A DNA stretch of 27,357 nt from a virus (lineage: Duplodnaviria; Caudoviricetes), in IMG/VR virus record IMGVR_UViG_3300017653_000009, positions 1-27,357 of that record; one strand, written 5' to 3'. Positions 1 to 27,357 of this stretch are shown here, one piece after another. The translations under genes and the position numbers were made by a program. The notes under the pieces were generated by a model that saw nothing but the letters and a program-made list of their open reading frames with translations, did no database searches and was not told where the DNA came from. Every line of letters starts with the position of its first letter. Position 1 is the first letter of the stretch.

Positions 1-2
1 AT

Positions 3-869
3 TTTGAGCTTTGTGGGGTAGGAAAGACCAACATAACAAAAGAGTTGAACTATCTTGTCGGCAGCAGGGTGCTCCTATGGGATAAACACCTCAATGCTTT
101 TGAAGTGAATAAAGACTATGAGAAATGGCAAGTCAGCCCGGTTGCAGGCTGGAACGATGACATCTTCAATAAACTCATTAGCGATAATTTGGATCGCAGT
201 AGAGCGATAATCGACAAAGTGAGTTATCAAAATGATAACCGACAAAGGGAAAAGCCTCCTCCAAAAATCACAGTCAGTTATCAAAACGATAACATGTCAG
301 TTATTAAAACGATAACCGGACGGTTATTAAAACGAGAACTGCAAGGGCTTAAAAAGCCTTATGTAGCAAGGGTTCGCAGGCTCCCTAAAGACAATAGTAA
401 AGACATTATTAAAAACAATACTGTTATTACTATTCCCGCGGATGATAGCGAAGAATGGTACCCGCCAATACAGCCAATTGGAGAAAAGGAAGCAGCCTAT
501 CAAAAGCTTGAAAGTGCGTATTGCACACTTCACTGCATCGGGCAATGGCAGCTTAAGTCCAATGACAGTATAGCGATGCAGGCACTTATCGACCTTGCTA
601 TTCCTGTAGAGTTCATAATCAACGTCATGAGGGACATGCACGAAGGAAAGCGAAAACGTGAAGCAAAACGATTCAAGCATCCGTCAACTTTTAATTATTA
701 TTCCAACACGATTGTTACTGTATGGGAAACCAAGAATACGCCTCGGAACGGAGGGCAGACAAATGTTAAAACGCATAGCAGCACCAGCAGATATGCTAGA
801 ACAAATCCAGCGTCGGGTTATGGAACTGCGATCTCAGCAGCCGACGTCGACGACTTTATCATTGCATGA
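3..869 (+). CDS. Phage replication initiator (lambda O-like/replisome organizer), 5'-truncated by the window edge
   Basis: Frame is open from position 3 (FELCGVGKTNITKELNYL...). It contains internal iterons and lies directly upstream of a DnaC-like ATPase. Confidence 0.8.
   Translation, partial: FELCGVGKTNITKELNYLVGSRVLLWDKHLNAFEVNKDYEKWQVSPVAGWNDDIFNKLISDNLDRSRAIIDKVSYQNDNRQREKPPPKITVSYQNDNMSVIKTITGRLLKRELQGLKKPYVARVRRLPKDNSKDIIKNNTVITIPADDSEEWYPPIQPIGEKEAAYQKLESAYCTLHCIGQWQLKSNDSIAMQALIDLAIPVEFIINVMRDMHEGKRKREAKRFKHPSTFNYYSNTIVTVWETKNTPRNGGQTNVKTHSSTSRYARTNPASGYGTAISAADVDDFIIA
223..339. repeat. Four 17-bp palindromic iterons (GTTATYAAAAYGAKAAC), probable phage origin
   Basis: Copies at 223-239, 277-293, 300-316 and 323-339 (last three at 23-bp period), followed by A-rich TAAAGACA-like repeats at about 386-420. 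Confidence 0.85.
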
Positions 870-1668
870 GTGCTCTATCTGTCAAGATACCGGTACGATA
901 AACGTCATCGAGAGGTATGATACAGGCTCTTGTTATTCAGATGGCAGACCAATCATTTCCGAGCGCATCAAGGTAGATCCAGCTACAGGAAGGCCGCCAT
1001 TATGCGATTGCATGAAGGAAAAGGTTTTTGAAAAGTACAACGCAACTGCCGGCATGAAGCCGAATGAGAGGAATCGCTGCTTCGATATGGCCGAGATCGA
1101 CGAAGAGAACCGCCCGAAATTTGACCAGGCACGTAGGTTTGTGGCCCATATCGACGAACATCTTGCGGCTGGTACATGGATGTATATTTTTGGGGACGCT
1201 GAGAGAGCTCGTCCAAGGGGTTTAAGTGAGGTTGGGACTGGTAAGTCATATTTGACTCATTGCATTGGAAATGAGCTGAGTAAGCTCAAGTATCGAGCAA
1301 TCTACATCACGGAGGATAAGCTGTTCGAAGAGATCAAATCAACGTATCAACGCGATTCGGAGGAAAGCGAATCGGATGTGTTGTTCCGCTATCAAAATGT
1401 GCCGATTCTGCTAATAGACGACCTCTTCAAAAGCAAAATTACGGATTGGGCAGAGGACAAGCTTTTCCACTTGCTCAATAATCGCCTAACACCGGGCAAG
1501 GTCACGATAATAAACAGCAATTATGCTCTACATCGTATCGAGCTTATATGTCCTAAGACGGGCCCAGCAATAGCCAGCCGTATACTCGGAAACGCAATTG
1601 GCATCGAGATGATCGGTAGAGATCGGCGCAAGAAGAAAAAGAAGGCGGTGAGCACTAATGCTGGATGA
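763..1668 (+). CDS. DnaC/IstB-like AAA+ helicase loader
   Basis: GGAGGG RBS at 750-755 before ATG 763. N-terminal Cys motifs CSIC and CDC, Walker A GTGKS, Walker B LLIDDL, C-terminal G-DRR. Confidence 0.88.
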   Translation: MLKRIAAPADMLEQIQRRVMELRSQQPTSTTLSLHECSICQDTGTINVIERYDTGSCYSDGRPIISERIKVDPATGRPPLCDCMKEKVFEKYNATAGMKPNERNRCFDMAEIDEENRPKFDQARRFVAHIDEHLAAGTWMYIFGDAERARPRGLSEVGTGKSYLTHCIGNELSKLKYRAIYITEDKLFEEIKSTYQRDSEESESDVLFRYQNVPILLIDDLFKSKITDWAEDKLFHLLNNRLTPGKVTIINSNYALHRIELICPKTGPAIASRILGNAIGIEMIGRDRRKKKKKAVSTNAG

Positions 1669-1777
1669 TTACGAGTTCGATGCTGATGCTGTATGTGCAT
1701 TAATGCGTGATGAGTTGGAATGGGAGCGGCAGGAGCTGCTTAATGATCGATTGGCAGAACTATATGACGAGGAGTGA
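1658..1777 (+). CDS. Small acidic hypothetical protein (39 aa, MLDDYEFDADAV...)
   Basis: AAGGCGGTGA RBS; overlaps the loader stop; fills the gap. Not in the ORF track. Confidence 0.55.
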   Translation: MLDDYEFDADAVCALMRDELEWERQELLNDRLAELYDEE

Positions 1778-1782
1778 TTCAA

Positions 1783-1944
1783 ATGCCCAAACAAGGCAAG
1801 CGACCAACGCTTAAGCAAAGAAAGCTAATTTCATTTTACGGCAAAAACCCGGCACAGTGGCTTGTTGAACGTGATACCAGTAAAGAAATTGTTCTCGTCC
1901 ATCGTGAGACTGGCAGGTTAATCACTTTTCCAAAAGGAGCCTAA
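1783..1944 (+). CDS. Small basic phage protein (53 aa, DUF6906-like)
   Basis: GAGGAGTGA RBS. MPKQGKRPTLKQRKLI...NPAQWLVERDTSKEIVLVHRETG resembles a common Firmicute phage family (recognised by eye). Confidence 0.7.
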   Translation: MPKQGKRPTLKQRKLISFYGKNPAQWLVERDTSKEIVLVHRETGRLITFPKGA

Positions 1945-1945
1945 A

Positions 1946-2218
1946 ATGGCGGTCCACAGATTAAACACTTATATCGCTTGCGAAGAAATGGACTTCTACT
2001 GGAGCGAGAGCGAAGTGATAAAATTTGAGCAATTATGGAACCGGGGCGAATGCATCTTTGAGATAGCAAAACACCTTAAACGAGATCCCGACGAAGTCGC
2101 TCTACTGGTGATTGACCGTTCGCGCGCCCGTGCTATAGAGCCGCGTAAAGGTGGGATATGGGGCAAGGAATATCTGGAACTTAAACGCCTATCAAAACAA
2201 AGGAGAAGTCAGAAATGA
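1946..2218 (+). CDS. Conserved phage protein with HTH-like segment
   Basis: AAGGAG RBS; W-G-IFEIAKHLKRDPDEV helix-turn-helix-like pattern. Confidence 0.75.
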   Translation: MAVHRLNTYIACEEMDFYWSESEVIKFEQLWNRGECIFEIAKHLKRDPDEVALLVIDRSRARAIEPRKGGIWGKEYLELKRLSKQRRSQK

Positions 2219-2490
2219 GCGGATATGAAGCGAAGCATGAACTGATTCAGCGCGTACTGAAAGACTGCTCTCTCAAGATCGATGTTGTAGGGCTAAGCGA
2301 GGACAATCGATTTGTAGGTATGTTCAATGGTCAACTGCATGAGTTTGTTGTATCCCCGTATTGTAATCAAAAATATGATTGGCACAGTGCTTCAGGGAGC
2401 GTAGTAAACCGGGGCCCCATTGAACGGGTACCCGAAGATTATAGATTCGTGGATGAAGTCATCGGCGGGCAGATGGAGTTGATGATATGA
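2215..2490 (+). CDS. Hypothetical phage protein
   Basis: AAGGAG RBS; ATGA overlap with the upstream gene. Confidence 0.7.
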   Translation: MSGYEAKHELIQRVLKDCSLKIDVVGLSEDNRFVGMFNGQLHEFVVSPYCNQKYDWHSASGSVVNRGPIERVPEDYRFVDEVIGGQMELMI

Positions 2491-2651
2491 ACTGGCGATC
2501 CGCAACTTACCTGCAGCTAATGGATATTGCGTACATCGATACAGAGGCGCCAATTGAATGGCGAATTGCTGCAGGAGCCGAATTGAAGCGCAGGGCAAGA
2601 GTGAATCTTCTTCTAGGGGGCAACTTCATTGAGCATTCATCAACTCCATAA
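2487..2651 (+). CDS. Small hypothetical phage protein (54 aa, MNWRSATYLQLMDIAY...)
   Basis: ATGA overlap with the upstream stop and a GGAG RBS. Not in the ORF track. Confidence 0.6.
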   Translation: MNWRSATYLQLMDIAYIDTEAPIEWRIAAGAELKRRARVNLLLGGNFIEHSSTP

Positions 2652-2934
2652 GTACCCTTGCTCTTTTTGCAAAAAGAATGCTGCTACTCAGTTCTGTGAT
2701 TTCGTGATTGACTATGCCTGGACATCTGCAAAGAACGAGAAAAGACAAATGATCGGCAGTCATCACATTACTTGCGATAATCAAATCTGCAAGGGTTGTA
2801 CAACGAATCACGGTGGCTTTGAGTTCTGTCCATCTTGTGAGAAGCTTCACCAGCTAATCAAGGAACAACATGACAGAAGAAAAGGCAGAATGATGCTTGA
2901 TATGGTGTTCGACAGATATGAACAGAAAGAATAA
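2629..2934 (+). CDS. Cys-rich putative zinc-binding protein
   Basis: CSFC, CD..CD, CKGC and CPSC motifs; AGGGGG RBS before TTG. Confidence 0.7.
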   Translation: MSIHQLHKYPCSFCKKNAATQFCDFVIDYAWTSAKNEKRQMIGSHHITCDNQICKGCTTNHGGFEFCPSCEKLHQLIKEQHDRRKGRMMLDMVFDRYEQKE

Positions 2935-2935
2935 A

Positions 2936-2965
2936 CCTCTCCCAATTTTTAGTGTAGGGGAGAGG
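2936..2965. terminator. Stem-loop CCTCTCCC/GGGAGAGG, with a T-rich tail on the minus strand
   Basis: 8-bp inverted repeat just after the stop at 2934; followed by TTTATTCTTT when read on the minus strand. Confidence 0.5.
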
Positions 2966-3069
2966 CCCAAGAAAAAAAGAACGCGTGATGACCATCACAC
3001 CATCACAAAATCATTATAGCATTGAACGTCAAGTATCTGAATGAATATTGAAGAACATGGAGGTGCTAA

Positions 3070-3324
3070 ATGCTTAAGTTAAAAATGCTATCAGAACGAG
3101 CGCAATTCGATGCCCTAAAGAAAGGAGATACAGTGTTTGTCGAATGGCACGTTAGGGCTACTGAACATCGCAAAGGTAAACCATTCACAATTAATAAGAT
3201 TTACGGGATAAACGAGAACGATGAAATCATCTTGAATGCTCGAACAAATTCATATTTTAACATTGAAATGTACCTTGCAAGGAAATCTACAGCAAAAGCA
3301 GCCTATATTATCGAGCAGATTTGA
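3070..3324 (+). CDS. Hypothetical phage protein
   Basis: GGAGGT RBS within motif copy 1; the TGA stop is the first three bases of motif copy 2. Confidence 0.75.
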   Translation: MLKLKMLSERAQFDALKKGDTVFVEWHVRATEHRKGKPFTINKIYGINENDEIILNARTNSYFNIEMYLARKSTAKAAYIIEQI

Positions 3325-3354
3325 ATATTGAGGAACTTAGGAGGGACAAAGAGT

Positions 3355-3585
3355 ATGACAAACCTTGAAGGAATGGCGAATAAATTCACTGTTATCAAGA
3401 ACGAGGATATCGATCGTTTAGCGCCTGGATATGCGGATCTTCTCCAGCTAATTCTCGGTCAAATCGCGCTGGATAGGATGGCGCGGGGAAAAAATACAGC
3501 TCCGTTGTATTTAGTCATCAATACTGACGAGTCTTATGCGGACGATGTGATCGAGATATTAAAGCGTAACGGGCATTGGGGCTGA
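3355..3585 (+). CDS. Hypothetical phage protein
   Basis: AGGAGGG RBS then ATG 3355; the track start at 3328 lies inside the repeat. C-terminus YLVINTDESYADDVIEILKRNGHWG. Confidence 0.78.
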   Translation: MTNLEGMANKFTVIKNEDIDRLAPGYADLLQLILGQIALDRMARGKNTAPLYLVINTDESYADDVIEILKRNGHWG

Positions 3586-3639
3586 CGGACGGGATGAATA
3601 CGGAAGGACATAAGAAAGACGCTCCATAATCGGAACGCC

Positions 3640-3801
3640 TTAGTGATCGTGATAGAAGTCAATTAATTTCCTGGCATCCTGAACGGTGGGAACGAGCTTT
3701 GTACGTTTGGTTCCAAGGTCGGCCCGATAACCGTCTTCGCCATCATACTGCAATATTCGAATATCTCTATAGGTTTCAATATCTTTATAATCGGACATCA
3801 T
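3640..3801 (-). CDS. Small reverse-oriented hypothetical protein (53 aa, MMSDYKDIETYRDIRILQYDGEDGYRADLG...)
   Basis: AGGCGGTGA RBS and an extended -10 (TGATATACT at about 3829-3837) on the minus strand. Not in the ORF track. Confidence 0.65.
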   Translation of the reverse strand: MMSDYKDIETYRDIRILQYDGEDGYRADLGTKRTKLVPTVQDARKLIDFYHDH

Positions 3802-3890
3802 GATCACCGCCTACAGGTATTTATTGGTAGTATATCATGAGCTAATACAGATGAACAGGATGAATATTGAGGAACTTGGGAGGGGAAACA

Positions 3891-4340
3891 ATGCGAGCAA
3901 TAACAATTAGGCAACCGTGGGCGACACTAATCGCACTGGGTGAAAAACGATTTGAGACACGCAGCCGCCGCACTCATATAAGAGGCCCGCTGGCGATACA
4001 TGCCGGCAAGAACGTTGATCGGGAAGCCTGCGAGCGAGAGCCGATAAAATCAACACTAGCAAAGCACGGCTACACAGCGGAAAACCTGCCTACAGGAGCA
4101 ATCATAGCGACTTGTAATTTATCTGATTGTTTGGCGATGGGAGCCGTTGACGGTGATAGAATCTCCCTCGCCGGCAATCGAGTAGGATATTTGGATATAG
4201 AGAGCAACGAGTATCATTTTGGCTGGTATGAGCGTGGCCGCTTTGCGAACGAGTTGACAAACGTTAAGAGGATCAATCCGATCCCAGTGAAGGGGCAACA
4301 GGGATTTTGGTTCTTCAACGGACTGGAGGGCGAGAAATGA
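3891..4340 (+). CDS. ASCH domain protein
   Basis: MRAITIRQPWATLIALGEKRFETRS..RGPLAIHAGK and C-terminal PIPVKGQQGFW are typical ASCH motifs; GGAGGGG RBS. Confidence 0.9.
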   Translation: MRAITIRQPWATLIALGEKRFETRSRRTHIRGPLAIHAGKNVDREACEREPIKSTLAKHGYTAENLPTGAIIATCNLSDCLAMGAVDGDRISLAGNRVGYLDIESNEYHFGWYERGRFANELTNVKRINPIPVKGQQGFWFFNGLEGEK

Positions 4341-4936
4341 ATAACCTACACCAGCAAATAAAAGAAGCGTTGGAGAAGGCAACTCCGGGGCCGTGGAATT
4401 CGATCGGAGATGCTGTTCGTAAGGATTACAGCGCGAATGGATGGGTGTGTCAAATGTTTCAAACTTTTTATGGTCAAAGCACTACATTCGAAAACGATGA
4501 AAACAATGCCCACCTAATAGCCAACGCTCCAACATGGCTCCGGCAGCTACTAGACGAGAATGAACGGCTATCTGAATCGGAACATAGCAAGGCATATTGG
4601 GCGCGCGAAGGGCTTATCAAACACCTGCAGGACGAGCTAGAGAAGGTACAAAATGAGCTGCTAGAATCCGAACGTGACAACGATGAACTTAGAGATGAAC
4701 GCGATGATTTACACGCTAAGCTCATGTGCGCTGAATCTGAATCTCACCGGTTCCGTACCGATCACGCAACTATGAAGGAAGCTCTGACCAAAATATCTGA
4801 AACCTTATACGGAGATGTTATAGATCGAATGAATGAAATGATAAAAATTGCAAATAATGCGCTCTCCACTCTATCTAAGGAGGAACAGCCTATTGAGGAA
4901 CTTGGGGGGAAGCTATATGAGAGGACAGTTAGGTAG
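4337..4936 (+). CDS. Ead/Ea22-like phage protein with coiled coil
   Basis: ALEKATPGPW and NAHLIANAPTWLRQLLDE motifs; GGAGGG RBS; ATGA overlap. Confidence 0.72.
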   Translation: MNNLHQQIKEALEKATPGPWNSIGDAVRKDYSANGWVCQMFQTFYGQSTTFENDENNAHLIANAPTWLRQLLDENERLSESEHSKAYWAREGLIKHLQDELEKVQNELLESERDNDELRDERDDLHAKLMCAESESHRFRTDHATMKEALTKISETLYGDVIDRMNEMIKIANNALSTLSKEEQPIEELGGKLYERTVR

Positions 4937-5174
4937 TAATGAGCAATTGGTCAAAAGCGTTGTCGAGCTTCGGTCTCAAGTAATTACAGATCGAGTAAGA
5001 CGCAGGAAGGAAGAAAAGGAAAAACATGAATTAGAATTCATAGTTAAGGAATTAGAACAAGGATTAACAAAGATCATGAAAGCATTTGCTGGATCAGCAG
5101 CATTTACACAAGGCGCTCAAGCTCATCATATTGCTTATACTACATTGCGCAATGCAGGGAGATTGAATGAATGA
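4917..5174 (+). CDS. Hypothetical phage protein
   Basis: GGGGGG RBS in motif copy 5, ATG 4917. Confidence 0.65.
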   Translation: MRGQLGSNEQLVKSVVELRSQVITDRVRRRKEEKEKHELEFIVKELEQGLTKIMKAFAGSAAFTQGAQAHHIAYTTLRNAGRLNE

Positions 5175-5455
5175 TCTCCGCAAAGGCACTAGTGATAATA
5201 GAAAACGCCTTGATTCCTTTGTTAAGAAGAGAGAAAGAAGTCGGTCATATTGATTTAATTGTTAGTCCAGAATCATTAATTAGCAAGCTGCCTGTAATTA
5301 CTACAAGGTTCGGGCAACTAAAAGTAGTGGTTAGCAATTATGTACCTAAGGGTTATTCATACTTAATAGAAAGATCGCCCTGCAAGGGGAATAAAGGATT
5401 TAACTGGATAACAAAGAAAGGCTTACCGGCATCTGTTGGGGAACGGACCGGATAA
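5171..5455 (+). CDS. Hypothetical phage protein
   Basis: GGGAG RBS; ATGA overlap. Confidence 0.65.
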   Translation: MISAKALVIIENALIPLLRREKEVGHIDLIVSPESLISKLPVITTRFGQLKVVVSNYVPKGYSYLIERSPCKGNKGFNWITKKGLPASVGERTG

Positions 5456-5514
5456 GCCTACGAAACACTCATCTTCTATTATAACAAATAGAGAGGATGA
5501 GGGGAATGTTGGCT

Positions 5515-5874
5515 ATGCAACTAAACTTTTTTGAACCAGCCACAGAGGAAGAGATAAAGCAGGCAAAGTCTCTTTTGACTCGGTATAGAAGGTATAAAGC
5601 GACTATCGTTGAGTTGGAGCAAATTGGGGAACTTGCTCCAAAACAAAAAAAAGCTTACAATGCATATTTAAGCGCGACACAGTCAATTGAGAGAGCAGTA
5701 CGCCTAATCATTGACCAAGAGATAAAACGAGCAATTCAAATGCGGTTTATTGACGGTGCGCGTCGTAAGGATGTAGTCATTCACTATCGTTTTTTAGACC
5801 CATCGACAGTTGATCGTCGCATCAACAAAGGCATTGAATCGATAGCAAATACGTTAAAAGAATTTGAAAGTTAA
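5515..5874 (+). CDS. ArpU/RinA-like late transcription activator (sigma region 4-like HTH)
   Basis: Last early gene before the packaging module; C-terminal IQMRFIDG..STVDRRINKGIESIA HTH. Start could be 5497, 5506 or 5515. Confidence 0.78.
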   Translation: MQLNFFEPATEEEIKQAKSLLTRYRRYKATIVELEQIGELAPKQKKAYNAYLSATQSIERAVRLIIDQEIKRAIQMRFIDGARRKDVVIHYRFLDPSTVDRRINKGIESIANTLKEFES

Positions 5875-5902
5875 AATGCGTGTAAAATGCGGGCAATTCG
5901 CG
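5872..5902 (+). promoter_or_regulatory. Direct repeats TAAAATGCG at 11-bp period; probable activator-binding site of the late promoter
   Basis: TAAAATGCG at 5872 and 5883, degenerate CAATTCGCG at 5894, immediately after the activator gene. Confidence 0.5.
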
Positions 5903-5932
5903 CACATACCGCTAGTAAATAGCCTTAATTAC

Positions 5933-5990
5933 AAAGGTACAGTAGTAGCAAGGAGCTAATAACTCCCAGCTATAACTGTACCTTTTTTAT
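5933..5990 (+). terminator. Terminator/attenuator-like hairpin
   Basis: AAAGGTACAGT (5933-5943) pairs with ACTGTACCTTT (5975-5985); inner GGAG/CTCC pairing; T-tract follows. Confidence 0.6.
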
Positions 5991-6212
5991 TTGCACATTT
6001 GATAATCGAATAGGTCGTGCGAAAAGTCAGTGGACGAAGTAGCTGGGGAAAGTAGGCGCGGTATCCGTAAGGAACTCGGAGGTTCAGATGCCTTGCCCTA
6101 AGAAGCGACTCAAAACAATTCGGAATTATTCAAAACGTCTATTTAGCATGGGCTGTTTGAAGAATATCGAATGAAAGGCGGGATTCAGTTGAGGTTCACA
6201 AGGCGGTTGCCT

Positions 6213-6350
6213 ATGACATTGGATAAAAAGCTCCAGCCGAAAAAATGCCGCGGCTGTATGTGGGGCGAATGGACCGGAACAAGGCAAGTGTGTAAACGAG
6301 TAATTTGTCAAAGGGATATCCCGGTGACTAGCGCTAGGCGCTTCACATAA
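6213..6350 (+). CDS. Small Cys-rich protein (45 aa, MTLDKKLQPKKCRGCMWGEWTGTRQVCKRVIC...)
   Basis: AAGGCGGT RBS; CxxC...CxxxxC pattern. Not in the ORF track. Confidence 0.6.
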   Translation: MTLDKKLQPKKCRGCMWGEWTGTRQVCKRVICQRDIPVTSARRFT

Positions 6351-6523
6351 AGCAAAAAATGCCTCTGACTCAATATGTAGTTTGTAACCTATTAGAGAGG
6401 AGGCGGCCAGCCCTGCAGATCGGTTGGCAGCCGAATAAGAGAGAGGAGGAATCCTTAATCTTTATTAGCACAACTGCAGGGCAAAATCCCAAACACTTGG
6501 TAGTATAAAGGAGGTGAGAGTGG

Positions 6524-7081
6524 TTGAATACAGTACAGCCAATTCGAAAGCCGGAGCTTATCGAAGAAATTAAGCAGTTCCTAAGAGATCGAAGCGAGCG
6601 GGACTACTTTCTTTTTGTTATGGGAATCAACATAGGCCTCCGCATTACGGACATGCTTTACTTCAGGGTTAAAGATGTGAGAGGGAAAACTGAGATTCCG
6701 ATCCGGGAGCGCAAAACGGGGAAAGAGAAAATTATTCCCATCAATGCAACGTTAAGACGTGCGATCGCAGAGTACACAAAAGACATGCAGCCTAATGACT
6801 ATTTATTTCCGAGTCGCCAACGAGACGAGAACAATCTAGTTAAGCCGATCACAAGAGAAAGAGCTTACCAGATCCTCCAGGATGCAGCTGATCACTTTAA
6901 GCTAGAACGAATCGGAACACATAGCATGCGGAAGACTTTTGGCTTTCATTTGTATGAGAAGACAAAGGATATCGCGCTGCTCATGTACATCTTCAATCAT
7001 TCCACCGAATCCATAACCTTGCGTTACATTGGTAAAAATCAGGAGTCTTACAGCAAGGCAATGAGCGGTTTTGGACTGTGA
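6524..7081 (+). CDS. Compact tyrosine recombinase (Xer/phage integrase catalytic domain)
   Basis: Catalytic R (GLRITD), K (ERKTGK), HxxR (HSMRK), H (FNH) and Y (LRYIG) all present; AAGGAGGTGA RBS. Confidence 0.93.
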   Translation: MNTVQPIRKPELIEEIKQFLRDRSERDYFLFVMGINIGLRITDMLYFRVKDVRGKTEIPIRERKTGKEKIIPINATLRRAIAEYTKDMQPNDYLFPSRQRDENNLVKPITRERAYQILQDAADHFKLERIGTHSMRKTFGFHLYEKTKDIALLMYIFNHSTESITLRYIGKNQESYSKAMSGFGL

Positions 7082-7197
7082 CTTTCACATAATGAACGAT
7101 TGTCAAACTCGATTACAATGAGTGGTGAAAAGCCTTGTCAATACTGGCGTTCAGCTGGTGTCATGACATTCACACTTTATAAGATATGTTAAACTCG
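7081..7197. promoter_or_regulatory. Two dif-like imperfect inverted-repeat sites, probable recombinase targets
   Basis: ACTTTCACATA-N7-ATTGTCAAACT (7081-7109) and ACATTCACACT-N8-TATGTTAAACT (7166-7195). The right arms resemble the XerD arm of dif. Confidence 0.6.
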
Positions 7198-7345
7198 TCA
7201 CTTATGCAGATTATACAGTTTCTGAGGAAATAATGTGGGAAATGTTTAGTGAAATAAGCGAGTTTAGCCCAGTAAGATCAAGGGCGAATTAAGAATTTCC
7301 AGTTGTTAAAAAAGTCGATTTCTTTATGCATATCGATGTATAGAG

Positions 7346-7669
7346 GTGAAGGAAGTGTCATTCTATAAATCTCTCAAGTGGAAAAGCAAAAGAGCGCGAG
7401 TTCTGCGACGTGATGAATACCTCTGTCAAGAGAGTAAGAGGTATGGGAAAAGAATGCCGGCGACGACCGTTCACCACATCTATCCGCTTGAGTTTTATCC
7501 AGAGCTGGCGCTGGTTGATTGGAATTTGATATCACTCAGTGACAAGCAGCATAATGCAATGCACGACCGCGTTACCCATGAGTTGACTGAGCTCGGATTA
7601 TCGTGGCAAGAACGTCGTCGAGCTGAATTTGAAAATTTCCAATTTCAGAAAAACACTTTACAGCGGTAA
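7346..7669 (+). CDS. HNH endonuclease (terminase-associated, HK97 gp74-like)
   Basis: FYKSLKWK..R..VLRRDEYLCQ..ATTVHHIYP..NLISL..HNAMH; located upstream of the small terminase. Confidence 0.92.
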   Translation: MKEVSFYKSLKWKSKRARVLRRDEYLCQESKRYGKRMPATTVHHIYPLEFYPELALVDWNLISLSDKQHNAMHDRVTHELTELGLSWQERRRAEFENFQFQKNTLQR

Positions 7670-7675
7670 AGCAAG

Positions 7676-7745
7676 AGGGTGTCCCCCCCTTCGAAAAAAA
7701 CGATTTTTCAACCTTCGGGGACCGGGGAGGGGCGCCTTTTCCAAG
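7676..7745. other. Candidate cos/packaging site region
   Basis: CCCCCC run and GGGGACCGGGGAGGGG between the HNH and terS genes, the usual cos position in this phage type. The exact cut site cannot be determined. Confidence 0.5.
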
Positions 7746-7783
7746 TGTGCGACCCACACAAACTTTTTTTTGGAGGTGGTGAC

Positions 7784-8143
7784 ATGTTAAATGAAGCTAA
7801 ACATTTAGATACAGAAGTGATAAAAAGGGCAACAATCCGGGACATGAAGGCGCTCCGGATTTATAAAAAGCAATATGATCGTCTTATTGAAATTTATGCC
7901 GAGCTGGTTTCTCAGTATAATCGTCTGACAGAGAGGTTTGCCGATTCGGGATTTGAAGTGGAAGCAGATACTGCACAAGGCGGGGCAAAGAAATCCCCAA
8001 TGGTTGCCACGTTAGAGGCATTGCGTAAAGATATCTTAATGTACTCTGATCGTCTCTGTTTAAATCCGAAGTCGCTGGAAACAGTAACGGCAGAAAAAAC
8101 GGAGCAGTCCAAAATCGCAACGCTGCTTAGCAAGAAAAAATGA
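7784..8143 (+). CDS. terS: Terminase small subunit (P27 family)
   Basis: GGAGGTGG RBS before ATG 7784; [14 protein letters not shown] motif; adjacent to terL. Confidence 0.88.
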
Positions 8144-9867
8144 AGCATCCGAATTATGAAGTGGTCATGGATTATGCGGTCAGTATTGTTGATGGCCGTA
8201 AGATTGCATGTAAGGAGCTGATCGAAGGGGCGAATCGTTTCCTGAACGATCTTTCGAACGATGCTTATGACTTTAACCCAGCCGATGCAGAATACATTAT
8301 TGAAATCATGGAGACAACCTTTGTGCATATGAAAGGAGAGCGCTTGGACGGCACGCCGCTAAGGGGCTCTCCTTTTTTATTGGAACCGTGGCAAAAGTTC
8401 ATCATATATAACTTGCTAGGTTTCTTTCACAAAGGTACGATTCTTCGGCGCTATCAAGAAGCATTCCTGTACGTTCCCCGCAAAAATGGTAAAACGCCGT
8501 TCTCTGCCGGTCTTGCTTGGGCCCTTTCGTTGTTAAGCATCCGATCAAGTTCGACCATTTATATAGTTGGCGCTGCGCTGCGGCAAGCACTGCAATCCTT
8601 TGACTTTATCTTGTACAACCTGCGACAGATGGGTGAGGAAAAGAATTTTCGGATATTGAACAACAATCAGAATCACAGTATCTTCGGGGAGTTCGGAGAG
8701 GGTTCATTGACGATCGAGGCGCTGGCCGCCAATCCGGACGCGCAAGATTCGTTGAACTGTAACTATGCAATAGCAGATGAACTTCACGCCTATACGAAAC
8801 CGAAGCAGTACAACATCATCAAGGAAGCGATGAAGGCATACGCCAATAAGCTTATGATCGGCATTACGACTGCGGGCGATAACATGTCCAGCTTCTGCTA
8901 TCAGCGATTTCAGTATTGTAAAAAGATACTGAATAGTTCAGTGAAGGCTGAACATTATTTCGTGTTTATATGCAAAGCCGACCAGGACGAAAAAGGTGAA
9001 GTCGATTACACGTCAGCCATCGAGCACGAGAAGGCGAATCCGAATTATGGCGTGAGCATCCGGCCGGCTGACATTATGAAGGAAGCGGAGGAAGCCCAGA
9101 ACGATCCGCAGCAGCGGAAAGATTTTTTAGCGAAATCACTGAATGTCTATACGTCCGCTATGCGGGCTTATTTTAATTTGGACGAGTTCAAGGCCTCCGA
9201 CAGAAAGTATAAGTGGACTTTAGAAGAATTGGTACAGCTGCCTATTAACTGGTATGGCGGTGCTGACCTATCGAAAATTCACGATTTGACAGCTGCAGCG
9301 CTATATGGCGAGTATCAAGGCATTGATATTACTATCACGCATGCTTGGTTTCCGATTGTTGCGGCAGCACAGAAAGCAGAGGATGACGGCATACCGCTGT
9401 TTGGATGGAAGGATGACGGCTGGCTTACGATGTGCAATAGTCCTGTCGTTAATTACGCCGACATAGTAAATTGGTTCATCGGTATGAGAAAGAAAGGTTT
9501 CAAAATAAAACAAGTCGGTCATGACAGAAAATTCAGCACAGAATACTTTATCGGCATGAAGAAGGCGGGCTTCAAGGTCGTGGATCAGCCGCAATACTTT
9601 TATAAGAAGTCGCAGGGCTTCCGTCGAATTGAGGGTAAAGCGAAAGAGGGCAAGTTTTATTATCTTGGTTCCCAGGCTTATGAATATTGCCTACAGAACG
9701 TAAGCGCTATCGAAAAGACGGATGATATGATTCAATACGAGAAAATTATGCCAGAGCTACGTATTGATATCTTCGACGCTTCGGTGTTCGCAGCCGTTCG
9801 CATGCTTGAGAATATGGAAACATCATCAAACGCCAGCCAATGGCTGAATGGAGGCAAGGATGAGTAA
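8140..9867 (+). CDS. terL: Terminase large subunit
   Basis: LEPWQKF, Walker A VPRKNGKT, Walker B AIADELH, ITTAG, nuclease GGADLS and RIDIFDA. Confidence 0.97.
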
Positions 9868-11059
9868 AAAGCGGAGTAAGCGCGGGGCCACAAAAACAAG
9901 AGCCGCGCCCCAGCCGTCCTTAGGATGGTTTTTAACCACGGATGCCCATGACACGCTTTGCATTCCCGGATACACCCGCCTGTCGGATAACCCCGAGGTG
10001 CGCATGGCCGTGGATAAGATCGCTGATTTGATCAGCTCCATGACCATCCATTTGATGCGAAACACTGACAACGGCGATATTCGTGTGCGTAATGAGTTGT
10101 CGCGTAAGATCGATATTAACCCTTATAGCTTAATGACGCGCAAGGCGTGGGTATATAACATCGTGTATACGCTATTGCTTGACGGAGGCGGTAACAGTGT
10201 CGTTTACCCTAAACTGCGCAACGGCTTGATTGATGATCTGGTCCCGTTGAAGCCATCTGGGGTTTCTTTCGAGGACACTTCGGACGCATACAACGTTAAA
10301 TATCAAGGCAAGACATATGGGCACGACGAAGTGCTGCACTTTGTTATCAATCCCGATCCTGAACGACCTTGGATCGGGCGCGGTTATAGGGTGGTGTTAA
10401 AGGATATCGTCGACAACCTAAAGCAGGCGACCGCAACAAAGAAAAGCTTTATGTCGGACAAGTGGAAGCCTAGCGTCATTATCTCGGTTGATGCGATGAC
10501 AGAAGAGTTATCAAGCCCAGAGGGGCGCGACGAGATTCTTAAAAAATACGTTTCGGAGACAAGCGGCGGCAAGCCATGGATAGTCCCTTCTGAACTAATC
10601 AAGGTTGATCAAGTACGGCCTTTGTCCCTTGCGGACTTGGCGATAAACGACGCAGTGCAATTAGATAAGCGGACAGTGGCGGGCATCATCGGGGTGCCGG
10701 CTTTTTTTGTTGGCGTCGGAGATTTTAAAAAGGACGAGTACAACGCCTTTATTAACACGCGCATTCTTCCGCTCGCACAGGGTATCGTTCAGGAGCTTAC
10801 GCGCAAACTGCTTTTTGCTTCGGATCTATATTTCAAGTTTAACCCGCGCAGCCTTTACGCCTACGACCTTAAGGAGTTGGCGGAAGTCGGCAGCAACCTT
10901 TATGTTCGTGGCCTTTACACAGGTAACGAGGTGCGCAATTGGTTGGGAGATTCACCGCACGAGGGATTGGATGAAAGAGTCATATTGGAAAATTACATCC
11001 CAGCGGGCATGATCGGCGATCAAAAGAAACTAAATCAAGGAGGTGATGGCGGTGGATAG
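9860..11059 (+). CDS. Portal protein (HK97 family)
   Basis: GGAGG RBS before ATG 9860; [13 protein letters not shown] and TGNEVR motifs; synteny. Confidence 0.95.
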
Positions 11060-11624
11060 GGGGATAAAACAAACACGAAGTTTGAAGTCACAGCTCAAAA
11101 CGCGGGCAGTCGAAGGCGACGACCTTATCATCGAAGGCTATTTTGCGGTATTTAATCGGCAAACCGAGCTTTGGCCCGGAGCTTTTGAAGAGATCGCACC
11201 GGACGCTTTTAATAACACGATGGGCAATGACATTCGAGCACTGGCTAATCACGAAACGATGTTTGTCCTTGGCCGCAACAAAGCGGGCACGTTGGAGCTC
11301 AAGGTTGATTCTCACGGTCTTTGGGGACACGTCAAGATTAATCCCGACGACGTGGACGCGATGAATCTGTATGCCCGCGTAAAGCGTGGAGATGTTGATC
11401 AATGCTCTTTTGGATTTAACATCGTCCGCGAAGAGACTGACTGGCGTGATGATGGAACAGTCAAATGGACCATCTGTGAGATCGATCTGCACGAGGTCAG
11501 CGTCGTCACATTCCCGGCCTACGCTGATACAGGCGTACAGGCACGTAAGGCTGAGGTTGAGCAACACCGCGAGCGGCAATTGCAGCAGCGTAAACAAAAT
11601 CTGAAAGCGAGGTTGAAAAAGTAA
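11046..11624 (+). CDS. HK97-family prohead protease
   Basis: [19 protein letters not shown] and [10 protein letters not shown] motifs. Confidence 0.95.
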
Positions 11625-13060
11625 TGGCACTTAAACAATTAATGCTTACGAGGAAGATCCAGCAGCGTAAAGCTTCACTGGAAGAACTGCAGCAAAGAGA
11701 GGCGGAACTGACGACTAGATCCGCTGAACTTGAGGCGGCGATCGAGGAAGCAAAAACCGATGAGGAGATTGCTGCAGTCGAGGAAGAGATCGCAGCGCAC
11801 GAAGCTGATCAAACAAAGCTGAATGAGGACAAAGGCAATCTTGAAACCGAGATTGCTGCCCTTGAAGGCGAGCTAGGGCAGCTTAATAGCAAGGAACCTA
11901 ACAATAATCCGGCGCCGGCACCGAGCCCGGAACAAAGAAATCAATACCAAGTTGGAGGCGAAATGAGAATGAAGGTAAATAAGGGCTTTTTCAAAGGCAT
12001 GGAGCGCAGCGCAGCGGAGACAATTATCCAACGAGAAGAGGTTAAAGGCTTCTTGGATAAAATCCGTTCGGGCGATATTCCGAAAGAAACCAATCTGAAG
12101 AAACGCGGTGTGCAGGGCGGCGAGCTTGGAATTCCAGACATCGTACTTGGTCTGATCCGAGACAACCTACATCGTTATTCGAAATTGATCTCGAAGGTCA
12201 ACCTTCGTGCGATCCCTGGAACATCTCGTACGAATATCGTGGGTGATATACCAGAAGCGATCTGGACGGAAGCCTGCGCAACACTGAATGAACTGGATCT
12301 CAGATTCTATCAGGTTGAAACGGATGGCTATAAAGTTGGTGGGTTCATCCCGGTATGCAACGCGTTGCTGGAGGACTCCGATTTCAATCTCGGTAACGAA
12401 ATTTTTGACGCCCTCGGTCAAGCGCTTGGTCTTGCTGTCGATAAGGCAATTCTGTACGGTACAGGCGTGAAGATGCCGATCGGTATCGTGACAAGGTTGG
12501 CAGAAACAGCGCAGCCCGCCTACTGGGGAGCGAACTACCCGACATGGGTGAACCTTTCAACTTCTAACATTGGCCAAGTAGCGGGTGCTGATGCAAAAAC
12601 ACAATTCGCTAATTTAATTCGTTTCAGCGGAAAAGCTAAGTCCAACTATGGCAACGGCGGCAAGTTCTGGGCGATGAACGACACAACGTACACCGAAATT
12701 CAAGCTAAACTGGTTGAATTCAATGCCGCGGGTGCTTTGGTTTCCAGCATTAACAACACAATGCCTATAATCGGCGGAGAAATTGTTATTCTTCCGTTCA
12801 TGGCGGATGGCGACATTGTCGGCGGTTACGGTTCGCAGTACCTGCTGGCTGAACGCGCTGGAGCGCAATTTGCGGTATCAGAACATGTTCAGTTCATCCA
12901 GGACAATACCGTATACAAAGCTACGTCACGCTATGATGGTAAGCCGATCCTTGGTCAAGGCTTCGTAGCGATGAACATATCCGGAGCGGCACCGAAAACG
13001 TCAATCGCGTTTGCACCGGATACTGCCAATGACGAAGAAGAAGAACCAGCGGGGGAATAA
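11624..13060 (+). CDS. Major capsid protein (HK97 fold) with N-terminal coiled-coil scaffold (delta) domain
   Basis: Acidic coiled-coil N-terminus; A-WTEA, KVGGFIPVCNALLEDS, DKAILYGTG and RYDGKP motifs. Confidence 0.95.
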   Translation: MALKQLMLTRKIQQRKASLEELQQREAELTTRSAELEAAIEEAKTDEEIAAVEEEIAAHEADQTKLNEDKGNLETEIAALEGELGQLNSKEPNNNPAPAPSPEQRNQYQVGGEMRMKVNKGFFKGMERSAAETIIQREEVKGFLDKIRSGDIPKETNLKKRGVQGGELGIPDIVLGLIRDNLHRYSKLISKVNLRAIPGTSRTNIVGDIPEAIWTEACATLNELDLRFYQVETDGYKVGGFIPVCNALLEDSDFNLGNEIFDALGQALGLAVDKAILYGTGVKMPIGIVTRLAETAQPAYWGANYPTWVNLSTSNIGQVAGADAKTQFANLIRFSGKAKSNYGNGGKFWAMNDTTYTEIQAKLVEFNAAGALVSSINNTMPIIGGEIVILPFMADGDIVGGYGSQYLLAERAGAQFAVSEHVQFIQDNTVYKATSRYDGKPILGQGFVAMNISGAAPKTSIAFAPDTANDEEEEPAGE

Positions 13061-13221
13061 CAGCTTTCAGCTTAACCCCTGAGACGCAGCCCGATCTTGA
13101 TGCCATGACAAAAACGGAGCTATTACTGTTCGCTTCTGATCATGGTGTCGAGGGGCTGACATCGACCATGCTGAAAGCGGATATTATAGCGGCCATCAAG
13201 GGGGCGATGGGGTGGACGTAG
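13051..13221 (+). CDS. -1 frame extension of the capsid gene encoding a HeH/SAP/Rho-N-like domain
   Basis: G GGG GAA TAA at the capsid end; -1 frame open to TAG 13221 (GITAFSLTPETQPDLDAMTKTELLLFASDHGVEGLTSTMLKADIIAAIKGAMGWT). Confidence 0.7.
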   Translation, partial: GGITAFSLTPETQPDLDAMTKTELLLFASDHGVEGLTSTMLKADIIAAIKGAMGWT

Positions 13222-13487
13222 CGTTAATAGTCAGTCTCTTAAAACAATCGTTGGGGATAATGTCGACTGTTCGGGACTCCTTTTTAGAATTCATGGTTGA
13301 GGGCGTTATTCGAGAATTAACTGAAGAAAAGGGGATTGTTCTTGACCCAGATGATGCTGCGCACATTATGTTTATTGTCGATTACGCGGACTGGCGTTAT
13401 AAAAGCCGCGACAGTGACGGCGCGGTCCCTAGACATCTTCAATTCCGTCTCCATAATTTAATTATCCATTCGGGTGGTGGTGGATAG
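13212..13487 (+). CDS. Head-tail connector protein (gp6-like)
   Basis: LLKQSLGI..RDSFL..DYADWRY pattern; synteny. Confidence 0.85.
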   Translation: MDVALIVSLLKQSLGIMSTVRDSFLEFMVEGVIRELTEEKGIVLDPDDAAHIMFIVDYADWRYKSRDSDGAVPRHLQFRLHNLIIHSGGGG

Positions 13488-13795
13488 TGTCATGGGATAA
13501 TGTAATCGAGCTAATAAGCGAGTCCTATGAAACGGATGAGGAAGGAATCTCGAAACCAATTATGCTGTCAACTTCGGTGTATGCTCGAATCAAATCAGTT
13601 CGGCAATCAGAGTTTTATCAAGCGGCATCCTCCGGGAGAAAGCCGGTTATTATGTTTGAAGTTAGGAGCTTTGAATATGATGACCAATTGAAGGTTTCGC
13701 ACGGCGGGAAAGTGTACGCAATCATTAGAGCATACCGAAAAAACCATGAAATTACTGAATTGACATGCGAAGGCGAGGTAATAAATGGCGGCTAG
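13487..13795 (+). CDS. Head closure/head-tail adaptor protein
   Basis: VYARIKSVRQSEFYQAASSG..Y-IIR..ELTCE pattern. Confidence 0.87.
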   Translation: MSWDNVIELISESYETDEEGISKPIMLSTSVYARIKSVRQSEFYQAASSGRKPVIMFEVRSFEYDDQLKVSHGGKVYAIIRAYRKNHEITELTCEGEVINGG

Positions 13796-14180
13796 TGGTA
13801 TTGAGTTTAGTGGAATTGACCAATTGATTTCGGCTCTACGGCGCCGAAGCGAATCTGCAGTCACTAGAGTGGAGAGTAAAGCGCTACGAGTAGCCGGCGA
13901 ACTAATGGCAAATGCTATGCGGGAGCGCGCGGCGCGCTCCAATCTCTCACGAAAATATCACCTGCAGGACAACATCGTAGTCAGCAATGTGCGGCGTAAG
14001 GATGGTATCAAATATGTGCAGATCGGACCAAACAAAAAAGTGGCTTGGCGTGCTCACTTTGTGGAGTTTGGGACTAGCAAGCAACATGCTGAGCCATATA
14101 TCGAGCCAGGCTTTTTAGCAAGCAAGGATGACAGCCTGCGCATACTCGCAGAAGAAGTGCGAAAGGGGCTGAGAGGATGA
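13785..14180 (+). CDS. HK97 gp10-family tail completion protein
   Basis: AHFVEFGTSKQHAEPYIEP motif. Confidence 0.9.
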   Translation: MAASGIEFSGIDQLISALRRRSESAVTRVESKALRVAGELMANAMRERAARSNLSRKYHLQDNIVVSNVRRKDGIKYVQIGPNKKVAWRAHFVEFGTSKQHAEPYIEPGFLASKDDSLRILAEEVRKGLRG

Positions 14181-14548
14181 TCACCGATGTTAAGGCTGGA
14201 ATACGTACAGCGCTGATAAATAATGCAGATCTTTCCGCATTACTCGGCGGTCAACGAATTTATCAGCTCGCTGCGCCAAATGCCGAGGAGTTTCCGCGCA
14301 TCACATTTTTTGAGTTGGACAACTCCGATAGCGATTTTGCTGACGATTCGGCTTATGCGTCTGATGTGCGACTACAGATCGATGTTTGGAGCTTAGGCAG
14401 CACATCTGCGATTAGCGGAGAGGTTGACAAAACCATGAAGCAACAAGGCTGGGCGCGGACAAGCGCGCCCGATCTTTACGAACCAGATATCAAAGTTTAT
14501 CACAAGGCTTTGCGATACCGCAGGGCTTTTTTAATTGAGGAGGAATGA
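14177..14548 (+). CDS. Tail terminator (SPP1 gp17/DUF3168-like)
   Basis: FPRITF..LQIDVWS motif; precedes the tail tube gene. Confidence 0.82.
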   Translation: MITDVKAGIRTALINNADLSALLGGQRIYQLAAPNAEEFPRITFFELDNSDSDFADDSAYASDVRLQIDVWSLGSTSAISGEVDKTMKQQGWARTSAPDLYEPDIKVYHKALRYRRAFLIEEE

Positions 14549-14552
14549 ATCA

Positions 14553-15137
14553 ATGGCAGACAAACCGAGAAGTGCACGCGTCGGTATGGACATGCTTTAT
14601 TATGCGAAAATGACTGATGAGACGACAGAAACATATGCAACACCGAAACGAATCCGTTCTGTGATGTCTGGAACCGTAACGCCTACCGTAAACAGTGCGA
14701 CATTGTACGGTGACGACAAGGCTGATGAGGTTGCGACGTCGATGGGGGACGTGGAAATCGAGCTCGGTGTTAAGGATCTTACGGCCGAGGAAATGGCGGA
14801 TTTACTCGGGGCTACGATAGACGAAAACGGCGTACTGTCGCAAAAGTCTACGGACGTAGCACCTTATGTAGCAATAGGCTGGCGGAGCCGCAAGGCAAAT
14901 GGAGCCTATCGCTATTTTTGGTTTTACAAAGGCAAATTCCAGTTATCAGACGAGGAATACCAGACGAAGGAGGATAGCCCAACCTTCCAAACGCCTACGA
15001 TTTCTGCACTTTTCATCCCTCGCGACTCTGATAATAAATGGCGTGATCGCGTAGATAGCGACGACGAAGGTGTGCCGGCTGCAGTAATTACAAACTGGTT
15101 TTCAAGCGTATATGATGGTACGCCAGTAGAACCTTAA
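14553..15137 (+). CDS. Major tail (tube) protein, phi13 family
   Basis: GAGGAGG RBS; LYGDD, APYVAIG, YFWFYKGKF and WFSSVY motifs. Confidence 0.92.
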   Translation: MADKPRSARVGMDMLYYAKMTDETTETYATPKRIRSVMSGTVTPTVNSATLYGDDKADEVATSMGDVEIELGVKDLTAEEMADLLGATIDENGVLSQKSTDVAPYVAIGWRSRKANGAYRYFWFYKGKFQLSDEEYQTKEDSPTFQTPTISALFIPRDSDNKWRDRVDSDDEGVPAAVITNWFSSVYDGTPVEP

Positions 15138-15142
15138 GGGAA

Positions 15143-15172
15143 AGGCGGGCTTCGGCCCGCCTAAATTTATTT
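15143..15172 (+). terminator. Hairpin AGGCGGGC-TTCG-GCCCGCCT after the major tail gene
   Basis: Perfect 8-bp stem with UUCG loop; the weak T-tract suggests partial termination or mRNA stabilisation. Confidence 0.75.
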
Positions 15173-15186
15173 TGGAGGTAATGATT

Positions 15187-15498
15187 ATGTTACAAATTTC
15201 TCTGCGTCAGGAAGATGGCACAACAAAAACGTTCAAACAGGACTTTATTAGCGGAAGAATGTTCCGTCGAACCGTAGAAATACAAAAATTGATGAAAGAA
15301 CAAGGAGGAGAGCCTGAAACTCTCACAGAAGTATACGGATTCTTTTCTGAAGTATTCGGAAATCAATTCTCGCCAGAAGAATTTGAAGACGGCATTGATT
15401 CTCGTAAAATGATAGATACGATATTAAAATACATCAATTCTATAATTGGTAGAGCTTCGGATGCTTTAGGCTCGACAGGTACTGAGAACCCAAACTAA
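15187..15498 (+). CDS. Tail assembly chaperone (gpG-like)
   Basis: GGAGG RBS; FGNQFS-EEF-DG-D motif; ends in slippery C CCA AAC TAA. Confidence 0.87.
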   Translation: MLQISLRQEDGTTKTFKQDFISGRMFRRTVEIQKLMKEQGGEPETLTEVYGFFSEVFGNQFSPEEFEDGIDSRKMIDTILKYINSIIGRASDALGSTGTENPN

Positions 15499-15674
15499 GT
15501 TCTGACGCTGATCCAATGGTTAGTGTCAAAGAACTCTATATAAATCTAATGAAACAAGGGATGACATTGCCTGAGATCGACGGCATGGACATCCTTTTTT
15601 ATTTTGAGTTGATAAAGCACACAAACGAGAAGAAAAACCGCGTCACACCAGTTGACGAAATTGGATGGCTATAA
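15489..15674 (+). CDS. Tail assembly chaperone gpGT-like -1 frameshift extension
   Basis: CCCAAAC heptamer at 15489-15495; -1 frame open to TAA 15674 (..KELYINLMKQGMTLPEIDGMDILFYFEL..). Confidence 0.85.
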   Translation, partial: PKLSSDADPMVSVKELYINLMKQGMTLPEIDGMDILFYFELIKHTNEKKNRVTPVDEIGWL

Positions 15675-15689
15675 AGGCAGGTGAAATAG

Positions 15690-18600
15690 ATGGCAGACAA
15701 TATCGAAGTTGGTGACCTGGTCGCCCGTATATCCTTTGACGATACTGGCCTTAACAAGTCCATGGCTGAGATTAACAGGCAGATGAAGCTTGTCGAGTCG
15801 GAGTTTGGAAAGGCATCAACTGCGCTTAAAGGTTACGGATCAACTGAGGAGCAGCTTAAGGCAAAGACCGATGCCCTGAATCAGCAGATGCAGCTCCAGC
15901 AGCAGAAAATCAACAAGTTGAATGAGTCATTGCAAGACTCGGCTGCTACAAAGGGAGCGGATGCTGCCGAAACGCAACGATTAGCCACTGAACTTAACAA
16001 AGCCCAGACCGTTTACAACAAGCTAGAAACCGAGCTTGATGGAGTAAATAAAGAGCTTGAAGAACAGCGGAAACAGGCGGAGCTCGCTGCGAATCCTTGG
16101 AAAAAACTCGGGAATGAGTTGGAAAATGCCGGGGCAAAAATGACAAAAGTCGGCGACAAGATGAAGAGCATTGGGTCGTCTTTGAGTCTGAAGGTAACGG
16201 CGCCAATAGTCGCTCTCAGTACCCTGTCCGCTAAAGCCGCCATTGATTTTGAATCGGCGTTCGCTGGGGTACGAAAGACTGTAGACGCCACAGAAGAAGA
16301 ATTCGCGGTGCTAGAATCCGGAATCCGCAAAATGTCGAAAGAGATGCCTGCAGCTGCGACAGAAATTGCGGCAGTAGCTGAATCAGCCGGTCAGCTAGGC
16401 ATAGCAAAAGAAAACATACTCGAATTTTCCGAGGTCATGATCGGATTGGGTGAGGCGACGAACTTGTCTGCCGAAGAAGCGGCAACACAACTCGCCCGGT
16501 TCGCTAACATCACGCAAATGTCTCAGGGTGATTTTGATAAGCTCGGCTCCAGCCTTGTAGCTCTCGGAAATAACATGGCTACGACTGAAGGCGAGATTGT
16601 TGCTATGAGCCTAAGGCTGGCTGCGCAGGGGAAACAGATAGGCATGTCGGAGGCGCAGATTACCGCTTTAGCTGCTACCATGTCATCACTTGGCATAGAG
16701 GCTGAAGCCGGTGGTACAGCTATGACGACAATTCTGAAAAAGATTCAATCTGCCGTCGGCGAAGGCGGAAAGGAACTTGATGATTTTGCTGTTGCCGCTA
16801 GGATGAGCTCTCATGATTTTACAAAAGCGTTTAAATCCGATCCTGTTAAGGCTCTTGATGTTTTTGTTAAGGGATTAAGTCAATCAAGTAGTGAAGGGCA
16901 AAACTTAACGTCAATTCTTAGCAAGCTTGGAATAAGTGGCATACGTGAATCGGATACATTGCTACGTATGGCTGGCGCGGCCGACCTATTGTCTGCAGCT
17001 GTTGAGACGTCTACCGATGCATGGAGAGAAAATACGGCGCTAACAAATGAGGTCGCTCAAAGATACGGAACGACTGAGTCGAAGCTAAAAATGTTTAAGA
17101 ACCAAGTGACGGATCTCGCGATTCAGATTGGCGATATTCTGCTCCCCATCATCATGGACATAGTAAAGGCCATTCAGCCGTGGGTGGAAAAGTTTGCTGC
17201 TATGGACAAGTCATCGCAAAAAGTGATTCTTGCAATCGCCGGAATTGCGGCCGCGATTGGTCCTGTTATTGTTGTCATCGGCTCGTTGATATCATCAATC
17301 GGAACTATTGTGTCACTATTTGGAACGTTATCAGCGGCGATCGCAACGGCTGGGGGAGCGAGTGCAGTTTTAAGCGCAGCCTTTACAGCAATGACGGGCC
17401 CTATTGGTTTGGTTGTCGCAGCGGTAGCAGCTTTAACAGTCGGCGGAATTGCTCTTTATAAACATCTCAAAAAGGATGCTATTCCTGAAATTCAACGTTT
17501 TGGCGACGAGGTTTCAGAGAGTACTCAACAGGCCGTGGGTGCTTTTTTCGACCTTAACGATAAAGCAACGCTGGCGCTAAACGAGTTAACTTGGGCTGGG
17601 AAAACCGTCACAAAGGAAATGTCAGCAGAGCTCATTAACACATTTGATGCAATGGGTGATCAAATAATTGCCGGCATGGAAGCAGATCATGCAAAGCAGC
17701 TAGAAACGCTCGAACAGTTTTTTGCTAACAGTTCCGCTCTCACTGATGAAGAGGAAGCGGCTGCACTGGAGCAAGTACGCAAAGGGCAGGAAGAAAGAGC
17801 GCAGGCGATAAACGAAGGACAGGCTAGAATAGCCGAAATCATGAATATGGCCAGCGAAGAGCGGCGTGCGTTGACGAGGAACGAAACTGCTGAGATAACA
17901 CGAATACAGCAGGCTATGGTCGATACGGGAATAGCGGTGCTAAGTGAAAATGAACTGGAGCAGCGCGCCATCATGGAGCGCATGAACGCAAATGCGTCAA
18001 CTCTGTCAGCAATCCAGGCAGCGGAGGTCGTGCGAAATAGTGTAGCTCAGCGTGATGGGGCGATTGCGGCTGCAGAGGAACAATACAATGATGTAATTAA
18101 AGAGATTATCCGGCAGCGAGACGAGGTTGGGGCCATCTCAGCGGAGCAGGCTGCGCGATTAATAGAGGATGCACAGCGGCAGAGGGATGAGACGGTCAAT
18201 CTTGCACAGCAGATGCACGATAACATTTTAACTGCTGCTAAGGAAAAGTCAGGTGAGCATATAGATCTCATTGATTGGGAAACAGGGGAGGTCCTTAAAA
18301 AATGGGAGGAGTACAGGAACAAGCTGCAGGGTTGGCAGGATAAAATCGACAAGTTTTTCATCGATGCCTGGAACGGAATAGTAAAATCGATAAAAGATAA
18401 AACAACCGAGATCGTCAACAATGTAAAAGAACATTTTGAGAACATCGTCACCTATTTAAAAGAGTTGCCTGAGAAAATGAAAAATCTCGGGATTGACATT
18501 ATCCAAGGTCTTATTAACGGTATCAGCAGCATGATGAACAATATTAAGGATAAGGTTAAAGAGGTCGCAGGTTCGATTACAAACGGTATTAAGAAGGCGC

Positions 18601-18914
18601 TCGATATCAACTCGCCTTCAAGGGTTACGATGGAGCTTGGTGAGTGGACAGGCATCGGACTGGCAGAGGGAATCGAGGGCTCACTCGATGCCGTGAAAAA
18701 GGCGACAGCTACTGTAGCTGGTGCGGCAATGCCAGACCTATCTGCCGTCGCTGCTTCTCCGGCGGCTGTTGCTAGCAGCGGAAATAGTACGGTTATTAAC
18801 CTTAAAATCAGCGGTAATAGTTTTAATGGCCCATCTGACGAGGATAGGCTTGTCTCGAAAATCAGTCGCATGCTGGCTAAGGATTTTGGTCTATCAACTG
18901 GAGGCGTGTTCTAA
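15690..18914 (+). CDS. Tape measure protein (TP901 family)
   Basis: 1074 aa helical, Ala-rich protein; AAIDFESAFAGVRKT core; C-terminal ALDINSPSRV. Confidence 0.96.
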   Translation: MADNIEVGDLVARISFDDTGLNKSMAEINRQMKLVESEFGKASTALKGYGSTEEQLKAKTDALNQQMQLQQQKINKLNESLQDSAATKGADAAETQRLATELNKAQTVYNKLETELDGVNKELEEQRKQAELAANPWKKLGNELENAGAKMTKVGDKMKSIGSSLSLKVTAPIVALSTLSAKAAIDFESAFAGVRKTVDATEEEFAVLESGIRKMSKEMPAAATEIAAVAESAGQLGIAKENILEFSEVMIGLGEATNLSAEEAATQLARFANITQMSQGDFDKLGSSLVALGNNMATTEGEIVAMSLRLAAQGKQIGMSEAQITALAATMSSLGIEAEAGGTAMTTILKKIQSAVGEGGKELDDFAVAARMSSHDFTKAFKSDPVKALDVFVKGLSQSSSEGQNLTSILSKLGISGIRESDTLLRMAGAADLLSAAVETSTDAWRENTALTNEVAQRYGTTESKLKMFKNQVTDLAIQIGDILLPIIMDIVKAIQPWVEKFAAMDKSSQKVILAIAGIAAAIGPVIVVIGSLISSIGTIVSLFGTLSAAIATAGGASAVLSAAFTAMTGPIGLVVAAVAALTVGGIALYKHLKKDAIPEIQRFGDEVSESTQQAVGAFFDLNDKATLALNELTWAGKTVTKEMSAELINTFDAMGDQIIAGMEADHAKQLETLEQFFANSSALTDEEEAAALEQVRKGQEERAQAINEGQARIAEIMNMASEERRALTRNETAEITRIQQAMVDTGIAVLSENELEQRAIMERMNANASTLSAIQAAEVVRNSVAQRDGAIAAAEEQYNDVIKEIIRQRDEVGAISAEQAARLIEDAQRQRDETVNLAQQMHDNILTAAKEKSGEHIDLIDWETGEVLKKWEEYRNKLQGWQDKIDKFFIDAWNGIVKSIKDKTTEIVNNVKEHFENIVTYLKELPEKMKNLGIDIIQGLINGISSMMNNIKDKVKEVAGSITNGIKKALDINSPSRVTMELGEWTGIGLAEGIEGSLDAVKKATATVAGAAMPDLSAVAASPAAVASSGNSTVINLKISGNSFNGPSDEDRLVSKISRMLAKDFGLSTGGVF

Positions 18915-20314
18915 TGGATAAACAGCGAACTTCGATTATGGTCACGCCTCCAAATGGTACCGCGTATCAGATTAGGTTATATGACAGTGTGTCCGTTCGG
19001 CACAGCTCATCTGACCGGTCCGGAGAATACAGCATCACGATGCGTAATAATAATAGCAATCTGATCGATTCTTTTCCCATCGGGTCAGATGTGCAAATCA
19101 ACCAAGATGGTTATGAGTTTCGGGGCTGGGTGCTTAACCCTGCCAAGGCTTTGGACGCAAATATCAGATCCATACAACTCGATGGGCCAGACTACACAGC
19201 CCGCACAAAGAAAATAATCGTCACAGAAAGTTTCGCGGGCGAGCGGGTTGATTTTATCGTCAATAAGCTTTTTACCGACTATGTGCCTTGGGCGTCAAAT
19301 CTTGCTATAGAGGATTGCCCCACAGTCATCTCCATACGCTTTGGAGATGTTTTTTTATGGGATGCGATGGAGCAAATATGCCAGATCGTTGGCTATGAGT
19401 GGTTTATCGATCACACGCTTAAGGTTAACTTTTTTAAGCCGGGCGGGCGTATTAATCCAAACATAATTAAGACAGGCAACTTCAAACGCGGCACAGCATC
19501 GCTCAAGCCCGACAGCAGCAAGTTGGTCAATCGTTTATGGGTAAAAGGCGGTAAAGCCTTGTCGGACAATTATTCGCAGCCTATTACAGTTGGCAGCACA
19601 CCCATACCACTTTACTATACACCGCGAGCTACCACGGAGGGTGTTATCGTGATTGTCGACGGAGTGCAGAGGTCAGTAGGCATTCAAAATATCACGCCGA
19701 TTGGAACGACTGACTTTCTGCTTAACTTTTCTGAAAAGCTGCTCATTCCGGATCTCCTTACGAGCGGTACCGGTACTATTACGTATCGCTATGAATACCC
19801 GATAAAGCTGCTCCTAGAAGAACCAAATTCGCAAGAGAAATACGGTATATTCGAGGACATCTATACAGTGAACACTACTGACCGTGAAATCGCTTTGGAG
19901 ATCGGGCTGCGGTACCTTGGCAAGTACAGCCAGCCTGTTATGACTGGCAGCATCGAACCATTCCGCGGTGTTTACCGAGCGGGCGAAGTCGTTAAAGTGG
20001 AGGTTCCTGAGCTAAATGTTGATAGCTATCTGCAGATTAGAGAAGTCTCCTATGCATCTCAGGCAAACACAGGCGTTGTATCAAGACGACTGGAACTCGA
20101 GAGCCCGGAGCGAACCTTAACTAATGTCCTTAAGTCCTTAGACCGCCGTCTTTCAAACCTTGAGGGCGGTGGCAATGACGATGATCCAGTCGAGCGATTT
20201 ATTGCGACAGTTGATGAGGGCTTCGGATGGAAGGAGACCTCGGCCACAACGGTTAACGCCTGCCCAATCCCTTCTGAAAATCTTTACCCATCGGAGGTTT
20301 TATACCCATGCTGA
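18914..20314 (+). CDS. Minor tail/baseplate hub protein
   Basis: Follows the tape measure gene; beta-rich; SQEKYGIFE and GEVVKV-VPELNVD hub-like motifs. Confidence 0.75.
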   Translation: MDKQRTSIMVTPPNGTAYQIRLYDSVSVRHSSSDRSGEYSITMRNNNSNLIDSFPIGSDVQINQDGYEFRGWVLNPAKALDANIRSIQLDGPDYTARTKKIIVTESFAGERVDFIVNKLFTDYVPWASNLAIEDCPTVISIRFGDVFLWDAMEQICQIVGYEWFIDHTLKVNFFKPGGRINPNIIKTGNFKRGTASLKPDSSKLVNRLWVKGGKALSDNYSQPITVGSTPIPLYYTPRATTEGVIVIVDGVQRSVGIQNITPIGTTDFLLNFSEKLLIPDLLTSGTGTITYRYEYPIKLLLEEPNSQEKYGIFEDIYTVNTTDREIALEIGLRYLGKYSQPVMTGSIEPFRGVYRAGEVVKVEVPELNVDSYLQIREVSYASQANTGVVSRRLELESPERTLTNVLKSLDRRLSNLEGGGNDDDPVERFIATVDEGFGWKETSATTVNACPIPSENLYPSEVLYPC

Positions 20315-20787
20315 CAAATGAATCGACCGGCTGGATTGGAAAATGGGAAGTCATCATAAACGACATCGCCGGGAACGAGATCGAGCGAACAGAGGTCAGG
20401 CCGAATATGATTATGGACGCCGGGCTCAACATGATGCGGGATCTTTTATCCGGGGCTATAACGGATGGTGAAATTAAGTATGTCGCTTTGGGCGACGGCA
20501 GTGCGCCTACTGCGGCCGGACAAGTAGCTCTGCAAAATGAGCGTTTTCGAAAAATTGTGACCGCTCAGTCCAACGATACGCAGCCCGGCAAACTATTTAC
20601 TGATCTATTTGTTGCCGATTTTGAAGCTAATAACTTTGAGTGTCAGGAGATCGGATGGTTTGCGGGAGCTGGCTCCACTACAACGTCCGGCAGCGGCATA
20701 ATGGTCGCTCGTGTGCTTTACCATAGGCAAAAGACAAACTTAGAAAGCTGGACGATCCGGCGCACAGATACGATAACGAGGGGGTGA
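20308..20787 (+). CDS. Baseplate/tail-fibre attachment protein
   Basis: NMIMDAGLN..YVALGDG..LQNERFRK..EIGWFAG..ARVL pattern seen in tail-fibre proximal domains. Confidence 0.7.
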   Translation: MLTNESTGWIGKWEVIINDIAGNEIERTEVRPNMIMDAGLNMMRDLLSGAITDGEIKYVALGDGSAPTAAGQVALQNERFRKIVTAQSNDTQPGKLFTDLFVADFEANNFECQEIGWFAGAGSTTTSGSGIMVARVLYHRQKTNLESWTIRRTDTITRG

Positions 20788-20794
20788 TCACGGT

Positions 20795-21478
20795 ATGGCT
20801 TATATTAAAACTGCTTGGAATAACGGGGCGGCGCCGGGTATCAGCGCAGAGAAGCTTAATAAAATTGAGAAGGGGATAGAAGATGCTCATACCCTAGCTG
20901 ATACAGCTCAAGGGTCTATCAACACACATATCTTGGATACAGCTCCTCATGGAGCTACAAGTGCACCTACGGCCAGCAGGTTAATGCTTAGGGATGCTAA
21001 CGGACGCGCTCAAGCTGCTTCTCCTTCCGCTGCAGGCGATGTGGCTACAAAGGGTTATGTTGATACTGCAGATGCGTTGAAAGCTCCGTTAGCAAGCCCT
21101 GCCCTGACTGGCACCCCTACCGCACCAACTGCTGCAGCCTCTACGAATAACACTCAAATTGCCACGACAGCCTTCGCCCAAAGCGTTGCAGCAAATGCGA
21201 GGCCATATGCCTCAGGAACGTACACTGGAAACGGGGCTGCATCCCGAATAATATCCCTGCCTTTTACCCCTGCAGCGGTTTTTGTAGTTTCTAAAAACGG
21301 TACAATGCGCGATGTGGGTGGTTCTATGTATGGTGGATTAGCTGTGACAGGGTCAGATGTCAATAATGGTAGCGGTGCGGCTCTGTCAACTACAACAAGC
21401 GGCTTTATAGTTTATGCGGGATCGCAAGCAGCTACTAATCAAAATGGCGGGACTTATCACTATATCGCTTTTAGATAG
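20795..21478 (+). CDS. Tail fibre/receptor-binding protein
   Basis: AYIKTAW..SAEKLNKIEKGI N-terminus; KAPLASPALTGTPTAPT..QIATTAF fibre repeat; GTYTGNG..YHYIAFR tip. Confidence 0.85.
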   Translation: MAYIKTAWNNGAAPGISAEKLNKIEKGIEDAHTLADTAQGSINTHILDTAPHGATSAPTASRLMLRDANGRAQAASPSAAGDVATKGYVDTADALKAPLASPALTGTPTAPTAAASTNNTQIATTAFAQSVAANARPYASGTYTGNGAASRIISLPFTPAAVFVVSKNGTMRDVGGSMYGGLAVTGSDVNNGSGAALSTTTSGFIVYAGSQAATNQNGGTYHYIAFR

Positions 21479-21489
21479 GAGGGCAAATT

Positions 21490-21924
21490 ATGATTGTACA
21501 TGCAGACGGTAGTTGGGAGCGCGCCGAATGGCATACAGCTGAGACATATCCCAACAGCTACTTTATTGATGAGTCAACGGATGACGGCAAGGCGCTTGCC
21601 GATAAGATAGCAGCTACCCGATATTACGACCTTCTTTTCGCAGACAATGAGCTGGTTGATATCATCGAAAGAGAACCGACAGCCGAAGAGATCGAAGCCA
21701 GCAAGCCACAAAAGTCCGCTGGACAGATTCACATTGAGCAGCTTGAGGACGAATCAGCCATGCTTTCCCTCGAGCTAATTAATACACAAATACGGCAGGA
21801 GCAGACAGAGGCGGAGGCGGCTATGCTAGCGCTCGAATTAATTAATACGCAAATCCGGCTTGAACAAGCAGAGACAGAGCAAGCTAATTTGCTGCTTGAG
21901 CTTGTAGGCAAGGGGGTGCTATAA
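21490..21924 (+). CDS. Tail fibre assembly protein (XkdW-like position) with duplicated coiled coil
   Basis: AGGAGGG RBS; lies between the fibre and XkdX genes; 21-aa tandem repeat. Confidence 0.7.
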   Translation: MIVHADGSWERAEWHTAETYPNSYFIDESTDDGKALADKIAATRYYDLLFADNELVDIIEREPTAEEIEASKPQKSAGQIHIEQLEDESAMLSLELINTQIRQEQTEAEAAMLALELINTQIRLEQAETEQANLLLELVGKGVL

Positions 21925-21925
21925 A

Positions 21926-22063
21926 ATGGATTGGTACGCAATTGTAAAACGTCATTACGATGCAGGTCGCTACAATAACGAAAATGTAGCGACCTTTGTT
22001 GTTGGCAACAAAATCACAACCGGGCAGTATGAAACGATTACCGGGGAGGCATATGGAGGATGA
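21926..22063 (+). CDS. xkdX: XkdX family protein (45 aa)
   Basis: MDWYAIVKRHYDAGRYNNENVATFVVGNKITTGQYETITGEAY; AAGGGGGTG RBS. Not in the ORF track. Confidence 0.88.
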   Translation: MDWYAIVKRHYDAGRYNNENVATFVVGNKITTGQYETITGEAYGG

Positions 22064-23070
22064 ATGAAAAGGAATTAGTTTACTGCCGCGTCGATCAATG
22101 GCGAGCTGCTGGCTATACTGGAAAAGGCATAAAGGTTGCCGTCCACGAGGTGGCGGGGACAACAGTACGAAACCTTCCTAGATATGCTGGGAAGGTTTTT
22201 GATGTTCATGGAGGCCGTTTCGGAAGCAACAATGATACCCATATGCAGGGCGTTATCGATTACATCCTAGCAGTCGCACCCGATGTCGAGATCTATCTGC
22301 TTAGCGGCACAGTGCCGCAAAACCTACAGTATTGCATTGACAACGGCATCGATCTCTACAATTACTCGCAGGATGGTGGATGGTACAATTCAACCGATAA
22401 TGCGCTCGAGGCTGCGGCCATGGCAGCCGGCACGGTGTTTGTTTGCTCGGCTGGTAACAGCGGCTCGGCTGGCCTCAGTACACAATCCCGTAAGCCTAAC
22501 TGGATAAGCGTAGCTGCTGCCAAGTGGATGCTGTGGCAGGGCGTCGAGGGGCCGCAATGGTGCAGCTACTCCTCTTATGACGCTTACGGCGATCATCTCG
22601 ATACTGTTGGCTTTAGCGATGGGGTGATGATTCCTTCCGAGAGTAGCGGCGGTTTTAGATCCGATAGCGGCACATCGTTTGCGTTACCTTGGGTTGTAGG
22701 GTTACTAGCTTTGTACAAGCAGCGTTTTTATGAGCAGCACAAGCGTAAGCCGTCATTTGATGAGGTATTTAATTTCGTCAAGGATAACTCGGAGGATATG
22801 GAAGCGCCTGGGTACGACCAGCGGACAGGCTGGGGGCTGCTGCGGCTGCCTGAGATTACTGTAGAGCCTGTTAAGCCTGCTGGCGATATCTTGGAGCTTT
22901 GGATTGGCTCGTCAGTCGCGAAGCGTAACGGCGTGCCTGTAGCCTTGCAAGCACCTCCAATTTTGTCCCAGTGGCGAACACTAGTGAGCGTACGGGATAT
23001 AGGGGAGCTTTTTGGTTGCTCGGTTGATTGGAATCAAGATGAGAAAAAGATAACGATAATCAAGGGGTGA
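22060..23070 (+). CDS. S8 (subtilisin-like) serine protease with C-terminal copper-amine-oxidase-N/stalk-like domain
   Basis: GYTGKGIKVAV, SAGN, SGTSFALP and GYD..TGWG motifs; C-terminal APPI..RTLVSVR-IGE-FG-SVDW..ITI. Confidence 0.88.
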   Translation: MNEKELVYCRVDQWRAAGYTGKGIKVAVHEVAGTTVRNLPRYAGKVFDVHGGRFGSNNDTHMQGVIDYILAVAPDVEIYLLSGTVPQNLQYCIDNGIDLYNYSQDGGWYNSTDNALEAAAMAAGTVFVCSAGNSGSAGLSTQSRKPNWISVAAAKWMLWQGVEGPQWCSYSSYDAYGDHLDTVGFSDGVMIPSESSGGFRSDSGTSFALPWVVGLLALYKQRFYEQHKRKPSFDEVFNFVKDNSEDMEAPGYDQRTGWGLLRLPEITVEPVKPAGDILELWIGSSVAKRNGVPVALQAPPILSQWRTLVSVRDIGELFGCSVDWNQDEKKITIIKG

Positions 23071-23076
23071 GGAGCT

Positions 23077-23328
23077 GTGCAGGACATGCAAACTGAGATA
23101 TTGCAAAGGTTGACCAAAGTAGAAACAGTAGTAGACAGCATGGATGAGAAGCTTGATCGAGCTATCAATGCGAACGAAACAGCTGTACAAGCCCTCGAAC
23201 AAGCCAAGTCAGCGCACCACCGGCTTAATAAGATTGAAGATAATCAGCGCTGGTTATGGCGCACGCTAGTAGGCGCGGTGTTAGTGGCTGCAGCAGGCTT
23301 TGTTTTAGCTGGCGGGCTAGTAAATTAA
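23077..23328 (+). CDS. XhlA-like holin/hemolysin
   Basis: Coiled coil followed by AHHRL-KIEDNQRWLWR and one C-terminal TM helix. Confidence 0.85.
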   Translation: MQDMQTEILQRLTKVETVVDSMDEKLDRAINANETAVQALEQAKSAHHRLNKIEDNQRWLWRTLVGAVLVAAAGFVLAGGLVN

Positions 23329-23337
23329 TAGGAGAGG

Positions 23338-23565
23338 ATGATTAAGATGACCAATTGGAAACGTAAACTAGCAAGTCGTAAGTTTTGGGCGCTGGTGGCC
23401 GCTATGGCTACCAGCGTTATTGTTTTAGTGGGAGCCGGCGAAGAGGTTGCTGTGAAGGTTACAAGTCTTATCACGGCAGCGGGCAGCGTTGTTGCTTATA
23501 TCTTTGCCGAAGCTCATGTCGACGCGCAAGGATACGGCAGCGAGGATGAGAGCGATGTCGGTTAA
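23338..23565 (+). CDS. Holin (2 TM)
   Basis: NWKRKLASRKFW..two hydrophobic helices..YIFAEA-VD; directly upstream of the endolysin. Confidence 0.85.
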   Translation: MIKMTNWKRKLASRKFWALVAAMATSVIVLVGAGEEVAVKVTSLITAAGSVVAYIFAEAHVDAQGYGSEDESDVG

Positions 23566-24334
23566 ATATATTATCGACCATATCCCTAAAAATACGGCGT
23601 ACAACCGCCGTCCGGGGTATTCGATGGCTGCGACAACGATCACTATTCACAACACCGGCAACGTGTCGAGCTCGGCTAAAGGGGAAAGAGGTAACCTAAC
23701 CAACCCGGCAAATGCTCGTACAGCCAGCTTTCATATCGTCGTCGATGAACACGGAGCAATCGAGTGCATACCGCTTAACGAAAATGCTTGGCATGCCGGC
23801 GACGGCAGCGGCGTAGCAAGTGGCAACCGTACCAGCATCGGTATCGAGATATGCGAGAGCGGCGATTATGCCAAGACACTGGACAGCGTTGTCCAATTGG
23901 TTGCTGACATGCTGCGGGAGCGTGGTTGGGGCGTGGATAGGCTACGCCGGCACTATGACTGGAGCGGTAAGATTTGCCCGCGCTTGATGTACAACAGTGG
24001 CAGCTGGGCGGACTGGCAGGAGTTTAAACAGCGTGTAGTCGATAAAATGGAGGAGGGTGAGCCAATGACGGCTGAAGAACGCAAAGAAATGGATGATCTA
24101 AAAAAGCAGGTACGCAAACAGAATGAAGAGATTGAAGCCCAAGCAAAAGCACTGGCAGCCGCTGTAGGACGCATAGAGGCACCTACATGGTTTGTGCAGG
24201 AATTTGGGAGTGATGATCTGGGCGGCCTAATGTCTGAGCCTGTTGCAACAAAAGAAGGATGGCGCAATATTGCTCTATCGCTGAGGGCCCAAGGTTTCGG
24301 CAATGGGCGGGGTAAGTGTGTAGATATTAAATAA
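23555..24334 (+). CDS. N-acetylmuramoyl-L-alanine amidase endolysin (Amidase_2, XlyA/CwlA-like)
   Basis: ITIHNTGN, SFHIVVD, AWHAGDG, SIGIEIC and HYDWSGKICP motifs. Confidence 0.95.
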   Translation: MSVKYIIDHIPKNTAYNRRPGYSMAATTITIHNTGNVSSSAKGERGNLTNPANARTASFHIVVDEHGAIECIPLNENAWHAGDGSGVASGNRTSIGIEICESGDYAKTLDSVVQLVADMLRERGWGVDRLRRHYDWSGKICPRLMYNSGSWADWQEFKQRVVDKMEEGEPMTAEERKEMDDLKKQVRKQNEEIEAQAKALAAAVGRIEAPTWFVQEFGSDDLGGLMSEPVATKEGWRNIALSLRAQGFGNGRGKCVDIK

Positions 24335-24341
24335 TAAGATG

Positions 24342-24380
24342 AAGCCCACTGGCCTGATGGTCGGTGGGCTTTATTTGTTT
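24342..24380 (+). terminator. Intrinsic terminator ending the late operon
   Basis: AAGCCCACTGGCC/GGTCGGTGGGCTT stem followed by TATTTGTTT. Confidence 0.85.
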
Positions 24381-24583
24381 ATCCAAACGATTTTATTTTG
24401 ACGTTGCATGCAATATCCATTGAAAAGCTAGAATGTTAAAGGTTTCAGAACATTGTAAGTATTTCATAAGAAAATATTGTAATTTTTTTTTGTTATAGTA
24501 GAATGAACCTAAATACACCTCTATGTTAATAGTAGTTGATTAACAAGAGTAGTGTTTTAATTTGCAGGGGGATAGGTATACAT

Positions 24584-25009
24584 ATGGCTTATGTTTCTAC
24601 TTTTGTTTATAGTGATAGTGTACAAACAGAGTTAGGTCCTAATGGTCCTAAACAAACGATTGTAACTCCTTTAATTCACTTCTCACCAATGTTTATACCC
24701 GGTAATTTCTCTTTCGCAGTTACTTACGGAATAATGGATTTAAGAGAAAACTCAAACCATGAATTACAGTTTATTTTCAAAAGTCCTGTTAATGAGCAAT
24801 TATTAATAGATAGTGGTAATGTACAAATCAACGTTGGTCCAAACCTTACAGGAAACAATATGCCAGAACATGCGCAAGGAGTTATTGTTCAGATGGATTT
24901 TAGAAATATTGCTTTCCGGGTCGAGGGGATATATAAATCAGAAGTGATTCTGAATGGAAAATCATTAGGGGAGTTTCCTATACCAGTTTATGGTAAGGAG
25001 AAACTGTGA
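24584..25009 (+). CDS. Moron protein, beta-sandwich (DUF6941-like)
   Basis: GGGGG/AGGT RBS; AT-rich; C-terminal FRNIAF..EGIYKSEVILNG..LGEFPI pattern. Family assigned by eye. Confidence 0.7.
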   Translation: MAYVSTFVYSDSVQTELGPNGPKQTIVTPLIHFSPMFIPGNFSFAVTYGIMDLRENSNHELQFIFKSPVNEQLLIDSGNVQINVGPNLTGNNMPEHAQGVIVQMDFRNIAFRVEGIYKSEVILNGKSLGEFPIPVYGKEKL

Positions 25010-26037
25010 ACTCATCAGTTGAAATAATTGGTAGTAGTATAATTAAAGTTACAATCCCTTCATCGGACCCTGCACCACAAAATGATATAAAAGAGGTAGA
25101 ATATTCGAGAACTACTAATATATCAGCGCTGAAATCGATAATGATTGTAAGTGCTGTGTCGGGTGCACTTTTATTTGGCTCTGCAGGAGTACAAGCTCAA
25201 ACTGTGAGTAATACAATTACAACATCACAGATCAGTAATAATGTTTCTGGTCATGGCCTTGAAGGGCGTTTGGCTCAGATTAATAGTAGAGGCATAAATT
25301 CAGGAAACTCTCGAAACCGAGAAAATATGCTTGATCAAAAGGGTGTAGTTCAATTCTTTTCTGGGGATCCATTTGCCCCATCTGAAATAATGGATTTTAG
25401 CTATCAAAAAAAGTTCGAGGATGCAGACTCAAGTAAGATCAAGTCGCTTGAACTTTCAGATGCTGTTTCTGTTTCTATTTTCGCGGAATCTGCATACTAT
25501 AAATTAAGCGTGAGCAGTGAAAAGTTGGAAAAAAGGGGGCACAGACTAATGAATCATTCTCCTACTTTTATTCGGCTCTATGCTGATGACTTAACTGATA
25601 CAGTCACCGTTAACCCAATAAAGTTAGGAATCACTGCTGCATTCGCTGCAGTCACTGCTTGGCTTGGTCCTGATGTTCTAGGGCTCATAAATGGTTTGAT
25701 TATATTTGCTCTTGTTGACCTAATCTTAGGAATGATCCCCGGTAATATTAAGCCAGGAGCCGAGAAAGATCAAAAAATACAAGCAAAATTTTTGACGTTT
25801 ATAACGAATTTCTTAAGTATCATTGCGTTCATTAAAGGTAGTGAATATTTAAGGGGCATTTCGGCTGCGCAAGACATTACAACTTTTATAGCAACTGGCC
25901 TTTACTATATAATAATTGCATGGATTTTTTCAACATATACATGGAGAATTGTTGGCTTCGTTGCCAGATCAAATAAAACTAAAGTGCCAAAGATACTTCG
26001 TGACTTGTTCGATAAAGACGTGACTAAAGGTAGTTGA
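25006..26037 (+). CDS. Moron membrane protein with N-terminal hydrophobic helix and C-terminal holin-like multi-TM domain
   Basis: AAGGAG RBS with GTGA overlap; WLG..LINGLIIFALVDLILG resembles phage holin 4-type domains; about 4 C-terminal TM segments. Confidence 0.7.
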   Translation: MNSSVEIIGSSIIKVTIPSSDPAPQNDIKEVEYSRTTNISALKSIMIVSAVSGALLFGSAGVQAQTVSNTITTSQISNNVSGHGLEGRLAQINSRGINSGNSRNRENMLDQKGVVQFFSGDPFAPSEIMDFSYQKKFEDADSSKIKSLELSDAVSVSIFAESAYYKLSVSSEKLEKRGHRLMNHSPTFIRLYADDLTDTVTVNPIKLGITAAFAAVTAWLGPDVLGLINGLIIFALVDLILGMIPGNIKPGAEKDQKIQAKFLTFITNFLSIIAFIKGSEYLRGISAAQDITTFIATGLYYIIIAWIFSTYTWRIVGFVARSNKTKVPKILRDLFDKDVTKGS

Positions 26038-26056
26038 TGTTTCAAGATTTTAATAT

Positions 26057-26080
26057 CCGGCCAATAGGCCGGTTTTTTAT
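26057..26080 (+). terminator. Intrinsic terminator
   Basis: CCGGCC-AATA-GGCCGG-TTTTTT. Confidence 0.88.
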
Positions 26081-26083
26081 TCG

Positions 26084-26127
26084 TTGAAATAAGAACGCTA
26101 GTTCTTATATAATGAGAACAAATGCTC
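26084..26127 (+). promoter_or_regulatory. SigA promoter with two LexA (DinR) boxes
   Basis: TTGAAA-18-TATAAT; GAAC-GCTA-GTTC (26093-26104) and GAAC-AAAT-GCTC (26116-26127) fit the Firmicute GAAC-N4-GTTC box. Confidence 0.85.
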
Positions 26128-26146
26128 TTATTAAGGAGTGGGTAAA

Positions 26147-26416
26147 ATGTTAAAAAATAATAATCGGTTGGACGATAATGCTCGGAGAGTTTTACGAATG
26201 CTGTTTGACTTATATAGAGCCGAAGCGAATAGGCTTGATGTTGATCGGCTTATGAGATTATCAGGAAAGTCAAAAGATATGATAATGCCGGCGATCGAGC
26301 AATTGCTCGAGAAAAGGTATATTATTTGGGATCGTGAGAGCGGAGTAATGCAGGTCTTAATGGTTGATGTTCCAGTCTACCGCTGCCTAAAGAATGCTGG
26401 AGTCATTGCAGTATAA
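26147..26416 (+). CDS. Putative SOS-inducible winged-helix protein
   Basis: AAGGAG RBS; RLMRLSGKS..IEQLLEKRYIIWD wHTH-like pattern. Start is 26138 or 26147. Confidence 0.7.
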   Translation: MLKNNNRLDDNARRVLRMLFDLYRAEANRLDVDRLMRLSGKSKDMIMPAIEQLLEKRYIIWDRESGVMQVLMVDVPVYRCLKNAGVIAV

Positions 26417-26493
26417 TGGGAGCTGCTTATCTTGTTGTCAAAGAACAATCTATGTAAAGGCCAGTGTTGCAACACCAGCTCGTAGCGGAAATT

Positions 26494-26558
26494 CCGCGAC
26501 GCTCTCCTAACAAGGGGAGCGTTTCGGCCTGCCCCGCAGCAGGCCATCGTCAGGCGGG
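26494..26558 (-). ncRNA. Type I hammerhead ribozyme
   Basis: Minus strand reads CCGC-CUGACGA-U-GGCCUGC(ugcggg)GCAGGCC-GAAA-CGCUCCCCU(uguu)AGGAGAGCG-UC-GCGG. Full core and three stems; predicted cleavage between 26498 and 26497. Confidence 0.88.
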
Positions 26559-26645
26559 TTATAGTTTAGCGATGGTCACGATTAGGGCAACAACACTGAT
26601 AATCAGAGCAGTCAGGCTAAACCAATACGCAAGTTTCAGTTTCAT
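26559..26645 (-). CDS. Small hydrophobic peptide (28 aa, MKLKLAYWFSLTALIISVVALIVTIAKL), type I toxin-like
   Basis: AGGGTGAAGGA RBS before ATG; single TM helix flanked by Lys. Confidence 0.68.
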   Translation of the reverse strand: MKLKLAYWFSLTALIISVVALIVTIAKL

Positions 26646-26670
26646 ATCCTTCACCCTTTCGTGGTATAAT
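26641..26670 (+). promoter_or_regulatory. Antisense promoter (extended -10 TGGTATAAT)
   Basis: TTCATA-18-TATAAT with TG extension, pointing into the 3' end of the 26750-26863 peptide gene. Confidence 0.55.
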
Positions 26671-26749
26671 GTTGAGAAAGAAGAAGCGCACCCTTTGGAT
26701 TTATCGTGTGTGGGAGAGAAGCCACCTTGCGGTGACTTCCCCTTTGCGA

Positions 26750-26863
26750 TTACCACCCTCTGATAAGGGCGACGGCTGAGATGATCACGCTAGTGAGTGC
26801 AATCATTAGCATGATGTCGTCTCTCAGTTCGTCATCGCGTTTCTTCTTTCTCTTTTGTCTCAT
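26750..26863 (-). CDS. Small basic-then-hydrophobic peptide (37 aa, MRQKRKKKRDDELRDDIMLMIALTSVIISAVALIRGW), holin-like toxin candidate
   Basis: Perfect AAGGAGGTGA RBS, consensus promoter upstream. Not in the ORF track. Confidence 0.75.
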   Translation of the reverse strand: MRQKRKKKRDDELRDDIMLMIALTSVIISAVALIRGW

Positions 26864-26885
26864 TTTCTCACCTCCTTATATTCTT

Positions 26886-26927
26886 ATTATACAACGAAAA
26901 TAGTTGAATGTCAACGAAAATAGTTGA
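26886..26927 (-). promoter_or_regulatory. Consensus SigA promoter overlapped by two identical operators
   Basis: Minus strand TTGACA-17-TATAAT with TG (26914-26886). CAACGAAAATAGTTGA occurs at 26892-26907 and 26912-26927, each a CAAC-N7-GTTG palindrome. Confidence 0.88.
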
Positions 26928-26970
26928 TTGTTTTTGTATTTTGGTGTATATTTTTATTGAGGTGATATGC

Positions 26971-27183
26971 GTGCTTAAACTAAAACTGGATAAATTAATG
27001 TCCGAAAAGCAGTACAACACACGTCAGCTTAGTGAATTGACTGGAATCAGATGGAACACTATTGATGATATGGCTAAGAATAAAGCGAAACACTGGTCTG
27101 TGGAAAATCTCGAGAAGATTATGCAGGTACTTGAGATCAAGGACATTAATTTATTGATTGAAAATGAAGGCTCAGAGGAATAA
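26971..27183 (+). CDS. Xre/Cro-like HTH transcriptional regulator
   Basis: GAGGTGA RBS, GTG start; LKLDKLM..RQLSELTGIRWNTI..LEKIMQVL..LL pattern; divergent from the operator pair. Confidence 0.88.
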   Translation: MLKLKLDKLMSEKQYNTRQLSELTGIRWNTIDDMAKNKAKHWSVENLEKIMQVLEIKDINLLIENEGSEE

Positions 27184-27200
27184 TTTCTGGGCTTTCTTTA
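27167..27200 (+). terminator. Terminator-like hairpin after the Xre gene
   Basis: AAGGCTCAGAG/TTCTGGGCTTT pairing followed by T-rich sequence. Confidence 0.55.
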
Positions 27201-27203
27201 TAC

Positions 27204-27247
27204 TTGAATGAAGAACATACGTTTGGTTATAATAAGAACAAATGTTC
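27204..27247 (+). promoter_or_regulatory. SigA promoter with two LexA boxes
   Basis: TTGAAT-18-TATAAT; GAAC-ATAC-GTTT (27213-27224) and GAAC-AAAT-GTTC (27236-27247). Confidence 0.85.
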
Positions 27248-27265
27248 TTATGAGGCGGTGTTGTC

Positions 27266-27357
27266 ATGCAGGAGTACGTTGGCAAAGTCGTGCAGCTTAT
27301 CTATATCGACCGGAAGCGCGAGGTCAGCATAAGGGATGTGCGAGTCATATCGGTTAA
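27266..27357 (+). CDS. SOS-inducible small protein (YolD/WYL-like), truncated by the window edge
   Basis: GAGGCGGTG RBS; MQEYVGKVVQLIYIDRKREVSIRDVRVISV... Confidence 0.65.
   Translation, partial: MQEYVGKVVQLIYIDRKREVSIRDVRVISV

Follow-up and report, generated by a model that had tools for sequence, protein, structure and literature searches.

What is the role of a small prophage cassette in which an Xre repressor gene, two short membrane peptides, an opposing promoter and a hammerhead ribozyme are packed together? The stretch analysed here (the window) is a virus record of 27,357 nt in which the ORF list, as we interpret it, shows genes for terminase, capsid and tail, followed by an amidase gene (PF01510) and then by a cargo region. 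The cassette is arranged in the order xre, divergent promoter with two operators, ORF1, hairpin, opposing extended -10, ORF2 and type I hammerhead, and is flanked by two ORFs provided with GAAC-N4-GTTC boxes (26093-26127 and 27236-27247), which we take to be LexA boxes. The parts listed in a preliminary description of this DNA were all recovered at the positions given there.

The explanation considered best, with a probability of about 0.55, is that the cassette represents an unnamed, type I toxin-antitoxin-like prophage family, endowed with a dedicated autorepressor. The sequences establish its anatomy and recurrence, the coupling of operator and repressor helix, a conserved antisense -10, covarying RNA helices over ORF1, purifying selection acting on ORF2, and the fact that repressor and ribozyme can be exchanged. 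The combination of repressor, TM peptides, antisense RNA and hammerhead was found in no literature description, among titles and initial parts of abstracts from sources mostly other than subscription journals.

The repressor gene and the control region comprise the following elements.

26971 to 27183, plus strand: xre, encoding a 70-aa HTH_26 repressor from a GTG start (Pfam PF13443, E 5.8e-12; alignment A1)
26924 to 26952, plus strand: candidate xre promoter, TTGATT-17-TATATT, its -35 overlapping operator O1 (9/12 consensus match, putative function)
26912 to 26926, no strand assigned: operator O1, an imperfect CAAC-N7-GTTG palindrome that shares bases with the -35 of the peptide promoter (operator tracks Xre helix type)
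26892 to 26906, no strand assigned: operator O2, the same as O1, filling the -35/-10 spacer (sequence identity)
26886 to 26914, minus strand: peptide-operon promoter, TTGACA-17-TATAAT (12/12 consensus match)

The likely start of xre is GTG 26971, where a Shine-Dalgarno sequence (SD), GAGGTG, is present and the homologues begin; a start at 26908, giving 91 aa, is probably too far upstream. A homologue search gave 42 matches, including the window's own, and the named ones are Paenibacillus. The two operators share an identical 15-nt core, CAACGAAAATAGTTG, and over 20 nt are identical at 19 positions, so that the perfect-consensus promoter overlapped by two identical operators, reported from a first inspection, is confirmed. 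Across loci, the spacer ends with CGTA in 16/16 cases with the Xre helix R-Y-P-T and in 0/31 with R-W-N. This coupling argues for the type I-like reading; R-Y-P-T being a single clade (98/93) and R-W-N-S, with an altered operator centre, another one (99/94), the independent coupling events are few, which counts against it. Binding of Xre to the repeats, which had been presumed, is very likely, judging from the joint change of operator and recognition helix. All three types of ORF1 (see below) are combined with either helix, which means that the operator goes with the repressor rather than the cargo. Natural Xre variants and the matching operator changes would provide a small recognition code. 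Geometry and coupling are compatible, as far as sequence tells, with an autoregulating repressor placed over a strong cargo promoter, of the Reg576 or Aca type. The score of Xre as a CapH-like protein is weak (capH E 0.0012), and no CapP peptidase was detected among the neighbours scanned, the record ending 174 nt past xre.

The distribution of the cassette was evaluated on the loci of alignment A1, i.e. 34 from genomes, 18 viral and 30 more from 401 genomes, 82 plus the window. Removal of duplicates, of 2 loci that were too short and of 5 without the helix motif left 52 classified loci, in 47 of which the peptide-operon promoter matches the consensus at 10 or more of 12 positions. A scan of viral contigs with the single Xre protein confirmed no locus, whereas the alignment-based search did. 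Both TM ORFs and the antisense -10 are found in 29 of the 47 distinct Xre-homologue loci: the components, whose co-occurrence elsewhere had been left to be looked for, recur together, in favour of the type I-like reading. By ORF1, the 47 loci comprise 19 of type A (basic N-terminus followed by a TM segment, as in the window), 12 of type B (TM segment and basic C-terminus), 12 with a soluble 70-aa ORF and 4 other or not called, L140 and L134 looking misclassified by eye.

The soluble ORF, helical and marked by the motif K-R-E-H, takes the place of the TM ORF1 in L125, L139, L143, L144, L149, L151, L161 and L162. In several loci it is followed, in the same or opposite orientation, by a partner with an LDYAV motif, and the two may possibly form an unnamed toxin-antitoxin pair; searches gave no family. 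Extra soluble ORFs, pointing to internal uptake of cargo, are located between the antisense promoter and ORF2 in L141, L172, L346 and L370. The GenBank annotation of phage Harrison (L123) reports ORF2 as hypothetical, omits ORF1 and starts the regulator too early. A DUF3800-VIII RNA (68.2 bits) is found soon after the cassette terminator in L128 (1338-1403, minus strand).

The peptide region of the window contains the following elements.

26750 to 26863, minus strand: ORF1, 37 aa, basic N-terminus and one predicted TM helix, toxin candidate (SD 26877-26869)
26712 to 26742, no strand assigned: GC-rich intergenic hairpin past the ORF1 stop (position conserved, sequence variable)
26559 to 26645, minus strand: ORF2, 28 aa, one predicted TM helix (SD 26660-26648)

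The preliminary description had noted two TM peptides separated by a hairpin, and both ORFs, both motifs quoted there and the hairpin (26742-26712) are present. Each peptide reaches a hydropathy of 2.4 over 19 residues and is preceded by its own SD. Type I toxins are small and hydrophobic, having a single TM segment and a charged end; these traits are shared by the present products of 37 and 28 aa and kept in homologues; ORF1 is 73% identical to the corresponding peptide of L343. Pooled over 23 pairs, ORF1 has pS 0.26 and pN 0.14 (pN/pS about 0.5); for ORF2, pS 0.74 and pN 0.195 (pN/pS about 0.26) were obtained from 10 homologue pairs, none including the window or the L343 ORF2. In a comparison of the same 8 locus pairs, ORF1 has changed little at synonymous sites and ORF2 much (pooled pS 0.26 vs 0.74; Wilcoxon p 0.008, the pairs not being independent). 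Taken with the pN of ORF2, this difference suggests that ORF1 is under RNA constraint and that ORF2 is selected as a protein.

Neither peptide matched a Pfam or NCBIfam family above cut-off, and no Rfam family naming the peptides or RNAs was retrieved; in the ESM Atlas, ORF1 and the soluble 70-aa ORF gave only unnamed clusters under 0.9. Against type I toxin families (BsrG, TxpA, YonT, Fst, Hol-Tox and others in Pfam, NCBIfam and Rfam) no peptide scored above cut-off, the best match being Hol_Tox with E 0.033 for 1 of 30 peptides, and this failure to match a toxin family counts against the type I-like reading. ORF2 as an obligate protein antidote of ORF1 is not favoured, each being found alone (L169; L307, L319, L346). 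A control in which ORF1 translation switches the ORF2 SD on and off was also discarded, as the predicted accessibility hardly changes (means of 0.44, 0.39 and 0.45 in 15 homologues; 0.37, 0.43 and 0.37 in the window).

The antisense strand and the fold over ORF1 are defined by three features.

26641 to 26670, plus strand: antisense promoter TTCATA-18-TATAAT with TG extension (TGGTATAAT, 26662-26670), overlapping SD and start of ORF2 (consensus match, conservation)
26674 to 26860, plus strand: predicted antisense RNA of about 190 nt, spanning the hairpin and ORF1 to about codon 2, both ends putative (fold z -6.3, 0/200 shuffles)
26837 to 26852, no strand assigned: arm of a long-range 16-bp stem within ORF1 codons 4-9, its partner being 26674-26689 (inverted repeat; cognate-pairing test)

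The opposing extended -10, already recognised at first inspection, is conserved in other loci. The pattern TGnTA(T/A)A(A/C)T faces ORF1 in 16/16 type A loci, with TG kept and the following base variable, and in 12 of them its distance to the chosen ORF2 start is 16 nt; in type B (11/11 loci) it reads TGWTAAGAT or TGTTATGAT. The predicted RNA covers ORF1 only and not ORF2, a point previously overlooked, as was the conserved fold that includes ORF1. Its ends are predicted to pair and to be followed by a U-run read from Lys codons; such a run (at least 5 U in 8 nt) lies past the long-range stem on the antisense strand in 12/16 type A loci. In all 11 type B loci the antisense strand folds, by eye, into a hairpin ending at a U-run derived from Lys-Lys-Gly-Thr codons, and this too argues for the type I-like reading.

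In type A loci the long-range stem is specific for its cognate partner (-23.4 vs -15.4 kcal/mol for swapped duplexes, 0/20000 permutations); the same test fails in type B (18164/20000), which counts against the type I-like reading. The consensus fold of the mRNA strand shows two-sided changes in 16/27 pairs, contradicting the idea that the stem is a feature of the antisense RNA alone. Consensus folding of the alignment gave -21.5 kcal/mol for the mRNA and -7.7 kcal/mol for the antisense strand, with mRNA-side wobbles in the inner helices, while the wobbles of the outer stem point to the antisense strand (14 A.C vs 3 G.T, not independent). Both strands may be structured, according to these models. 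The cognate-specific stem, the covarying mRNA fold and the conserved synonymous sites of ORF1 favour the type I-like reading; the conflict over the folded strand weighs against it. Positions +12 to +27 of ORF1 are predicted to be paired (unpaired 0.07 in the window) and covary, but in the window the ORF1 SD is predicted to be mostly unpaired. The antisense element is retained in loci whose ORF1 stops short of it (L198, L367, L383) or which have no TM ORF1 (L346), a further point against the type I-like reading.

If that reading is correct, Xre bound at O1 and O2 would keep both divergent promoters low, thus providing autorepression, i.e. the part played by HicB in hicAB operons and one beyond the reach of an RNA antitoxin. 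In residual mRNA, ORF1 codons 4-9 would be concealed within the long-range stem, and the antisense RNA would pair with the whole of ORF1, leading to RNase III-type decay or to a translation block. Loss of the antisense RNA or titration of Xre, following prophage loss or shut-off by an infecting phage, would allow the peptides to be made and the membrane to be damaged. ORF1 would be the predicted membrane toxin and ORF2 a second, weaker or co-acting peptide, controlled only via the shared mRNA, as is partly the case for yoyJ in yonT-yoyJ/SR6.

The latter, located in the B. subtilis prophage SPbeta, is the closest described system, going by the accessible parts of the reports on it: a tandem membrane-peptide operon has one antisense RNA, which starts between the two ORFs and overlaps the first (PMC5848175, PMC6562991). 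SR6 is 100 nt long and also pairs with the yoyJ RBS, whereas the RNA predicted here spans all of ORF1 and misses ORF2. No sequence match between that system and the cassette is shown, and a dedicated divergent repressor and a ribozyme are not described in those parts of the reports. The Bacillus type I toxins are prophage TM peptides of less than 60 aa with overlapping antisense RNAs (PMC6562991, accessible parts), which supports the type I-like reading; bsrG/SR4, txpA/RatA and bsrE/SR5 have the structured mRNA and the convergent antisense RNA that are predicted for the cassette, and differ in having a single peptide and an overlap, at the 3' side, of 100-140 bp. The Rfam BsrG model found no match in the window, and a BsrG-family RNA (119.8 bits) adjoins the cassette in L167, directly downstream of xre (2348-2590, plus strand), again in favour of the type I-like reading.

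The same promoter and operators may be read differently. As the main rival, which we regard as unlikely though deserving serious attention, the cassette would be an accessory operon for a burst at phage entry, coding for non-lethal peptides: the strong promoter would fire in a repressor-free cell, the peptides would alter the membrane, for superinfection exclusion or for anti-defence, and the burst would be ended by Xre and the antisense RNA. The perfect promoter and the operators on both divergent promoters fit such a scheme; conversely, a 12/12 promoter firing in a repressor-free cell would be risky for a real toxin, and a repressor is no help for post-segregational killing, both being arguments against the type I-like reading. 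The same holds for the cargo, since the Xre promoter drives RadC (in L124 only) or the soluble 70-aa ORF (12/47 loci), and strings of small unknown ORFs stand behind it in some sister loci; retention of the antisense element without a TM ORF1 in L346 is also in line with an entry burst. Furthermore, a divergent repressor, a strong promoter, varied cargo and a hammerhead form a common layout among the 51 hammerhead matches described below, and hammerheads flank ardA, an anti-restriction gene (PMC3088659, accessible parts). The Reg576 establishment regulon, as outlined in the accessible parts of PMC6294495, and acr-aca operons follow this logic, with a small autoregulated repressor, strong promoters, variable small-gene operons and a burst at entry. 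Their cargo, however, is anti-restriction or anti-CRISPR, and antisense RNA, TM peptides and ribozyme are not mentioned there. In addition, no anti-defence or exclusion family was recognised among the window's peptides by profile searches, toxin mRNAs typically show full antisense overlap and a folded coding region, neither of which is mentioned for Reg576 operons in the accessible parts of PMC6294495 and PMC8708921, and hicAB operons carry the same hammerhead and tail.

The 3' portion of the cassette contains the ribozyme and its tail.

26494 to 26557, minus strand: type I hammerhead, beginning 2 nt past the ORF2 stop (stem/core search; predicted cut after C26498, GUC)
26460 to 26479, minus strand: conserved 8-bp hairpin 3' of the ribozyme (13-sequence alignment)
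26436 to 26448, minus strand: boxA-like word UUGUUCUUUGACA (consensus match, putative function)

The window contains the type I core (CUGANGA, GAAA, UH; three helices, stem I open), with P1 of 4 bp, P2 of 7-8 bp, P3 of 5 bp and one extra U after A9. An extra U at this position is tolerated in a viroid hammerhead; here it was found in 108/216 cores, being partly built into the search pattern. Since dinucleotide shuffles of the window gave a hammerhead at its stem lengths in 0/300 cases (1/300 at looser settings), a chance occurrence is not a likely explanation. A pseudoknot of 4 pairs is predicted in the window between loop II (GCGG, 26537-26534) and the tail (CCGC, 26488-26485); runs of at least 4 Watson-Crick pairs between loop II and tail occur in 133/216 complete cores, as compared to a mean of 62.5 and a maximum of 81 when partners are swapped. 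Rfam searches, at gathering threshold and at E up to 10, revealed nothing relevant in the window, and the Rfam hammerhead families were not reported at gathering threshold in the window, L129, L173, L035 and L058.

A scan of viral sequences with a core-derived pattern gave at least 122 loci (about 530 estimated). Among 121 distinct cores, 100 have the complete type I structure and 59 are no more than 15 nt from an ORF stop. A stricter family pattern was found in 53/401 genomes (family of G001), with 67 matches listed and 0 in the reversed control, a loose pattern being non-specific, with controls equally frequent. Upstream DNA was read by eye for 51 of the 67 matches. Nine hammerheads come after cassette peptides (L338, L341, L343, L346, L361, L367, L368, L370, L383) and four after Pfam-confirmed hicA-hicB (L359, L362, L373, L375), the latter an argument for the type I-like reading; the remaining ones follow phage early-type operons, small-ORF operons with a divergent regulator or an empty promoter (L347). 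HicAB is a type II system: its antitoxin is a protein doubling as a repressor, its toxin an RNase. It has no homology to the cassette peptides, and the hairpin-boxA tail is clearest in L359. The prophage pseudoknot hammerheads described by Perreault in 2011 (PMC3088659) are alike, in the accessible parts of that paper, in consensus core, pseudoknot and location beside single genes or short variable gene blocks; the present ones differ in the extra U after A9, the hairpin-boxA tail of a subset and the lack of an Rfam match. Dataset S1 of that paper may already list members of this family.

The family also occupies a recurring place in temperate-phage early operons, by eye, after a small Xre-like gene and an ORF of about 90 aa (L349, L351, L353, L356, L364, L369, L376, L379, L380, L385). 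In G330:C40 a hicAB-hammerhead unit (L362) and an Xre two-peptide cassette (L336) are about 2 kb apart. The hammerhead at the ORF2 stop of L148 (G002:C36:43525-43600) has an insertion in the stem II region, which may inactivate or remodel the ribozyme.

Within 1.5-2 kb scanned, a hammerhead is present in 8/47 Xre loci and in 7/29 two-peptide cassettes, window included. The preliminary description had joined the parts into a triple-locked switch. Taken literally, the hammerhead would be a third safety destabilising the toxin mRNA, possibly regulated by ribosomes at the ORF2 stop or by the tail hairpin. Such an integrated lock is improbable. It is true that P1 begins 1-2 nt past the ORF2 stop in 4 Xre loci and likewise in L343, that the P1 3' strand would prefer a competing GCGGA/UCCGC hairpin in the energy model (-36.8 vs -26.8 kcal/mol, pseudoknot not included), so that cleavage could be conditional, and that engineered 3'-UTR ribozymes can alter expression (PMC6765202, accessible parts). 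The hammerhead is missing, however, in 22/29 two-peptide cassettes, and half of the 8 loci with a hammerhead have it at a distance of 193-1148 nt downstream. Proximity to a stop is general to the family, as noted above. Moreover, it stands 3' of both ORFs, which cleavage would spare, and in a second viral scan a TM-like small ORF preceded only 7/120 hammerheads, 4 of the 7 being cassette peptides by eye. As the ribozyme also follows HicAB and early operons, and the peptide core is found behind unrelated repressors, the parts of the cassette are swappable and a third lock unlikely. The hammerhead is likely an optional 3'-end former, with its cut predicted just past ORF2; such a cut would spare both ORFs, give their message a structured 3' end and set the hairpin-boxA tail free. 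A 2019 review, in its accessible parts, calls it largely elusive what self-cleaving ribozymes do in bacteria (PMC6765202).

The tail hairpin shows two-sided changes in 7/8 pairs (0/500 shuffles; 13 of 15 tails aligned), and the boxA-like word matches the B. subtilis consensus AUGAUCUUUGAAA at 10/13 positions; in rrn leaders a small hairpin stands immediately upstream of boxA (PMC13753749, accessible parts for both). Hairpin and word follow 15/236 hammerheads, window included, and suggest, from their sequence, read-through and not termination. The transcript had been said to end in the hammerhead: the ribozyme is there, but the end probably is not, no minus-strand terminator having been found past it in the window and the hairpin and boxA-like word lying beyond. 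A terminator-like hairpin was detected within 330 nt in 13/20 hammerhead-free cassettes vs 1/6 with a hammerhead by a loose scan having no control, and in 3/26 cassettes by a strict one; the former difference also speaks against the triple lock. Near-identical cassettes ending either in a hammerhead at the ORF2 stop (L129, L148, L173) or in a terminator-like hairpin (L127, L147) constitute a natural test of the function of such ribozymes in bacteria. The gene next to the tail in the window is convergent, an arrangement that this reading does not account for.

The exchange of parts extends to the repressor, a fact missed in the preliminary description. L343 aligns closely with the window from the -10 through both peptides to the hammerhead, yet its operators differ and its divergent gene is of ribbon-helix-helix (RHH) type, so that at the sequence level the repressor is exchangeable around a nearly identical core. 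The layout recurs in L035, where the regulator is of RHH type and the peptides are unrelated, and, by eye, in L198 and L214 together with other HTH genes; the RHH regulators score against the HicB RHH model PF05534 with E 8.5e-5 (L035) and 0.0013 (L343). With regulator, ORF1 type and ribozyme all shuffled, and with an ORF1 whose pN/pS is only about 0.5 and whose basic tract doubles as RNA structure, the cassette might be a mosaic whose parts move independently and serve no common function, its peptides perhaps harmless by-products of an RNA element. This is the least probable of the explanations. Against it speak the order, the spacing and the antisense -10, all of them conserved across Paenibacillaceae and also in L035 behind its RHH regulator, the low pN/pS of ORF2, and the SD, start and TM character conserved in both ORFs.

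A bolder form of the type I-like reading can be put forward tentatively, as a possible one. The cassette would be an instance of a widespread, undescribed Bacillota prophage chassis with three plug-in parts, i.e. a divergent repressor with its own operator, the two-peptide core and a hammerhead with hairpin-boxA tail, combining type I toxin-antitoxin function with protein autorepression, ribozyme-made mRNA ends and phage sensing. The lysine codons of the core would double as the end of the antisense RNA, the hammerhead would free the message while polymerase reads on, and killing or exclusion would follow once an incoming phage removes repressor or RNA. The cassette would also add an unnamed peptide and antisense family missed by annotation, and would be an example of a type I system that has taken on a repressor from elsewhere.

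A few observations concern the flanks of the cassette in the window. An 89-aa winged-HTH-like ORF (26147-26416, plus strand; PF13730, E 0.013) is convergent with it and has two LexA-like boxes at its promoter (26093-26104 and 26116-26127); transcription past the boxA-like word would be antisense to this ORF. Further upstream, after the amidase gene, a cargo pair (24584-26037, plus strand) codes for a 141-aa DUF6941-like protein (E 3.3e-5, under cut-off; phrog_5881) and a 343-aa protein with a hydrophobic C-terminal half and no family match. On the other side, a truncated ORF (27266-27357, plus strand) stands behind the LexA-like box at 27236-27247, and ORFs resembling it adjoin the regulator in L339 and L343, by eye, beside a gene for a LexA DNA-binding domain.

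Follow-up and report, generated by a model that had tools for sequence, protein, structure and literature searches.

A type I hammerhead motif behind a phage peptide operon and the conserved hairpin, UACAUA block and boxA-like tail that follow it

What hammerheads do in bacteria and phages is, according to PMC6155905, an open question, and one short element of the viral DNA analysed here, a stretch of 27,357 nt referred to as the window, raises it in a concrete form: is the structure that abuts the stop codon of a 28-aa peptide ORF a hammerhead and, if so, what would become of the RNA on either side of its cut? A preliminary description had placed a ribozyme at 26494..26558, had called the peptide toxin-like, and had proposed that self-cleavage sets the 3' end or stability of the mRNA under the control of the terminating ribosome. 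Since the closest named relatives of the cassette described below (Paenibacillus, Cohnella, Gorillibacterium, Sporomusa and Desulfosporosinus) are Bacillota, the window is presumed to derive from a temperate phage of Bacillota.

Anatomy of the hammerhead and of its relatives

The window holds a real and intact type I hammerhead motif on its minus strand (Table 1). The complete core (CUGACGA, GAAA and GUC), the 4-bp stem I, the 7-bp stem II, the stem III of about 10 bp with one mismatch, the extra U after the CUGANGA box and the start one nucleotide past the TAA had all been described beforehand, and each was found in its place, with sequence and MFE fold agreeing on the stems. The extent initially given to the element does contain the hammerhead, but is too short, as conserved parts continue to about 26434.

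Table 1. Positions of the peptide operon, the hammerhead and its downstream tail in the window
Feature	Position	Strand	Basis or remark
SigA-type (sigma-70) consensus promoter	26914-26886	minus	12/12 match, 17-nt spacer
37-aa peptide ORF	26750..26863	minus	basic N-terminus, hydrophobic C-terminus
28-aa hydrophobic peptide ORF	26559..26645	minus	TAA 1 nt before stem I; sequence, hydropathy
TAA of the 28-aa ORF, then single spacer C	26561-26559	minus	sequence
Hammerhead ribozyme, type I	26557-26494	minus	core and three stems by sequence, MFE fold, descriptor, relatives
Stem I (CCGC / GCGG)	26557-26554 / 26497-26494	minus	sequence
CUGACGA box; extra U after A9	26553-26547; 26546	minus	sequence
Stem II	26545-26539 / 26532-26526	minus	7 Watson-Crick pairs and closing U.G
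Loop II GCGG, 5' pseudoknot partner	26537-26534	minus	complementary to tail CCGC 26488-26485
GAAA	26525-26522	minus	sequence
Stem III	26521-26513 / 26508-26500	minus	8 pairs, one C.A mismatch; 10 positions counting A15.1-U16.1
GUC; predicted cut	26500-26498; 26498/26497	minus	sequence
Stem I 3' strand and tail	26497-26485	minus	tail CCGC pairs with loop II or with the freed stem I strand
Second conserved hairpin, after YGAG, self-complementary UGCA apex	26479-26460	minus	covariation
Conserved block CCUUUACAUA	26460-26451	minus	alignment of relatives; partly fixed by search pattern
rrn-type boxA (candidate) AUUGUUCUUUGACAAC	26449-26434	minus	10/13 to B. subtilis consensus; 15/16 to Cohnella 16S-leader motif

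The three-way junction is the MFE structure of the 65-nt stretch (z -3.0), a stability equalled in 1/200 shuffles, and a descriptor combining core and stems found a single site in the window (26557-26494), with no match in 300 dinucleotide shuffles. CUGANGA, GAAA and NUH follow each other in order around this junction with stem I open, as defines type I. On the contrary, the Infernal check against Rfam that had been suggested for the element returned no hammerhead match, either at the gathering score or at E<=10, and Rfam scans of the region gave no other credible family. The identification therefore rests on the descriptor and on the relatives, and the Rfam miss is a gap of the library for this variant, not a failure of any class-defining feature. 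Cleavage of the predicted ribozyme between 26498 and 26497 is considered very probable. That such self-cleavage would set the 3' end of the mRNA is well supported by anatomy and conservation, while the toxin and ribosome-coupling parts of the initial interpretation proved weak.

Relatives were retrieved with a broad-family pattern made up of the core and the stem II ends alone, which gave at least 123 viral loci. Of the 116 distinct cores among the matches listed, counting that of the window, 97 possess both a stem I of at least 4 bp and a stem III of at least 2 bp, although the pattern contained neither stem, and 16 of the 116 show no full fold; stem sequences vary among relatives, with pairing retained. 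The C of the cleavage triplet, found in 99/100 cores among the matches listed, is the only free observation on that triplet because the script demanded its G and U. Thirteen loci (L011, L013, L019, L020, L028, L036, L038, L044, L073, L089, L108, L111 and L115) carry the core and stem II with no downstream stem I and, by eye, several of them could belong to type III, again with the extra U.

The extra U itself is a common variant. In the subfamily described in the next section, which was retrieved with a pattern blind to the core, it occurs in 29 of 53 cores, with nothing inserted in 15, a whole hairpin in 5, and 4 irregular or unparsed; the notion that it represents a defect was rejected on this count. 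Six subfamily loci (L145, L162, L176, L177, L187 and L190) display a small hairpin between CUGANGA and stem II and would be four-helix hammerheads. An extra core nucleotide has reportedly been the subject of a paper on a viroid hammerhead, and is said to lie at the same position.

A feature overlooked in the preliminary description is a predicted pseudoknot between loop II and the tail behind the cut, which covaries in relatives: at least four Watson-Crick pairs are available in 87 of 137 elements among the matches listed, as compared with 34 on average and no more than 47 when tails were exchanged 1000 times. This covariation agrees with the tertiary contact reported for prophage hammerheads by Perreault et al. 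2011 (PMC3088659), according to whom such pseudoknots are needed for fast cleavage. Those hammerheads also resemble the present ones in their core, three stems and stem I/stem II pseudoknot contact, in their intergenic position beside prophage genes, and in the role proposed for them, the processing of long phage transcripts. They differ in being clustered, while no second hammerhead was found in the flanks of the 57 subfamily loci, so that clustered ribozymes are rejected here; in addition, the present elements carry a U or a whole hairpin after A9, have no Rfam model match, and are followed by a conserved hairpin-UACAUA-boxA tail that goes unmentioned in the available text of that paper. Prophage hammerheads with pseudoknots being already known, the new part is this module downstream of the cut. 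A text search of the supplements of PMC3088659 gave no sequence match, although gapped alignments would escape it and members may be listed there. The literature search found no paper on a hammerhead-hairpin-boxA cassette in the sources covered, among which subscription journals were scarcely represented.

The conserved tail behind the cut

About ten relatives with shared sequence past the cut led to a tail pattern without the core, which matched 29 viral and 35 genomic loci; removal of 6 duplicates and 2 chance matches (L164 and L178) and addition of the window leaves 57 distinct loci, all from Bacillota where a host is named. An intact CUGANGA core lies upstream of the tail in 53/57, one further locus ends at a contig edge, and three have mutated cores.

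The first element of the tail appears to have two partners. Folding predicts that its CCGC would sit in the loop II pseudoknot as long as the RNA is uncut, and could afterwards pair with the freed stem I strand in a hairpin lying flush with the 5' end that the cut leaves. This flush hairpin occurs in 52/96 broad-family members among the matches listed, as compared with 34 on average and 46 at most in tail swaps, its presence in the subfamily being imposed by the search pattern. It is read mainly as a putative cap for the cut product. The second hairpin shows covariation, with 7 of its 8 pairs varying on both sides and 94.5% of cells paired; no shuffled or slid control comes near this pairing, though kinship may inflate the shuffle test. 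Its apex is a palindromic 4-mer in 55/57 loci. The hairpin might have been a DNA operator, but a count of 70 G.U against 14 A.C on the ribozyme strand disfavours this.

The block CCUUUACAUA contains the hexamer UACAUA (26456-26451), exact in 33/57 loci, window included, with six variants making up the other 24. A reading of UUUACA as a -35 box was discarded, since only one relative, on visual inspection, offered a -10 box at a distance of 17 nt. UACAUA is the exact hexamer of the B. subtilis MazF, EndoA (PMC11780869), MazF-family genes are present in 5/5 host genomes searched, and E. coli MazF attacks the boxA segment of rrn (PMC12541390). These observations open up a stress-gated relay, in which the hammerhead would create the capped 5' end, boxA would load the rRNA antitermination complex of the host and, once the host toxin is active, a cut by MazF at UACAUA would strip the hairpin cap and lead to collapse of the downstream RNA, often antisense to lysis genes; prophage transcription would then be tied to the host toxin-antitoxin state. 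The variants in 24/57 loci argue against a strict MazF site, and the hexamer shows no depletion in the flanks (197 occurrences vs 163 expected). Such a relay is regarded as quite unlikely. The E. coli system shares with the cassette a MazF-family site adjoining boxA, the phage hexamer differing in lying 1-4 nt upstream of boxA and in being exact in only part of the loci.

The last conserved element, nothing being conserved beyond it, resembles the boxA of rRNA leaders. Its family motif, (U/A)UG(U/C/A)UCUUUGAAAA, was absent from the search pattern, and a match of at least 10/13 to the B. subtilis consensus is reached in 35/57 loci, compared with 0-2/57 at seven control offsets and 0.6% of shuffles; in 34/35 parsed cases it starts 46-51 nt behind the cut. 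Matches are below 10/13 in the other 22 loci, and at 7 or below in 7 of these. The third position varies between U, C and A, as in host rrn copies. In three host genomes the motif occurs 8, 12 and 8 times, its reverse not at all; half of the 20 host copies that were fetched precede a 16S start by 87-123 nt, and Rfam rRNA adjoins 4 of 6 tested. The window's boxA differs from the Cohnella rRNA-leader copy at one position in 16; it shows C in place of the A of host copies. Host-matched boxA variants were not seen in the two Paenibacillaceae prophage/host pairs compared.

Considering that (i) NusB-family matches were found in 5/5 host genomes searched, (ii) B. subtilis NusB binds RNA of the boxA consensus (PMC13753749), and (iii) E. 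coli boxA is necessary and sufficient for NusB-S10 loading (PMC10250234), 26449-26434 is put forward as a candidate NusB site, an assignment judged somewhat probable. The T-rich block could alternatively be a NusG-dependent pause signal rather than a boxA, giving the ribozyme time to fold and cut. The NusG pause motif is TTNTTT in the non-template strand. It occurs within 22 nt of the block in 23/57 loci, window included, and B. subtilis NusG is a sequence-specific pausing factor (PMC13753749); nonetheless it is missing in 34/57, and the conserved G, the invariant C and the following GAAAA match boxA rather than a T-tract. A pause signal in place of boxA is thus held to be improbable.

Comparison with known boxA sites situates the module. 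The rrn leader antitermination site, a hairpin (boxB) followed by boxA that works with NusB-S10, NusA and NusG (PMC13753749, PMC10250234), resembles it in the boxA sequence, in the order hairpin then boxA, and in the distance of about 50 nt between boxA and the 5' end of an untranslated RNA. It differs in that its 5' end comes from a promoter, and here from a ribozyme, and in that no rRNA follows in the cassette; moreover, neither the UACAUA block nor the conserved sequence features of the cassette hairpin occur in those host rrn leaders that were fetched. Lambda nut sites (boxA-boxB, with N protein; PMC10250234) likewise combine a phage boxA and a hairpin, but in the cassette the hairpin comes before boxA.

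The tail is linked to hammerheads also when searched on its own. With a pattern of block plus boxA, 7/7 viral loci lay behind hammerheads, three of them new. A tail-only covariance model built from 47/57 loci gave 10 matches in 8 of 151 genomes, from the family of a Paenibacillus host, 8 of the 10 behind hammerheads and 5 of these 8 the same as, or near-identical to, training loci; since it matched only 8/151 genomes, the cassette is uncommon. Among 15 metagenome matches of the model, one is apparently the window itself, 9 have a hammerhead, one is incomplete and 4 look like chance. The two remaining genome matches (L219 and L220, at about 1500-1550) present a partial tail without hammerhead, comprising a hairpin remnant, UUUACAUA and boxA; they may be the remains of decayed cassettes, or else modules that stand alone. 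Among the matches listed, only 6/97 broad-family hammerheads are followed by a strong boxA match at up to 110 nt; the association is therefore a trait of the subfamily. In a blastn comparison, none of 50,697 phage records matched the cassette.

Upstream genes and the terminating ribosome

The promoter of Table 1 is likely to drive the two-peptide operon together with the ribozyme cassette. It is overlapped by two 20-nt direct repeats (26892-26931), each with an internal inverted repeat, which are likely operators for a divergent Cro/C1-type HTH gene at about 26974-27183. For the 37-aa peptide no family was found in Pfam, PHROGs or NCBIfam, and Atlas matches were to hypothetical proteins only, with scores up to 0.84; for the 28-aa peptide the same three collections held no significant match. 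Similar peptides occupy the slot of the 28-aa ORF in four loci (L135, L156, L158 and L181), homologues being drawn from cassette loci only. The genes upstream of hammerheads are unrelated to one another and, among the matches listed, short membrane peptides account for 6 of 115. In view of the missing family match, "toxin-like" is an unproven label for the 28-aa product.

A toxin reading might still be upheld as type I toxin-antitoxin control, the ribozyme tuning the stability of a membrane-toxin mRNA and the remainder being incidental. Two hydrophobic peptides are indeed encoded, and some few relatives have the pair in front of the cassette as well. The 37-aa unit, moreover, combines a 16-nt long-range pairing of 26674-26689 with 26837-26852, early codons against 3' UTR (z -5.9), with an antisense extended -10 promoter-like site on the plus strand (26641-26670), an arrangement that resembles type I toxin-antitoxin architecture and has similar counterparts at L135, L170, L181 and L187. 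These features, however, surround the 37-aa ORF and not the ORF that abuts the ribozyme, neither peptide matches a toxin family, and the scarcity of membrane peptides among upstream genes weighs in the same direction; this reading is deemed very improbable. By eye, the last genes upstream of the cassette resemble toxin-antitoxin genes of the HicB or HicA-HicB kind in four loci (L125, L136, L180 and L185).

Abutment to a stop codon is a family-wide property and not specific to toxins. Among the matches listed, 131 of the 140 elements examined have an identifiable upstream gene end, which lies 3-8 nt before the core in 51 and coincides with the core's own UGA, used as stop, in 34, making 85/131 that stop in either way. 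In 135 elements among the matches listed, frames open at the core are distributed 34:5:8 in favour of the core UGA, a bias also expected simply because genes cannot run across the cutting site. The footprint geometry of a ribosome with UAA in its A site is such that stem I would have its 5' strand covered. The tail could meanwhile pair with the 3' strand of stem I in a competing hairpin, slightly stabler in the window than the ribozyme fold (-36.8 vs -34.9 kcal/mol, the energy of the pseudoknot being uncounted), and trap an inactive fold, so that no cut would occur until translation lapses.

The geometry of the ribosome coupling claimed at the outset is thereby plausible, while its purpose is not borne out. 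The competing hairpin is no more frequent in near-stop elements (31/51) than in others (15/28) among the matches listed (Fisher p 0.64), which shows no association. Ordinary hairpins sit close to stops too: in a control gap one gene upstream, a stable hairpin was present in 14/25 loci, 9 of the 14 starting 4-9 nt past the stop. B. subtilis terminators lie a few nucleotides after stops because polymerase outruns ribosomes (PMC7858274), transcription and translation being uncoupled in Bacilli. With upstream genes that are unrelated, and the boxA tail left unexplained, gating of the cut by translation is considered unlikely.

Genomic setting and possible fate of the downstream RNA

The cassette spans 125 nt and is found in prophage-like loci of Paenibacillaceae, Sporomusaceae and relatives of Desulfosporosinus. 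In the window a family scan revealed holin and amidase genes near the ribozyme, and ORFs resembling terminase, capsid and tail genes are recognised by eye further left; the cassette lies beyond the lysis genes, in the cargo region, and is encoded on the other strand. Downstream, RNA from the cassette would be antisense to an HTH gene, a 343-aa membrane-protein gene and a DUF6941-like gene, and weak terminator-like sites only were found on the minus strand, at 24355 (before the amidase gene) and 23611 (within it). The boxA lies in intergenic sequence. Within 150 nt of the cassette a same-strand terminator was found in one of 57 loci and none in the other 56, while an opposite-strand terminator is present in 14/57. 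The next ORF of at least 60 aa is co-directional in 33/56 loci and convergent in 23/56. Holin or endolysin genes are among the first three downstream ORFs in 17/53 loci, convergent in all of them (150/159 ORFs scanned); cargo regions facing lysis genes are an ordinary prophage layout.

The reading preferred here, to which a probability of roughly one half is given, is that the ribozyme would cut the transcript where a short prophage operon ends, past its last gene, and that the boxA behind the cut would load NusB-S10 of the host, allowing polymerase to go on transcribing. Cleavage at 26498/26497 would take place during transcription, normally before the first ribosome arrives, freeing the peptide mRNA with stems II and III retained as its structured 3' end. 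On the other side of the cut the tail is predicted by folding to switch from the pseudoknot to the hairpin flush with the new 5'-OH end; re-ligation would thereby be prevented and RNase J1 slowed, the second hairpin contributing to both. If boxA works, the loading site lies after the cut and would therefore remain with the polymerase while the upstream RNA is severed, where it might form an rrn-like NusB-S10 complex shielding the untranslated RNA from Rho. In the window, the continuing RNA would run antisense over the three cargo genes, toward the lysis genes.

Several observations are consistent with this preferred scheme, namely the recovery of intact cores by a core-free pattern, the pseudoknot covariation, the boxA counts, the linkage of the tail to hammerheads and the lack of a same-strand terminator within 150 nt in 56/57 loci; in addition, RNase J1 acts on the 5'-OH product of the glmS ribozyme, and in B. 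subtilis cleavage products are stabilised by hairpins downstream (PMC11780869). The glmS case is alike in that self-cleavage in a Bacillota RNA exposes a 5'-OH product to RNase J1. It differs in that the present ribozyme is a hammerhead, has no ligand and would cut after the gene, and in that the cassette product appears built for protection whereas the glmS product is destroyed. Against the same scheme stand the weak boxA matches (22/57 loci), the C of the window's boxA, the two partial tails without hammerhead, the closeness of five linked model matches to training loci, the rarity of the cassette, and the UACAUA block and palindromic apex, neither of which boxA loading explains; besides, there is often no downstream gene to reach, because of the convergent next ORFs. 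According to PMC13753749, an rrn antitermination complex is not demonstrated in B. subtilis or other Gram-positives, and Rho is dispensable in B. subtilis.

An alternative end for the product would be release as a small structured RNA, made of the two hairpins, UACAUA and boxA, with a function in trans: it might be a decoy for NusB or MazF, a dimer self-paired through the palindromic hairpin, or an antisense RNA. The fixed spacing of 46-51 nt, the capped 5' end, the palindromic apex and the convergent holin/endolysin genes all fit such a molecule. Nonetheless, 56/57 loci lack a same-strand terminator that would set its 3' end, conservation stops at boxA, and the orientation toward lysis genes is no more than the usual prophage arrangement, so that a role in trans seems unlikely as well.

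Should boxA function as the preferred scheme supposes, temperate phages of Bacillota would use the host rRNA machinery without an N-like protein. The cassette links the question of hammerhead roles with rRNA-type antitermination in Gram-positives (PMC13753749), and is directly assayable in B. subtilis.

Some minor features of the surroundings were also recorded. GAAC-N4-GTTC palindromes, which we take to be LexA/DinR-type boxes, are present at 26093-26104 and 27236-27247, each with an adjacent near-match (0.32 expected by chance), and precede a convergent HTH gene (26138-26416) and a truncated ORF at 27266, respectively. No terminator was found after 26416, and an SOS-induced transcript would run antisense into the boxA tail and the ribozyme. 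Directly before the holin genes lies a 336-aa protease-like gene (22060-23070, PHROG protease match), and in the lysis module of one relative (L146) a subtilase is fused to an amidase domain.
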